From Dehalococcoidia bacterium (lineage in GTDB: Bacteria > Chloroflexota > Dehalococcoidia > Bin125), in contig CAXXSR010000002.1 of assembly GCA_963662615.2 (NCBI GenBank), positions 416,001 through 480,000 of the forward strand: 64,000 bases of DNA, written 5' to 3'. The notes beneath the pieces were generated by a model. That model saw only the letters and a program-made list of their open reading frames with translations, searched no databases and was not told the DNA's origin. The translations under genes were made by a program, and so were the position numbers. The first letter of the stretch is position 1. Every line of letters starts with the position of its first letter. Below, piece by piece: positions 1 to 64,000 of the stretch.

Positions 1-1105
1 AGGCGCTGGAGCAAGCGACTGAGGCGCGGCTGCAGATCCTGGACGTGATGCAGGAGTGTATTGCAGAGCCGCGTGCGGAGCTGGCCGCCCACGCGCCACG
101 GATGTCCCGCGTGGAGGTGCCCGCCGACAAGATCGGGGCGATCATCGGCCCCGGTGGAAAGACGATCCGCCAGCTGGAAGAGAACACGGGCGCCAGCATT
201 GACGTTGAGGACGACGGTGGCATCTTCGTCACGGCGCCGGATGCGGAGTCGGCGCAGAAGGCCGTTGACCTGATCAAGGCGCTCACGAAGGAGATTGAGC
301 CGGGAGAGATCTACACGGGCAAGGTCGTCCGCACCCTGCCGTTTGGAGCGTTCGTGGAGCTGGTGCCCGGCAAGGATGCGCTGGTGCACATCTCCGAGCT
401 CGCCGAGGGCCGTGTCGCGACGGTAGAAGATGTGGTGAAGGTCGGTGACGAGCTGAAGGTGGTGGTCACCGAGATCGACCATCTGGGCCGGGTCAACGCC
501 TCCCGGCGTGCGCTCTTGGTTGGCGAGGACAGGGAGGCTGGCGGCGGAGGCGCCGCGAGCGCCCCCCGCGAGCGTGAGCGCTCGCGAACGTCCCCCCCGC
601 GAGATCGTGCCTCGCCGGGGATCGTGCCCCCGGGGATCGTGCCCCCGGGGATCGTGCCCCCGGGGATCGTGCCCCCGGGGATCGTGCCCCCGGGGATCGT
701 GCCCCCGGGGATCGTGCCCCCGGGGATCGTGCCCCCGGGGATCGTGCCCCCAGCGAACACCCCCCTGACAAGGAGCAGTCGCGCCCCGTGGAGCAAACGG
801 GCGCCGCCGAGGGGGAGCGAGATCGCGCCGAGGGAGCCGGCACCTCGTCGGCGGGCGGAGGAGAGGGCGGAGAAGCGGGCGGTGACGGCCGCCGCCGCCG
901 CCGTCGGCGCCGGCGGCGAGGCGCCGCCGACGGCGGCGACGAGCGCCCGGAACGGCAGCCGGACAGCAACGCCGGCGGGCGCTCGCCGGCCTGGGGGGGC
1001 TATTCGCGCGGTGCTTCTCGTCGCGGGTCCAGCGGTAGCAGTTCGGATGAGCCGCCGCCGCCGCCGCCGCCGCCGCGCCCGGACTTCGGGGCGCCGGCCC
1101 GCTGA
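1..1105 (+). CDS. pnp: Polynucleotide phosphorylase, 3' part (KH and S1 domains plus low-complexity tail); partial at window edge, probable frameshift near 615
   Basis: APR..KIGAIIGPGGKTIR KH motif and S1 domain (FGAFVEL..GKDALVHISE). The frame-0 ORF runs to 1196, but the natural-looking tail is in the frame ending TGA 1105. Confidence 0.93.
615..749 (+). repeat. 15-bp tandem repeat CCGGGGATCGTGCCC x9
   Basis: Nine identical units read directly; translate as GIVPP or GDRAP depending on frame. Confidence 0.97.
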
Positions 1106-1132
1106 GGCGAGCGACGGCGGTGAGGTAGCGCC

Positions 1133-1924
1133 ATGGCGATCCGCGTGGCGGTCAGCGGCATGGGCAACATGGGCCACGCGGTCCTGCAGGCGCTGAGCGC
1201 GGCGGACGGGGTTGAGGTCGCCGCTGTCCTGCGGCGGGTCGCGGAGGGCCAGACGTTCCCGCTGCCGGGAGGAGGCACGGCGCCGCTGGCCGGATCGCCG
1301 CAGGCGCTGAGCGACTACAACGCGGACGTGGTGGTGGACTTCAGCAACGCCGTCTGGACCGAGCAGCTCTTGCCCGCGGCGCTGGCAGCGGGCGTGCGGC
1401 CCGTCATTGGCACCTCCGGTCTCTCCGAGACGTTCGTCCGTGAGGCGGAGCGGCAGTGCGCGGAACAGGCGCTGGGAGGCGTGATCGCCGCCAACTTCGC
1501 CATCGGTGCGGTGCTGATGATGCACCTGGCGCGTGTGGCGGCGCCATTCTTCACGTCGGCGGAGATCATTGAGCAGCACCACGCCGGCAAGATCGACGCG
1601 CCCTCGGGCACCGCCATGGCCACGGCTCGGGAGCTGCGCGCGGCGCGCGGCAGCGACTTCGCCCGCAACGTAGCGGAGCGCGAGACGCTGCCGAACGCTC
1701 GCGGGGCGGAGTTGGGGGGCGTGACGCTGCATTCCGTGCGGCTGCCGGGTCTGGTGGCGCACCAGTCGGTCATCTTCGGCGGGTCGGGAGAGACGCTGAC
1801 GATCCGCCATGACTCCACCAGCCGCGAATCGTTCATGCCCGGCATCCTGCGTGCGGTGCGGGCCGCGGTTGAGCTGGACCACCTCGTCGTGGGGCTGGAT
1901 CGGCTGATGGGGCTGCGGGACTAG
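1133..1924 (+). CDS. dapB: 4-hydroxy-tetrahydrodipicolinate reductase
   Basis: N-terminal Rossmann motif, VVVDFS, VIGTSG, EQHHAGKIDAPSGTA, HSVRLPG; GAGGT SD. Confidence 0.96.
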   Translation: MAIRVAVSGMGNMGHAVLQALSAADGVEVAAVLRRVAEGQTFPLPGGGTAPLAGSPQALSDYNADVVVDFSNAVWTEQLLPAALAAGVRPVIGTSGLSETFVREAERQCAEQALGGVIAANFAIGAVLMMHLARVAAPFFTSAEIIEQHHAGKIDAPSGTAMATARELRAARGSDFARNVAERETLPNARGAELGGVTLHSVRLPGLVAHQSVIFGGSGETLTIRHDSTSRESFMPGILRAVRAAVELDHLVVGLDRLMGLRD

Positions 1925-2001
1925 GCGGGATCCACACGGCGACAGGGCGGCGGTGCTCCCCACGGTGATGCCGGGTAGGGGGAAATCCCGTACGGTAAGG
2001 T

Positions 2002-2027
2002 CGTCGCCGAGCGGCGACGTTTTCTTT
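2002..2027 (+). terminator. Intrinsic terminator-like hairpin upstream of asd
   Basis: CGTCGCC-GAGC-GGCGACG followed by TTTTCTTT. Confidence 0.6.
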
Positions 2028-2071
2028 CGCCGCGGCGCCGGACTGGCGCCAGCGCGGCGGCTGACGGGCCC

Positions 2072-3088
2072 ATGAGCCGAGAACTGACCGTTGCGCTCGT
2101 CGGCGCCACCGGAGTGGTGGGGCTGGAGTTCCTGCGACAGATGGAGGCGCGGGCGTTTCCCGTGGGGGAGTTGCGCCTCCTGGCGACAAGCCGCTCCGCC
2201 GGCAAGACGCTCTCCTTCCGGGGCGAGGCGCTGACGGTCCGCGAGACGACCCCGGAAGCGTTCGCCGGCGCGGACGTCGCCTTTATCTCCGCTACCACGG
2301 CCGCCTCGCGGGAGCTGTGCCCGCTGGCCCGAGACCGCGGCGCCATCGTCTTCGACGACTCGTCGGCGTTCCGCCAAGAGCCGTCGGTGCCGTTGGTGGT
2401 GCCCGAGATCAACGCCGAGGAGCTCCGCCGCCACGAGGGCATCATCGCAACGCCCAATTGCACAACGGTGCCGCTCGTTCTCACGCTCGCCCCGCTGTTG
2501 GGAGCGCGGCGGATCCGGCGGGTCATCGCGGACACGTACCAGGCCGTCTCGGGGGCGGGCGCGGCCGCCATGGAGGAGCTGCGCCGCCAGACCGCGGCCG
2601 CCCTTGGGGAGGGGGCGGAGCGCCTGAACCGCTTCCCGCAGCAGATCGCCTTCAATGCTGTTCCTTGCATCGACAGCTTTCACGCCGACGGCTACACCAA
2701 TGAAGAGCGCAAGATGATGCTGGAGAGTCGCAAGATCCTCCACCTGCCCGACCTGGCGCTGAGCGCGACATGCGTGCGGATTCCCACGCTGATCTCACAC
2801 GCGCTCGCGGTCCACGTGGATCTGGACGCTCCCCTGGAGAGAGAAGAGGCGCGCGCGCTTTGGCGGGCGCAGCCGGGGCTGGTGGTCCAAGACGATCCGC
2901 TTAACAACCGCTATCCCACTCCGCTAGACTGCACTGCCCAGGACGCGGTCTTCGTTGGGCGGGCGCGACAGGACGTTTCCAATCCCAACGGGCTCGCCTA
3001 TTGGTGCGTCACGGATAATCTGCGCAAGGGGGCGGCGCTGAATATCCTGCAGATGGTGGAGTGGATGCAGGCCCACGATTGCCTGTAA
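2072..3088 (+). CDS. asd: Aspartate-semialdehyde dehydrogenase
   Basis: VGATGVVG, PNCTT catalytic Cys, TYQAVSGAG, DNLRKGAALN. Confidence 0.97.
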   Translation: MSRELTVALVGATGVVGLEFLRQMEARAFPVGELRLLATSRSAGKTLSFRGEALTVRETTPEAFAGADVAFISATTAASRELCPLARDRGAIVFDDSSAFRQEPSVPLVVPEINAEELRRHEGIIATPNCTTVPLVLTLAPLLGARRIRRVIADTYQAVSGAGAAAMEELRRQTAAALGEGAERLNRFPQQIAFNAVPCIDSFHADGYTNEERKMMLESRKILHLPDLALSATCVRIPTLISHALAVHVDLDAPLEREEARALWRAQPGLVVQDDPLNNRYPTPLDCTAQDAVFVGRARQDVSNPNGLAYWCVTDNLRKGAALNILQMVEWMQAHDCL

Positions 3089-3134
3089 GTCCCGGCGCAT
3101 GACGCGGGAGCAGATGACGGAGCGGAGCTCGGCA

Positions 3135-4037
3135 ATGGCGGAATTCGGACGACTCTTCACGGCCATGGTGACGCCGATGCAAGCGGATGGCTCGGTTGAT
3201 ATGGGGCAGGCCACGCGTCTGGCCGCCGCGCTGCTTGACAACGGCAGCGACGGCTTGGTGGTGTGCGGCACGACGGGAGAGGCGCCCACGCTGGAGTTCG
3301 AAGAAGAGCGGACGCTGTTCCGTGAGCTGCTGCCCATCTGCCGGGAGCAGGGCGCGACGTTGGTCGCGGGCACGGGCTCGAACAGCACGCGCACGGCCAT
3401 CGAGTCGTCGCGGCAGGCGGAGGCGATCGGCGTCGACGCGCTGCTGCTCGTCGTCCCCTACTACAACAAACCGTCGCAGGAAGGGCTCTACCGGCACTTC
3501 CGCGCCGTGGCGGAGGCCGTCTCGCTGCCCTGCATTCTTTACAACGTGCCCAGCCGCACAAGTATCAACATGACAGCCGCGACGCAGCTTCGGCTCGCGC
3601 ACGATGTCTCCAACATCTGCGGCACGAAGGAGGCGAGCGGCGATCTGGCCGCCATCGCCCAGATCATTGAGGGAGCGCCGGACGACTTCCTGATCTGGAG
3701 CGGCAACGACGCGGATACGTTGCCCCTGCTCGCGCTGGGGGGCTACGGGGTGGTCAGCGTGGTCTCGCATCTCGCTGGCCGACAGGTGCGCGCGATGATC
3801 GAGGCGCACCTGCGCGACGACCGCGACGAGGCCGCGCGGATTCATCGCCGCCTCCTGCCGCTGACGGACGCCATGTTCCTGGTGGGCAACCCGGTGCCGG
3901 TGAAGTATGCCCTGAATCTCGTCGGCTTTCGGGTCGGGCCCACGCGGTTGCCGCTGGTGGAGCCGGACGAGAACGTGCAGGCGAAGATCCGCGCCGAAGT
4001 GGAGCGCGCCCAGATCGATCTGCCGCTGCCGGTCTAG
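3135..4037 (+). CDS. dapA: 4-hydroxy-tetrahydrodipicolinate synthase
   Basis: TAMVTP, GTTGE, PYYNKP, LYNVPSRT, KEASG; start chosen at the ATG after GGAG. Confidence 0.96.
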   Translation: MAEFGRLFTAMVTPMQADGSVDMGQATRLAAALLDNGSDGLVVCGTTGEAPTLEFEEERTLFRELLPICREQGATLVAGTGSNSTRTAIESSRQAEAIGVDALLLVVPYYNKPSQEGLYRHFRAVAEAVSLPCILYNVPSRTSINMTAATQLRLAHDVSNICGTKEASGDLAAIAQIIEGAPDDFLIWSGNDADTLPLLALGGYGVVSVVSHLAGRQVRAMIEAHLRDDRDEAARIHRRLLPLTDAMFLVGNPVPVKYALNLVGFRVGPTRLPLVEPDENVQAKIRAEVERAQIDLPLPV

Positions 4038-4123
4038 CCCCTGCTGGTTAGCCGCCGCCGCGCCCTGCCCGACGCTGGTCCGGGGGAAGCGCAGCGTCCC
4101 AGCGCGCTGAATCCAGTCCCTCG

Positions 4124-4678
4124 CTACGGGGTGCCCAGGCCGGGCACGATCTGGTCCGGGAGCGTCAGCGTCTGCAGCCAGGCGTAGATATCGGCGACGT
4201 CCGCGTCGGGGACGGCGTCGGCGCTGAACTGGGGCATGAAGTCGCGCGGACTGCGGTACTGGCCCATGACTTGGTCCAGCGAGAACCCCGTGCTGGCAAT
4301 TGTGGGGTCAATGGCGCCCTGTCCCTGGTCGCCGTGGCAGACGTTGCAGCCGTTGGCGAAGAAGAGCTGCTGACCGCGCGCCGGGTCGGGCTCGCCGGCG
4401 GGGCTGGGTTCGGACGTCGCCGGCTCCAGCTCTCCGTCTGGCTCCGCTGTGGTCGCGTCCTCCTCGAGGAGGGCGAGGGCGGGGTCGCCCTCTTCGGCCT
4501 CGAAGAGGCCGGACCTGATCAGTTCCGCAGCGGCGGCGTTGGCGGCGTCGAGCGCTTCACTCTCGTCTTTGTCCGCGCCCTTGGCCACGGCGAAGCCGGC
4601 CAGAGCGATGACGCCGGCCACCAGCAGGCCGAAGACCATGACGAGCCAGAACGAAGGTGGAATGGATCGAGAAGGCAT
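4124..4678 (-). CDS. Membrane-anchored mono-heme cytochrome c
   Basis: N-terminal hydrophobic helix, acidic linker, CNVCH heme motif, distal MP axial Met. Confidence 0.85.
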   Translation of the reverse strand: MPSRSIPPSFWLVMVFGLLVAGVIALAGFAVAKGADKDESEALDAANAAAAELIRSGLFEAEEGDPALALLEEDATTAEPDGELEPATSEPSPAGEPDPARGQQLFFANGCNVCHGDQGQGAIDPTIASTGFSLDQVMGQYRSPRDFMPQFSADAVPDADVADIYAWLQTLTLPDQIVPGLGTP

Positions 4679-4983
4679 GGCGTCCCGTGGGCGTGGGGCG
4701 GGCGCTGCGCACCCCCGGCCGCGCGCCGATCACCGCTCGCATGGTAGCGAACAGGAATGCTTGCGGAAACTCTCACAAAGGCTCCCCGCGTCGGCCCGTG
4801 CCAGGGGCAAGGCCGGTCAGCGGCGGCCCACCTAGGCGGCGACAAAAGAGAAACCGTGATTGGTGAAGAACGCGCCGCAGCAACGGCACCACGGCCACCG
4901 CCGCCTGCACCTGCGCGCCCACTCAGATGGCGAGGAAGATCCAGCGGACGAAGAGCGGGACTGGCGGGCGGTTTCGGACGCGG

Positions 4984-6273
4984 CTAGATGATCGGGTCGA
5001 CGATGATCGCTTGGTGCCGCTCCGGGCCCACGCTGACGAGAGCGGCCGTAGCGCCGATCAGCTTCTCAATGCGGCGCACGTACTCCTGCGCCGCCCGAGG
5101 CAGGTCGTCGAAATTGCGGCAGGCGCTGGTGTCGGTGCGCCAGCCGGGCAGCTCCTCGTAGAGCGGCCGCACTTGCGACAGCTCCACGCGGCGACTGGGG
5201 AACGTCTCCAGTCGCCGTCCGTTGGTCTGGTAGGCCACGCAGACCTTGATCGATTCGAATGAGTCCAGGACGTCAAGGCGGGTCAGGGAGATGCTGTTGC
5301 ATCCGTTGAGGGTGACGGTGTAGCGCGCCGCGACGCTGTCGAACCAGCCGCAGCGGCGGGGCCGGCCGGTGGTGGTGCCGTATTCATTGCCGCAGTCGCG
5401 CAGGCGGTCGCCCACGGCGTCCGTCAGCTCGGTGGGCATGGGTCCGTTGCCCACGCGCGTCTGATAGGCCTTGTAGACACCGACGACGCGGTCGATATCG
5501 CGGGGGCTGATGCCCACGCCCATCGCTGCGCCGGCGGCCATGGACGTGGGGACGGACGAGGTCACGTAGTCGTAGGTGCCGGCGTCAAGGTCGAGCAGGG
5601 CGCCTTGGGCGCCTTCCAGCAGCATGCGCTCGCCGCGGCGCATCGCTTCCTCGCAGATGGCGCTGGTGTCGGCCACGTAGGGCGCCAGCCGGCTCCAATA
5701 TTCCCGGTACGACTCGCGGATGGATTCGAAATCGAGCGGTTCACGCTCGTACAGCTTGGTCAACACCTGGTTCTTGTAGGCCAGGACGAAGCGCAGCCGC
5801 TCGGAGAAGCCGTCCGGATCGGCCAGTTCCGACACGCGGATCCCCAGTCGCGCGACCTTGTCCGTGAAGGCCGGCCCCACCCCCTTGCCGGTGGTGCCGA
5901 CGGCGTTGGGGCCGCGCAGCTTTTCATCCGCGGCATCAATGACGGGGTGCCAGGGCATGACGAGGTGGGCGCGGTCCGAGACCTTCAAGCGCTCCGTGCT
6001 GACGCCGCGCTTCTCCAGGGCGCTGATCTCGGAGATCAGCTCAGCCGGGTCCACCACGACGCCGTTGCCGATCACGCAGCTCTTGTCGGGGTAGAAGATG
6101 CCGGCCGGCACGAGGTGCAGGGCGAACTCACCGAGGTGGTTGACGATGGTGTGGCCGGCGTTGTGGCCGGCCGAGTAGCGCGCCACGATGCTGGCCTTGC
6201 GGGCGAGCAGATCGACGACGCGCCCTTTGCCCTCGTCCCCCCACTGGCCCCCAACGACGACGACCGCCGGCAT
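4984..6273 (-). CDS. purA: Adenylosuccinate synthetase
   Basis: GGQWGDEGKG, NAGHT, LLEGAQG, EYGTTTGRPRRCGWFD. Confidence 0.98.
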   Translation of the reverse strand: MPAVVVVGGQWGDEGKGRVVDLLARKASIVARYSAGHNAGHTIVNHLGEFALHLVPAGIFYPDKSCVIGNGVVVDPAELISEISALEKRGVSTERLKVSDRAHLVMPWHPVIDAADEKLRGPNAVGTTGKGVGPAFTDKVARLGIRVSELADPDGFSERLRFVLAYKNQVLTKLYEREPLDFESIRESYREYWSRLAPYVADTSAICEEAMRRGERMLLEGAQGALLDLDAGTYDYVTSSVPTSMAAGAAMGVGISPRDIDRVVGVYKAYQTRVGNGPMPTELTDAVGDRLRDCGNEYGTTTGRPRRCGWFDSVAARYTVTLNGCNSISLTRLDVLDSFESIKVCVAYQTNGRRLETFPSRRVELSQVRPLYEELPGWRTDTSACRNFDDLPRAAQEYVRRIEKLIGATAALVSVGPERHQAIIVDPII

Positions 6274-6392
6274 GCCTGTGATGCTTCCGCGCCGATCCCA
6301 CGGGATCGCCGCTCGCCAAGAAGCCCCGCCGCAGGGGCGAAACTCGGTGCGCATCCTAGCACGAGGGGCAGCGGGCGGCGGCCTGCGACGCG

Positions 6393-7178
6393 TTACCGGC
6401 TCTGAAAGTTTGGCGGGCGCTTTTCCGCGAAGGCGCGCGGTCCTTCTTTGGCATCCTCGGTGAGGTAGATGCGCTCGGCGACGTGATCTTCGAAGGCGAG
6501 GCCGTCCGCGAGCGACATATCGAGGCCGCGCAGCATCGCCTCTTTGGCGGCGCGGACCGCGAGCGGCGCACGCGCCGCGATGGTGTTGGCGATGGCCGTT
6601 GCCGTGGCTTGCAGGTCGTCGGCGGGGACGATACGGCTAATGAGTCCGGCACGGAGGGCGGTCTCCGCATCGATCGGTTCGGCGCTGAAAATCATCTCGC
6701 TCGCCAGGGCCAGGGGGATGGAGCGCGGCAGGCGCTGGGTGCCGCCGGCGCCGGGGATGATGCCCCAGCGCACCTCAGTCAGCCCGAACTTCGCCTCCGG
6801 GACCGCAATACGGACATCGCAGGTGAGCGCGATCTCCAGCCCCCCGGCCAGGCAGTAGCCGTTGATGGCGGCGATGATTGGCTTGTAGATGGGTGCGGCC
6901 TTGGGAATGCCGCCGAACGGGATCTCCCCGAAGATGTCGCGTCCCTCGCCCTGGGCCCGGGCGACGAGATCGGCCCCGGCGGAGAAGGCGCGGTCGCCGG
7001 CGCCGGTGAGGATGGCGACGCGGAGGTCGTCACGGTGGCGGAAGTCGTTGAACGCCTCGAACAGTTCGCGGGAGGTTTGATGGTCGATCGCGTTCATGCG
7101 CTCGGGCCGGTTGATGGTGACGCGGGCGATGGGGCCTTCGGTCTCGTAGCGGACGCGGCTGAACGCGGCGGGCGGCAT
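6393..7178 (-). CDS. Enoyl-CoA hydratase/isomerase family protein
   Basis: AFSAGADL, KPIIAAING, GGLE, GGTQRLPR, AFAEKRPP. Confidence 0.93.
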   Translation of the reverse strand: MPPAAFSRVRYETEGPIARVTINRPERMNAIDHQTSRELFEAFNDFRHRDDLRVAILTGAGDRAFSAGADLVARAQGEGRDIFGEIPFGGIPKAAPIYKPIIAAINGYCLAGGLEIALTCDVRIAVPEAKFGLTEVRWGIIPGAGGTQRLPRSIPLALASEMIFSAEPIDAETALRAGLISRIVPADDLQATATAIANTIAARAPLAVRAAKEAMLRGLDMSLADGLAFEDHVAERIYLTEDAKEGPRAFAEKRPPNFQSR

Positions 7179-7318
7179 GGGCGCTCTCCCTGTCGAGTGC
7201 GGGGCGTAGCATAGTCGCTCGGCGCCGGGGAGAGGCGCCGTGGCGCGCCGGCCGCCCTCGCCACTCGCGGTAGACTGAGGCGAGTGCGCCCCCGGTCCGG
7301 CGAGGATGGAAAGGCCGC

Positions 7319-7558
7319 ATGGAATCGGAGATCGATTTCGCGCCGCTCCTCCTCGTGTCGGCGTTGGCGTCGTTGGGCTTCAACACCTTCATGCCACGCG
7401 TCTGGGCAGACGTCATCGGCAGCGCCCTCGTGGTGGGAGCGGGCCGCACCGGGGCCGACCTCACGCCGCGACGGACGGGGTCCCTCGCCGCCGACGGGGA
7501 GCCCGTCGTCACGGAGGCGGGAAGCGTGGCCTCCAGCGCCGAATCGCCGGAGTTCTAG
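7319..7558 (+). pseudogene. Short ORF, possible internally deleted cation/proton antiporter-RCK remnant
   Basis: Hydrophobic FAPLLLVSALA start joined to an RCK-like ALVVGAGRTG motif, then degenerates. Confidence 0.35.
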
Positions 7559-7562
7559 CCGC

Positions 7563-8114
7563 ATGGGCGCGCTCCCGCCGCCGCCTCAGCGGCGCATCGT
7601 GGAGGTCAAGGAGAAGCTCGACGGCACGGTCATGCGCTTCGATCTGGAGTGCTGGCTGCAGACGCCGGACCTGGCCGTCGGTCGCTGGGTGGCGGAGGCA
7701 GGCAACGCCTTCGGCGCGCCGCCCGGGACGACGTCGTGGGGAGTGTGGTGGCGGAGCCGGCCGTACGGGGCCTACCGGCTGCATGCGCCGGACGGCGCGC
7801 TACGCGCCTACCGGCTCGATGCGCTCGAACGCGTTCGCATCGGCGGGAGCGAGGTTCGCTACCGCGACCTGCTCTTGGACGTGTGGATCGACCGGGACGG
7901 CGTCGCGCGCGTGGAGGATGAAGAGGAGGTGGCAGCGGCGGTCGCGGCGGGGACGATGACGGCGCATCAGCACCGGCGGGTGCGCTGCACGCGGGAGATC
8001 TTCTTGCAGCGGGCAGAGGCCATCGTAGCGCGGGTGGATGAGGCGGTGGAGGCGGCGGTCGCGGCGGTGGGGGCAGGGGGAGGACAGGCGGCGGACAGCG
8101 GCGGGACACGGTGA
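7563..8114 (+). CDS. DUF402-like protein
   Basis: YRDLLLDVWIDRDG..VEDEEE motif typical of DUF402. Confidence 0.7.
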   Translation: MGALPPPPQRRIVEVKEKLDGTVMRFDLECWLQTPDLAVGRWVAEAGNAFGAPPGTTSWGVWWRSRPYGAYRLHAPDGALRAYRLDALERVRIGGSEVRYRDLLLDVWIDRDGVARVEDEEEVAAAVAAGTMTAHQHRRVRCTREIFLQRAEAIVARVDEAVEAAVAAVGAGGGQAADSGGTR

Positions 8115-8154
8115 AGGCACGCAAAGGACCGGGAAGCGACAGGCGGCGGACACG

Positions 8155-8619
8155 CTACGCCGGCCGCTTGGGGACGAGGGCGGCGCGGGTGAACTCCAGG
8201 ACGGTGTCGCCGTGCTGGTTGAGGCCCTGCGTCTTTACGGTGACGATGCCGCGGTCGGGCTGGCTCTGCGATTCACGCACCTCCAGCACCTCGGTGCGGG
8301 CGTAGAGGGTGTCACCGTGGTAGACGGGCGCGGTGTGGCGCATGTCGGTGGTGGCGAGGTTGGCGATCGCCTTGCCGCTGACCACCGCGACGGTCATGCC
8401 GAAGACCAGGCTGTAGACCAACGGCCCGGCGACGACGCGGCGGCCGAACTGCGTCTCCGCCGCGTAGTGCGCATCGGAGTGGAGGGGGTGCTGGTTCATG
8501 GTCAGCGAGCAGAAGAGGACGCTGTCCGCCTCCGTCACCGTGCGACCGGGCCAATGCTCGATCACCTCGCCCACCGTGAAGTCCTCCAGGTAGCGGCCGA
8601 AGAGTTCGCGGGTGGGCAT
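8155..8619 (-). CDS. MaoC-family dehydratase
   Basis: YLEDF.VG, GRTVTEAD, NQHPLH, PVYHGDTL hot-dog fold motifs. Confidence 0.92.
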   Translation of the reverse strand: MPTRELFGRYLEDFTVGEVIEHWPGRTVTEADSVLFCSLTMNQHPLHSDAHYAAETQFGRRVVAGPLVYSLVFGMTVAVVSGKAIANLATTDMRHTAPVYHGDTLYARTEVLEVRESQSQPDRGIVTVKTQGLNQHGDTVLEFTRAALVPKRPA

Positions 8620-8689
8620 AGGGCTTCTCCATGCTTGGCGGGAGTGAAAGGATGGCGGCGTTTCGGGGTACGGAGCGGCAGATGCTGGC

Positions 8690-9580
8690 TCAGCGTGAAT
8701 GACCCACGAGGTTTGCCTTGGGCGGGAACTCAGTAATCAAGTGCGCCCGGCGGCCCACGTCATATCGTTCACCTCCGGCAGGCGTGAGATAAAGGGCGGA
8801 ACGCCACCGAAGGCCCTGCGAATCCCAGTAGTTGGCGTAGAGAGTCACAGGTTCATTCAATCCCTCCCCCGATCCGGGATCCGCCGCCCTGAGGGCACGC
8901 GTGCGCGGACGTGTCGCATAACGGGGATTCTCCTGGTCAGGCGGTGGGAGATCCTCGCCAGGCGAACCGACCTGGAGCGCGGCAGTAGGGTGTTCTGCGC
9001 CGAATTCGACCCGATAGGCCCAGCCCGGTCCGTTATTCGAGTAGACGAAGTGCCACTCGCTCGGCAGCCCTTCGCCGCGAGTGACGCCGCTCCCTGGACG
9101 CAGCACAACTTCAGGATCGGACGGTGCAGGAGATCGGAGATGCATCAAGTTGACTTGTTGATCTGTACGGCCAACGCGACGAAAACACTGCAGCGCGTCC
9201 ATTCCCACAGGCGTGTGCGGGTCAATTGGTGAATCCGACCATAGGTATGCTCCAACGAGCGGCGGTGTGTCGCTGTACGCGTCCACCCGTACGATGTTCG
9301 CACCGTCAAGAGTGCACTCAGTAATGTAGGTCGGAAGTGTGGGATACGTTCGCTGTTTGATTCTGTTGGCCAGGTTCTCAAGGGTGTGCTGGCCGACATC
9401 GACTCCCACTACGGTTCGATCGTCGCGAATGCCGAAAAGGACTCCTCCTCCCTCTGCATTCGCGAAAGCAATGAGTGATCGGATGGCTTCGTCTTGACGA
9501 CTGGTGCCGAGTGACTCCTTGAACTCGCACGTCTGGTTCTCTCCGTCACTGCGGAGCTGTTCGCAGTTGAGGTCAGGCAT
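8690..9580 (-). CDS. Schlafen/AlbA_2 domain protein with putative beta-sandwich C-terminal domain
   Basis: GENQTCEFKES, LIAFANAEGG.VLFGIRDD, RRVG motifs; visibly lower GC than neighbours. Confidence 0.85.
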   Translation of the reverse strand: MPDLNCEQLRSDGENQTCEFKESLGTSRQDEAIRSLIAFANAEGGGVLFGIRDDRTVVGVDVGQHTLENLANRIKQRTYPTLPTYITECTLDGANIVRVDAYSDTPPLVGAYLWSDSPIDPHTPVGMDALQCFRRVGRTDQQVNLMHLRSPAPSDPEVVLRPGSGVTRGEGLPSEWHFVYSNNGPGWAYRVEFGAEHPTAALQVGSPGEDLPPPDQENPRYATRPRTRALRAADPGSGEGLNEPVTLYANYWDSQGLRWRSALYLTPAGGERYDVGRRAHLITEFPPKANLVGHSR

Positions 9581-9661
9581 TGCGCGCTCCTCGCGGTCTT
9601 GCGGGAATTCGATGACCAGCGTGGGGCGATGATAGCGGGCGCATTGGCGGCCGGTGGGCGG

Positions 9662-10849
9662 TCAGTCCGTGGCGTACAGCTCCAGCAAGCGCCGGGCGAT
9701 GACGAGCCTCTGTATCTCGCTGGTGCCCTCCCCCACCGCCAGCAGGGGCGCGTCGCGGTAGTAGCGCTCCACGGGCAGCTCGGTGGTGTAGCCCACGCCG
9801 CCGTGGATGCGCATGGACTCCAGGGCGCACTCCAGGGCGACCTCCGAGGCGAACAGCTTGGCCATGCCGACGTCCAGGTCGCCGCGCTGGCCGCCGTCCT
9901 TCTTGCGGGCGGCGTCGCGGGTGAGGAGGCGGGCGGCGCGAATGCTGGTGGCCATGTCGGCGAGCTTGAGCTGGATCGCTTGATGCTGGGCGATGGGCCG
10001 CCCGAACGTCTCCCGCTGCTGCGCGTAGGTGATGGCGGCGTCGAAAGCGGCCTGGGCCAGACCGACGGCGCGCGCTGCCACGTTGACGCGACCGATCTCC
10101 AGCGCGCTGAGGACCTGCTTGAAGCCGCGCCCCTCCTCGCCGCCCAAGAGGTTGGCGGCGGGGACGCGCATGTCGTCGAAGAAGAGTTCGGTGGTGGCCG
10201 TCCCCTTGTAGCCGAGCTTGTCGATGGTGCGTGCCACGCTGAAGCCGGGGGCGTCCGGCTCCACCAGCAAGGCGCTGATGCCGCGATGCCGAGGCTGCGC
10301 CGCGGGGTCGGTCTTGACCAGGGTCAGGAAGAGGCCGCCGCGGTCGCCGTTGGTGACGAAGAGCTTGTTGCCGTTGACCACGTAGTCGTCGCCGTCGCGC
10401 ACGGCGGTGGTGCGGATGGCCTGGACGTCGGAGCCGGCGTTGGGCTCCGTCATGCAGAGGCAGCCCTGAATGTCGCCGGCGGCAAGTCCGGCCAGAAAAC
10501 GCTCCTTCTGCTCCTCCGTCCCGTAGGTCTCGACGGCCCAGCCGTTGACGACGGTGGTGTTGATGATGCCGCCCAGGCTCATCCAGCCGCGGGAGACCTC
10601 CTCAATGACGGCGGAATAGGTCTCGAGCGAAAGTTCGAGGCCGCCGTAGCGCTCGGGGAAGGTGATGGCGAAGAGCCCCAACTCCTGCATGTCCTGGTAG
10701 AGCGCCGCGGGGAATTCGTCGGCGTGCTCGAGCGCGTCGGCGCTGGGGACGACCTTGTCGTCCACCCAGCGACGCACGGCGCGCACGATCTCGACGCCGA
10801 CTTCGCCGTCGCCGGCGATGATCTCGTGGGCGACGCTGGTGGGGCTCAT
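9662..10849 (-). CDS. Acyl-CoA dehydrogenase
   Basis: MTEPNAGSD, NGNKLFVTNG, IHGGVGY, GEGTSEIQ; ATGA overlap with the upstream gene. Confidence 0.95.
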   Translation of the reverse strand: MSPTSVAHEIIAGDGEVGVEIVRAVRRWVDDKVVPSADALEHADEFPAALYQDMQELGLFAITFPERYGGLELSLETYSAVIEEVSRGWMSLGGIINTTVVNGWAVETYGTEEQKERFLAGLAAGDIQGCLCMTEPNAGSDVQAIRTTAVRDGDDYVVNGNKLFVTNGDRGGLFLTLVKTDPAAQPRHRGISALLVEPDAPGFSVARTIDKLGYKGTATTELFFDDMRVPAANLLGGEEGRGFKQVLSALEIGRVNVAARAVGLAQAAFDAAITYAQQRETFGRPIAQHQAIQLKLADMATSIRAARLLTRDAARKKDGGQRGDLDVGMAKLFASEVALECALESMRIHGGVGYTTELPVERYYRDAPLLAVGEGTSEIQRLVIARRLLELYATD

Positions 10850-11742
10850 GGCTCTGGCTGCGCTTCCCGCTCGGCGATCCGCTCGACCCACTGCAGGAGA
10901 TTGTAGGCGCGCTCGGCGATGGGGTCGTCGATCATGACGCCGTCCAGCGCGACGGCGCCGTGCCCGCGTCGCTTGCCGCCCTCATAGGCGTCCACGACAC
11001 GCTTCGCCCACGCCATCTCCTCCTCGCTGGGAGCGAAGACGCGATTCGCGATCTCGACTTGCGTGGGGTGGATGCAGAACTTGGCGCGATAGCCCAGCTG
11101 CCGCGCCCGGCGCACGTCGTCCTCACACTGGTCGAGGTCGGTGAAGTTGGTGGTGGGGGTGTCGATGGGGACGATGGCGGCGGCGGCGCAGGCGTTGGCC
11201 ACGACGGCGCGGGCGAAGGCGAGCTCGGTCCCTTCCGGCGTGCGCTGGATGCCGAGGTCGGTGGCGTAGTCCTCGCCGCCGATGGCCGCTCCGATCAGGC
11301 GCGGGGAGGCGGTGCAGATCTCGTCCGCCCGCGCGATGGCCTGCGCGCTCTCGATCCAGGGGATCAGCTTGATCTGGCCGGCGGGGATGTCCCGCGTCCG
11401 TTCCAAGAGCGTCAGGTAGGCGTCGATGCGCTCGATGACGGCGGCGTCATGTGACTTGGGCATGTTGATGCCGTGCAGCCAAGGCCCCACCACGGCGTCG
11501 AGGTCCTCTTCGGCGAGACCGCTGTCCAGGGCGTTGATGCGGACGTAGAGGAGCCGCGCCCCAGCTGGGAATTCCGGCAGCGCCTCCGCGACGGTGCGTC
11601 GGGCCGCGGGCTTGTCGTCCCAGGCGACCGAATCTTCCAGGTCGAAGCAGATGATGTCGGCGGGGATCGCGCGCGCCTTGTCAATGAAGCGGGGGCGGAT
11701 GCCGGGGACCGACATCATGCTGCGGATGATGGGGGTGGGCAG
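10846..11742 (-). CDS. CitE/HpcH-family CoA-ester lyase
   Basis: FDLEDSV, YVRIN, WIES, GGEDY, CIHPTQV, DGVMID; probable CTG start after AAGGAGG. Confidence 0.92.
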   Translation of the reverse strand: MPTPIIRSMMSVPGIRPRFIDKARAIPADIICFDLEDSVAWDDKPAARRTVAEALPEFPAGARLLYVRINALDSGLAEEDLDAVVGPWLHGINMPKSHDAAVIERIDAYLTLLERTRDIPAGQIKLIPWIESAQAIARADEICTASPRLIGAAIGGEDYATDLGIQRTPEGTELAFARAVVANACAAAAIVPIDTPTTNFTDLDQCEDDVRRARQLGYRAKFCIHPTQVEIANRVFAPSEEEMAWAKRVVDAYEGGKRRGHGAVALDGVMIDDPIAERAYNLLQWVERIAEREAQPEP

Positions 11743-11867
11743 GGGCGCCTCCTTCGTCCGATCTGCACGCGGCTGCGGTGGGTGCGGGCAGGATACAGGC
11801 CGTTCTGGCGGCACGTCATGAGGGGCGTTCGCCCGGGGCGGAGGTTCGCGGCGCTACCGAGTGCGCG

Positions 11868-12647
11868 TCAATCGGAATCGTGGGCCGGCTCATCCGCGGC
11901 GAGGGGCGCCGGCGCCTCGGGGAAGATACTGCTGAGCCGGCGGCCGACAGCGGGCAGGCGTGTGAGCATGCCGCGCAGGCCCGCTCGGCGGACTTCCTGC
12001 GCGACCGCGATTTCCGATTCCGGATCTGCGTGGGAGGAGGCGCGCGGCGGGAGCAGGCCCTCCACCGCGGGCAGCCCCGCGGCCTGGGCTGCGAAGAGGA
12101 CGGTCGCGCGGGCGTAGGCGATGGCGTCGCCCGCGTCGGGGGCGCCGGCTGCGCGTATGGCGGGGCTTGCCTCGATGCCGAGCTCCGCCGCCAGCGCGGC
12201 CGCGTTCAAGCCGAGCCAGGTGAGGCGGTGCGAGCCCGTGGCGATCTCCGTCGCCAGGGTGAGCGCGCGTGCCGTTTCGATCCAGACGCCGATGGCGGTC
12301 AGGCCCACGGCGATCTCGGCGCGCGCCTCGGCCTCCTCCAGCAGAGAGTCGACGTAGCGCAGCTGCTCGACGCTCACCAACCCCGGCAGAGAGACGCCGT
12401 ATACGCCCTCCACGAGGCCGGTGAGCAGGCCGTCGCGGACGCGTTGTGTTTGCACCGGATGAACGTGGAGGTAGACGCGGTGGCCGGCCCCCAGCAATGC
12501 CGCGACGGCCGTGGCGACGGCGGGGTCATTGTCGCCGTCGGGGCCCGTGGGGTTCGTGCCGGTCAGGTCCAGGAGCGTGGCGTCGGGCCGGAAATCCGGG
12601 ACCGGGGCGGTGGGTGGCAGGAGGAGGAGCGAGCGAACGCTGTCCAT
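11868..12647 (-). CDS. Degenerate CitE-like protein
   Basis: RSLL, WIETARAL, AYARA..LFAA.AAGL fold motifs present; DxED, RxN and GxED catalytic motifs absent. Confidence 0.7.
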   Translation of the reverse strand: MDSVRSLLLLPPTAPVPDFRPDATLLDLTGTNPTGPDGDNDPAVATAVAALLGAGHRVYLHVHPVQTQRVRDGLLTGLVEGVYGVSLPGLVSVEQLRYVDSLLEEAEARAEIAVGLTAIGVWIETARALTLATEIATGSHRLTWLGLNAAALAAELGIEASPAIRAAGAPDAGDAIAYARATVLFAAQAAGLPAVEGLLPPRASSHADPESEIAVAQEVRRAGLRGMLTRLPAVGRRLSSIFPEAPAPLAADEPAHDSD

Positions 12648-12697
12648 GTCGCGGTCACACCGAGGTGCGGTCGGTGGTTCGGTATCTCACGCCGGGC

Positions 12698-14002
12698 TCA
12701 GGCGGAGAGGAGCGCGGTGAGAGCTGCTTCGTCGTCGTACGACCCGACGACGGCGATGGCGACGTTGTCGCGGCGAATGAAGCGGCGGGCCACGCGCTGC
12801 ACGTCGTCGGCGGTGACGGCGCGGAAGTCGTTGACGACGTCGTCGACGGTGCGGATCTGGCCCTCGGACAGCAGGCTCTCACCAGCCCGATGGCTGTGGG
12901 CGGTGGCTGTCTCCAGGCTGAGGCGGAAGGAGCCGATGGCGTGCTCGCGCGCTTTCTCGAGTTCGGCCGCGCCGACCGCCTCGTCGACGAGGCGGTCGAG
13001 TTCGGCCAGCACGACCTCGACCGTCTCCACCACGTTCTCCGGCGCGACGCCCGCTGCCACGCCGAGATGGCCCGTGTCCTTGAATCGCGCCGCGCCCGAG
13101 CCGACGCTGTAGGCGAGGCCGCGCCGCTCGCGCACCTCCAGGAAGAGCCGGCTGCTCATGCCGCGGCCGAGGACGCCGTTGAGCAGCGCGAGGACGTAGC
13201 GATCCGGGTCCTCACGCGGGAACGTGCGCAGGGCCAGCGCGACGTTGCACTGCTCGATCTCACGAGACTCCAGGACGACGCGCTGCGACCCCATGGCCGG
13301 GGTAGCGAGCGAGGGCGCCGGCGTCTCGGCCTCGGGCAGGTCCTCCCAGTAGCGGCCGGCCAGCTCAAGCACCGCGTCGGCGTCCACGTTGCCCGCCACC
13401 GAGAGGACCATGTTCTCCGGCCGGTACCAGACGTCGATGTGGTTGCGGAGGTGCTCGCGTTCGATCGCGGCGACACTCTCGTGGTCCCCGGCGATCTCCC
13501 ATCCCAGCGGCTGGTCGCCGTAGGCCGCCTCCACGACGAGCTGCTGCGCCCGCTGTCCGGGCTCGTCATTGGCGCGACGGATCTCTTGCTGGATGACGGC
13601 ACGCTCGCGTTCCACCTCCTCGTCCGCCAGCAGCGAGGAGCGCAGGCTGTCGGCGAGGATGTCCATCGCCAGCGCCAGCGTGTCGTAGGGGACGCGATTC
13701 CAGAAGCAGGTCAGCTCCTGGCTGGTAAAGGCGTTGAGCGAGCCGCCCGCGCCCTCAATCGCGGCGCTGATCTCCTGCGCCGTAGGTCGCGATTCGGTGC
13801 CCTTGAAGAGCATGTGCTCCAGGTAGTGCGAGAGGCCGAGCGTGTCGCGGTGTTCGGCCCGGCTGCCCACACCGACGTACGCGGCCAGGGAGGCGGCCTG
13901 GGACTGGGGCAGCGGCGTGATGACCAGGCGTAGCCCGTTGGCAAGTGTGGCGATAGTCCAGGGCGCATTCACGGAAGCCGAAGCGGCGCTCTGCTGCGTC
14001 AC
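12698..14002 (-). CDS. M16 family zinc peptidase
   Basis: HYLEH inverted zinc motif, LNAFTS, MSSRLF.EVRERRGLAY. Confidence 0.95.
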   Translation of the reverse strand: MTQQSAASASVNAPWTIATLANGLRLVITPLPQSQAASLAAYVGVGSRAEHRDTLGLSHYLEHMLFKGTESRPTAQEISAAIEGAGGSLNAFTSQELTCFWNRVPYDTLALAMDILADSLRSSLLADEEVERERAVIQQEIRRANDEPGQRAQQLVVEAAYGDQPLGWEIAGDHESVAAIEREHLRNHIDVWYRPENMVLSVAGNVDADAVLELAGRYWEDLPEAETPAPSLATPAMGSQRVVLESREIEQCNVALALRTFPREDPDRYVLALLNGVLGRGMSSRLFLEVRERRGLAYSVGSGAARFKDTGHLGVAAGVAPENVVETVEVVLAELDRLVDEAVGAAELEKAREHAIGSFRLSLETATAHSHRAGESLLSEGQIRTVDDVVNDFRAVTADDVQRVARRFIRRDNVAIAVVGSYDDEAALTALLSA

Positions 14003-14125
14003 GTGTCTCTCCTCATGAGCCGGTGCTCACGCCGTTTCCGGTGCAGTCGGATGAGGGGGACTTCCTCTTCGCAGGCTAGCACGCCAGTTCGCCGGCTCGC
14101 GCGGGCGCGCCGGTAGGCTACCCGC

Positions 14126-15097
14126 ATGAGCCGCCGCTTGGTTGAGGCCCAATACGAGTGGAACTGGAGCTCGCTGGTGGGCAGCGTGCAGGGGCTGCTT
14201 CGCGCCCTGGGCCTCCCCTTTGATGCGGCTCAGGTCAGCGCGGCGCTGGGCGATGCGTTTCGAGTGGATGCAGCCGGCATGGATGAGACGCCGGCGTTCC
14301 GTCGTACCGGCTATCAGGTTCGTCCACTTGCCTCATTGCCGGAGGACCTCGCGGCGTTGGGCCTCGAAGCACAAGTGGAGGTGCGCCATGTGGCCCGCGA
14401 GGGCCCGCCCTCGTTCTGGCGACGGCGCCGGCTGCGGCGACGGATCAAGGGCCGCCTGGACCGGGGGACGGCGGTGGTGGCGTATCGGGCGGGGCTGGCC
14501 GAGTTCGGATTGATCGTGGGCTATGACGACGATCGCGGGAGTTACCGGGTGCAAGGACCGTTCAGCGACGAGGTGGGACCCTGGGTCGCCTACGACGATC
14601 TGTGGACTGCCCGGGGAATCGGCGCGGAGACGGGGGAGGGCGTCGCCGGGTGGCTGGCCGTGGTCCTGGCGGGCGTGATCCCGGCCGACGAGGGGGCGCC
14701 GCGCCCGGAACAGGTCTTGGCGCGCGCTTGCCGGCACGCGCTGTCAGCTCAGGCGCCGGCGCGCCTGGAACGGTGGGCGGCGCTCCTGGAGGGCGATGCC
14801 GACATCGATCCGCCGGGCCATGCCTACTGGGTGCAGGCGCTCGCCTCGGCCCGCGGCGAAGCCGCGCGCTTCTGGCGCGCCGCGGCAGGCGATGACGGGA
14901 GGTTGACGCCGATCGCGGAGGCGGCGCGGCGCGAGGCGCTGACCCTTTCCCGCTTTGCGACGCTCTACCCGTACCCGGCCGGCGGTGACGTGGAGGGAGG
15001 CGGGGCGCGGGCGGTGGGGGCGCGCACCCTCCGCGACGCGATCGGCGACGAGCGCGAAGTCGTTGAGCGGCTGCGCGGCATTGACGTCGGGCCGTGA
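14126..15097 (+). CDS. Hypothetical protein (weak resemblance to papain-like/BtrH-type folds)
   Basis: 323-aa ORF with protein-like composition and an EFGLIVGYDD motif. Confidence 0.55.
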   Translation: MSRRLVEAQYEWNWSSLVGSVQGLLRALGLPFDAAQVSAALGDAFRVDAAGMDETPAFRRTGYQVRPLASLPEDLAALGLEAQVEVRHVAREGPPSFWRRRRLRRRIKGRLDRGTAVVAYRAGLAEFGLIVGYDDDRGSYRVQGPFSDEVGPWVAYDDLWTARGIGAETGEGVAGWLAVVLAGVIPADEGAPRPEQVLARACRHALSAQAPARLERWAALLEGDADIDPPGHAYWVQALASARGEAARFWRAAAGDDGRLTPIAEAARREALTLSRFATLYPYPAGGDVEGGGARAVGARTLRDAIGDEREVVERLRGIDVGP

Positions 15098-15137
15098 GAC
15101 TTCGGGCGGTGAGACTTCGAGCCGTGAGCCGCCCTCT

Positions 15138-15249
15138 CCGCACTGACCGCGAGCCACAGTGACCGCGAGCCGCAGTGACCGCGAGCCGCAGTGACCGCGA
15201 GCCGCAGTGCCCGCGAGCCGCAGTGCCCGCGAGCCGCAGTGGCCGCGAG
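15138..15249 (+). repeat. Intergenic 16-bp tandem repeat CCGCAGTG(A/C/G)CCGCGAG x7
   Basis: Seven units with 0-1 mismatch; a separate GTGAGACTTCG x2 repeat precedes it at about 15094-15120. Confidence 0.93.
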
Positions 15250-15287
15250 CGGAGCGGCCGCCCGCTTGTTAGACTGCGACGGAGGGC

Positions 15288-15530
15288 GTGATGGCCGTTG
15301 CGGTGAAGCTCTTCGCGACTCTGGTGGGTCTGTCCAAGACGAAACGGCCGCAGTTCGAGATGGAGTGGTGGGAGGGGATGACCGCGCGGGACCTCCTGAC
15401 GGCGGAGGGCTTCAGCGAGAAGGACGAGGAGACGATCGCGGCCGTGGTCAACGGCGAGCAGGCCGACTGGGACACGGCGCTGCGGAACGGGGATCGCGTG
15501 GAGTTGCTCGTCAGCCTGCAGGGCGGATGA
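15288..15530 (+). CDS. MoaD/ThiS-family sulfur carrier
   Basis: VKLFATL start, VVNG, LRNGDRV, C-terminal GG. Confidence 0.88.
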   Translation: MMAVAVKLFATLVGLSKTKRPQFEMEWWEGMTARDLLTAEGFSEKDEETIAAVVNGEQADWDTALRNGDRVELLVSLQGG

Positions 15531-15639
15531 GCGAGCGGGCCGGAGCCGCCACGCTGCGGGGCCGCCGGGCTGCTGGGCCGCCACGTTGCGGCGCAGCCCT
15601 CTGATACGTCTTATGCGGCCGCGCGTTGATACTCTCGCG

Positions 15640-15669
15640 TTGACACCCTCGCGAGGCGGCCCATAGGAT
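15640..15669 (+). promoter_or_regulatory. Sigma70-type promoter for pyrG
   Basis: TTGACA-N18-TAGGAT. Confidence 0.6.
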
Positions 15670-15730
15670 GCGGGATAGAACAGACGGTCGGAAATGTTCG
15701 CCTGAGCGCCGCGAGTCTTGGCGCTGATTG

Positions 15731-17389
15731 ATGCCGAAATACATCTTCGTCACCGGCGGCGTCGTGAGTTCAGTCGGCAAGGGCATCACGACCGCTTCTC
15801 TGGCGAGACTCCTCAAGAGCCGCGGCCTCTCCGTCACCGTGCAGAAGCTAGACCCCTACCTGAACGTGGATCCGGGAACGATGTCGCCGTACCAGCACGG
15901 CGAAGTGTTCGTCACGGCCGACGGCGCCGAGACGGACCTGGATCTGGGCCACTACGAGCGCTTTTTGGATCAGGACCTGACGGGCTCTTCTTCCCTGACA
16001 ATGGGCCAGATCAACCAGGCGGTCATCGCCCAAGAGCGCCGGGGCGATCACCTGGGCGGGACCATTCAAACCGTTCCCCACATCACCAACGAGATCAAAG
16101 CGCGGGTGCGGGGGCTGGCCGAGGCTGAGGGCGTGGACGTCCTCATCGTCGAAGTGGGCGGCACGGTGGGCGACATTGAGAGCCAGCCGTTCCTAGAGGC
16201 GATCCGGCAGACGCGGTCGGAAGAGCGCCGCGAGGATGTGCTCTCGATCCACGTGACGATGCTGCCGTACTTGCGGGCGACGCGGGAGTTGAAGACCAAA
16301 CCCACGCAGCATTCGGTACGCGAGCTGCGCTCCATGGGGATTCAGCCGGACGTGATCATCGTGCGGGCGGAGATGCCCGTGGAGTCGGCGATCAAAGAGA
16401 AGATCGCGCTGTTCTGCGACGTGCAGGTGCATGGCGTGATCCCGCTGGAGACGGTGCCAAGCATCTACCAAGTGCCGCAGATTCTTGAGGACGCGGGCCT
16501 CACCGACTTGGTGCTGGAGCGGCTCGCGCTGCCGGCGCAGGAGCGTGACCTGGCGGAGTGGCGGCTCTGGGTGCAACGTCTGCGAAACCCCAGTCGGCAC
16601 GCCACCGTTGCGGTGGTGGGGAAGTACGTGGAGCTGTATGACTCGTACCTCTCCGTCCGGGAGGCGTTGGTCCATGCCGGTGTGGAGTTGGACACGGAGA
16701 TCGACGTCCGCTGGGTGCAGTCGGAAGGGTTGGAGGGGGAGCGGCTGGTGCGCGCGCTGGAGGGCGTGGCGGGCATCGTGGTGCCTGGGGGGTTCGGTTC
16801 CCGGGGCAGCGAGGGGGAGATCAATGCGGCTCAGTACGCCCGGGAACGGGGGGTCGCCTATCTGGGTCTGTGCCGTGGGATGCAGGTGATGGTGATTGAG
16901 TTCGCCCGCCACGTCCTGGGCTTGCCCCAGGCCACCTCCACGGAGTTCGACCCGGAGAGCCCCGACCCCGTGATCTCCCTGCTGGAGGAGCAGGAGGACG
17001 TGGTGGACATGGGCGGCACCATGCGCCTGGGACACTATCCCTGCCGCTTGACGGAGGGCAGCATTGCGCAACGGGCGTACGGCGCTGAGTTGATTCAGGA
17101 ACGGCACCGGCATCGTTGGGAGTTCAACAATCGCTACCGCGAGCCGCTGGCGGCCGCCGGGCTGACCGCCTCCGGGCACTCGCCGGACGGCGCGCTGGTG
17201 GAGATCGCGGAGTTGCGGGATCACCCGTTCATGCTGGGCTCGCAGTTCCATCCGGAGTTACGTTCCCGGCCGGGGCGGCCGCATCCGCTGTTCGCGGCGT
17301 TCATGGCGGCGGCGGCCGGGCTGCCCCCGCCGGCGGTCGCGGGGCCGATGGCGTCAGAGGCCTTGGGGTCGTCGCAGCGCCCGCGGTGA
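15731..17389 (+). CDS. pyrG: CTP synthase
   Basis: KYIFVTGGVVSSVGKG, KTKPTQHSV, glutaminase Cys (GLCRG), QFHPE. Confidence 0.98.
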   Translation: MPKYIFVTGGVVSSVGKGITTASLARLLKSRGLSVTVQKLDPYLNVDPGTMSPYQHGEVFVTADGAETDLDLGHYERFLDQDLTGSSSLTMGQINQAVIAQERRGDHLGGTIQTVPHITNEIKARVRGLAEAEGVDVLIVEVGGTVGDIESQPFLEAIRQTRSEERREDVLSIHVTMLPYLRATRELKTKPTQHSVRELRSMGIQPDVIIVRAEMPVESAIKEKIALFCDVQVHGVIPLETVPSIYQVPQILEDAGLTDLVLERLALPAQERDLAEWRLWVQRLRNPSRHATVAVVGKYVELYDSYLSVREALVHAGVELDTEIDVRWVQSEGLEGERLVRALEGVAGIVVPGGFGSRGSEGEINAAQYARERGVAYLGLCRGMQVMVIEFARHVLGLPQATSTEFDPESPDPVISLLEEQEDVVDMGGTMRLGHYPCRLTEGSIAQRAYGAELIQERHRHRWEFNNRYREPLAAAGLTASGHSPDGALVEIAELRDHPFMLGSQFHPELRSRPGRPHPLFAAFMAAAAGLPPPAVAGPMASEALGSSQRPR

Positions 17390-17416
17390 GGGAGGCGCGT
17401 GAGGTATGGACGCCGG

Positions 17417-17896
17417 GTGAGTGAAGACGATGCGTTTCGGCTGGTCCACCTGCTGTCACTGTTCTTTTACCTGGCCGGCCTGGGAGCGACGATGGTGCCG
17501 CTGTACCGGAATTGGAGGAGCGAGGATCTGCAGGCGCAGGTCTATGCCTTTCGCGATGCCGGCCGCAACCAAGCCGGTCTGCTGATCCCCGGAATTGTTT
17601 TGGTGGGAGTGACCGGTCTGATCTGGGGCATTCGCGCCGACCAGGTCGATCCGGTCACGACGGGCTGGCTCGTAGCGGTGGAGATCATTTACCTCGTCAC
17701 CCTGTTCATCTGCCTGCCGGCCATGGCGGCGGGGCTGCGGCGAGCGCGGCTGCTCGCCCTGCAGGCGCAAAAGACGGGGGAGATCAGTGTGGAGCTGCGC
17801 GAGACCCTGGCCGATCGAGGGCCGCTGGTCTTTGGGACGCTGATGGTGTTCCTGGTGGCGCTGATGACGGCGTTCGCGGTGGCGAAGCCGTTCTAG
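17417..17896 (+). CDS. DUF2269-like membrane protein
   Basis: Four hydrophobic segments, N-terminal LVHL, C-terminal AKPF. Confidence 0.65.
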   Translation: MSEDDAFRLVHLLSLFFYLAGLGATMVPLYRNWRSEDLQAQVYAFRDAGRNQAGLLIPGIVLVGVTGLIWGIRADQVDPVTTGWLVAVEIIYLVTLFICLPAMAAGLRRARLLALQAQKTGEISVELRETLADRGPLVFGTLMVFLVALMTAFAVAKPF

Positions 17897-17920
17897 CGGA
17901 GCCTGAGCGGAGAAGGAACG

Positions 17921-18592
17921 ATGCGACTCTTTCTGGATACGGCGAACCTGGACGAGATCAGGCAGGGGGTGCGCTGGGGCGCCTGCGACGGCGTGACGAC
18001 GAATCCGTCGCTCTATGCGAAGGAGAGCGGCGACGGCGTCGGATACCGAGAGCGTGTCCTGGAGATCACGGCCATCGTGGACGGCCCCGTCTCCGCGGAG
18101 TGCGTCAGTCGCACGGCCGATGATCTGGTGGCGGAGGCGCGCGAGATCGCGTCGTGGCATCCCAATGTGGTGGTCAAGATCGCCATTGACGGCGCCGGGC
18201 TGGAGGCGATCCGGCGGGTCAGCGCCGAGGGGATCCGCGTCAACACCACGTTGATCTTTTCCACGAATCAGGCGCTGCTGGCCGCGCACGCGGGGGCCGC
18301 GTTCGTGAGCCCGTTCATTGGCCGGCTGGACGACATTGGCCAGGATGGGGTGGGCGTGGTGGAGGAGATCGTGGAGCTGTTGGATCGCTACCACCTTCCC
18401 ACCCAGGTGATCGCCGCGAGCGTGCGCAACACGCCGCACGTGGCGCAGTGCGCCGCTGTGGGGGCGCACATTACGACGATGCCGTTCACGGTGCTTGAGC
18501 AGATGCTGAAGCATCCGCTCACGGATCGCGGCATCGCCACGTTCCTGGCGGATTGGGAACGGGCGCAGGCCCCGGCGCGGCCGCGGTCCTAG
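17921..18592 (+). CDS. tal: Transaldolase / fructose-6-phosphate aldolase (short type)
   Basis: FLDTAN, GVTTNPS, NVVVKI, SPFIGRLDD, HPLTD.GI. Confidence 0.93.
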   Translation: MRLFLDTANLDEIRQGVRWGACDGVTTNPSLYAKESGDGVGYRERVLEITAIVDGPVSAECVSRTADDLVAEAREIASWHPNVVVKIAIDGAGLEAIRRVSAEGIRVNTTLIFSTNQALLAAHAGAAFVSPFIGRLDDIGQDGVGVVEEIVELLDRYHLPTQVIAASVRNTPHVAQCAAVGAHITTMPFTVLEQMLKHPLTDRGIATFLADWERAQAPARPRS

Positions 18593-18771
18593 CGGGGCCG
18601 CGCTGGTTGGTAGCACGAGCGACGTGCGAGTGCGGCCTCAGCGCTTGCGCTCCGGGCGCGGGATCGATACGATTTAATTGAGCAGCGAGTGCAGGACGCG
18701 CTCGCACCACCCCCCAAGTCCCTACCATCGCGCAGGCAGTACCGCGGTCGTTGGGCGCAGAGTCCTACAAC

Positions 18772-20037
18772 GTGAATATTGTTGAACTGGAATCGCAGAC
18801 ACGCGACGAGCTCTTGGTTCAGGCCAAGCGCCTCGAACTCCCGGGCGCCGACGGCCTGAAGAAGCAGGACCTGATCTTCCGCCTGCTGCAGACCCAGAGC
18901 GAGCAGCAAGGCAACATCTTCTCTGGCGGCGTCATTGACCTGGTGGATGACGGCTACGGCTTTTTACGCGGGGAGTCGCTGTTGCCGTCGAACACGGATG
19001 TCTACGTCTCACAATCGCAGGTGCGCCGCTTCGGGCTGCGCACCGGCGACTACGTCACCGGCCAGGTGCGTGCCCCCAAGGACGGCGAAAAGTACTACGG
19101 GCTGCTGCGCGTGGAGCTGGTCAACGGGATGGATCCGGAGGAGGCCAAGCAGCGGCCTTTCTTTGAGAATCTCACGGCCGTCTTTCCTTTCGAGCGCTTC
19201 CACCTGGAGACGGAAGATGCGACGCGCCTATCCGAGCGCCTGATTGACCTGGTGGCGCCGCTGGGGCGGGGCCAGCGGGGGCTGATCGTCTCGCCGCCCA
19301 AGGCCGGCAAAACGATGCTGTTGCAGGCGATAGCGCACGGCATCGCGATGAACCACCCGGAAGCGCATCTGATGGTGGTGTTGATTGGCGAGCGGCCGGA
19401 AGAGGTCACGGAGATGCGCCGCTCGGTGCGGGGCGAGGTGTTCGCCTCCACGTTCGACGATCCGGTGGAGGATCACACCCGCGTGGCGGAGATGGCGCTG
19501 GAGCGCGCCAAGCGCTTGATGGAGTGCGGGCGCGACGTGATCATCCTGGTGGATTCCATCACCCGGCTGGCGCGCGCCTACAACCTGGAGATGCCGACCA
19601 GCGGCCGCACGCTGTCGGGAGGCATTGATCCGGTTGCCCTCTACCCGCCCAAGCGCTTTTTCGGCGCCGCCCGCAAGGCAGAAGGGGGCGGCAGCCTCAC
19701 CATCATCGCCACATGCCTGGTGGACACAGGCAGCCGCCTGGACGACGTGGTCTTCGAGGAGTTCAAGGGCACCGGCAACTGGGAGGTGCGGCTGGACCGA
19801 CGCTTGGCGGAACGGCGGGTCTACCCGTCCATTGACATTGCCGCCAGCAGCACGCGGCGTGAAGAGTTGCTCCTCAACGGCGAAGAGCTGCAAAAGATCT
19901 GGCTGCTGCGGCGGATGATGACCATGCTGAGCAGCAACGGCGGCTCCACGGAGCCCAGCGAGCGGCTGCTCGATCGACTCGCCCGGTCCAAGTCCAACGA
20001 GGAGTTCCTGGAGCAGCTGGCCGTCGGGGAGGGGTAA
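18772..20037 (+). CDS. rho: Transcription termination factor Rho
   Basis: [42 protein letters not shown]. Confidence 0.98.
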
Positions 20038-20062
20038 CCGAGGGGGACAGGCGGCGACGCCG

Positions 20063-20086
20063 ACGGCGCGGGAGCGCCGTTTTTTT
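20063..20086 (+). terminator. Intrinsic terminator after rho
   Basis: ACGGCGC-GGGA-GCGCCGT followed by a T run. Confidence 0.85.
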
Positions 20087-20102
20087 GTGCCCGGGCCAGC
20101 GC

Positions 20103-20759
20103 TCAATCGCCCCGTGGTGCGAGTACGTGCACGCTGGTGTGCTGGGGCAGGCCGCCTCGAGTGACGTTGATATGGTTGTCCTGTTCGGTGGGCATGGCGG
20201 CGCTCATGGTCTTGAGAAACGGCTGGACGGAGTCCAGCTCCTCGCGTTCCGCTCCCACCTTGTAGAGCATGGGAATGACCAGCTTGGGCGCGAGCGTGCT
20301 GACGACGCTGGCGGCCAAGTCTGGATCCATGTGTCCGCCTCCGCCAACCGGGATCAGGAGCACATCGGCGCGGCTGAGTTCGTCCAGTTGCTCAGCGGCG
20401 GGCGGGCCGCGCATGTCCCCGAGGTGCGCCACGATGACGTCGTCGATGGTGAAAATGAAGGCCACGTTGCGGGCGCCCGCATCGCCACCGGGCGTGCCAC
20501 CGGGCGTGCCACCGGGCGTAATGACGCCTGTGATCACGATGTTCTTGACCTCGTATTCGCCCGGCGCGTCCAGCAGGACGGGGTTGCCCGCGACCCCATC
20601 GCTCCAGGAGTGAGCGGGGGCGGACGTGGAGACGGTGACAATGTCGGCCTGGGGACGGTTGAGGCGGAAGCCGGTGCTGGGCGGACAGGGATCGGTGACC
20701 ACAGCGCCGTCGCGGCCGCGAAGGCGAAAGGCTGCGTGTCCGGTCCAGGCGATGTCCAT
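20103..20759 (-). CDS. Metallo-beta-lactamase fold protein (UlaG/Lactamase_B_3-like), metal motif degenerate
   Basis: WTGHAAF, VVTDP, HLGD, DVLLIPVGG, PKLVIPM; HxHxDH replaced by STSAPAH. Confidence 0.8.
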   Translation of the reverse strand: MDIAWTGHAAFRLRGRDGAVVTDPCPPSTGFRLNRPQADIVTVSTSAPAHSWSDGVAGNPVLLDAPGEYEVKNIVITGVITPGGTPGGTPGGDAGARNVAFIFTIDDVIVAHLGDMRGPPAAEQLDELSRADVLLIPVGGGGHMDPDLAASVVSTLAPKLVIPMLYKVGAEREELDSVQPFLKTMSAAMPTEQDNHINVTRGGLPQHTSVHVLAPRGD

Positions 20760-20855
20760 TGGCCGCCGCCGGGTCGCGTTGTGGGAGCGAGCCCGGCCAC
20801 ATTCTCCGGGGCGGTCCTCCTATAGGCCAGACGCTCGATCAGGGGGCCGCCCTGA

Positions 20856-22046
20856 TTAGGCGGGCGGCGCTTCCTGCGCGGTCAGGAGCAGGGCGGCGTT
20901 TTGCCCCATGGTTCCGTAGGCGCAGACCGCAGCGGTGTAGAGGCGGTCGCGCTGCGCCTCTTGCACCACGTTGAGGCCGCATTCGGGATCGGGGTCGTGG
21001 TAGGTGGCGTGGGGTGGGGTCATCCCTTCAGCGAGCGCGAAGGCGGCGGCCGCGGCGGAGAGGGCGCCGGAGGCGCCGGCGGCGTAGCCCAGCGCCGGGC
21101 TGACGGCGGTCACGGGGGTGTTGAGGATGCCTTGACCGAACGCGCGTTCCAGGACATCGGTCTCCCGTTCATCGCCGCGCCTGGTGCCGCCGCCGGCGGC
21201 GAAGAGGAGATCCACTTCCTGGGGACTGCGATTCGCCTCCCGCAGGGCGTGGCCGAGCGCCCGCCGGGCGATATCAACATCGGTGGGAGGTGCGCCGTCC
21301 CCGGGCGGTCCTGACGTCGCCGCCGCGCCGGCCAGCTCCGCGTAGATGCGCGCGCCGCGCTGCTCCGCCAGTTCGCGCTCTTCCAGGAGGAGCATGGCTG
21401 CCCCTTCCCCCAGGACCATGCCGTCGCGGAGCAGGTCGAAGGGGCGCTGCGCGTCGGCGCCGGCCTGCCTGGAGAGGAGGCCGGCCGCCTCATAGGCGCC
21501 CCAGACATCCGGGCGCAGAGGCGCCTCGGCGCCGCCGGCGACGGCCACGCTGATCACCTCAGCGCGGATCAAGGCCGCGGCCTGGCTGATGGCGACGAGG
21601 CCAGAGGCGCCGTCGGCGGCGACCGCGTAGGAGGGGCCGGCGATGTTCAGACCCACCGTGGCGCCGGCGAGCCCGCTGCTGAGCAGAGGCCAGCCGGGTT
21701 CGCCCGGCGCGGCCGCGCCGTGGGCCGTTCCCACGATCGCGCCCACCTGGAAGGCGTTGTCCGCGTCGAAGCGAATGCGGGAGTCAGCGATGGCCTGGAT
21801 GGCAGCGTCGAGGGCCAGTTGGGCCGCTCGACCCAGGCGCGCGGTGAAACTGCTAGGGACTCCGGCCGGGCCGCCATAGTCGAGGATCTGCCCCGCGACA
21901 GCCGGCCGGCCCGGCTCAAAGCGGTCGAGCGCGGTGAGGCAGACGCGGCGATCTAGGAGGGCGCGCCAGAGGTCGGGGGCGGTGGGGCCAGCCGCGCTGA
22001 TGGCGCCCACGCCCGTCACCACAACTCGCCTGGATCCCTGCGGCAT
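20856..22046 (-). CDS. Beta-ketoacyl synthase-like protein lacking the catalytic triad (CLF-like)
   Basis: RRVVVTGVG, RPFD..RDGMVLGEGA, GARIYAEL; Cys, His and His positions substituted. Confidence 0.85.
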   Translation of the reverse strand: MPQGSRRVVVTGVGAISAAGPTAPDLWRALLDRRVCLTALDRFEPGRPAVAGQILDYGGPAGVPSSFTARLGRAAQLALDAAIQAIADSRIRFDADNAFQVGAIVGTAHGAAAPGEPGWPLLSSGLAGATVGLNIAGPSYAVAADGASGLVAISQAAALIRAEVISVAVAGGAEAPLRPDVWGAYEAAGLLSRQAGADAQRPFDLLRDGMVLGEGAAMLLLEERELAEQRGARIYAELAGAAATSGPPGDGAPPTDVDIARRALGHALREANRSPQEVDLLFAAGGGTRRGDERETDVLERAFGQGILNTPVTAVSPALGYAAGASGALSAAAAAFALAEGMTPPHATYHDPDPECGLNVVQEAQRDRLYTAAVCAYGTMGQNAALLLTAQEAPPA

Positions 22047-22079
22047 GGGGCTATCTTCCCGGCCGGCGGCAGCCGTGCC

Positions 22080-22088
22080 AAGGCGGGC
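22080..22088 (+). repeat. Left copy of 9-bp target site duplication AAGGCGGGC (right copy 24688-24696)
   Basis: Identical 9-mers directly abut both inverted repeats. Confidence 0.93.
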
Positions 22089-22161
22089 GGTAGTGTCCTA
22101 GTTTGAGCCCGAGCCCGCCCGCCGAGACGTAATCCGGCCCTGAATGAAAAGTGCCAGACAG

Positions 22162-22983
22162 TCAGGCTGCCAGGCCCACCAAATCCGCCATCGTCCACTG
22201 CCGCGTTGTCACCCCCGCCGCGATCGCAGGCGTCGTCCGCAGCGTGCGATGGGGGCGGACGAAGTTGTACCACGCGAAGTGCAAGGCGACCGCCGCCTCC
22301 AAGTTCTCCCGCTTCTTGCTGAACGCATTGGTCAATCGGGTGAATCTGCGCTGCTGCATCCGCAGGGTGAGGTGGCTCCGCTCCACCAGCGACGTGGAGG
22401 TCCGGGCGAGATCGGAGTCGCCCACAATGATGTGCTTGTCCGCCGCCACCACGCGCCGGGGCGGGCTGTACCGCCCGCTACTTTGCTCCGACTCGTAGGA
22501 CTTTACGATGGTGGCGAAGTCCACCTGCCCGCCAAAGCTGGCTTCCACGGCGGTGACGTAGTGCGAGAGACCGTCCGCGCTCAACTGGATTCGGTTCGCC
22601 AGTCGCCAGGACAGATCGCGCATGAACCAATCCGCATCCCTGCGCGTGCGCTTGCCGACGTGGAAGGTCGGCACGATATTTGTCTCTGGGTCGAGCGCGA
22701 CCCAACACCAAGAATCGCCGGTTTCGAGGGGATCATCGTCGGGGCGGACCTGCGCCTCCTTCTTGCCGACATAGGTCCAAATCTCATCGACCTCGATGTG
22801 CTCACATTTCAAGTCACGCATGAGCACGTCCATGACCTCGCGGGAGGTCCGGCCTGCGCGCAGCATGAGCCGCGTGATCGTGTCCCGGTGGACGCCCGTC
22901 ATGCGCTCCACGGACCGGATCGACGTGCCCTCCACGAGCGCGCAGAGCACTGATTCTTGCTTTTCGGCCTTGAGTCGGTTCAT
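22162..22983 (-). CDS. IS1-family DDE transposase (single ORF)
   Basis: N-terminal HTH (SIRSVERMTGVHRDT), VDEIWTYVGKK, LSADG, VERSHLTLR...RFTRLT.AFSK. Confidence 0.9.
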   Translation of the reverse strand: MNRLKAEKQESVLCALVEGTSIRSVERMTGVHRDTITRLMLRAGRTSREVMDVLMRDLKCEHIEVDEIWTYVGKKEAQVRPDDDPLETGDSWCWVALDPETNIVPTFHVGKRTRRDADWFMRDLSWRLANRIQLSADGLSHYVTAVEASFGGQVDFATIVKSYESEQSSGRYSPPRRVVAADKHIIVGDSDLARTSTSLVERSHLTLRMQQRRFTRLTNAFSKKRENLEAAVALHFAWYNFVRPHRTLRTTPAIAAGVTTRQWTMADLVGLAA

Positions 22984-23003
22984 CAGCCGCCTGCTATCTT
23001 GAG

Positions 23004-23073
23004 TGGAGCGCCGGGGGATCGGACCCCGTGAAGCATGGATGTAAGGCCCAGCCCAGAGACCAACTCGCGCCCC
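23004..23073 (-). ncRNA. tRNA-like / tmRNA-TLD-like RNA with alanine identity acceptor stem
   Basis: GGGGCGC/GCGCTCC+A acceptor stem with G3.U70; T-arm CGGGG-TCCGATC-CCCCG; no encoded CCA. Confidence 0.65.
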
Positions 23074-23078
23074 ATGCA

Positions 23079-23112
23079 GAACGGCGACGCGCGGAGGGGC
23101 GCGTCGCCGTTC
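23079..23112. other. Perfect 14-bp hairpin between the fic stop and the tRNA-like element
   Basis: GAACGGCGACGCGC-N6-GCGCGTCGCCGTTC; no long U tract. Confidence 0.8.
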
Positions 23113-23115
23113 GTT

Positions 23116-24225
23116 CTACGTCGTTGCGGAAAGCTCTTTTTCCTCAAGTCCCGCTCCGATGACCTTCCGGAACTCGTCATCGATCGTGTACCTCGTATTC
23201 TTGCCCCGGCCTTTCCGCATCACGATGCCAGCCTCCACCATGTCTTTCAGATCGGAGAAGGCGACTGATTGCGATGCATTAGTCAGTCGGGCATAGGCGG
23301 ATGTCGAGAGCGGGCTCAGGTCAAGCATGAACATAGTTCCGAGCGCTTGTCGCGCGTTGAACGTGCCCTCCAAGTGCTCCACGAACGAGTCCTTCTCCCT
23401 GTTGAATCTGACGACTGCCCTCTCCAGCTGCGCCGATGCCATGCTCAGCATCGTTTGATGAAACTCAACGAATGGCGACGTATCCACCGCCTCGCTGAAA
23501 TTCTCACCCTGGGTATCTCTGAGCGTGTCGTAATACTTCTGCCGTTGATCCCAGATGCTCTGACTCACCGATAACAACCCATCCGCTGACCAGTCGGTGA
23601 GGGTCAAGATCGTGTCGGCCAGCAGACGAGCGGTCCGACCGTTGCCGTCCTCGAATGGGTGGATTGAAATCAGTCCAAAGTGTGCCATTGCTGCGACGAT
23701 GGGCGACGGATAGGTGCCTTCAGCCATCCACTGCTGGATGTCCGCCACAAACGCTTCCATCAGTTCGGGCACGAATGCGGGCGGGGGGGGCCGGTATCGT
23801 ATGTCGCGTGTCTGTGAATCAACGATCAGCGCCGGTCCGACGCGGTATCGCCCACGCCGCTGCGCCTGCTGGCCAGGAAGACCCTTGAGGATCAGCGAGT
23901 TCATCGTGCGGATCAGTCCTTGGTCGATCTTCACGGACTGATCGCCCACTAGCTGATCGACGAGTTCGTACGCCGCTTGCAGGTTCGTAATCTCTATCTC
24001 TTCCGGCTCCGACTCGTCCGCCCCCTCGACCAACACCAGCAGCGCTTGCTGTTCGCCAATCTGGTTCCCCTCAATGGCCGTGGAGGTATGGGCATTGATG
24101 TACCGCGCCTTCTGGCGGAAGTACGCCTCAAAGCCGGGTGGAACGAGCGTCCGGATGACGTACAATCGGTCGCGGAGGAAATCGACGTCCTGGCACTCGT
24201 CGTTGCAGGTCATTGTGAGTTTCAT
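23116..24225 (-). CDS. Fic family protein (class II) with C-terminal HTH
   Basis: HPFEDGNGRTAR catalytic motif, STAIEGN inhibitory motif, C-terminal wHTH-like segment; GGGAG SD before ATG 24225. Confidence 0.92.
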   Translation of the reverse strand: MKLTMTCNDECQDVDFLRDRLYVIRTLVPPGFEAYFRQKARYINAHTSTAIEGNQIGEQQALLVLVEGADESEPEEIEITNLQAAYELVDQLVGDQSVKIDQGLIRTMNSLILKGLPGQQAQRRGRYRVGPALIVDSQTRDIRYRPPPPAFVPELMEAFVADIQQWMAEGTYPSPIVAAMAHFGLISIHPFEDGNGRTARLLADTILTLTDWSADGLLSVSQSIWDQRQKYYDTLRDTQGENFSEAVDTSPFVEFHQTMLSMASAQLERAVVRFNREKDSFVEHLEGTFNARQALGTMFMLDLSPLSTSAYARLTNASQSVAFSDLKDMVEAGIVMRKGRGKNTRYTIDDEFRKVIGAGLEEKELSATT

Positions 24226-24342
24226 CGCCGTGCTCCCGTCTGAATATTCTCTCACGCAACCAGCATATACGTATATTCGTTCCCGTCAATGGTAAATGGA
24301 GGTTCTTAGCCGGAATATGCTGGTAATCGCCGGGCAGGCGGG

Positions 24343-24645
24343 ATGACTGAGACGAACACCGACGCCCTGCACCGCGCCATCCGCGACCTCCACGGCTGCG
24401 AGAGCCGCTGGGTAGAGGCCGTGCCAGTCACCGAGACGTTTGAGGGACAGACCGTCTGGGAAGGCGCTGTCCAGGTCTTTGACCTGATCGACCACCCCAC
24501 GGCCAAGCGCGCCTACGCCTGGTCCCATCCCACAGACGACGAATCGGGGCCGCGGCGCTACGTCGCCGTGCTCCATGAGGGGCCGGTGAACTCACCGCGC
24601 AAGGCGGTCCAAGCGGCGATTGTCCAAGAGCAGCGGGGGGGATAG
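24343..24645 (+). CDS. Small hypothetical passenger protein (100 aa)
   Basis: Protein-like ORF (VWEGAVQVFDL..HP.A.RAYAWS) divergent from fic, inside the TIRs. Confidence 0.75.
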   Translation: MTETNTDALHRAIRDLHGCESRWVEAVPVTETFEGQTVWEGAVQVFDLIDHPTAKRAYAWSHPTDDESGPRRYVAVLHEGPVNSPRKAVQAAIVQEQRGG

Positions 24646-24703
24646 CGATGGATTGCCCAAATTGCGCTGCCAAATTAGGACACTACCAAGGCGGGCGTCC
24701 TGA

Positions 24704-24733
24704 TTGACCGGGGAACGGCGAAACTGGTACGCT
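24704..24733 (+). promoter_or_regulatory. Promoter of the hrcA-dnaK operon
   Basis: TTGACC-N18-TACGCT with extended -10 TG, just upstream of CIRCE. Confidence 0.65.
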
Positions 24734-24740
24734 TTTGGCG

Positions 24741-24767
24741 TTGGCACTCTCATGTCGAGAGTGCCAA
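24741..24767. promoter_or_regulatory. CIRCE element (HrcA operator)
   Basis: TTGGCACTC-N9-GAGTGCCAA versus consensus TTAGCACTC-N9-GAGTGCTAA, directly before hrcA. Confidence 0.96.
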
Positions 24768-24810
24768 TCGCTCTCCGAGCCGGAGTGGCGGTCGGCGGCA
24801 AGGACGCACG

Positions 24811-25830
24811 GTGACTGTCACAGATCGACGTGCGGGGATCTTGGGGCTCGTCGTCCGCGAGTACGTCGAGACGGCGGCGCCGGTCGGCTCCCGGACGATC
24901 CACGAGAAATACAGGGTGCCGGCGTCGCCGGCCACCATCCGCCACGAGATGCAGGCGCTGGAAGAAGAGGGGCTGCTGCGGCAGCCGCATACGTCGGCGG
25001 GGCGCGTGCCTTCAGATGAGGGCTACCGCTTCTTCGTCAGCTCGCTGATGGGGCAGGTGGAGCTGGACCAGACGGAGAAGGCCACGATTCGCCATCAGTT
25101 CTTTCAGGCGCCGCCGGAGCTGGATGAGTGGGTGGACCTGGCGGCGGTGCTCCTGTCGCGGTCGCTCGGGCTTCTGGCCATCGTGGCGCCGCCTCGCGCG
25201 GCGCGGCTGCAAGTGCGGCACCTGGAGCTTATTGCCCTGAACGACCTGCTGGCCCTCTTGGTCGTGGTCATGCGGGAGGCGCGTGTGCTCAAGCAGCTCG
25301 TCGCGCTGGAGTCCGCCTTGGACCAGCCGGAGTTGAGTTCGCTGGCGCAGCGGCTCAACGAACGTGTCAGCGGGATGTCGGCGTCGGACCTGCGGGGCAC
25401 GGCCGACCCGGACGATCCCACGGAATCCGCCGTCCTGCAGACGCTGCGGCGCCTGCTGGAGGAGGAGTCGGCGCGGGAGGTGGAGGCGCGGATTGAGGGC
25501 TGGACCGGCGTCCTGGCGCAGCCGGAGTTTCAGGCGGACTACACGCGCGTGCTCGACATTGTGTCGGTGGTGGACCGCCCCGGCGTGGAGCGGCTGGTGA
25601 CCGCGGGTGCGCGCGACGTGGGCGGCGTCAGTGTCCTGATTGGCGATGAGAATCAAGCGACGGAGCTGCGCGACTGCTCGGTGGTGGTGGCGCCGTACGG
25701 CGATGGGTCTGGGGTGTCCGGCTTCGTGGGCGTGATTGGCCCCACGCGCATGCGCTATGCGCAGGGGGTGGCGTCGGTCCGGTACCTGAGCGGCCTGCTG
25801 CAAGAGATGATGGAGCGCGTCTACGGCTAA
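24811..25830 (+). CDS. hrcA: Heat-inducible transcription repressor
   Basis: PVGS, SPATIRHEM, QPHTSAGRVPSDEGYR, GVIGPTRMRY. Confidence 0.97.
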   Translation: MTVTDRRAGILGLVVREYVETAAPVGSRTIHEKYRVPASPATIRHEMQALEEEGLLRQPHTSAGRVPSDEGYRFFVSSLMGQVELDQTEKATIRHQFFQAPPELDEWVDLAAVLLSRSLGLLAIVAPPRAARLQVRHLELIALNDLLALLVVVMREARVLKQLVALESALDQPELSSLAQRLNERVSGMSASDLRGTADPDDPTESAVLQTLRRLLEEESAREVEARIEGWTGVLAQPEFQADYTRVLDIVSVVDRPGVERLVTAGARDVGGVSVLIGDENQATELRDCSVVVAPYGDGSGVSGFVGVIGPTRMRYAQGVASVRYLSGLLQEMMERVYG

Positions 25831-25922
25831 AGGGGGCCGGCGTCGCGGGGCGCCGTGGCTTCGGAGCAGCGGGGCCAGCGGCTCGCTTGCCGGCGCGGCT
25901 GGATTTTCGGGTGAGGAGCCGG

Positions 25923-26609
25923 ATGGACGGAGCGGAGCAGCCGAGCAACGGCGACGACGCCGTGGAGGCGGAGACGACGGGCGATCGCGGGGCGCAGGGG
26001 GATGCGATGGGGGAGGGCTCAAGCGAAGTGGGTGAGCCGGTGGCGGTGAGCGCCGCCGCTCTGGCCGCCGAGATCGCGGAGCTGAAGGCGGAGGTCGCCT
26101 CGCTGAGGGAGCAAGCGGAGAAGCGACTCGTGGCCTGGCAGCGGGCCCAGGCGGACTATCAAAACCTGAAAAGGCGCAGCCGGCAGGAGGTGGGGGAGCG
26201 AGCGACGTACGCCGTCAGCGGCCTTGTCCTGGAGTTACTGCCGGTGGTGGACGACCTCGATCGCGCCTTTGCCGCCGACGACAGCGCGGACGTGCCGCAA
26301 GATTCCGAGGCCTGGGTGGAGGGGATCCGGCTGATCCAGCGGAAGCTGTACGCGCTGCTGGAGCGGGCGGGCGTGCAGCCCATCGCCGCGGTGGGCCAGC
26401 CCTTCGACCCGAACTTTCACGAGGCGGTGGGGCGCGCCCCCGGTCCGGCGAACCAGATCCTCACCCAAGCGCAGAAGGGCTACCTGCTAGGCCAGCGGGT
26501 GCTGCGGCCGTCGCTAGTGATCGTGGGGGAGGGCGCGGACGAAGGGGGAGACGCAGACGCCGGCGCAGCCGAGGGTGAGCAAGCGGGTTCCCCAGCTGAC
26601 GAGGCGTGA
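25923..26609 (+). CDS. grpE: Nucleotide exchange factor GrpE
   Basis: ADYQNLKRR, LLPVVDDLDRA, FDPNFHEAV, GY..G.RVLRPS.V. Confidence 0.96.
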   Translation: MDGAEQPSNGDDAVEAETTGDRGAQGDAMGEGSSEVGEPVAVSAAALAAEIAELKAEVASLREQAEKRLVAWQRAQADYQNLKRRSRQEVGERATYAVSGLVLELLPVVDDLDRAFAADDSADVPQDSEAWVEGIRLIQRKLYALLERAGVQPIAAVGQPFDPNFHEAVGRAPGPANQILTQAQKGYLLGQRVLRPSLVIVGEGADEGGDADAGAAEGEQAGSPADEA

Positions 26610-26624
26610 TGGGAGTAGGCGATC

Positions 26625-28553
26625 ATGGCCAAAGTCATTGGCATTGACCTAGGCACCACCAATTCGGTGGTGGCGGTGATGGAGGCGGGCGAGCCGATCG
26701 TCATCCCGAACCAAGAGGGCAACCGCACGACGCCGTCCACGGTCGCCATCTCGCGGGACGGGGAGCGGGTCGTGGGAACCGTCGCCAAGCGACAGGGGAT
26801 CACGAATCCGGACAACACCGTCTTCAGTGTCAAGCGGCTGATGGGGCGCCGGTTCGACGACCCGGTGGTGCAGGCGTCGCTGGGCACGTTGGTCTACGAG
26901 GTGATCAAGGCCGACAACGGCGACGCCTGGGTGAAGATGGGCGGCAAGGCCTACAGCCCGCCGGAGATCTCCGCCATGATCCTGCAGCGGCTCAAGGAGG
27001 ACGCCGAAGCGTACCTGGGCGAGAAGGTGACGGAAGCGGTGATCACGGTTCCCGCCTACTTCAACGACAGCCAGCGCAACGCCACCAAGGACGCCGGCAA
27101 GATCGCCGGGCTGGAGGTGCTGCGTATCATCAACGAGCCCACGGCGGCGGCGCTGGCCTACGGTCTGGACAAGAAGGACGAAGAGTACATCGCCGTCTAC
27201 GACCTCGGCGGCGGCACCTTCGACGTTTCCATCCTTGAGATCGGTGAGGGCACGTTCCAGGTCAAATCCACCAATGGCAACACCTATCTGGGCGGCGACG
27301 ACTTCGACCAGCGGGTGATCGACTTCCTGGTGGCCGAGTTCAAGAAGCAGCAGGGGATCGACCTGAAAGACGACCGGATGGCCCTGCAGCGGCTGAAGGA
27401 GGCCGCGGAACGGGCCAAGGCCGAACTCTCCAGCACACAGTCCACCGACGTGAATCTGCCCTACATCACGGCGGACGCGAGCGGCCCCAAACATTTCAAC
27501 TACGCGCTGACGCGGGCCAAGCTGGAGCAGCTCAGTGAGGAGCTGGTGGAGGCCACCATTGGCCCCTGCCGCAAAGCACTGGAGGACTCCGGCGTCAGCC
27601 GCGACCAGATCGACGAAGTGGTGCTGGTGGGCGGACAGACGCGCATGCCGCTGGTGCAGCGCACCGTGCAGGAGTTTTTTGGCAAGGAGCCGAACCGCTC
27701 GGTAAACCCGGATGAGGTGGTGGCCATTGGCGCCGCCGTTCAGGCGGGCGTGCTCAAAGGGGAGGTCAAGGACGTTCTGCTGTTGGACGTGACACCGCTG
27801 ACCCTGGGCATTGAGACCCTGGGCGGGGTGCGCACGTCCCTGATCGATCGCAACACGACGATTCCCACCAGCAAAAGCCAGGTCTTCTCCACCGCCAGCG
27901 ACAACCAGCCGCAGGTGGAGCTGCATGTGCTGCAGGGTGAGCGCGAGATGGCGGCGGACAACAAGTCGTTGGGCAAGTTCGTGCTGGACGGGATCCTGCC
28001 GGCAGCGCGCGGACTGCCGCAGATTGAGGTGACGTTCGACATTGACGCGAACGGGATCCTCAACGTGGCGGCGGTGGACAAGGGCACCGGCAAGGAGCAG
28101 AAGATCACCATTCAGGCGGCCTCGGGCCTCAAGGAGGAAGAGGTCGAGCAGATGCGCCGCGACGCCGAGCTGCACGCGGAGGAGGATCACAAACGGCGGG
28201 AGGGGGTGGAACTACAGAACCTGGCCGACTCCACCGCCTATCGGGCCGAGAAGCTTCTCCAGGAGCAGGAAGACAAGATCGACGCCGAGCTCAAGGTGGA
28301 GGTGGAGGGGAAGATCCAAGCCGTCCGGGAGGCCGTGGGCGCGGACGAGCGGGATGTGGAACGGATTCGCTCCGCGCTGGACGAGCTCAACGGCTCCCTG
28401 ATGAAAGTGGGCGAGAAGGTCTACGGCGCCGAACAGGCAGCGGCCGCCGCCGCCGCGGCGCCGCCGGACGGAGCGGACGGCAGCGATGGCGGCCCGCCAG
28501 GCGAGGAAGCCGAGGAAGCAGGTACGGTGGAAGGTGAGTTCCGGGAAGTCTAG
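26625..28553 (+). CDS. dnaK: Chaperone DnaK
   Basis: [32 protein letters not shown]. Confidence 0.99.
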
Positions 28554-28620
28554 GGCCGCGGCGGGACGGCGGCCAACGGGGAGCACGCTGGGGCTCTGAC
28601 CGGCGCGACGCGAGGGGAAG

Positions 28621-29739
28621 ATGGCGCCCGCGAGTGAGCGCGACTACTACGAGACGCTTCGCGTCGATCGCTCGGCATCGATCGAAGAGATCAAGAGCGC
28701 CTTCCGCAAGCAGGCCATGCAGTTCCATCCGGACCGCAATCCGGAAGCGGACGCGGCCGAGCGTTTCAAGGAGATCGGCCGGGCCTACGAAGTGCTCTCC
28801 GACCCGGAGAGGCGGGCTCGCTATGACCAGTTCGGGCGCGACGCCGAGATGGCCGGCGCCGCGGGCTTCGAGGGCTTCGACTTCGGCGGGTTCGGCGACA
28901 TCTTCGATGCGTTTTTTGGCGGACGGCGATCGCGACGGGGTCCCACACGGGGCGCGGACCTTCGCCTCACCCTGGAGCTGAGCTTTGCGGAGGCGATCTT
29001 CGGCAAGGAGAAGGAGATCCGGGTCAGCCGCTTGGAACGGTGCAGTGTCTGCGCCGGCGCCGGCGCCGAGCCGGGCACGCAGCGCACCACCTGCAGCCAA
29101 TGCGGCGGCAGCGGTGAGATTCGCCGCGTGCAGCGCAGCGTCTTTGGCCAGTTCGTTAATGTCTCGGTCTGCGACCGCTGCCTAGGCGAGGGTGCTGTGA
29201 TCAGTCAGGCCTGCAAGAATTGCGGCGGTGTGGGCCGTGAGCAGCGCAACCGGCGCCTGACGGTGAAGGTGCCCGCCGGCGTCGATGACCGCTCGCAGAT
29301 GCGGCTGAGCGGCGAAGGGGATGCCGGGATCGGGGGCGGGCCCGCCGGCAACCTCTACGTGCAGCTGCAGGTCAAGCCGCACCGCCACTTTGAGCGCGAG
29401 GGGGAGGACCTCGTCTTGGAGCTGCCCTTGACGGTGGCGCAGGCGGCGCTGGGCACGCACGTGGAGGTGCCCACGCTTGACGGGGAGCCCGAGTCGCTGG
29501 AGGTCCCGCCCGGGTCGCAGCACGGCGCCGTCTTCCGCATCCGCCGGAGGGGGGTGCCGCACCTGCGCGGCCGGGGCCGCGGCGACCTGCTCGTGCGGGC
29601 CGCCGTGCGGGTGCCGTCCAAGCTGACGGATGAGCAGCGGGCGCTCTTTGAGCAGCTGGACGAGGCCTTGGGCGATGCGGGAAGCGAGGACGGGCGCGGA
29701 GGGATCTTTTCACGGTTGAAAGATGCGTTCTCGGCCTAG
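28621..29739 (+). CDS. dnaJ: Chaperone DnaJ
   Basis: J domain HPD, G/F region, four CxxCxGxG repeats. Confidence 0.98.
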   Translation: MAPASERDYYETLRVDRSASIEEIKSAFRKQAMQFHPDRNPEADAAERFKEIGRAYEVLSDPERRARYDQFGRDAEMAGAAGFEGFDFGGFGDIFDAFFGGRRSRRGPTRGADLRLTLELSFAEAIFGKEKEIRVSRLERCSVCAGAGAEPGTQRTTCSQCGGSGEIRRVQRSVFGQFVNVSVCDRCLGEGAVISQACKNCGGVGREQRNRRLTVKVPAGVDDRSQMRLSGEGDAGIGGGPAGNLYVQLQVKPHRHFEREGEDLVLELPLTVAQAALGTHVEVPTLDGEPESLEVPPGSQHGAVFRIRRRGVPHLRGRGRGDLLVRAAVRVPSKLTDEQRALFEQLDEALGDAGSEDGRGGIFSRLKDAFSA

Positions 29740-30688
29740 CTCGGGGGCGCCCCCGTCCCCATCCGCTCCCGGCGTCGAGGAGTGGATTGAGGTTTCGATC
29801 ACGGTCCCCCCAATCGCGGTGGAACAGGCCACGGCCCTGCTGGAGCGCTGTACGCGCTCCGGCGCCGCGATCACTGTGCCGTTCCAGCAGGGCGAAGAGT
29901 TCGGCGCAGCCACCATTGATCCAGCCGCCGACGCGCGCGTCAGCTGCTATGTGCCCGCTCAGGCGTGGCCGTCGCTGCGGCCGCGGGTCGTGAGCGCGCT
30001 CGCCGAATGCAGCTGGCCCGGCCGGGGCGCCGCCGGGGCGCCGTCGCTGCACACAAAGGCGCTGCGCCGCCGGGACTGGGAAAACGCCTGGCAGCAGTTC
30101 GCCCAGGTGCTGCGCCTGGGCCGGCTGGTCATTCAGCCCACCTGCCGGCGCTACCGTCCCGCGGCTGATGAGGTGGTGGTGCTGGTAGAGCCGGGCTTGG
30201 CCTTCGGCACCGGCCAACACGAGAGCACCCGCATGGCGCTGGTCGCGCTCGCCGCGTTGGTCCGTCGCGGCCAGCGCGTGCTGGATTTCGGCGCCGGCTC
30301 CGGCATCCTGGCCTGCGCGGCGGCGCGGTTGGGCGCGTCGGTGGTGGACGCCGTGGACAGCGACCCGCAGGCGGTGCAGGCCAGCCGCCAAAACGCGGAT
30401 CGCAACGGCGTTGGTGACGTGGTCCGCGTTTGGGAGCAGGACGCCCCCAAGCGGGGAAGCTATGACGTTGTGGTGGCCAACATTGACGCAGCCACGCTTA
30501 GCCGCCACGCCGGGAGCCTCGCCGCCGCGACCTGCCCCGGCGGCGCCTGCATCCTGGGTGGCATCATTGCGGCGCAGGTCGCCCGGATCGAACGGGCCCT
30601 GGCCGCCACGCCCCTACGCGTACAGGAGATCGACAGCGATGGTGAATGGCGAACCATCCGCGCCGCGCGTCCCGCGCATCTTCCTTGA
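29723..30688 (+). CDS. prmA: Ribosomal protein L11 methyltransferase
   Basis: PGLAFGTGQHEST, VLDFGAGSGIL, YDVVVANI; position after dnaJ. Confidence 0.92.
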   Translation: MRSRPSSGAPPSPSAPGVEEWIEVSITVPPIAVEQATALLERCTRSGAAITVPFQQGEEFGAATIDPAADARVSCYVPAQAWPSLRPRVVSALAECSWPGRGAAGAPSLHTKALRRRDWENAWQQFAQVLRLGRLVIQPTCRRYRPAADEVVVLVEPGLAFGTGQHESTRMALVALAALVRRGQRVLDFGAGSGILACAAARLGASVVDAVDSDPQAVQASRQNADRNGVGDVVRVWEQDAPKRGSYDVVVANIDAATLSRHAGSLAAATCPGGACILGGIIAAQVARIERALAATPLRVQEIDSDGEWRTIRAARPAHLP

Positions 30689-31415
30689 TGACCCGGAGGC
30701 GCTGAGCGGCCAAGGGGTGACGATTCGCGGGCCGGCCGTGCGGCGATTGAGCCGCGTGCTGCGGTTGCGCCGCGGTAGCGGCCTGGAGGTCGTCTGGGGG
30801 GACACGCTCTATACGGTGGAGTTGGTGCGAGTGGGCCGCGAGGTGGTGGAGGGGGAGATTCGTCAATCACGCGCGGTACAGCGGGAGTCCGGCCCGGGCA
30901 TTGTGCTCTGCCCCGCCATTATTCGGCCACAGCGCTTCGACGTGCTTCTGGAGAAGGCCACCGAGCTGGGCGTTGCCCGCATCCGCCCCGTCCGTGCGGA
31001 GCGCTCGTACGCGAAGTCGCTGGGCCGCGAGCGCTACGCCCGCTGGCAGCGGCTCGTCACGGAGGCGGCGGAGCAGTGCCGACGCGAGCAGCGACCGCAG
31101 ATCGATCAGCCGATGGGGCTGGGGACACTGGTCGAGGAGACCATCACGGGGAGTGTGGTGGGGCTGCTGGCTTCGGAGCGGGAGCGCGGCCGGCGCGTGG
31201 CGGACGTGCTGGGGCCCGCCCAGGCCGGCGGCCGCCGTCTTGAGCAGGTGCGGATCCTCGTTGGTCCAGAGGGCGGGTTCACAGCGGGGGAGACAGGCAT
31301 GATTATCGACCAGGGCTGGGCGCCGGTGACGCTGGGGCCGCGCCCCCTGCGGTCCGAGACCGCCGCGGTGGTGGCGATGGCCGTGGTGCAGGAGGCGCTG
31401 CTGGCGCGTCCTTAG
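30639..31415 (+). CDS. rsmE: 16S rRNA m3U1498 methyltransferase (start uncertain)
   Basis: RVLRL, EKATELGV, EAAEQC, VGPEGGF, LGPRPLRSETA. Confidence 0.93.
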   Translation: MVNGEPSAPRVPRIFLDDPEALSGQGVTIRGPAVRRLSRVLRLRRGSGLEVVWGDTLYTVELVRVGREVVEGEIRQSRAVQRESGPGIVLCPAIIRPQRFDVLLEKATELGVARIRPVRAERSYAKSLGRERYARWQRLVTEAAEQCRREQRPQIDQPMGLGTLVEETITGSVVGLLASERERGRRVADVLGPAQAGGRRLEQVRILVGPEGGFTAGETGMIIDQGWAPVTLGPRPLRSETAAVVAMAVVQEALLARP

Positions 31416-32542
31416 CCGGCGCGCTGATTGGGCGACTGCACGGCGTCCGCCGGGTCGAACTCTTCCAGGGGGTTGGGGAACTCGTTGACGCGGATCCACT
31501 GGACGGGGTCGATAGGGACGCCGTGGGCGGCCATCTCCCAGTGCAGATGCGGACCGGTGGCGAGGCCGGTTGCGCCAATGCGGCCGATGAAATCGCCCGT
31601 GCGGACGACGTCACCGGGCGCCACCACCACCTCCGAGAGGTGCCAGTAGCTGCTCAAGAGCCCCACACCGTGGTCGATCAGGAGCCCATTGCCGCGTCGC
31701 TGCGACTGCCCCACCCAGACCACGACGCCCGCGTTGGGGGCAAGGATGGGGTCGCCGTTCTCGCCGGCGAAGTCTAAGCCGGTGTGGTACTCCGAGACCG
31801 GCAGGAAGTTGTAAGAGCGGAGCAGGCCGTAGTTGGCGGTGATGACGCCGTTGGAGGGCGGATCGAAGACTCCGTCCCAATGCCGCTCCTGCGTTTCGCG
31901 GCGCAGCATGACGTCGATCAGTGCGGCGTTGTCCGCCCCGATTTCAGGGTCGAGGAGGGCGGCATTGGATTCGTCCAGCTCCACCACTTCCGTCTGCCAA
32001 GCGGCATCCAGGACCGTAATCAGCGTCTCCTGTTGCAGGACGGGCCGGCCCTCGGCGTTGGACACCGAGACGACCAGGGGCATGGGGCCGATGGGCGTGA
32101 GCGCGTCGATCCCGAGGATGGCGAAGAAGCGGGAGCCCTCACGCACGAGGGTGTAGACATCACCGTTGAAGGCGACTGAAGCGAAGCCGGCGCCCGGGGC
32201 CTCCGCGGCCACGACGAAGGCGCTGCCCTGGCGCACGTCCTTGGGCGCGACCCAGATGAGGGGATCAGCTTCAAGAGTTGTCGGGTCGTTGCCCGCTGTG
32301 TCGGGTGGCGTATCGGTGTCCGTAGGGCCGGAAGGGACGCCGTTGTCGATGGGGGCCGGCGCTTCCGAGCCGACGTCGCGACTTCCGGCGGTGGGGGGTA
32401 CGTCGTCGTTGGCGGTGCAGGCAAGCGCCAGCCAGCCAAGTGCGGCGACCGCCGCGAGGAGAAGCAGTCGCCGGCCTCCGCCGCTGCGGCTGCATTGCGC
32501 TCGTCCGCGTCCTGACCGCAATGGAGTGGGCATCTGTCCCAT
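31412..32542 (-). CDS. M23 family metallopeptidase, putative lipoprotein
   Basis: LALAC lipobox-like, HTGLD, ATGPHLHWE. Confidence 0.9.
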   Translation of the reverse strand: MGQMPTPLRSGRGRAQCSRSGGGRRLLLLAAVAALGWLALACTANDDVPPTAGSRDVGSEAPAPIDNGVPSGPTDTDTPPDTAGNDPTTLEADPLIWVAPKDVRQGSAFVVAAEAPGAGFASVAFNGDVYTLVREGSRFFAILGIDALTPIGPMPLVVSVSNAEGRPVLQQETLITVLDAAWQTEVVELDESNAALLDPEIGADNAALIDVMLRRETQERHWDGVFDPPSNGVITANYGLLRSYNFLPVSEYHTGLDFAGENGDPILAPNAGVVVWVGQSQRRGNGLLIDHGVGLLSSYWHLSEVVVAPGDVVRTGDFIGRIGATGLATGPHLHWEMAAHGVPIDPVQWIRVNEFPNPLEEFDPADAVQSPNQRAG

Positions 32543-32568
32543 CGCGCCGTCCGCCTCGCGTCTCGATC

Positions 32569-33714
32569 TTATCTGGTTGGTCGCAGCGCGTCGGGGCCGG
32601 CGGGCGCTGGGGGCGCGTTAATGGCGTCGGCGATGGCGAAGGTGGCGCTGGGGTCGGGCACCTCCAGCTCGCGGAGCCAGGGGAGCGGATCGACCGGGAC
32701 GCCATGGACCAGCACCTCCCAGTGCAGGTGCGGGCCGGTGGCGAAGCCGCTGCTGCCGACTCGGCCTAACGGGTCTCCGCGGCGCACCGTGACGCCGGGC
32801 TGGATGCTCACGCTGCTCAGGTGCCAGTAGCTCGTGAGGACGCCGCCGCCATGGTCCAGGATCAGGCCGCGGCCGCGGCGCTCGGTTTCGCCCGTCCAGG
32901 CCACGATGCCGCCGTTGGGCGCGACGATCTCCGTGCCCAACGGTCCCCCGAAATCCAGACCGGTGTGGTAGTCCTTGCCGACGATAGGGCGGTAGGAGCG
33001 GACCGTGCCGAAGAGCGAGCTGATGAAGCCGTCCGTGGGTGGACGGAAGAAGCCGCGCCAGTGGCGCTGCGCCGACTTGGCCCGCTCGACCTCTTGGCGA
33101 ACCGCTCGGTCTTCGGCAATGACGTCAGGATCGAGCAGGCGCTGGTGGGCCTCGTCGATCTCGATGACCTCGGTGGGCCACAGCACCTCTTCCACCGTGA
33201 CATTCGCTGTCATTTGCAGGGCCGTGCGGCCGTCGGCGTCGGCGAGGGCGATGGTGAGCGGCAAGGTCCCCGGCTCCATGAGGGCGTCCACGGGCAGCAG
33301 CGTGAAGAAGCGGTCGCCCTCCCGGAGGAGGGAGAAGAACTCGCCGCGGTAGGCGACGGAGGCGGCGGTCGCTTGGGGGGCGTCGACGGCGAGGAGGAAG
33401 ACGCCGCCCTGCCGAACGACCTGCGGCGTGACATAGACCAGCGCCTCCATGAGTGGGAGCGGTTCCAGGCCCGGCTCCCGCGGCGCGTCCGAGCTCACGA
33501 CGGTCCGCGAGGTGGCGGCTGACTGCGGGGGCGAGGGTGGCGTCGCGGAGCCCGGCGGCGATGTCGCATCGGGAGGGGCGCTGGGAGGGGCGGCGGCGCC
33601 GGCGTCCGGGGCCGTTTCATTGCCTCCGCACGCCGTGAGGAGGAGGGCGCCCACGAGGGACGCGGCGCTCAACTGGGCGGACGGGAACCCCGTGGCCCGG
33701 GAAAACGTCCCCAT
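32569..33714 (-). CDS. M23 family metallopeptidase, putative lipoprotein (tandem paralogue)
   Basis: LLTAC lipobox-like, HTGLD, ATGPHLHWE. Confidence 0.9.
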   Translation of the reverse strand: MGTFSRATGFPSAQLSAASLVGALLLTACGGNETAPDAGAAAPPSAPPDATSPPGSATPPSPPQSAATSRTVVSSDAPREPGLEPLPLMEALVYVTPQVVRQGGVFLLAVDAPQATAASVAYRGEFFSLLREGDRFFTLLPVDALMEPGTLPLTIALADADGRTALQMTANVTVEEVLWPTEVIEIDEAHQRLLDPDVIAEDRAVRQEVERAKSAQRHWRGFFRPPTDGFISSLFGTVRSYRPIVGKDYHTGLDFGGPLGTEIVAPNGGIVAWTGETERRGRGLILDHGGGVLTSYWHLSSVSIQPGVTVRRGDPLGRVGSSGFATGPHLHWEVLVHGVPVDPLPWLRELEVPDPSATFAIADAINAPPAPAGPDALRPTR

Positions 33715-33837
33715 TAACTGAGCATAGGCCCCCAGTCGTTAGTCTCAACGGACCGGCCGCGGAGGCGTTGTCTGGGGCGGGCCGTGTATCTTGAGGGCCG
33801 CCTGTGCGGGCGGGCGGAGACAGGAGGAGGGGAGCGA

Positions 33838-34791
<954 letters not shown>

Positions 34792-34798
34792 GAGCACG

Positions 34799-36088
34799 AT
34801 GGGGCGGCTGCGCGCGGTCTACGGGGCGACGTTTGGCCGGCGCCGGACGCTGACGTTTTTCGCGGTGCTCGTGGTGGTTTCATTCGCGCTGGGCTCGTCC
34901 ACGAATTTCTGGCTGCCGCTGCGACTGGGCTACGCCCTCCTCTTCACGCTGGTGGTCGCGGCCGCGTGGACGTGGCTGGGCGGGCGGGGAGTGCGGGTGC
35001 AGGTGTCGCGCGCCGCCGACCGCGTGCAGGCGGGCCAGGCGATCGTGGAACAGCTGGAAGTGCGCAACGACAGTCGCCTGCCCAAACTCTGGCTGGAGAT
35101 TGAGCAGCGCTCCGACCTTCCCGACCATGCCAGGGCCCGCGTCATCAGCCTGGGCGCCGGCCGTCGCCAGCAATGGCGTCAGGAAACGGTCTGCCGGCGG
35201 CGGGGTCTCTTCACCGTGGGCCCGGTGTTGGTGCGCAGCGGCGACCCCTTCGACCTGTTCCACAGCGAGCAACGGCTGGGCCAACCGCGACAGGTGCTGG
35301 TCTACCCGCAGCCGCTCGATCTCCAGCACTACGCGGTCCCGGCGGCCAACCTCCACGGGGAAGGGCGCGTGTCGCGGCGCACGCACTACGTGACGCCCAA
35401 CGCCGCTGGCCTGCGCGACTACGAACCCGGCGACAGCATGAACCGGATTCACTGGCCCAGCACGGTGCGGGCCGGCCGTCTGCTGGTAAAGACGTTTGAG
35501 CAGGATCCGGCGGCGCAGACGTGGATCGTGCTCGATCTCCATGGCGCGGCCCACGCGGGCGAGGGGGATGACGCCAGCGTGGAATACGCGGTGACGGCAG
35601 CGGCGTCGGTGGCGCGGCTGTTTCTGGACCAGGGCCGCGCGGTGGGGATGACCATGTTGGGCCGGAACCTGGCAAAGGTTGAGCCGGATCGCGGGGGGCC
35701 GCAACTGCGCCGCATGCTGGAGGCGCTGGCGGTGGCCACGCCCACGGGTGACGTGCCGCTGGGCCGTTTGCTGTTGCAGCAGTCGCCTCGTTGGGGGCGG
35801 CAGACCACCCTTGTGGTGATCACGGCCTCCCCCGACCCGGCTTGGGTGGCCGCGCTGCTTTCCCTGACCGCGCGGGGCGTCCAGGCCTCCGTGATCCATC
35901 TGGACCTGCGGACGTTTGGGGGTGGCGCTGGGACAGAGGCGATCATCGCCCAGTTGCGGGCGGCGGGGCTGCAGGCGAACGTCGTGCGACTGGGCGATCA
36001 GCTGGCGGAGGTGCTGGCGTCCGCCCTGCCGTCCGGAAGGGCCGCCAGCGCTGGCGAGCGCAGGCAGAAGGCCGCGGTGACGGCATGA
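34799..36088 (+). CDS. DUF58 domain protein
   Basis: LRDYEPGD..RIHW.ST.R.G.L.VK.FE; position after moxR. Confidence 0.93.
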   Translation: MGRLRAVYGATFGRRRTLTFFAVLVVVSFALGSSTNFWLPLRLGYALLFTLVVAAAWTWLGGRGVRVQVSRAADRVQAGQAIVEQLEVRNDSRLPKLWLEIEQRSDLPDHARARVISLGAGRRQQWRQETVCRRRGLFTVGPVLVRSGDPFDLFHSEQRLGQPRQVLVYPQPLDLQHYAVPAANLHGEGRVSRRTHYVTPNAAGLRDYEPGDSMNRIHWPSTVRAGRLLVKTFEQDPAAQTWIVLDLHGAAHAGEGDDASVEYAVTAAASVARLFLDQGRAVGMTMLGRNLAKVEPDRGGPQLRRMLEALAVATPTGDVPLGRLLLQQSPRWGRQTTLVVITASPDPAWVAALLSLTARGVQASVIHLDLRTFGGGAGTEAIIAQLRAAGLQANVVRLGDQLAEVLASALPSGRAASAGERRQKAAVTA

Positions 36089-38850
36089 CGGCGCGCTCGC
36101 AGATCGAGCCGAGCCGGGGTCAGCGCCTGTCCGGCTCTGGACGGGAAATCGACGGCGCCCAGCGTGAGGCGAGTCGCTCCCCCGCGCCGACGTCGCGGGG
36201 GTGGCGCGGACTGGAGGCGGCGATCACGCTCGCCATCCTGATGGTCGTGGTGCTGACCGTGGCGGACAGCATTGCGGCGGCGGCGTGGGTGGAAGATTCG
36301 CCCGATCTGCTCCTGGTCGCGGGGCTGGGGTTGGTGGTCGCCGGGCTGCTGGCCGCCTCTCCCTTGCGCTGGCCGGTCGCCATCCTGCTGGGCCTGCTCG
36401 CCGGCGCCGTGGTCGTCCTCTGGCAGGTCCTGACGGTGGATCTGGTGGCCGATCAGCCGCTCTTCTTCGAGCGTTTTCGCGACCTGGGGGTGCGCTTGGA
36501 TGATTGGTTCCGGCAGGCGTTCCGGTCGGACCTCGCCACCGACAATCTCCCCTTCATCTTCTTCGTCTCGGTGGCGCTCTGGGTGGCCACGTTCCCCACG
36601 TCGTTTCTCGTCTGGCGCCGTCGCAATCCGTGGCCGCTGCTGATCGTGCTCGGGGTGATGCTGGCCTTCAACGTGCGCTACCTGAGCGGGAGGCAGTGGG
36701 ACCTCCATTTCGCCTTTTTCGTGGCCGGCGCCGGGCTCCTGATCATGCGGACGACGCTGTTGGGCCGGATGGCGCGGTGGCGAGCGACGGGCACGCCCTA
36801 TCCGACCTATCTCAGCTTGAGCTTCCTGGCCGTGACCGTGGTGGCGGTGGCGGCGCTGGTCGGAGTGACGCGAGCGCTGCCGCGGCCCGACCGCCCGGAG
36901 GCGTTCTCCAATTTCTGGTCCGGGGTGACGGCTCCGTTCCCCGACTTCGTGGACCAGTTGCAAGACCTCTTCAGCGGGATCGACCTCAGCCGCGGCGGTT
37001 CCATTCACGATTTCGGCGACAGCTTCGTCATGCAGGGCGGCATCTCGGCGAAGCGGGGCATTCGGGTCCGCGTGGACTCCCCTGAGTCCGGGCTCCTGCG
37101 CGGCGCGACCTACGACCGCTACACGACGCGGGGTTGGGATCGGTCGGGGACGGTCACGGCGTCCGTGGGCGGGGAGCGTGCCATCACCGCGCTGTCCGGC
37201 GACGATGAGGAGGGCTACCGCGAGCGGCGGGACGTGACCGTGCGCCTGTCCATGGAGACAGAGTCGGAGGTGCTGTTTACGTTCGGCATGCCGGCGACGA
37301 TCGACCACGAGGTGAGCGTGGTCCAGCCGGAGCCGGCGCGCGTGCGCCTTGGTGTGAACGCGGCCGGCGGGGGCGCGCCCTCGGCGGAGCTGGCCCTCGC
37401 TTCGCAAGAGATCGCACTGCGTCAGACGGTCGAGCCACTGACCGACGAGCAGGTGCTGGCGCTGCTCCCGGAGGGGTACGACGTCGTTGGGGTGGAGCGC
37501 GATCTGGAGGGCGAAGCGCTGCGCGCACTTGAGCTGGAGAGCCGGCCGGAGCAGATGGACGTGGTGGCGCTGCGCCCCCTGGATACGGTCGAGCGCGGCT
37601 TCACCTATCGCGTGACGGGGACCGTCTCAGACGCCCTGCCGGCCGCCCTGCGGGCAGCGGGCACGGACTATCCCTTCTGGGTACGCGATCGCTTCCTACA
37701 GCTGCCCGCCAGCCTGTTGGACAGTGACCGCGCCAGGCTCCTGGCCTTGGCGCGCCTGGTCACGACGGACACCGACAGCCACTATGACGCCGCCGTGGCG
37801 ATCAGCGGCTTCCTCTGCTGCTCGGTGCTCGCAGGGGAGGACGGCCAGCCCGTTCTCACCGCGGACGGGCTGCCGCGCCTGCGCTATCCGTTCTCCCGGC
37901 ACGTGCAGAGCCCGCCGCGCCACGTTGACACCGTCGCCTGGTGGCTGTTCGATCACCGGGACGCCGATGGTTATCCGGCGGGCGGCTACTACGACTACTA
38001 CTCGAGTTCCATGGCGGTGCTCCTGCGCAGCCTGGGCATCCCGGCGCGGGTGACTGCCGGCTACGTCCTGAATGAGAACAACTACGACGCGCGCACCGAC
38101 ACCTACATTGTGCAGGTGGCGCACACGTACTCCTGGGTGGAGGTCTTCTTCCCGAGCTACGGCTGGGTGGAGTTTGACCCCACGCCGCGGAACACGGGGG
38201 AGGAGTTCGCCGACATTGGCGGCGATCGCCTGAGCAACCAGGGGCTCGCCCCCTTCCGCTCGGAATCGCTCGACGCCGGCGGGCTCCTTGGTGTCGAGGG
38301 GCTGGCTGCGTTCTTCGCGGCGGGTATCCTGGTGGACGACAGCCCTGCGAGCCAGGTCGATGAGGGGACCGATGGTGGCGGTCAGCGCTGGCTGATCCTG
38401 GGCCCGCTGATCGGCTTGGGGCTGATCGTTACGGCGGGGGGCGGCACCGCGCTGGCCTGGCGGGTTTCCCTGCGTGGCTTGAGTCCGATAGAGCGAACCT
38501 GGAAGTCCACGCAGCGTCTCTCCCGCTTCGCGGGGTTGCCGGCGGACCCGGCGGCGACGCCGTCGGAGTACGCCGCCAGGGTGGGCGCGGCCGTGGGAGC
38601 CTCCGCGTCCGCGCGGAGGCTGGCGGACTCTTACGCGCGTCAGCGCTTCGGCGGAAAGCGCCTCACGGACCGCGAGATCGGCGAGGCCCGGCGCTCCGGG
38701 GGGATCCTCCGCAGCCGACTGCTCCGTCACCTGCTGCGTCTGCCGCAGCCGCTGCCAGAGTCCGTCGCCAAAAAGAGCGCGCCGCGCGCCCAGGACGACG
38801 GGCGCGCCTCCGGCGAACAGCCGCCCACCGACGGCCCTAGCGAGCGCTAG
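36085..38850 (+). CDS. Membrane transglutaminase-like (TgpA-type) protein with substituted catalytic residues
   Basis: Multiple TM helices, MAVLLRSLGIPARV..GY, WVEVFFP.YGWVEFDPTP; third gene of a moxR-DUF58-TG operon. Confidence 0.9.
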   Translation: MTARSQIEPSRGQRLSGSGREIDGAQREASRSPAPTSRGWRGLEAAITLAILMVVVLTVADSIAAAAWVEDSPDLLLVAGLGLVVAGLLAASPLRWPVAILLGLLAGAVVVLWQVLTVDLVADQPLFFERFRDLGVRLDDWFRQAFRSDLATDNLPFIFFVSVALWVATFPTSFLVWRRRNPWPLLIVLGVMLAFNVRYLSGRQWDLHFAFFVAGAGLLIMRTTLLGRMARWRATGTPYPTYLSLSFLAVTVVAVAALVGVTRALPRPDRPEAFSNFWSGVTAPFPDFVDQLQDLFSGIDLSRGGSIHDFGDSFVMQGGISAKRGIRVRVDSPESGLLRGATYDRYTTRGWDRSGTVTASVGGERAITALSGDDEEGYRERRDVTVRLSMETESEVLFTFGMPATIDHEVSVVQPEPARVRLGVNAAGGGAPSAELALASQEIALRQTVEPLTDEQVLALLPEGYDVVGVERDLEGEALRALELESRPEQMDVVALRPLDTVERGFTYRVTGTVSDALPAALRAAGTDYPFWVRDRFLQLPASLLDSDRARLLALARLVTTDTDSHYDAAVAISGFLCCSVLAGEDGQPVLTADGLPRLRYPFSRHVQSPPRHVDTVAWWLFDHRDADGYPAGGYYDYYSSSMAVLLRSLGIPARVTAGYVLNENNYDARTDTYIVQVAHTYSWVEVFFPSYGWVEFDPTPRNTGEEFADIGGDRLSNQGLAPFRSESLDAGGLLGVEGLAAFFAAGILVDDSPASQVDEGTDGGGQRWLILGPLIGLGLIVTAGGGTALAWRVSLRGLSPIERTWKSTQRLSRFAGLPADPAATPSEYAARVGAAVGASASARRLADSYARQRFGGKRLTDREIGEARRSGGILRSRLLRHLLRLPQPLPESVAKKSAPRAQDDGRASGEQPPTDGPSER

Positions 38851-38854
38851 GACC

Positions 38855-39127
38855 TCAGAGGGCCGAGCCGGGCGGGAGGGGGTCATCGTCGCCGCGGCGC
38901 TCCAGGGCGACGCGCGCTTCCCGCTCCCACTCCTCTGGGACCAGAACGCGCGTGGCCAGAGCGGAGGGTCCGAGGAAGGAGACCGCGTCGCCGGCGGCGA
39001 TGCGAGCCGGGACGGCCAGCTGGCGGAGGAACTGTATGACGACCTCCGCGCTGAGTTGGTCCGGCTCCTCGGCGACGACGACCCAGCGGCCTCCGCGCCG
39101 CGATTCCCTGGCGCCTTGACTGCTCAC
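38855..39127 (-). CDS. DUF2007-like small protein
   Basis: WVVV..AEV..FL...VPA...RVLVPEE..EAR..L pattern. Confidence 0.65.
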   Translation of the reverse strand: MSSQGARESRRGGRWVVVAEEPDQLSAEVVIQFLRQLAVPARIAAGDAVSFLGPSALATRVLVPEEWEREARVALERRGDDDPLPPGSAL

Positions 39128-39305
39128 CGAGCGCTCCTATCGCCCTCTGCTCGCTGCGCCCCCTGGCTTTGCTGTGGAGCCCCTTGGCGGGGGAGCCCTG
39201 GTCAGGCGGAGGGGGGCTGACGGCGTTGACGCCCGCGGGCGGTGACCAGATTGTCGCACGCGCGGCGGCGCTCATGCGTCGGGGGCGGTGCTTCCCGGGC
39301 AGTGG

Positions 39306-42300
39306 TCATCCAGCCGTGGTGGTGAGGGGCCGCGCCTCGACTTCGGCGTCGCCGTGCTCGCCCAGCGCCTGCTTGAGATCGTTCACCATGGCCCAGGACG
39401 CGGCGCAGCCGGGCAGCGCCAGCGTGACGCGCTCGCCCACGCCGCTGATGGTCAGGAAGGCGGGGTGCGGTCCGGGCGTCCCCTTGACCACGCGGATGGC
39501 CTCGTGCAGCCGCCACTGGTCCGCCGCCTCATCCGCCGATTCCGTGATGCGGATTTGCAGCGTCAAACCCGTTGCGTCCGCCGCGTCGCCGTTCGGGCGG
39601 ACGGGCGGCGGCGGGGCGGATTCTCGGATCTCGCGCGGGGCGGCGGACGCTGGCTCGGCGTCGAGTGAGGGGGGCGACGCCGGCTCCCCCTCGTGGGCGG
39701 CGGCGGCCGGCCCCCGATGTGCCGGGACCCCGCGCTGCCCTGCGTTCGGGCGCGGCGGAGCGCTGTCGTCCGTTGTGGCGTCCGTGGTGGCGTCCCTGGT
39801 GGCTGTCGACGGCGGGCGGCGCTTGTCCGCGCGGACGTCCCAGAGAGTGGGGTCGTCGGCGAGGAGGCCGCCGTCGCCAGCCACGGCTTCTTCGTAGGCG
39901 GTCACGTTTTCCACCGCCAGCGTCAGCCGTCCCGCGCGATTTCGCACCCGCGCGTGGATGAGGAGGATGTTGCCGTCCTGCCAGAGGTGCGGGGTGGCGG
40001 CGTAGAGGTCGGGCCAGACGGTCACCTCCACGCTGCCCGAGAGGTCCTCGATCTCGCAGGCGCAGAAGGCTTGGCCCTTGCGCGTCGTGAGCGGTCGCAC
40101 CAGGGTGACGGTGCCGGCGACGACAGCGTCCTGCCCCTCCATCTCCTCACTGATCTCCGCCGCCTGCGCCGTGACGTGGGGCTCCAGCGCGGCCGCCGCC
40201 CGCTGGAAGGGGTGCTCGGAGACGTAGGCGCCCAGGAGCTCTTTTTCCCACTGCAGGAGTTCGGCGCGGGTCACGTCGGCGTTGGACAGCTCATCCAGGA
40301 GGAGTTCGGGGCGGGGGGTGGCGACCTCTTCCCCAAACAGGTCGAACATGGTGGTCTGGCCGCTGGCCTTGAGCTCCCGTTCGCGCTGCCCCAGGCGGAC
40401 CAGGCGGTCGATGCCGGCCAAGGCGGGCCCGCGCGGCGCCAGGCCGTCGAGCGCGCCGGCCTTAATCAGGCTCTCCAGGGCTCGCTTGTTGAGCGCGCGC
40501 AGGTCGGCGCGGCGGCAGAGCTCTTCCAAGGATGCGTAGGCGCCGTTGGCTTCTCGCTCCGCGATCAGCGCGTCGATGGCGCCGCTGCCGACGTTCTTGA
40601 CGTTGGCGAGGCCGAAGCGGATGCCCTGACGGCCGTCCGCCAGCGCTTCGACGGAGAACGTCTGCTGGGATCGGTTCAGGTCGGGGGGGAGCAGCGGCAT
40701 TCCTAAGCGGCCGCACTCCGCCGCGGCGAGGCCGATACGGTCGGTGTTGTCCGCGGCGGCGCGCAGCACGGCCGTCATGTAGGGCACGGGGTAGTGCGCC
40801 TTCAGGTAGGCCGTCTGGTAGGCGATGCTGCCGTAGCAGACGGCATGCGCTTTGTTGAAGGCGTAACCGGCGAACGGCTCGATCAGATCGAAGACCGTCG
40901 TGGCGTCGGCTTCGCTGTAACCGCGCTCGCGGGCGCCGGCCACGAAGCCGCCCCGCTCCGCCTGCATCACCGCCTCGATCTTCTTGCCCATGGCTTTGCG
41001 CATGACGTCCGCCTGGCCCAGCGTGTAGCCGGCGAACTTCTGCGCGATCTGCAGCACCTGGTCCTGATAGATAATGACGCCGTAGGTCTCGTCGAGGGTC
41101 TCGGCGAGATCGGGGTGCGGGTACTGGATCGCCTCCTCGCCATGATTGGCGCGGATGTAGCGGGGAATGTGCTCCATGGGCCCCGGGCGGTAGAGCGCGA
41201 CGAGCGCCGCGACCTCGGCCAGGGAGGAGGGGCGCAACGCCTGCACGTAGCGCCGCATGCCCGCCGATTCCAGCTGGAAGATCCCGAACGTCTCGCCGCG
41301 CCCGAGCAGCTCAAATGTCGCCGCGTCGCCCTCGGGGAGGTCAAGGTAGTCCAGGTGCGCGCCGGTCAACTCCTCAATCAGCTCCACCGCGCCGCTGAGA
41401 ATAGTGAGATTGGTCAGCCCCAAGAAGTCCATCTTGAGCAGGCCGATCTCCGCGCACTGATTCATGGCCCACTGCGTCATGGGGATGGAGTGTTCGTCGC
41501 CGCGGGGGGGGCGTTGGAGCGGCACGTTCTGCATGAGCGGGTCGCGGGCGATGACGACGGCGGCGGCGTGCGTGCCGGCATGACGGGCCACGCCTTCCAG
41601 TTTGCGCGCCTGCTCAATGAGCTTGCGGATCGGCGGCTCCGTCTCATAGCTGCGGCGGAGATCGGCGCTCTGGTCCAGCGCCTCATCCAAGGTGATGTTG
41701 ATCTGTCCGGGCACCAGCCGCGCGACGCGGTCGGTGTCGGGGAAGGGCATGCCCAGGGCGCGGCCGGTGTCACGCAGCGCCGCCCTGGCTCCCAGGGTGC
41801 CGAAGGTGATCATCTGCGCCACGCGGTCATGCCCGTATTTGTCCGCCACGTAGCGGATGACTTCGTCACGGCGGTTGTCGGCGAAGTCCATGTCAATGTC
41901 GGGCATCTCGCGCCGTTCGGCGTTGAGGAAGCGCTCGAAGACGAGGTTGTGGCGGAGGGGATCGATGTCGGTGATGTCGAGGCAGTAGAGGATGATGCTG
42001 GCGGCCGCGCTGCCGCGCACGCCCATGGCGATGCGACGCCGGCGGGCGAACTGGGCGAAGTCCCGCACGATGAGGAAGTACTCGGCGAAGCCGGTCTGCT
42101 GCACCACCTCCAGCTCATGGTTGAGCCGATCAATCTGTTCCGGCGTGGGCTCGCCGTAGCGTTGCTCTAGGCCCTGCAAGGCGAGCGCGGCGAGGTGCTC
42201 CTGGGCCGACGTCCCCGACGGCAGATCCGGCTCCGGCAGTTGCAGGCGGCCGAATTCCAGTGTCACGTCGCAGCGCTCGGCGATGGCGGTAGTGATGTCG

Positions 42301-43076
42301 ATCGCCTCCGGCAGGTCGGGGAAGCGCTCTCGCATCTCGGCTTCGCTGGTGAGGTAGTAATCGTCGCCGTCGAGCCGGAAGCGGTCGGCCTGGTCCATGG
42401 TGCTGTTCGTGCCGATGCAGAGCAGCACCTCGTGGGTGAGCGCGTCCTCGGGCGCGCAGTAGTGCGAATCGTGGGTGGCGACGAGGGGGATGCCGGTCTC
42501 CCGCGACAGCGTGACCAGGCGGGGGATGACGGGGGTGAACTTGGGGTCGGCGTGGTTCTGGATCTCAAGGTAGTAGCGGTCGCCGAAGAGTTCGCGGTGC
42601 CAGGCGGCGATGGCGCGGGCGTCGTCCCAGCGCTCTTCGGCCAGGGCTCCGTGCAATTCGCCCGAGGGACAGCCGGAGAGCGCAATGAGCCCCTCGCTGT
42701 GCTCGGCCAGGAGTTCACGGTCCATGCGGGGCCGGTAGTAGAAGCCTTCCAGATGCGCCCGGGTGGCGAGGGTGACGAGGTTGTGCCAGCCCACGTTGTT
42801 CTGGGCCAGCAAGACCAGGTGGTGGTAGTCCCAGCGGGCGCGGGAGTCGCGATCGCGGCGGTTGCCGCCGGCGACGTAGGCCTCGATCCCCAGGATCGGG
42901 TGGAGGCCGGCGCTCTTGGCGCCCTTGGCGAAGTCAATGGCGCCGTAGAGGTTGCCGTGGTCCGTGATGGCGATGGCTTCCTGGCCCAGGCTGCGGGCGC
43001 GCTCCAGGAGCGGGTCGATCTTGGAGAGCCCGTCCAGGAGGCTGAACTCGGTGTGGGTGTGGAGATGGGTAAACAT
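39306..43076 (-). CDS. dnaE: DNA polymerase III alpha subunit
   Basis: FTHLHTHTEFSLLDG PHP domain, RGSAAAS, PDIDMDF, GLLKMDFLGL, OB fold. Confidence 0.98.
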   Translation of the reverse strand: MFTHLHTHTEFSLLDGLSKIDPLLERARSLGQEAIAITDHGNLYGAIDFAKGAKSAGLHPILGIEAYVAGGNRRDRDSRARWDYHHLVLLAQNNVGWHNLVTLATRAHLEGFYYRPRMDRELLAEHSEGLIALSGCPSGELHGALAEERWDDARAIAAWHRELFGDRYYLEIQNHADPKFTPVIPRLVTLSRETGIPLVATHDSHYCAPEDALTHEVLLCIGTNSTMDQADRFRLDGDDYYLTSEAEMRERFPDLPEAIDITTAIAERCDVTLEFGRLQLPEPDLPSGTSAQEHLAALALQGLEQRYGEPTPEQIDRLNHELEVVQQTGFAEYFLIVRDFAQFARRRRIAMGVRGSAAASIILYCLDITDIDPLRHNLVFERFLNAERREMPDIDMDFADNRRDEVIRYVADKYGHDRVAQMITFGTLGARAALRDTGRALGMPFPDTDRVARLVPGQINITLDEALDQSADLRRSYETEPPIRKLIEQARKLEGVARHAGTHAAAVVIARDPLMQNVPLQRPPRGDEHSIPMTQWAMNQCAEIGLLKMDFLGLTNLTILSGAVELIEELTGAHLDYLDLPEGDAATFELLGRGETFGIFQLESAGMRRYVQALRPSSLAEVAALVALYRPGPMEHIPRYIRANHGEEAIQYPHPDLAETLDETYGVIIYQDQVLQIAQKFAGYTLGQADVMRKAMGKKIEAVMQAERGGFVAGARERGYSEADATTVFDLIEPFAGYAFNKAHAVCYGSIAYQTAYLKAHYPVPYMTAVLRAAADNTDRIGLAAAECGRLGMPLLPPDLNRSQQTFSVEALADGRQGIRFGLANVKNVGSGAIDALIAEREANGAYASLEELCRRADLRALNKRALESLIKAGALDGLAPRGPALAGIDRLVRLGQRERELKASGQTTMFDLFGEEVATPRPELLLDELSNADVTRAELLQWEKELLGAYVSEHPFQRAAAALEPHVTAQAAEISEEMEGQDAVVAGTVTLVRPLTTRKGQAFCACEIEDLSGSVEVTVWPDLYAATPHLWQDGNILLIHARVRNRAGRLTLAVENVTAYEEAVAGDGGLLADDPTLWDVRADKRRPPSTATRDATTDATTDDSAPPRPNAGQRGVPAHRGPAAAAHEGEPASPPSLDAEPASAAPREIRESAPPPPVRPNGDAADATGLTLQIRITESADEAADQWRLHEAIRVVKGTPGPHPAFLTISGVGERVTLALPGCAASWAMVNDLKQALGEHGDAEVEARPLTTTAG

Positions 43077-43150
43077 CTGTTCGGGTAGGAGTCTAGCAAC
43101 GGTCGTGCCGTCGCTGTCAGGGCTTATGCAGTGAGGCGCCGGCCAGCCGC

Positions 43151-44401
43151 TCAGGCGCGGCTGGGGACCGGCTCGTCGAGCTGGAAGGCGGCGTGGAGGA
43201 CGCGCACGGCCTCCGCCGCCACGTCTTGGTGGACCAGGGCGGTGATGCGGATCTCGCTGGTGGTGATCAGCTCAATGTTGATCGTGGCGTCGGCCAGGGC
43301 CCGGAACATGGTGGCGGCGTAGCCCACCCCGGACTGCATGCCAGTGCCCACGACGCTCACTTTGGCGAGGTGCTCGTCAACGATGACCGCCCCGGCGTTT
43401 ATCTCCGCGGCGACGCCCTGGACGATCTCGATTGCGCGCGCTTTCTGATCGCGGTAGATGCTGAAGGTGAGGTCGGTGAGCCGCTCCACGCTGGCGTTCT
43501 GGACGATGGTGTCCACGACGATGCCGGCGTCGGCGAGGGGGCCGAACAGTTGCGCGGCGATGCCGGGGCGGTCGGGCACGGCGCGCACGGTCACAGCGGC
43601 GACGTCGCCGTCCAGCGCCACGCCGCGTACGCGATTCTCGGGCTCCATCTCCACCTGCCTGCGAATCAAGGTACCGGGCTCGCTCTCCTTGAAGGAAGAG
43701 GCGACCAGGATGGGCAGGTCATAGAGCAGTCCCAACTCCACCGCGCGTGGATGCACAACGCCGGCTCCCTGTGAGGCCAGCTCCAGCATCTCCTCGTAGG
43801 TGAGATCGTGCAGCTTGCGCGCCCGCGGCGCAATTCGCGGGTCGGCGCTGAAGACGCCGTCCACGTCCGTGTAGATCTCGGCGCGTTCCGCTCCTAACGC
43901 GGCGGCCAGGGCGACGGCGGAGGTGTCGGATCCGCCCCGGCCCAAGGTGGTGAAGTCCTGGTCCGGGCTGATCCCCTGGAAGCCGGCGATGATGACAACG
44001 TGTTCGCGTTCCAGCTCGACACTGATGCGGTCGGCGTTGACGCGGGTGATGCGCGCGCGATTGAACGTGTCGTCGGTGTAGACGCCGGCTTGGGCGCCGG
44101 TGAGGCCGATGGCGGGATGGCCGAGATCGCGCAGCGCCATGGCCAGCAGGGCGACGCTGACCATCTCTCCGCTGGCCAGGAGCATGTCGTAGTCGCGCCC
44201 TTCGGGATGGGGCGTGATCTGGCGCGCCAGCGCCACCAACTCGTCCGTGGTCGTGCCCATGGCGGAGACGACCACAACGACCTGGTCGCCGCCCTCCGCG
44301 CGTCGCGCGATCCGCCGCGCCACCCGGCGCAGATGTTCGGTATCGGCGACGCTGCTGCCGCCGTATTTCTGGACGACGGGCGGAGTCTCTGCGGCGGCCA
44401 T
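43151..44401 (-). CDS. lysC: Aspartate kinase
   Basis: VQKYGGSSV, TTLGRGGSD, YTDVDG, two ACT domains, TSEIRI. Confidence 0.96.
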   Translation of the reverse strand: MAAAETPPVVQKYGGSSVADTEHLRRVARRIARRAEGGDQVVVVVSAMGTTTDELVALARQITPHPEGRDYDMLLASGEMVSVALLAMALRDLGHPAIGLTGAQAGVYTDDTFNRARITRVNADRISVELEREHVVIIAGFQGISPDQDFTTLGRGGSDTSAVALAAALGAERAEIYTDVDGVFSADPRIAPRARKLHDLTYEEMLELASQGAGVVHPRAVELGLLYDLPILVASSFKESEPGTLIRRQVEMEPENRVRGVALDGDVAAVTVRAVPDRPGIAAQLFGPLADAGIVVDTIVQNASVERLTDLTFSIYRDQKARAIEIVQGVAAEINAGAVIVDEHLAKVSVVGTGMQSGVGYAATMFRALADATINIELITTSEIRITALVHQDVAAEAVRVLHAAFQLDEPVPSRA

Positions 44402-44426
44402 CTGCTTGGGCGTTCCCCTCCCGGCC

Positions 44427-45356
44427 CTAGCGGGAAGCCGTGACGATCTCGGCGCCCCGGCCGCACGGCGACACGACGAAGGCTCTGCCAGCCAGGCCGA
44501 GGGCGTCGGCGGCGCCTGCGAGGGCGATGCTGACGGGCTCCGCCCGCGCGCTGTCGCTGAGGGCCATGACGGTGGAGCCGCCTCCCGAGAGGTAAGCACA
44601 GTACGCCCCTGCCTCCGTGGCCGCCAGGAACAGGTCGTACATCTGGGGGAAGAGCTTGCTGCGGGCGGGCTGATGCAGGCGATCGTCGGTGGAGACTTGC
44701 AGGGCGTCCCAGCGCCCCGTTGCCAGGGCGGCCACGAGGAGCGCCGCACGACTGCTGTTGTGGACGGCGTCGGCGCGGCTCAGGCGTTTGGGCAAGAGCG
44801 GGCGGGTCTGTGCCGTGGGCATGGAGAAGTCCGGCGTGAACCCGGCACAGCGCAGGTCCGGGGAGATCGGCACGGCGACCCGCGCCACCGTCAGGGCGCC
44901 GGCGCCGTCCTCCGCCAGCGCCACCACCTGGAGCCCTCCGAAGAGAGCCGGCGCCATATTGTCGGCGTGCCCCTCCTTGTCCGTGCGTCCCTCCAGCGCG
45001 GTCCCCAGTTGCAGCAGGGTCTGGTCGTTGAGGAGGCCGCCCATCAAAGCGTTGGCGCCCACGAGACCGCCCGCGCGGGCGGCGGCGCTCGCGCCCAGCC
45101 CGCGCCCGACGGGGAATTCGCTCTCGACTTCGATATCGAGGCCGCGCGGGGGCGGCTGCTCAGCGTGTTTGTAGGCGGCCTGCGCCGCTCCGGCCACCAT
45201 GCGACGCCAGGGCTCCGGCCGCCGCCGGGGGCTTCCGTCGTGGAGGGTGAGCGTGACGTCCGCGAACAGCGAGAGGGCGAGCCCCACGGCGTCGAAGCCG
45301 GTCCCCAAATTCGCACTGGACGCGGGCACGCGGACGGTGACGGATTGCGCGAGCAT
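44427..45356 (-). CDS. thrB: Homoserine kinase
   Basis: VPASSANLG.GFD, PVGRGLGAS, GHADN, LSGGGST. Confidence 0.95.
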   Translation of the reverse strand: MLAQSVTVRVPASSANLGTGFDAVGLALSLFADVTLTLHDGSPRRRPEPWRRMVAGAAQAAYKHAEQPPPRGLDIEVESEFPVGRGLGASAAARAGGLVGANALMGGLLNDQTLLQLGTALEGRTDKEGHADNMAPALFGGLQVVALAEDGAGALTVARVAVPISPDLRCAGFTPDFSMPTAQTRPLLPKRLSRADAVHNSSRAALLVAALATGRWDALQVSTDDRLHQPARSKLFPQMYDLFLAATEAGAYCAYLSGGGSTVMALSDSARAEPVSIALAGAADALGLAGRAFVVSPCGRGAEIVTASR

Positions 45357-45607
45357 GCAGCGGGGCGGGCCTCCTGCTGAGTCTATGACCGCCCGCAACG
45401 AGCGTCCATGAACCGAGCCTGATCACGGCTCCACGGTCGCGCGGGGAGATGGCCCGCGCTCGACGATACACTGGACGCCGGCGCCGCGGACGCTCGCTGC
45501 CGTGACGCATGCGGGCGGAAGCGTATTGCAATTCGCAAGGGTCAAGGGAAGGGCGCGTCCGCGTGGCCTGATTGTTATGCTCGGGACGCGGAGAGGACTG
45601 AGACGAC

Positions 45608-46789
45608 ATGGACGAGGTCGTGATCATCAGCGGGGTGCGGACCGCAATCGGCGCATTCGGCGGCGGCTTCACGGAGACCGGCGCCGCGGAGCTGGGGTCG
45701 GTGGTGATCAAGGAGGCGGTCCAACGCGCCGGTATTGCGCCGGCGCAGGTGGATCAGGTGATCATGGGCTGTGCCGGCCAGTTCGGCGAAGACGCCTACG
45801 TTGCCCGCACGGCGGCGCTGGGAGCCGGCCTGCCGAATACGGTCCCGGCCTACACAGTGAACCGGCTCTGCGCCAGCGGCCTGGAGGCGATCAACGCGGC
45901 GGCCCGCTGGATTGAGACCGGCGACGCGGAGATCGTGGTCGCCGGCGGGACGGAAAACATGAGCCGCTATCCCTACCTGCTCCCAGATGCGCGCTGGGGT
46001 ACGCGCATGGGGGACCGCACCTTGCAGGACGGGCTCACCCAGATCCTCAGCGACCCGTTCCACCGCTATCACATGGGCGTCACCGCCGAGAACCTGGTAG
46101 AGCGCTGGAGCCTCTCGCGGGAGGAGATGGACGAGCACGCGCTGCAGAGCCACCAGCGGGCCGTCGCCGCGATCGATGCGGGGCGCTTCCAGGAGCAGAC
46201 CGTCGCTGTCGAAGCGCGCAAGGGGCGCAAGACGCAGGTCATTGACGTGGACGAGCACCCGCGCCGGGACGCGACTCTGGAAGGGATGGCGGCGTTGCGG
46301 CCGGCCTTTCAGCGCGACGGCGAGGTGACGGCCGGAAACGCCAGCGGCATCAACGACGGCGCCGCCGCGGTGGTGCTGACGACGGCGGAGAAGGCGGCCG
46401 AGTTGGGGTTGAAACCGTCGCTGCGGCTGGTCGGGCGGGCCAATGCGGGCGTCGATCCAGCCATCATGGGCACCGGCCCAATTCCGGCCACCCAACAGGT
46501 GCTGGCGCGCACGGGACTGAGCGCGGACGACATGGACGTCATTGAACTGAATGAGGCGTTCTCCTCGGTGGCGCTGGTGTGCGCGCGGGAGCTGGGGCTT
46601 GACTCCGAGAAGACGAACCCGAATGGCGGCGCGGTGGCAATGGGCCATCCGGTGGGCGCAACCGGCGCCATCCTCACCGTGAAGACGCTCTACGAGCTTG
46701 AACGGACGGGCGGGAAGTACGGGCTGGTGACCTTGTGCGTCGGCGGCGGCCAGGGGATCGCCAGCATCTTCGAGCGCGTCTCGGCCTGA
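45608..46789 (+). CDS. Acetyl-CoA C-acyltransferase (thiolase)
   Basis: NRLCASG, NEAF, GHPVGATG, LCVGGGQG. Confidence 0.96.
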   Translation: MDEVVIISGVRTAIGAFGGGFTETGAAELGSVVIKEAVQRAGIAPAQVDQVIMGCAGQFGEDAYVARTAALGAGLPNTVPAYTVNRLCASGLEAINAAARWIETGDAEIVVAGGTENMSRYPYLLPDARWGTRMGDRTLQDGLTQILSDPFHRYHMGVTAENLVERWSLSREEMDEHALQSHQRAVAAIDAGRFQEQTVAVEARKGRKTQVIDVDEHPRRDATLEGMAALRPAFQRDGEVTAGNASGINDGAAAVVLTTAEKAAELGLKPSLRLVGRANAGVDPAIMGTGPIPATQQVLARTGLSADDMDVIELNEAFSSVALVCARELGLDSEKTNPNGGAVAMGHPVGATGAILTVKTLYELERTGGKYGLVTLCVGGGQGIASIFERVSA

Positions 46790-46796
46790 GGGGCTG

Positions 46797-47441
46797 CTAG
46801 CGCCCGGCCTCGTCCATGCGGTAGCCCAGGCGCTGCAGTCGGGGCGCGATGTGCGCCCACGCCGCCGCGACGACCTCGGGCAGCGGGCTCATTGCGTCGA
46901 GCGTCTTCACGCGCTCCGGCTCCGCCAAGGCGATGCGCTTGTACCCCTCCAGCACGCGGCTGTGGAAGTCGACGGTCTCGAGGCCGATGCGATCCCGCCG
47001 CTCGGGGCGCGCCCGCGCCAGAGCGACGCCGGCAGGGACGTCCAGGAACAGCGTGAGGTTGGGCAGAAGGCCGCCGCCGGCCTGCCGATTCATGGCTCGC
47101 AGCAGGTCAAGGTCCAGCTCCCGGCCGTAGCCCTGGTAGGCGAAGGTGGAGTCCAGGTAGCGATCACAGATGACGACGGCGCCGCGGGCGAGGGCGGGAC
47201 GGATCACCTGGTCCACGTGGTGGGCGCGGTCGGCCAGAAAGAGGAACGTCTCGGTCCAGGGGGCGATGGGCTCATCGTTTTGCAGCAGCTGCTCGCGCAG
47301 CGCCGCGCCCAGCGGCGTGGCTCCCGGCTCGAACGTGCGGACCACTTCCGCCCCGCAGCGCTCCGCTTGTTCGGCGAGCGCGCGCACCAGCTCCGTCTTC
47401 CCGGCGCCTTCGCCGCCTTCGGCGGAGATGAAGAGGGCCAC
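46797..47441 (-). CDS. tmk: Thymidylate kinase
   Basis: EGGEGAGKT, LFLADRAHH, CDRYLDST.AYQG. Confidence 0.96.
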   Translation of the reverse strand: MALFISAEGGEGAGKTELVRALAEQAERCGAEVVRTFEPGATPLGAALREQLLQNDEPIAPWTETFLFLADRAHHVDQVIRPALARGAVVICDRYLDSTFAYQGYGRELDLDLLRAMNRQAGGGLLPNLTLFLDVPAGVALARARPERRDRIGLETVDFHSRVLEGYKRIALAEPERVKTLDAMSPLPEVVAAAWAHIAPRLQRLGYRMDEAGR

Positions 47442-47478
47442 GACCTGATGCCGGTCCGTTCGTCTGGGCTGGTGCGTC

Positions 47479-49125
47479 TTAGCTCTTGAAGAGCCGAACG
47501 CGCCGGTAGGGCTCGCGGCCCTTGCTCGTGGAGAACAGATCGTAGCGTTGTGCCAGCTGGTGCTGGAGCCGCCGGATATAGGCGTTCTGCGGATTCAGCT
47601 CCACGGCGGCGCGGCCGCCGCGGTTCAGCTGCTCCACGGCATCTTCCGCCTCCGCCAGGGCCGCCTTGACGGGATCAAACTGGCCCATTCCCCGGGCGAG
47701 GGCGCGCAGGCTCTGCTCCATCTGCAAGACGGCGTTGTGCTTGAGGACGAAGATGGGCAGCCCCTGCGCTTCGGCGTCGCGGATGGGGCCGGAACGGCGG
47801 CGGAAGATGGAACGCAAGGTCATCACGGCGTCGGCATCCTCCAGCTGCGGGACGACGGAGGCGTTGACGCCGGACTCCCGAATGGCCTCCGCTAGCCGCT
47901 CGGGCGAGACGCCGAAGGGATAGATGCGGCGGTGAGGCCCAGGCGCCAGCGTCGCGGGGGTGGGATGGGCGCCCAGCTCCAGGGCCGGCCCATGCTCCAG
48001 CGATGGGGGCAGCGCCGCCGCATTCCCCTGGGCCTCGTGGACGTTGCCGTCCTCGTCGATCTCGCGGACGGTGGGAGGGACGGACTCACCACGCAAGAGA
48101 GAGTCGATGGTGAGGGCCACGCTCTCTTGAATGGAGACGCGCGTGAACGACTGGATCTCCACGAGGCTGTCGAAGGTGGGTGGCGCCTTGCGCTCCAGGA
48201 CCGACTTGCGCGTCCCGCGTCGTCGCGCCTCTTCGTCGGACAGAGTGACGGTCTGAATGCCGCCGACGAGATCGGCGAGGGTGGGGTTCATGATCAGGTT
48301 CGTAAGCGTGTTGCCGTGGGCGGTCGCCACCAACTGCACTCCCCGCTCAGCGATGGTTCGCGCCGCCCGCGCCTCCATCTCCGTGCCGATCTCATCGATG
48401 ATGATGACCTCCGGCATGTGATTTTCGACGGCCTCAACCATGACGCCGTGCTGGAGCGTGGGCGTGGGCACCTGCATGCGGCGGGCCCGTCCGATGCCGG
48501 GGTGGGGGATGTCGCCGTCGCCGGCGATCTCGTTGGAAGTGTCCACGATGATCACGCGCCGGCCGCGTTCGGAGAGGACCCGAGCGACCTCTCGCAGCAT
48601 GGTGGTCTTGCCCACACCGGGATGGCCCAGCAAGAGGATGCTGTCGCCGGAGTGGACCAGGTCCGCAATGACCGTGACGGAGCCGTAGACGGCGCGGCCG
48701 ACCCGGAGCGTCAATCCCACAACGTCGCCGGCGCGGTTGCGAATGCAGGAGATGCGATGCAGGGTGCGGGCGATGCCGGCGCGATTGTCCCCGCCAAAGT
48801 CGCCCAGGCTGCGCACCACCGTGTGCAGGTCCGATTTGGTCACGTCGCTGTCGCCCAGCTGCACCTCGCGGTCCGGATAGCGCGCGGCAGGGGCGCGGCC
48901 CAGGTCCATGACGACTTCCAGGAGCGCGGAGTTGTCACCTTGCCCCTCGACGGCGTCGCGGATCGGTGTGGGCAGGGTGGAAAGGAGCAGATCGAGGTCG
49001 TCGGTGATGGTGTGCGGCGACGCTTCCTCAGCCGACGTGGGAGCGACCGAGGCGTCCGCTGCGAACCAGGCGTCGTCTCCACCTCTGTCCGTCTGGGCTG
49101 GGGTGATGGGGCTTCTCTCTTGCAT
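47479..49125 (-). CDS. Ycf45/SpoIIIAA-like AAA ATPase with C-terminal R3H domain
   Basis: GHPGVGKTT, DTSNEIAG, IIIDEIG, ATAHG, IRRLQH. Confidence 0.9.
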   Translation of the reverse strand: MQERSPITPAQTDRGGDDAWFAADASVAPTSAEEASPHTITDDLDLLLSTLPTPIRDAVEGQGDNSALLEVVMDLGRAPAARYPDREVQLGDSDVTKSDLHTVVRSLGDFGGDNRAGIARTLHRISCIRNRAGDVVGLTLRVGRAVYGSVTVIADLVHSGDSILLLGHPGVGKTTMLREVARVLSERGRRVIIVDTSNEIAGDGDIPHPGIGRARRMQVPTPTLQHGVMVEAVENHMPEVIIIDEIGTEMEARAARTIAERGVQLVATAHGNTLTNLIMNPTLADLVGGIQTVTLSDEEARRRGTRKSVLERKAPPTFDSLVEIQSFTRVSIQESVALTIDSLLRGESVPPTVREIDEDGNVHEAQGNAAALPPSLEHGPALELGAHPTPATLAPGPHRRIYPFGVSPERLAEAIRESGVNASVVPQLEDADAVMTLRSIFRRRSGPIRDAEAQGLPIFVLKHNAVLQMEQSLRALARGMGQFDPVKAALAEAEDAVEQLNRGGRAAVELNPQNAYIRRLQHQLAQRYDLFSTSKGREPYRRVRLFKS

Positions 49126-49137
49126 TCGGTAGGCCCG

Positions 49138-50109
49138 TTACTGGATGGCGGGCCGGACGCTTCCTTTCACGGCGCGCTCAGCCAATTGCAGGCGCCGGGC
49201 GCGCTGGGCGATGGGCCGCACCAGCAAGACGTACGTCGCCACGGGCTCCATGGCAATGGCGGCGGCGGTGTGCATGGTGGACACGGCGTAGTTGGGCACC
49301 AAGATCTGCAGGGGGCGCTCCTTGCGGGCGTGGGCGTGGGCGAGCGCCAGCGCCGCGTTGACGGTCTGCGGACGGCCGTCGGTGAGGACGCTGACGCGCG
49401 ATCCGTCGGCCGCACGGCCGAGCCGGACCAGCGCGGCGGCGGCGCCGGCGTCATCTGAGGGCAGGACCCACTCGGCCCCGTTCCTGCCCAGGGGCTCCAG
49501 GGCGGCGCGCCACTCGGCCGGGGCCAAGGCGGTTTGCCAGCGGACCTCTTGGGGGACGGCCTGGGAGTAGAGGCGGAAGAGGGCGTCGTCGTCGGCGCGG
49601 ATGCGCCGTCGGGCGCGCTGCGGCGGCGTGTCCATAGGCAGTGTGTCCATGGGCAGTGGCTGGGAGGCGCCGAAGAGCGTCTCCTCCGTCACGACGACGA
49701 AGCCGTGACGCCGCGCCTGCTCCAGGGCGGGGCTTGCTGTGGAGAGGCGAAGGAAGAGCCGGTGGGCGCCGTCGGAGCCGGCGGTGGCGACGGCGCGGTC
49801 GAGCAGATCCAGGAGGAATGCCTCGTTGGGGGCGGTGGTGATCAGGGTGTCGATCTCCCAGGCGCTGCGACCGCCGCGTCGACGCAGCGCGGCGACGCCG
49901 AGCAGCGTGGCGCCGTCGCGCGCAACCCAGATTTGGCGCTGGTGGCCGGGCAGGAGGCAAGCGCGCAGCAGTCGCAGGGGACCGGGTCGCAGGCCGTGGG
50001 ACGCTTGGCCGTGCTCAAAGGTGACCGCCTGGTTGGGATAGACGCGGCGGCTATGCAGGGCCAGGACCGGCAGATCGATGAGCCCAAGCGTGCGGATGGA
50101 ATCGGTCAT
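49138..50109 (-). CDS. Hypothetical protein, probable GNAT-like fold
   Basis: IWVAR....LGVA, AWEIDTL, RLFLRL...GF pattern; ATGA-coupled to pdxT. Confidence 0.55.
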   Translation of the reverse strand: MTDSIRTLGLIDLPVLALHSRRVYPNQAVTFEHGQASHGLRPGPLRLLRACLLPGHQRQIWVARDGATLLGVAALRRRGGRSAWEIDTLITTAPNEAFLLDLLDRAVATAGSDGAHRLFLRLSTASPALEQARRHGFVVVTEETLFGASQPLPMDTLPMDTPPQRARRRIRADDDALFRLYSQAVPQEVRWQTALAPAEWRAALEPLGRNGAEWVLPSDDAGAAAALVRLGRAADGSRVSVLTDGRPQTVNAALALAHAHARKERPLQILVPNYAVSTMHTAAAIAMEPVATYVLLVRPIAQRARRLQLAERAVKGSVRPAIQ

Positions 50110-50729
50110 CCGGCGCGCACTTCTGGGACTGGCGCCGTGGCGCGCGCGCGGGCCACACACTCCTGCACAAAGTAGGCGTGGAGGCGGCGGTCCGCTGTGA
50201 GTTCCGGGTGGAAGGTGGTGGCGAGGAGTGCGCCATAGCGCACGGCGACCGGCTCTCCATGCAGCTCCATCAGCACGTCCACGCCCTCTCCCACGGCGCG
50301 AATGCGGGGGGCGCGAATGAAGACCGCGTGGTAGGGCGTAGGCCCTAGAGCTGGGGCCGGGAGGTCGGCCTCGAACGAATCGATCTGGCGGCCGAAGGCG
50401 TTTCGTTCGACCGTCATGGGCAGCAGGCCCAGCGCGGGCCGGTCCAGGCCGCGGGCGTCGTCCGCGAGGAGGATGGCGCCGGCACAGGTGCCCCAGATTG
50501 GGAAACGGCGCTCGCCCAGCGCTCGCAGCGGCTCAAAGAGGCCCGAACTGAGCAGGAGGCGGGCGATGGTGGTGCTTTCGCCGCCGGGGATGATGAGACC
50601 CTCCAGATCGGGGGCCTCCAGCTCTCGCGGCGTGCGGATCGGGCGCGTCTCGACGCCGAGGGCCTGCACGCTCGCGGCGTGCTCGCGAAAATCGCCCTGG
50701 AGCGCCAGGATGCCGATCGGTGCCGTCAA
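50106..50729 (-). CDS. pdxT: PLP synthase glutaminase subunit
   Basis: GILALQGDF, IPGGESTT, GTCAG, RNAFGRQ, FHPE; TTG start after GAGGAG. Confidence 0.96.
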   Translation of the reverse strand: MTAPIGILALQGDFREHAASVQALGVETRPIRTPRELEAPDLEGLIIPGGESTTIARLLLSSGLFEPLRALGERRFPIWGTCAGAILLADDARGLDRPALGLLPMTVERNAFGRQIDSFEADLPAPALGPTPYHAVFIRAPRIRAVGEGVDVLMELHGEPVAVRYGALLATTFHPELTADRRLHAYFVQECVARARATAPVPEVRAG

Positions 50730-50736
50730 AGTCTCC

Positions 50737-51624
<888 letters not shown>

Positions 51625-51790
51625 GGGGATCTCCGCCGCAGATCCAGATGACCGATTCCCCCTGGGTGGGGTCTCCCCGACGCCCTCTGGAGCGCGGTAG
51701 ACATAGTCTAACATCGCCTTCTAAGAATGCCGCCGGTGGGCCAATCCCGCCCCGATCGCGTCCCCGCTCCTCCGTTGCGGAGGCGACCCG

Positions 51791-52975
51791 ATGCTCGATC
51801 TGTTCCTGGTGGGCTCGCTGACGCGTGACCGGGTGTTGCTGCGCGGGCGTCGCTGGTCGCAGCCGGGCGGCGCTCCCTGGCATGCGGGGCTGGCGCTGGG
51901 CCTTTGGGAGGAAGGACAGACTCCGTCGCCGTCTATGCGCCTGACCGCCATCGCGCAGGCCGGTCCCTGGGTGCGGCGGTTCGCGCTGCCCGGCTTGGCG
52001 GCGTCCGGGGTGGCCTGGCACGGCCCCGCGACGGCGTCCGACACGGTATTCGTGAACCGCTACGAAGGCGACGAGCGGCAGCAGCGGCTGCTCTCGCGGG
52101 CGCGCTCCCTGGCGGAAACCGATCTGCCCCCACGCCGGCCCGACGGCGTCATCGTATCGCCGCTCTTTCCCGACGACGTGGCTCTTGACGGGATAGGGCG
52201 CCTGGGCGAGCGGGGCGCCTTTGTAGGCGTGGATGCACAGGGCCTGCTGCGCCGCGTGGATGCGCGGGGACGGGTGCGGACGTCAGCGGCGCGCCTGGCC
52301 GAATCGCCGGCAGGGGCGCAGGCGATCAAGTTCTCGCTGGCGGAGTTTCAAGCCGTCGCGGGCCGCGCCGATTGGCAACAGGCGGCCCGGGAATTCGCGC
52401 GGGCGATGCGGAGTGAAGTGCTGGTCACCTGCGGTTCCGACGGCGCCCTGCTGGCGACTCCCGAGTCGTCCGCGGAGACGAGCGGACTGTCGGTGCGGGG
52501 ACGGGCGGACACGACGGGCGCCGGTGACGTCTTCCTGGCCGGCTACGTCCGGGCTCGCTGTGCCGGGACGGCGCCTGCGGCGGCGGTGGCAGAGGCGTCG
52601 GCAACGGCGCAAGCCCTGCTGCAGCGCCGCCTGACGGCGGCCGCGGACGCCGACGCGATCGTGGCGGAGCTGCGGCAGCTGCACGGGGTGGGGCTGCGAA
52701 TGATCCGTCTCGCCGCCCGCCGTACCGGGGCGCGTTCGGGGGCGAGTGCGCCCTTCGCGACGGACGCGCCTCTGCGCCGCGCGGTGGAAGCGCACCTGGC
52801 ACGACCCGACCGCGACGTCCGGGCAGGGCCGGCCGAGCGCGTGGGCTCCCTGCTGAGCGGCTGCTGGGCGCTGTTCAGCGTGGGCTGGCCGGACGATCCA
52901 CGACTGCGGCCGGAGGCGTTGGCGGCGGCCGTGGCGGGGGAACGCGCGATCCTGGCCCGCGAGCGGACCGGGTAG
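51791..52975 (+). CDS. PfkB family carbohydrate kinase with C-terminal extension
   Basis: PGGAP near N-terminus, VDAQG, DTTGAGDVFLAG. Confidence 0.82.
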   Translation: MLDLFLVGSLTRDRVLLRGRRWSQPGGAPWHAGLALGLWEEGQTPSPSMRLTAIAQAGPWVRRFALPGLAASGVAWHGPATASDTVFVNRYEGDERQQRLLSRARSLAETDLPPRRPDGVIVSPLFPDDVALDGIGRLGERGAFVGVDAQGLLRRVDARGRVRTSAARLAESPAGAQAIKFSLAEFQAVAGRADWQQAAREFARAMRSEVLVTCGSDGALLATPESSAETSGLSVRGRADTTGAGDVFLAGYVRARCAGTAPAAAVAEASATAQALLQRRLTAAADADAIVAELRQLHGVGLRMIRLAARRTGARSGASAPFATDAPLRRAVEAHLARPDRDVRAGPAERVGSLLSGCWALFSVGWPDDPRLRPEALAAAVAGERAILARERTG

Positions 52976-53114
52976 GGTGCGCGGCGGAACGCCGAGCGGC
53001 CGCAGGGAGGCGCTCCGGTCGTCCCTCCGGAGGGGGTGTCGGCGTGGGCGTCGACCGGGGAGAAACAGGTTCCTATACTCTGTCGATGCGTTCCGGCCGT
53101 CCCGCGGCGGTACG

Positions 53115-53576
53115 GTGATCGCAAGGAGGTCCCCGCCCTTGGCGCCCGGGCTTTCGCTGCTGGTTCCCTACAACAAATCGTCTCCCAGCCTGCGCGGGCT
53201 GGAGGCCGCGTTCCGCATCGCCAAGAGCGAGAAGAACTCGCGCGTGTACGTGGTCTACGTGGTTGAGGTGGAGCGCCGGCTCTCTGTCGACGCTGAGATG
53301 TCGGAGGTCTCCGAAGAGGGCGAACGCAGCATGGCGGAAGCCGAAGAGATGGCGCGGCGCTTCAAGTTGAAGTGCGAAGGGGATATCTTGCAGGCGCGAG
53401 ACGCCGGCCACGCGATTGTGGATCAGGCCGTGGAGCGTGGTGTGCACGCCATCGTCCTGGGCGTTGCCCGCGGCGGCCGCGAATCCAACGCGCTCGATCT
53501 CGGGAAGACGGCGGAATACGTCCTCCGCCATGCCCCCTGCGAGGTCATCGTTGTGCGTGAAGGAGCACCGGGGTGA
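53115..53576 (+). CDS. Universal stress protein (start uncertain)
   Basis: LLVPY, AIVLG, LGKTAEYVLRHAPCEVIVV. Confidence 0.88.
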   Translation: MIARRSPPLAPGLSLLVPYNKSSPSLRGLEAAFRIAKSEKNSRVYVVYVVEVERRLSVDAEMSEVSEEGERSMAEAEEMARRFKLKCEGDILQARDAGHAIVDQAVERGVHAIVLGVARGGRESNALDLGKTAEYVLRHAPCEVIVVREGAPG

Positions 53577-53974
53577 GGATCGTGATCATGGGCTGCGGCC
53601 GCGTGGGCGCGCGCGTGGCGAGTGAACTGGAGGCGGATGGCCACGAGGTCGCCGTGATCGACTACGACGCGCGCGCCTTCCTGCTCCTGCCCACGGACTT
53701 TCGCGGGCGCAAGATCGTGGGGAACGGAGTGGACAAGGAAGTGCAGCGCAATGCCGGGACGCCGGCGGCGGACATCTTCATGGCGCTCGCCAACGGCGAT
53801 AATCGCAACGCCATGGCCGCCCAGGTCGCCAAGCACTTGCACGGCGTCCCTCGGGTGGTGGCGCGGATCTTCGATCCAGAGCGCGCGGAGGTGTACCGCG
53901 AGCTGGACGTGCGCGCCGTGAACCCAACGGTCGTAGTGACGGACCTGGTGCGCGAAGCCGCGTTTGGGGCGTAG
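53573..53974 (+). CDS. TrkA-family RCK N-terminal domain protein
   Basis: IMGCGRVG, GHEVAVID, GDNRN, VVARI.DP. Confidence 0.9.
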   Translation: MRIVIMGCGRVGARVASELEADGHEVAVIDYDARAFLLLPTDFRGRKIVGNGVDKEVQRNAGTPAADIFMALANGDNRNAMAAQVAKHLHGVPRVVARIFDPERAEVYRELDVRAVNPTVVVTDLVREAAFGA

Positions 53975-53976
53975 CG

Positions 53977-54642
53977 GTGTACATCATCATTGTGGGCGGC
54001 GGCAAAGTGGGGGCGCAGGCGGCGCGGGAGCTGGTGGCGTCGGGCCATGAGGTCACCGTGATCGATCCCGTCCCCGCCAAGGTGGACGGGATCAACGAGG
54101 AGTTGGGTCAGATCGCCGTGCGTGGCGACGGGACTGAGGTGCGCATCCAGGCGGAGGCCGGGATGAACCGCGCCGACCTGGTGGTCGCGGCCACCGGCCG
54201 GGATGAGGCCAATCTGGCGGTCTGCCAGGTGGCCAAGCGCCGCTTCCAAGCGCCGGTGGTCATTGCGCGGATCAACAATCCCAAGAACGAAGAGATCTTT
54301 AAAGTTCTGGGCATGGACATCACGGTCTCGGCGACGCAGGCGATCTTGGCCCAGATTGAGCAGGAGTTGCCGAGTCCGCCGCTGATCCGGCTGCTGACCT
54401 TGCACGCGAGCGAGTTCGAGCTGGTGGAGGTGGTGGTGCCCGCCGAGGCGCCCACCATCGGCTTGCCGCTCTCGGCGCTGGAGCTGCCGCCGCAAGCGCT
54501 GGTGTCGCTGATCATCCATCCCGACGGCAGTCCTGAGGTGCCAACGGCCGAGACGCGGATTGAGGCCGGCGCCGGCGTCATGGCGGTGACGCTGCCGCAA
54601 CATGAAGCGGACCTGCGCCGTGCCTTGACCGGCGCCGGCTAG
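53977..54642 (+). CDS. TrkA-family potassium uptake regulator (RCK-N plus RCK-C)
   Basis: IVGGGKVG, GDGT, TGRDEAN, IARINNPKN. Confidence 0.92.
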   Translation: MYIIIVGGGKVGAQAARELVASGHEVTVIDPVPAKVDGINEELGQIAVRGDGTEVRIQAEAGMNRADLVVAATGRDEANLAVCQVAKRRFQAPVVIARINNPKNEEIFKVLGMDITVSATQAILAQIEQELPSPPLIRLLTLHASEFELVEVVVPAEAPTIGLPLSALELPPQALVSLIIHPDGSPEVPTAETRIEAGAGVMAVTLPQHEADLRRALTGAG

Positions 54643-54643
54643 C

Positions 54644-55486
54644 ATGAGCGACCACCGGCTCGCCTTCTTGGGCCCGCCGGGAACCTTTTCGGAGGCAGCG
54701 GCACGGCTGTGCGCGCCCGCGGCGAACCTCGTTGCGGCGCCGTCGATCACCGCGGCGACGGCCCTGGTGACCGCAGGGCGCGCTGATGAGGCGATCGTGC
54801 CGATTGAGAACTCCCTCGAAGGCGCGGTCACGGAAACGCTCGATCTGCTGATTCACGCGCTGGAGTTGCGCATCCGCCGCGAGATCGTCTTGCCGGTGGA
54901 GCACTGCCTCATTGGCCGGCGGGGCACGGACCCGGCCGCAGTGGCGACGGTGTACTCGCACCCGCAGGCGCTGGCGCAGTGCCGTAGCTATTTGGAGCAG
55001 GAGTTCCCCCAGGCGCGGCGGGTGGCGGCGCTGTCAACGGTGCAGGCCGTTGAATTGGCGCTGGACGACCCGCGCGCCGTCGCTATTGCGCCGCGCCGCG
55101 CCGCGGCGCTCCACGACGCGGTGCTCCACGACGCGGTGGTGCTGGCGGCGGGGATCCAGGACGACCCCCGCAACAGCACCCGCTTCGTGGTGCTGGGCGC
55201 GGACGATGCGCCGTCCAGCGGTGACGACAAGACGTCGATGGCCTTCAACGTCGTGGACCGGGCGGGGGCGCTCTTGGATATCCTGCAGCCCTTCGCCGAC
55301 GCCGGGATCAACCTGACGAAGATCGAGTCGCGGCCGGCGCGGGAGACACTGGGCGTCTACGTCTTCTTGCTGGATTGCGCCGGCCACCGGCTCGATCCGC
55401 GGGTGTCCGCAGTCCTGGAGGCGACGGCGGCGAACACGACCTGGTTCAAGATCCTGGGCTCCTACCAGTGCTACCGCGAGGGTTGA
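54644..55486 (+). CDS. pheA: Prephenate dehydratase
   Basis: FLGPPGTFS, PIENSLEG, YSHPQALAQC, NSTRF, NLTKIESRP. Confidence 0.96.
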   Translation: MSDHRLAFLGPPGTFSEAAARLCAPAANLVAAPSITAATALVTAGRADEAIVPIENSLEGAVTETLDLLIHALELRIRREIVLPVEHCLIGRRGTDPAAVATVYSHPQALAQCRSYLEQEFPQARRVAALSTVQAVELALDDPRAVAIAPRRAAALHDAVLHDAVVLAAGIQDDPRNSTRFVVLGADDAPSSGDDKTSMAFNVVDRAGALLDILQPFADAGINLTKIESRPARETLGVYVFLLDCAGHRLDPRVSAVLEATAANTTWFKILGSYQCYREG

Positions 55487-55489
55487 GCG

Positions 55490-56299
55490 GTGCCGGAGAT
55501 CCCGGACCTGGAAAACGTTCGTGCCGTGCTCAACCGGCGCCTGCCGGGCGTCGCCGTGACGGCGGTGGACGTGCTCTACCCGGTCGTCGTGCGCGTCCCC
55601 GTGGAGGAGTTTCGCGCCCGCCTGAGCGGCGCGTCGTTCGGCGCGGTGAGCCGTCGCGGCAAGTTTCTCCTCTTCGCCCTGTCAACGAAGGATGTGCTGG
55701 CGGTCAATCCCATGCTGACGGGCCGCTTCCAGTACGTGCCGCCCTCCCATAAGCGGGCGGCGCGCACCTGTCTGCTCCTGACGCTGTCGGACGGGCACGA
55801 TCTGCGCTACGTGGACGATCGGTACATGGGCAAGGTGTATCTGGTGGCCCAGGAGGATCTGGCGACGGTGCCGCAGTTCGCGGAGATGGGGCCGGATGCG
55901 CTCGATCCCGCGCTCACGGAGGATCTCTTCGTCACGCGCCTGCGCCGCTACCGGGGGCAGGTCAAGAGCGTGCTTGTCAATGCGAAGTTCATTGCCGGCA
56001 TTGGCAATGCGTACGCCGACGAGATCTTGTTCGTGGCGGGGATTCATCCCTTCACGAAGGTGACGAAGTTGGAGGAAGCGCGGCGGCGTGGGCTCTACCG
56101 GGCGCTGCACGAGGTGATGGCGTGGGCCATCCCCATTGTGCGAGAGGAGATGGGGGAGGAGCTGGACCGCAAGCCACGCGATTTCCTGCGCGTGCATCGC
56201 CGCGGTGGCGATCCATGTCCGCAGTGCGGGACGGCGATCTCGGAGGTGAGCCCGAGCCGTCGGGTGACGTCGTTCTGTCGGCGCTGCCAGCCGGGCTAA
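55490..56299 (+). CDS. Fpg/Nei family DNA glycosylase
   Basis: MPEIPD, RRGKF, H2TH AGIGNAYADE, C-terminal CPQC/CRRC zinc finger. Confidence 0.93.
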   Translation: MPEIPDLENVRAVLNRRLPGVAVTAVDVLYPVVVRVPVEEFRARLSGASFGAVSRRGKFLLFALSTKDVLAVNPMLTGRFQYVPPSHKRAARTCLLLTLSDGHDLRYVDDRYMGKVYLVAQEDLATVPQFAEMGPDALDPALTEDLFVTRLRRYRGQVKSVLVNAKFIAGIGNAYADEILFVAGIHPFTKVTKLEEARRRGLYRALHEVMAWAIPIVREEMGEELDRKPRDFLRVHRRGGDPCPQCGTAISEVSPSRRVTSFCRRCQPG

Positions 56300-56844
56300 G
56301 GCGCCGCGGCCTGTCGCTCTTCCGCATCCCGCTCGACGAAGGGGAAGAAGATCTGCCAACCGAGATGGCGATCGAGATAGCGTCCGAAGAGGCCGCTGAG
56401 CGTGGCGCGGGGTCGCCGGGGTTGCCGGCGGAGACGCATGCGCGCCTCGGCCGGGGTGCGTCCGGCCTTGCGGTGGTTGCAGGCCATGCAGGCGGAGGCC
56501 AAGTTTCCCCAACTGTGGGCGCCACCGCGGTGACGCGGGATCACGTGGTCCAGGGTGAGGTTGGTGGTGCGCGTGCCGCAGTACTGGCAGATGTAGCCGT
56601 CGCGGGCGAAAACCTCGCGGCGTGAGAGACGGGCGACAGGGCGGGGCCGGCGGATAAAGTAGACCATGCGGATCACACTGGGCACGGGAAACGCGTCCGC
56701 GACACTGCGCAGCCATCGCGCGGAGTCCTCCACCACTTCCGCTTTGCCGCGCAGGATAAGGACGAAGGCGCGCTTCGCGTTGCAGACGTTGAGCGGCTCG
56801 TAGTTCTGGTTCAGCACCAGCACCGACGCGTTCAGTGTGGACAT
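56296..56844 (-). CDS. HNH endonuclease family protein
   Basis: VLVLNQNYEPL, RD...CQYCG, TLDHVIP, WGNL..AC..CN..K. Confidence 0.92.
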   Translation of the reverse strand: MSTLNASVLVLNQNYEPLNVCNAKRAFVLILRGKAEVVEDSARWLRSVADAFPVPSVIRMVYFIRRPRPVARLSRREVFARDGYICQYCGTRTTNLTLDHVIPRHRGGAHSWGNLASACMACNHRKAGRTPAEARMRLRRQPRRPRATLSGLFGRYLDRHLGWQIFFPFVERDAEERQAAAP

Positions 56845-56930
56845 GGACGGGGCCCGGCTCCTCTCTCGTACCGCCACGGGACCCGGCAGCGGTGGGCGCA
56901 GCCATGCTACCAGACGGGCGCGGGGATGCC

Positions 56931-57431
56931 TCAGGCGGAGAAGTCTTGGAGCGCCGCGTCGAAGTTGCCGGGCAGCAGCGCCCGCACCACCGGCGTGGTG
57001 TCGAGGAAAAACGATCCGATGGTCGAGTCGGCGATGACGTCGGCCATGCCGAATGTCGGCTGCAACACGAAGATGATGGTCACGGCCTGAATGATCACGA
57101 TGCCCTTGATGAAACCGAAGAGCGCGCCGGCGGCGTGGTCGGCCCAGCCCAAGAGGAAAAGGTGAGCAATCTTGCGCAGGAAGCGGGACGCGATCCAGCC
57201 GAGAAGGGCGACGGTGACGAAGATCCCCAAGAAGGCGCCCACTTCCGCGCCGGCGCCGCCTCCGCCCAACGTGGCTAGATTGCGCGCGACGTCGTCGTGG
57301 AAGAGGCCGGCCAGGACGACGCCAAGCACCACCGCGGCCAGCGCGACGGTCTCCCGGATCAGGCCGCTGAGGTAGGCGGTCAGCGTGAACCAGGCGATCA
57401 GTGCCAAGATCAGGAAATCGAGCCAGTTCAT
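56931..57431 (-). CDS. CvpA family membrane protein
   Basis: MNWLD, GLIRE, LGWAD..AGALFG..KG. Confidence 0.88.
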   Translation of the reverse strand: MNWLDFLILALIAWFTLTAYLSGLIRETVALAAVVLGVVLAGLFHDDVARNLATLGGGGAGAEVGAFLGIFVTVALLGWIASRFLRKIAHLFLLGWADHAAGALFGFIKGIVIIQAVTIIFVLQPTFGMADVIADSTIGSFFLDTTPVVRALLPGNFDAALQDFSA

Positions 57432-57552
57432 TGCGCCCGAAGGTGCCCGCTTACCGCGCCTACTCTAGCATTGATGCGCCCCGACGGCGGGAGCACCGCG
57501 GCGGAGAGGACGCCGACAGGACAGGGGCGGAGCGGACGCGAGCCCGGAGTGA

Positions 57553-58320
57553 ATGGCGATGGAACGTGAGGCGCTGCGCGTCTTGCTTGATGAGGTGGCG
57601 GCGGGCCGCATCCCCCCCCACGAGGCGGCGGCGCGCCTGCGGACGTTGCCCTACGAGGATCTGGGCTTCGCCAAGCTGGACCACCAGCGGGCGCTGCGCG
57701 ATCGGCTGCCGGAGGTGGTGCTGGGCAGCGGCAAGACGCCCGAGGAATGTCGCACGGTGGCGGAGCGGATCGTCGCGGCCGGCGACAGGTTGCTGGTGAC
57801 CCGGCTGGACCTGGAGCAGGCGCGCGCGATCCGCGCAGGGGTGCCGGACGCGGTGTACCACGAGCGGGCGCGCTGCCTGACCTGGCGGTCGCGCCCCTCG
57901 CTGGGGCATCCGGGCGTGCTGGTCTGCAGTGCGGGCACAGCGGACCTTCCCGTGGCTGAGGAAGCGGCGCTGACCGCGGAGCTGATGGACTGCGCGCCGG
58001 AGCGGCTGGTCGACGTGGGCGTGGCGGGGTTGCACCGGCTCTTGGACTGTGTCCAGCAACTGCGGGCGGCCACGGTGATCGTGGTGGTGGCGGGGATGGA
58101 CGGCGCCCTCCCCAGCGTAGTGGCGGGCCTCACGGCCGTGCCCATCATTGCCGTTCCCACGTCGGTGGGCTACGGGGCCGCCTTCGACGGCCTGGCGGCG
58201 TTGTTGAATATGCTCAACGCCTGCGCCACCGGCGTGGCGGTGGTGAACATTGACAACGGCTTCGGGGCCGGCTACCTGGCGGCGAGCATCGCGCTGGGCG
58301 GGGCCGGTGCGGAACGCTGA
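57553..58320 (+). CDS. larB: Nickel pincer cofactor biosynthesis protein LarB
   Basis: FAKLDHQR, AGTADLPVAEEA, AGMDGALPSVV, PTSVGYG, VVNIDNGFGA. Confidence 0.95.
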   Translation: MAMEREALRVLLDEVAAGRIPPHEAAARLRTLPYEDLGFAKLDHQRALRDRLPEVVLGSGKTPEECRTVAERIVAAGDRLLVTRLDLEQARAIRAGVPDAVYHERARCLTWRSRPSLGHPGVLVCSAGTADLPVAEEAALTAELMDCAPERLVDVGVAGLHRLLDCVQQLRAATVIVVVAGMDGALPSVVAGLTAVPIIAVPTSVGYGAAFDGLAALLNMLNACATGVAVVNIDNGFGAGYLAASIALGGAGAER

Positions 58321-59525
58321 TGCGTCTGCTCTATCTGGACTGCGTGAGCGGGGCCAGCGGCGACATGCTCCTGGGCGCCCTCATTGACGCCGGCGCTTCG
58401 CCGGCCGCGATCGAGACGGCGTTGCGCACGCTGCCGCTGCCCGATTGGTCCTGGCAGGTTCAAGAAGTGCGCCGAGGGGCGCTGCGTGCGACGCAGGTCT
58501 GCATTGAGGCGCGCGACGTCGAGGCCGCACACGGCCGCCGCCTGCGTGATGTCGAGGCCGTCCTGGACGCCGGGCAGCTGCCGGCCGGCGTACGGAAGCG
58601 CGCCGGCGCCGTGTTCCAGCGGATCGGCGAGGCGGAAGCGCGCGTGCACGGAGGCGCGGTGGAATCGCTTCGGCTTCATCACGTGGGTGAGGCGGATTCG
58701 GTCCTGGATGTGACGGGCGTCCTGCTGGCGCTGGAGGCGCTGGGGGTTGAGCGGGTCTCGTGTTCGGCGTTGCCGCTGGCGGCGACGGGGGAGGTGGAGA
58801 GCGGGCACGGTCGCGTACCGGCGCCCGCGCCGGCGACCCTGGAGATCCTGAGCGCGGTCGCAGCGCCTCTGCGCCCGGCGGACCCCGCGGACCGCCACGA
58901 GCTGGTGACGCCCACCGGCGCGGCGATCGTCGCGGAGCTGGCCGTCTTCGAGCGCCCGGCACTTCGCCTGCAGCGGATTGGGGTGGGAGCGGGCGCCCGG
59001 GAGCTGCCGCACCGGCCGAACATCCTGCGCGCCTGGCTGGGTGAAGGCGCGCCGGCCGCCAAGGCGGGGATCGACGTGCGCTCCGTCGTGGTGCTGGAGA
59101 CCACGGTTGACGACATGACGGCGGAGCAGATGGCCTTTGCGCGCGATCGGATCGCCGCCGCCGGGGCCCTGGACGTCTGGATCCAGGCCGCCGCCATGAA
59201 GAAAGGACGCAGCGGTCTGCACGTCACGGTCATCGCGCGGCCCCAGCAAGAAGAAGAGTTGGCGCGCCTGCTGCTGCGCGAGACCAGCACCCTGGGCGTG
59301 CGCGTGCGTGAGGAACGCCGCTACGAAGCGCCGCGCCTGCACCGCAGCGTCGACACGCGGCTCGGCCCGGCGGGCGTCAAGCTCAAGCGCCTGCCCGGAG
59401 AGCCGGTGCAGATCGCGCCCGAGTTCGATGACTGCGCCCGCCTGGCGGAGGAGCACGGGCTGCCCATCGCCGACGTCTACGCGCTGGTGGAACGCGAAGC
59501 CCGGGAGCAGCTGGAGGCCGAGTGA
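58320..59525 (+). CDS. larC: Nickel pincer cofactor biosynthesis protein LarC
   Basis: DCVSGASGDM.LGAL, ELVTPTGAA, ET.VDD, MKKGR, ETSTLGVR, PEFDD. Confidence 0.95.
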   Translation: MRLLYLDCVSGASGDMLLGALIDAGASPAAIETALRTLPLPDWSWQVQEVRRGALRATQVCIEARDVEAAHGRRLRDVEAVLDAGQLPAGVRKRAGAVFQRIGEAEARVHGGAVESLRLHHVGEADSVLDVTGVLLALEALGVERVSCSALPLAATGEVESGHGRVPAPAPATLEILSAVAAPLRPADPADRHELVTPTGAAIVAELAVFERPALRLQRIGVGAGARELPHRPNILRAWLGEGAPAAKAGIDVRSVVVLETTVDDMTAEQMAFARDRIAAAGALDVWIQAAAMKKGRSGLHVTVIARPQQEEELARLLLRETSTLGVRVREERRYEAPRLHRSVDTRLGPAGVKLKRLPGEPVQIAPEFDDCARLAEEHGLPIADVYALVEREAREQLEAE

Positions 59526-59683
59526 GCGGCGCCGGTCGCGCTTGACTTCTCTCCTTCTGGCGTCATTGCGGATCCCTAGGGGATCCCCCTACGGAGATCC
59601 CCGCACTCCCCCGACAATCGATCCGACAAGGATGTACCCGCAATGCGCCCGGGAGGGCGCTTGCGGCGGGGGCGGGAGGCCGG

Positions 59684-61150
59684 ATGATGGGGCGAATCTG
59701 GGTCATCGCCACCAGCGAGGCGTCGGCGCGACAGCTGGCTCAGGAAGCCGATCTGGACGCCGCCGAGGTCGAGTGCGTCACCTGGGTGGAGCTGCTCCGG
59801 CGCTGGCCGGACGCGCCCGCGGTGCCGCTGGTGCTGCTGGATTGGTCCCAGGGCGGCGCTCAGGCCGCCGGGGCGCTGCCGTTCCTGCGCCACCTCATGG
59901 ACAGCGAGATCTGGGCCGTTGTCGGCAGCGCGGCTGAGAGCCAGATCGCCGTTGACGCCGGCGTCTCCGTGACGCTGCGGCGGCCCTTCCCGCCGCGGGC
60001 TCTGCGCCGGGCAGCGCGGGCGCTGCAGCGGGCCGCGTCGCCCGCCGCGTCCAGCGTTGGCGGTGGGGTCGCTGGCGGGGGGGTCGTTGGTGGGGGGGAG
60101 CGGCGATTCGAGCAGATCGTCGCCCTCCAGCGCGACCTCAGCGCCGCGCCGTCGCCAGACGCCTTCGCCGGGCGCCTCGCCGAGGGGCTGGGGGAGATGC
60201 TCAAGGCGGTCGTCGTCGTGCGTGTGTTCGCCTGGGGCTGCGGTCCGGAGGTCGTCCGCGGGAGCGGCGCTTTGGGCGCTGACGAGCTTGAATCGCTCGA
60301 GGGCCCTGCCGCCGTGGAGGCGCTGGGGACGTTGCGAAGCGTGGCCTGCGACGGCGCGCAGGCTCGGTCGGCTCGCGCGGGCGGCGCAGCGAGCCGCCAC
60401 GCTACCACGCTCGTGCCGCTGCTGGGGGCGGGCCGGGCGCGAGGCCTAATCCTGATCCGGCCCGCGCAGCGATCCCTGAGTCGAGAGGACCTCGCCTGCG
60501 CGGAACTCGTGGCGTCGCAGGCGGGCGCGCAGCTCGGCAAGTTCGGGGGCGCCGACTCGACGGAAGAGGACGTGGTGGCGACGATGCTGCGCGCCCTGGA
60601 GCGACGGGACCCCACCACGTGCCAGCATTCGCGTCGGGCGGCGCTCTACGCGGAGGAGCTGCTGGCTCTCAGCGGGGTGCCGCCGGGGCAGCCCGATTAC
60701 CGCGATGCGGTGCGCGGCGCGCTGCTGCACGACGTGGGCAAGATCGGCGTGCCGGACGAGGTGCTATTGCAGCCGGATCCGCTCAGCGACACGCAATGGG
60801 AGGCGCTGCGCCAGCACCCCTACCTGTCGTATCGCATGCTGTCCGGGGTGGAGTTCCTGGCAGGCGCCGCGGAGATTGCCCACGCCCACCACGAGCGCTA
60901 CGACGGCAGCGGCTACCCGCGCGGCCTGGCCGGCACCGCGATCCCGCTGGGGGCGCGCGTGTTCGCGGTGGTCGACGCGTTTGACGCCATGACGTCCGAC
61001 CGTCCCTACCGCCGCGCGCTCGCGGCCGATGCGGCGCGATCCGAGATCGAGCGCTGCGCCGGCAGCCAGTTCGACCCCGCCGTGGTGGAGGCGTTCAAGG
61101 AGATGTATCGCCGCCGCTTTCGCCGCCGGTTTCGCAGTCAGGCCGCGTAG
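59684..61150 (+). CDS. HD-GYP phosphodiesterase with degenerate REC-like and GAF-like N-terminus
   Basis: HSRR, LLHDVGK, HHERYDGSGYP, VVDAFDAMTSDRPYR. Confidence 0.92.
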   Translation: MMGRIWVIATSEASARQLAQEADLDAAEVECVTWVELLRRWPDAPAVPLVLLDWSQGGAQAAGALPFLRHLMDSEIWAVVGSAAESQIAVDAGVSVTLRRPFPPRALRRAARALQRAASPAASSVGGGVAGGGVVGGGERRFEQIVALQRDLSAAPSPDAFAGRLAEGLGEMLKAVVVVRVFAWGCGPEVVRGSGALGADELESLEGPAAVEALGTLRSVACDGAQARSARAGGAASRHATTLVPLLGAGRARGLILIRPAQRSLSREDLACAELVASQAGAQLGKFGGADSTEEDVVATMLRALERRDPTTCQHSRRAALYAEELLALSGVPPGQPDYRDAVRGALLHDVGKIGVPDEVLLQPDPLSDTQWEALRQHPYLSYRMLSGVEFLAGAAEIAHAHHERYDGSGYPRGLAGTAIPLGARVFAVVDAFDAMTSDRPYRRALAADAARSEIERCAGSQFDPAVVEAFKEMYRRRFRRRFRSQAA

Positions 61151-61156
61151 CGACGA

Positions 61157-61948
61157 TCAGCCCTCGCCGGGAGGCGCATCCGCGTCGGAGCCCAGCAGCC
61201 CTTCGCCGCGCAGGGAGACGTGGCGCCCGCCGCTGCCGATGACGACGTGATCCAGCACGTCGATGTCGAGGAGCCGCCCGGCCGCCATGAGGTCCCGCGT
61301 CATCCGTACGTCGTCACGCGAGGGGGTGGGATCGCCGGAGGGGTGATTGTGCACGGCGATGATGGCGGCACAGTTGCGGCGGACGGCGTCGCGGAGGATC
61401 TCGCCAATGCGCACCTGGGCGGCGTTGACACTGCCCCGATAGACGGTCATCACAGCCTGGACTTGATTCTTGGTGTTGAGCAGCAGCACCCGCAGCTCCT
61501 CCTGCTCAAGGTGGACCATCTCCGCGCCAACGAGCGCCACCACTTCCTCCGGCCCCGAGACGACCGGACGCTCTTCCGGCTGCAGGGTGGCGAGGCGGCG
61601 CCCGAGTTCGAGCGCCGCCTTGATTTGGGCGGCGCCGGCAGGGCCGACGCCGTGCTCCTGGATCAGCTCACCGGCGTCGGCATGCTGGATGCCGTCCAGG
61701 CCCCGGCCCGCGAGGAGCCGCTGGGCGATGTCGAGAGCGCTTTCTTCCTGGGTACCGGTGCGGAGGAGGATGGCGAGGAGTTCGGCGTTGGAGAGAGCGG
61801 CCGGGCCGGCCTGGAGCAGCCGCTCACGCGGTCGCTCGCCGCTGGGGAGGTCGCGGATGCGAACGTGGTAGCGTGCGCCGTCGTCGGAGACGTTGCGCCT
61901 GGCGCCGTTGGCGTTCGTTTTTTGTCCGCCGTCTTCGTTGGGCGTCAC
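61157..61948 (-). CDS. radC: RadC family JAB-domain protein
   Basis: [36 protein letters not shown]. Confidence 0.95.
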
Positions 61949-62604
61949 GGGCTGCCGCCGATACCACCGGAGCCCCAGGGAGGCGGCTCACTCTCCTCCG
62001 CGGATTCGAACGGCGGCGCCTCCGTCGGTGCGTCGCCGGCCACCGCCGACGTACCTTCGGGATGCTCCGGTCCGGCGGGCCGATCCAGCGGCGGAGGCTC
62101 GACCTGTGCCTGCCCAACCGGCCGAGCAGGGAATGCTGACTGTTCGAATTGAGGCCTGAAGGCGGCCGGCGGCTCCTCCACCGCGCTCCAGCTCATCAGC
62201 GCGTTTGAATGGGGATAGTGCAGGCAACGAACGCGGCGTCCTACCTCCGGCATCGCCTGGAAGATCGTCTTGCGCAGACGGAACGCCCGCGTGCCCACGA
62301 GAACGTAGCGCCCCCGCATGATGAAGAGGTCGGAGCGGATCCATTTGCGACTGATCTCGCCTTCGGTCTCAATCGGCTCGGCGAAGAGATCGCGCAGCGC
62401 CGCGAAGGCCGAGTCGCCGGTGACCAGTGCGAGCAGGCCCGTCAGGGCGAAGGTGACCCAGACCGTGCCGCTTTCGTCGAGCGCGCGCACCAACGAGCTG
62501 ACCGCCAGCGCCGCGAAGAGGACGAAGAAGGGCGTCCAGAGGATCGCCCCGCGGATGACGTTGCGGCGCGCCCGCGCGGGGTCGCTGTAGGCGAAGTCAG
62601 CCAT
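61945..62604 (-). CDS. Hypothetical membrane protein
   Basis: Two TM helices plus a beta-rich domain; overlaps both neighbours in an operon-like way. Confidence 0.65.
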
Positions 62605-63115
62605 CGCGCCAGATCGGGACGAGCACGGTCTGGCCAACGTCCAGGCGCGTGCCGTCGCCAAGATCGAGATTGAAACGGAGGATCTCTTCCATGCTCACCT
62701 CGTAGACCACGCTGATGTCGTAGAGGGTGTCGCCCCGCTGCACGACGAACCGCTCAAAACGCGCGGGCCGCGCCGGATCCGGCGGCTCCGGCGGCCGGGG
62801 CAGGGCGTCGGGCAGGAGGCGGAAGGCGGGGCGTTCGTCGGCGCTGAGCGCGGGCCTGGCCGCGGCCGGGGCGACCTCCGGCGCCGGCGCCGTGATGGTC
62901 GCGCGCGTCTGCGTGATCGTGACGCTCTCGGCGGGGCCCGTCACGGCGATGTCCGAGTCGGAGTCGGTGAGCCCCCAGGCAGCGACCACGAGGCCCGTGA
63001 CCGCGGCGACGGCAGCCAGCCGGAGGAGGCGGACGCGGAGGTCCAAGGTCGGCCGCGCCCGTGACGACGGCCGCGCCGCCGTGCGCTGGGCTGTGATGCG
63101 TGAGCGGGTAGCCAT
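62597..63115 (-). CDS. Membrane-anchored LysM domain protein
   Basis: TM helix, VVQRGDTLYDIS..Y.V...I...N...L.VGQ.VLVP. Confidence 0.88.
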   Translation of the reverse strand: MATRSRITAQRTAARPSSRARPTLDLRVRLLRLAAVAAVTGLVVAAWGLTDSDSDIAVTGPAESVTITQTRATITAPAPEVAPAAARPALSADERPAFRLLPDALPRPPEPPDPARPARFERFVVQRGDTLYDISVVYEVSMEEILRFNLDLGDGTRLDVGQTVLVPIWRDG

Positions 63116-63153
63116 GGGCCAGGATTCCGCCGGGCGACGGTCGTGAGATCCGG

Positions 63154-63528
63154 CTACTGGATCTCAACGGTGGCGCCGGCCTCTTCCAGGGTCGTCTTGA
63201 CCTGGTCCGCCTCTGCCTTGGGAACAGCTTCCTTGACGTTGGCCGGGGCGCTCTCCACAAAGTCCTTGGCTTCCTTCAAGCCCAGCGGCGTGACCGTGCG
63301 GATCGCCTTGATCACATTGATCTTGTTGTCGCCAAAGTCCTTCAGGACCACTGTGAATTCCGTCTGTTCCTCCTCGGCTTCGGCGTCCTCCTGGGCCGCA
63401 CCTGCGACGACGATCGGGGCAGCGGCGGCCGTCACGCCGAACTCCGTCTCGATCCGCTTGACCAGGTCCCGGGCCTCCAGGATCGTCATGCCGCTGATCA
63501 GCTCGAACGTCTCGTCAATCTTGGTCAT
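63154..63528 (-). CDS. rplL: 50S ribosomal protein L7/L12
   Basis: [36 protein letters not shown]. Confidence 0.98.
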
Positions 63529-63579
63529 CTTGCGCCTCTTCTCCTGGGGTCGCCCTTCGTTGCACGTCGTCTGCATGCG

Positions 63580-64000
63580 TTACGCGGTTGCATCCGGGTC
63601 TCCTTCTGCGGCCGAGTCTCCTTCTGCGGCCAGGGCGTCGGCGCCCGGCGATTCCTCTGGCTGCCCGTCGGCAGCGCTGCTCTCTTCGAGCTGCTTCGCG
63701 CGCGCTTCGATTCCGGCAGCGATCTCCCGGAACACGTCCTGGAGGACCATGGCGATGCCGACGAGCGGGCTGGAGAGCCCGCCGGCCAGCAGGCCCATCA
63801 GTTCCCGGCGGCTGGGGGTGGTTGCGAGCGTGATCACGTCGCTGGGGGAGAGGAGCGCGCCGTCCAAGTAGCCGCCGTGGATGGTGATCTCCAGCCGCTT
63901 GTCGCGGAGGAACTTGCTCAACGCTTTGGGCGGGTTGATCTCTTCTTCGTAGCCCAGCAAGAGGGCGGTGGATTGCACGGCGAGATCCGCCGCCGGCGCA
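63580..64000 (-). CDS. rplJ: 50S ribosomal protein L10, 3' part (partial)
   Basis: GG.LDG.L....V..LA..PSR.EL pattern; directly upstream of rplL. Confidence 0.9.
   Translation of the reverse strand, partial: APAADLAVQSTALLLGYEEEINPPKALSKFLRDKRLEITIHGGYLDGALLSPSDVITLATTPSRRELMGLLAGGLSSPLVGIAMVLQDVFREIAAGIEARAKQLEESSAADGQPEESPGADALAAEGDSAAEGDPDATA

Follow-up and report, generated by a model that had tools for sequence, protein, structure and literature searches.

A tRNA-Ala-like RNA inside an IS1-family transposon of a Dehalococcoidia bacterium and its relatives beside related transposases

Insertion sequences are usually pictured as two repeats with a transposase in the middle, and ISfinder lists a single-ORF, cargo-carrying subgroup within the IS1 family. 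The literature that we found describes no RNA gene for these passenger-carrying insertion sequences, and our search returned no paper on a tRNA-like RNA in IS1-family elements. The nearest precedent is the set of irregular, non-canonical tRNAs that Mukai et al. (2017; NAR 45:2776, PMC5389517) reported from soil metagenomes and metatranscriptomes. In the text of that paper, there are members that combine G3:U70 with a UUA anticodon, members that form tandem arrays and members with toxin-antitoxin genes and a transposon-related ORF nearby; for some of them the authors suggested charging without use in translation (review PMC7609411). The same text states no link to the IS1 family, inverted repeats or target duplications, and the paper's Figure 4A and supplements may show overlapping sequences. 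A first-pass annotation of the locus described here, made from the sequence alone, had noted that no such RNA was known from IS1 elements; within the literature that we found, this stands for the IS1 family, whereas irregular tRNAs near transposon genes had been described in the text of PMC5389517.

The RNA lies on the minus strand of a 64,000-nucleotide stretch of Dehalococcoidia DNA (the window), within a transposon whose parts are as follows in the direction of transposase transcription.

24688..24696, minus strand: left target-site duplication, 9 bp, GCCCGCCTT; identical 9 nt lie beyond both inverted repeats
24671..24687, minus strand: left terminal inverted repeat, 17 bp, GGTAGTGTCCTAATTTG; 16/17 positions match the reverse complement of the right repeat
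24343..24645, plus strand: conserved 100-aa gene, opposite the transposase strand
24262..24289, minus strand: sigma-70-like promoter site TTGACG-16-TATGCT just 5' of the Fic gene, by consensus match only
23116..24255, minus strand: Fic/DOC-family cargo gene, 379 aa (PF02661, E 3.1e-16), with a winged-helix-like C-terminal tail
23079..23112, minus strand: G+C hairpin with a perfect 14-bp stem, 3' of the Fic stop and 5' of the tRNA-like RNA; U run absent
23004..23073, minus strand: tRNA-Ala-like RNA, 70 nt, studied by fold, homologues, covariation and descriptor scans
23073-23067 with 23011-23005, minus strand: its 7-bp acceptor stem, GGGGCGC/GCGCUCC
23066-23056, minus strand: its mini D arm, a 3-bp stem GAG/CUC with loop UUGGU directly 3' of the acceptor strand
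23055-23029, minus strand: its bulged central arm of about 9 bp, capped by the heptaloop CCUUACA at 23046-23040
23028-23012, minus strand: its T arm, a perfect 5-bp stem CGGGG/CCCCG with loop UCCGAUC, stacked on the acceptor
23004, minus strand: its A73
22984..23003, minus strand: 20-nt spacer CTCAAGATAGCAGGCGGCTG between the RNA and the transposase ATG
22162..22983, minus strand: intact IS1-family DDE transposase, 273 aa (PF03400)
22089..22105, minus strand: right terminal inverted repeat, 17 bp, CAAACTAGGACACTACC, a near-perfect inverse of the left repeat
22080..22088, minus strand: right target-site duplication, 9 bp, GCCCGCCTT, a direct repeat of the left copy

The transposon and the RNA that it encloses

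The RNA is enclosed by a complete IS1-family transposon of 2,599 bp (22089..24687), the ends of which we found by comparison with related loci. Second copies in the window's own genome, sought to define these ends, were not found, and the element is single-copy there as well as in each genome checked. It belongs to the IS1 family by its DDE_Tnp_IS1 transposase (25.6 bits against a PF03400 cut-off of 24.1), its terminal inverted repeats and its short direct target duplication. Scoring of 8000 candidates yielded 7425 relatives of the transposase at E≤0.001, the closest of which are labelled IS1 family transposase by their sources. We fetched 160 loci around such relatives, 80 from species genomes and 80 from metagenomes, and observed that the repeat motif, with 7-8 of 8 flank bases matching, bounds the element in 50 of them. 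These bounded elements measure 2.1-4.6 kb, so that all of them carry cargo. The DDE_Tnp_IS1 transposase, terminal repeats starting GGT, target duplications of 8-9 bp and this size with cargo are those of the passenger-carrying insertion sequences of the IS1 family. A first guess at the end of the element, with GGGGC at 23073 as terminal repeat and AAGATAGC as target duplication, was abandoned once the actual repeats and duplication proved to lie 1.6 kb farther out.

In related elements the cargo frequently resembles toxin or defence genes (Fic, PemK/MazF, P63C, Bro-N, HARE-HTH). The 100-aa gene is present in 51 of the 160 related loci, and in all eight of the complete elements that have the RNA as compared with 19 of the 42 that lack it. 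Pfam gave no domain for its product or for any of 413 homologues; the AF2 model has a pLDDT of 91, and a PDB fold search with this model gave no match at E≤0.001 among the 381 listed at E≤10. The hairpin at 23079-23112 lacks the T run of an intrinsic terminator and has no entry in the terminator scan; most relatives likewise place a strong hairpin 3-20 nt 5' of their RNA. The spacer motif CTCAAGATAGCAGG is also present 3' of the RNA in one related locus (L031).

The minus-strand sequence and fold given by the first-pass annotation match 23073..23004 exactly, and its spacing is correct: 20 nt (23003-22984) stand between the RNA's end and the transposase ATG at 22983. As it had also reported, CCA is not encoded, A73 being followed by CUC. 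Its description of a molecule lacking a full D stem holds in that the D arm is reduced, but a 3-bp mini D stem, GAG/CUC, is present and is common to the relatives. The alanine identity set is complete, with G1-C72, G2-C71, G3·U70 and A73 on a 7-bp acceptor stem. The heptaloop is closed by a G·U pair. This copy has a U55-to-C change in the T loop and C33 in the heptaloop, and it fails as a canonical cloverleaf on account of its 3-bp D stem, its bulged central arm of about 9 bp, C33, C37 and the absence of a variable loop. Its minimum free energy of -31.3 kcal/mol (z -1.23) is ordinary for its composition, 19 of 200 shuffles being equally good.

Standard tools pass over this copy. ARAGORN with default settings called no tRNA or tmRNA gene in the whole 64-kb window; with -ps80 it called the same coordinates a 71-nt tRNA-Met(cat) in a different register, and its tmRNA mode gave no tmRNA match for the RNA. 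An Rfam scan of the 2 kb around the RNA at E≤10 returned no match at the RNA site for any family, RF00005 included, and a scan of 101 nt gave only insignificant matches, to mascRNA (13.1 bits) and cyano_tmRNA (10.2 bits, E 0.32). The window copy thus falls below the criteria for a tRNA by both programs, whereas three of its relatives (L070, L161 and L076) pass RF00005.

Searches made for the RNA itself tell against a chance fold. The strict descriptor requires GGG at 1-3, UCC-A at 70-73, four more pairs in the acceptor, five in the T stem and a T loop U.CRR.., and it had no match in five shuffles of 712,511 bases. Applied to the window's own 2.66-Mb genome, it found four sites, namely three tRNA-Ala genes and this RNA. 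A covariance model built from six copies of the RNA (R1) scored the RNA at 78.6 bits in the same genome, against 27.3 bits for tRNA-Ala(UGC), 26.9 for tRNA-Ala(GGC) and 18.0 for tRNA-Ala(CGC); the host tmRNA gave no match. This gap indicates that the RNA resembles tRNA-Ala without being a copy of a host gene, and together with the unmatched host tmRNA it rules out a decayed host tRNA-Ala or ssrA, an origin that the first-pass annotation had named as one that would undo its proposal. In five other host genomes (L030, L031, L032, L035 and L049; about 20 Mb in total), R1 gave one match each at E≤0.01, and in every case that single match adjoins the transposase.

Conservation and descent with the transposase

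Equivalent folds occur beside related transposases. At E≤1, R1 matched 9 times in a set of 83 sources and 11 times in a set of 80, these copies lying 5' of related transposases, and the strict descriptor recognised a copy in 20 of the 160 loci, spread over several phyla, with 19 of the 20 upstream and on the transposase strand. With a relaxed descriptor in which no acceptor sequence is fixed, the 480-nt region upstream of the transposase gave 22 matches over 149 loci, compared with 2 on the antisense strand and 1 in the first 480 nt of the ORF. Nineteen of the 22 carry GGG..UCC-A, and the remaining three are second, different tRNAs. A chance fold is ruled out by this strand bias together with the empty strict-descriptor scan of shuffled sequence.

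The clearest single relative is a locus from another genus of the same family (G004), in which the same block of small ORF, Fic gene, RNA and transposase as in the window stands at an unrelated genomic place. Its RNA is 79% identical to that of the window, is intact and has an encoded CCA; its transposase is in three pieces. Among 151 sampled genomes of the window's phylum, its own included, three have an RNA match. The first new match (L207) is followed after about 90 nt by a transposase of 44.5% identity; around the second (G079), no transposase occurs within about 7 kb. The G079 RNA comes after a 282-aa ORF that resembles, by eye, the cargo proteins of L031, L032 and L111.

Covariation in the acceptor and T stems, which had been proposed as a test of the fold, is present. 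In the alignment of 20 R1 matches, pairing holds in 98.2% of cells, and both partners vary in 11 of the 14 pairs. The covariation score is 0.614; shuffled alignments give 0.138, with none of 500 reaching the observed value, and slid partners give 0.08-0.13. These figures overstate independence, because the alignment was fitted to R1 and the aligned sequences are kin. The relaxed-descriptor result is free of the caveat of a model-fitted alignment. Pairs 4-7 of the acceptor and the outer part of the T stem vary freely with compensatory changes, whereas G1-G3, U70-C72 and A73 are fixed. G1-C72 and G2-C71 occur in 20 of the 20 aligned matches and G3·U70 in 19, the exception being the weak match L119 (U·G at 3-70; E 0.15-0.25), which we excluded from the members. 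One further copy, L117 (E 0.39-0.64), fails the T-loop descriptor and was counted by eye, in the tree only. The L145 copy, which lies on the opposite strand 1.3 kb from its transposase, was scored as having none in the tree. A MAFFT alignment of 12 members misplaced their 5' ends and was left out of the counts.

On a FastTree phylogeny of 158 transposases, presence of the RNA is clustered, requiring 11 changes compared with a shuffled mean of 20.9 (0 of 500 as low), and the well-supported branches force at least six changes. This clustering implies that the RNA descends with the element, with losses or gains. It is kept where transposase identity is only about 45-60%. The central claim of the first-pass annotation, a tRNA mimic with the alanine identity set inside an IS1-family element and on the transposase strand, is borne out, the set being kept in 19 of the 20 aligned matches. 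By its fold, conservation, covariation, location inside the element and descent with the transposase, the RNA is a real, inherited part of the element.

Range of shapes and relation to known tRNA-like RNAs

All 24 tabulated members have the 7/5 split between acceptor and T stems and no long variable arm. Their T loops include UUCGA in 12, UUCAA in 6 and UCCGA in 4, so that U55C in the window copy is a recurrent variant and not decay. U stands at -1 in 14 of the 24 and C at 74 in 14, and 4 members encode CCA. Throughout the family the heptaloop reads C-(U/C)-(U/C)-U-(A/G)-C-A, which puts a pyrimidine at position 37 (C in all members seen); UUA, CUA and UUG occur at the anticodon position, and position 33 is C in the window copy and about a third of members. 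Within this frame, one branch (L070, L076, L139, L161 and L169) is near-canonical, its 73-74 nt folding as an ordinary cloverleaf that has U8, a GG-bearing D arm (G18 G19) and a 5-nt variable loop. Three of its five members exceed the RF00005 threshold of 29 bits (L070 37.7, L161 32.0, L076 29.9). ARAGORN calls L070 and L161 tRNA-Stop(tta), anticodon UUA, by default, and calls L121 the same at -ps90. The window's branch and a third branch have the compact form of 67-71 nt, with a 3-4-bp D arm and a central arm of about 9 bp, and with nucleotides 8-9, nucleotide 26 and the variable loop absent. A second, different irregular tRNA follows the RNA after 13-20 nt in L121, L054, L065 and L153.

Among known RNAs, the family shares with tRNA-Ala the 7/5 acceptor/T stack, G1-C72, G2-C71, G3·U70, A73, the T loop UUCRA and GG in the D loop, and the host tRNA-Ala genes are both the next-best R1 matches and the sole other strict-descriptor matches in the window's own genome. 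It differs from tRNA-Ala in its compact form, in its C37, in a loop (CYYUACA) that holds no alanine anticodon and in being carried by a transposon. The tRNA-like domain of tmRNA (SsrA) has in common with it the alanine set, a reduced D region and a helix that adjoins the T arm without a variable loop. Five compact members find their best match in the two ends of RF00023 (positions 1-374, with the middle skipped), at 25-31 bits and E values of 1e-6 to 7e-9. These scores lie under the gathering cut-off of 47 bits, however, and unlike tmRNA the 70-nt RNA has no mRNA-like domain, pseudoknots, resume codon or tag frame, and its central hairpin is capped. The tmRNA-like layout that the first-pass annotation had recognised is therefore seen in the compact relatives but not as a property of the whole: the window copy scores insignificantly, a mini D stem is present, and the near-canonical relatives of 73 nt pass as tRNA.

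With the allo-tRNAs and other irregular tRNAs described in the text of PMC5389517, the family shares G3:U70, UUA and proximity to transposon and toxin-antitoxin genes, and it shows tandem irregular tRNAs at the four loci named above. The two differ in geometry; the allo-tRNAs as described there have an 8/4 or 9/3 split with a long variable arm, whereas the transposon family has 7/5 without one. A tRNA-shaped module within a longer RNA, released or recognised by tRNA enzymes, is also what mascRNA (MALAT1) and the viral 3' TLSs provide. Five relatives give sub-threshold matches to RF01684 (29.6-34.4 bits against 42.5), but those systems are eukaryotic or viral and the likeness is one of shape only, with the window copy at 13.1 bits.

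What the RNA may do

We propose, with moderate confidence, that the 70-nt RNA is a selected, transposon-borne RNA gene, processed by tRNA enzymes, recognisable by AlaRS and inherited alongside the IS1-family transposase. Judged from sequence, the features that RNase P, the CCA-adding enzyme and AlaRS would read are all kept, namely the 12-bp stack, the loops that would form an elbow (the T loop and the GG-containing D loop), and G3·U70 with A73. U at -1 and C74, in 14 of 24 members each, count in favour of an RNase P substrate. We infer transcription, processing, charging and an effect on the transposase as follows. The RNA and the Fic cargo gene upstream of it would share one transcript, started by the promoter-like site at 24289-24262 and running on across the hairpin at 23112-23079. 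RNase P would cut at G1 (23073), a 3' nuclease and the CCA-adding enzyme would complete the end after A73 (23004), and AlaRS would then recognise the matured RNA. Excision would split the cargo message from the transposase message, leaving the transposase mRNA with a 20-nt processed leader and keeping read-through from driving transposase synthesis, and the released, probably alanylated, RNA would be the selected product, acting in trans. Because the alanine marks are fixed, they argue that charging, or binding by a reader of the same marks, is under selection.

The first-pass annotation had placed the RNA in the leader of the transposase. This description fits the window's branch, in which 20-69 nt separate the RNA from the ATG; the window's gap of 20 nt is too short for a separate promoter, and we saw no convincing hexamers inside the spacer or the T arm. 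It does not fit the other branches, in which the gap is 126-366 nt and a promoter-like site lies between. The promoter scan placed a sigma-70-like site for the transposase between RNA and ATG in L076, L169 and L065, that of L065 matching at 11 of 12 positions. The alignment of L076, L139 and L169 also shows a possible promoter directly 5' of the RNA, read by us as TTGACA, 17 nt and an A/T-rich hexamer about 10 nt before G1, for which the promoter scan has no entry. Since promoter-like sites stand 3' of the RNA in three other loci, control of the transposase mRNA cannot be the family-wide function, which would instead be that of an RNA gene and not of a leader.

These observations bear on a rival account, in which the RNA is purely a cis-acting processing or insulating signal whose shape recruits RNase P/Z to cut cargo-transposase read-through and whose alanine marks are a relic of tRNA-Ala. 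The short gap in the window's branch, the strong hairpin 5' of the RNA and the frequent U at -1 are all in keeping with it. We nevertheless think it unlikely, since a relic would drift, whereas G1-G3, U70-C72 and A73 are fixed while pairs 4-7 turn over, and since the distant transposases of other branches have their own promoter-like sites. Against our own proposal, G3·U70 is dispensable for RNase P or RNase Z, so that the punctuation part of the proposal fails to explain the most conserved feature. Less probable still is that no functional RNA exists and that the fold arose by chance, is the decayed remnant of a host tRNA or ssrA, or serves at the DNA level in transposase binding or recombination. 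Although the folding z-score is weak, default ARAGORN and Rfam skip the window copy and the element is single-copy in each genome checked, the strict descriptor is silent in shuffles, the strand bias is 22 to 2, the compensatory changes and the large score gap to host tRNA-Ala genes are those described above, and the RNA persists at low transposase identity. A conserved G·U would moreover read as an A-C mismatch on the opposite strand.

Translation offers another role: an unusual but functional nonsense-suppressor tRNA carrying alanine would read UAA/UAG through UUA or CUA and alter host or element translation. The near-canonical branch would keep such a reading alive: its D arm, variable loop, U8 and G18 G19 are normal, L070, L161 and L076 pass RF00005, and the tRNA-Stop(tta) calls extend to L121, with UUA, CUA and UUG as loop variants. 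In addition, according to the text of PMC5389517, G3:U70 allo-tRNAs, one of them with a UUA anticodon, insert alanine as suppressors in E. coli after an anticodon swap. Against ordinary decoding, as far as the sequences tell, speak a position 37 occupied by a pyrimidine, a position 33 that is often C and the compact geometry, with no variable loop, nucleotides 8-9 or 26 and an anticodon-side arm of about 9 bp. Elongator tRNAs have a purine at position 37 and U, not C, would be expected at 33. Moreover, the transposases translated for the tree contain no in-frame stop codon, and many transposase genes stop at a TAG inside the right repeat, which a suppressor would read through; we accordingly regard this role as doubtful. 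Equally improbable in our estimate is a decoy or partner RNA, a mimic of the tmRNA tRNA-like domain that binds SmpB, AlaRS, EF-Tu, a tRNA-directed toxin or the element's 100-aa protein and serves as an RNA antitoxin or a ribosome-rescue brake. The tmRNA-end matches of five compact members, the often toxin- or defence-like cargo, the presence of the 100-aa gene in every complete RNA-bearing element and the ACA or GCA retained in the heptaloop are what such an RNA might show. Yet those tmRNA scores are under the curated threshold and the window copy is insignificant, the cargo differs from element to element, so that no single toxin partner exists, and the 100-aa protein is also found without the RNA and has a fold that matches nothing solved.

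Whichever role applies, one branch within the IS1 family retains an alanine-marked, structured RNA across several phyla and down to a transposase identity of about 45%. As a selected RNA gene processed by tRNA enzymes, it would provide a well-delimited example, open to experiment, of a mobile element that seems to make use of the machinery of tRNA maturation and charging. It ties the irregular tRNAs of soil metagenomes, as described in the text of PMC5389517, to a concrete vehicle with mapped ends. Because most family members escape tRNA finders and Rfam, such genes stand unannotated in genomes. The single family spans shapes from a near-canonical tRNA(UUA) to a compact, tmRNA-like form, and may show how a tRNA mimic evolves. 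A bolder proposal, which we put forward very tentatively, is that cargo transposons of the IS1 family bring along a translation RNA of their own that is charged with alanine, either a deliberately weak UAA/UAG suppressor or a minimal tmRNA-like module that enters the ribosome, tuning host translation or rescue for maintenance of the element; if so, this would be the first insertion-sequence family with a dedicated tRNA-type core gene.

The 100-residue protein and further copies of the element

The 100-aa protein encoded at 24343-24645 (+) in the window is conserved, with 413 homologues, and belongs to no Pfam family. Its gene occurs in 51 of the 160 loci related through the transposase; among complete elements it is present in all eight that carry the tRNA-like RNA versus 19 of the 42 that do not. 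AlphaFold models it with confidence (pLDDT 91) as a helix, four strands and a second helix in that order, and this model gave no significant match when compared with the PDB.

On the other replicon of the window's own genome, we observe a second, truncated copy of the element (G000:C1:1649228-1650752). This copy retains the left inverted repeat, GGTAGTGTCCTAGTTTG, and a 100-aa gene 77% identical to that of the window, after which it is interrupted by an IS3-like transposase ORF; neither the tRNA-like RNA nor the IS1 transposase is found in it. The copies in two genera, that of the window (22080-24696) and L028 in another genus of the family (G004:C1:1871681-1874223), have unrelated neighboring genes, and both are flanked by direct repeats starting GCCCGCC. 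These shared flanks could reflect either a target preference or a common ancestral insertion followed by rearrangement.

The tRNA-like RNA also occurs in another genome of the phylum (G079:C2:83184-83251, loci L206/L208; 56.9 bits), where neither an IS1 transposase nor the 100-aa gene lies within ~7 kb and no clear inverted repeat is seen over that distance. There it comes after a 282-aa ORF that, by eye, is similar to the ~270-aa cargo proteins in the related loci L031, L032 and L111; the RNA and a 1110-aa ORF face each other.

In Rfam, a c-di-GMP-I-GGC riboswitch (RF03167) scores over threshold, at 70.8 bits, within the cargo region of a related transposon (L031:137-219) and precedes a 216-aa ORF whose product appears to be secreted. 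A match to the Mcr7 sRNA antisense to the transposase gene (window 22793-22939, +) scores 21.2 bits, below the cut-off of 380, and is almost certainly a chance match to G+C-rich sequence.

Second tRNAs beside the alanine-type RNA

In four loci, a second irregular tRNA lies 13-20 nt past the alanine-type RNA:

L121:1650-1723, second irregular tRNA
L054:547-621, second irregular tRNA
L065:2346-2420, second irregular tRNA
L153:557-629, second irregular tRNA

They include a 74-nt "tRNA-Ser(GCU)" that lacks the long arm, a tRNA whose acceptor stem has 8 bp, and another with 8 nt in its anticodon loop (UCCC). The tandem pairs resemble the tandem "irregular tRNA" arrays in Mukai 2017 (PMC5389517).

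Separately, a distantly branching IS1-family transposase (L167:512-2091) sits amid five tRNA genes. The one upstream is called as tRNA-Ser(ACU), an odd anticodon; the four downstream are probably a host tRNA cluster.

A conserved region upstream of the RNA

Immediately 5' of the tRNA-like RNA, ~150 nt are conserved across four loci, with no match in Rfam:

L031:2230-2380, conserved upstream region
L035:2212-2362, conserved upstream region
L113:1717-1867, conserved upstream region
L110:1255-1405, conserved upstream region

The region holds two covarying 11-bp hairpins, in which, for example, CCC/GGG is replaced by UUU/AAA in L110, as well as a stretch, UGGCGAUU, with complementarity to the loop of the first hairpin. 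Members of this subgroup may have a structured RNA of ~220 nt, of which the tRNA-like RNA would form the 3' domain.
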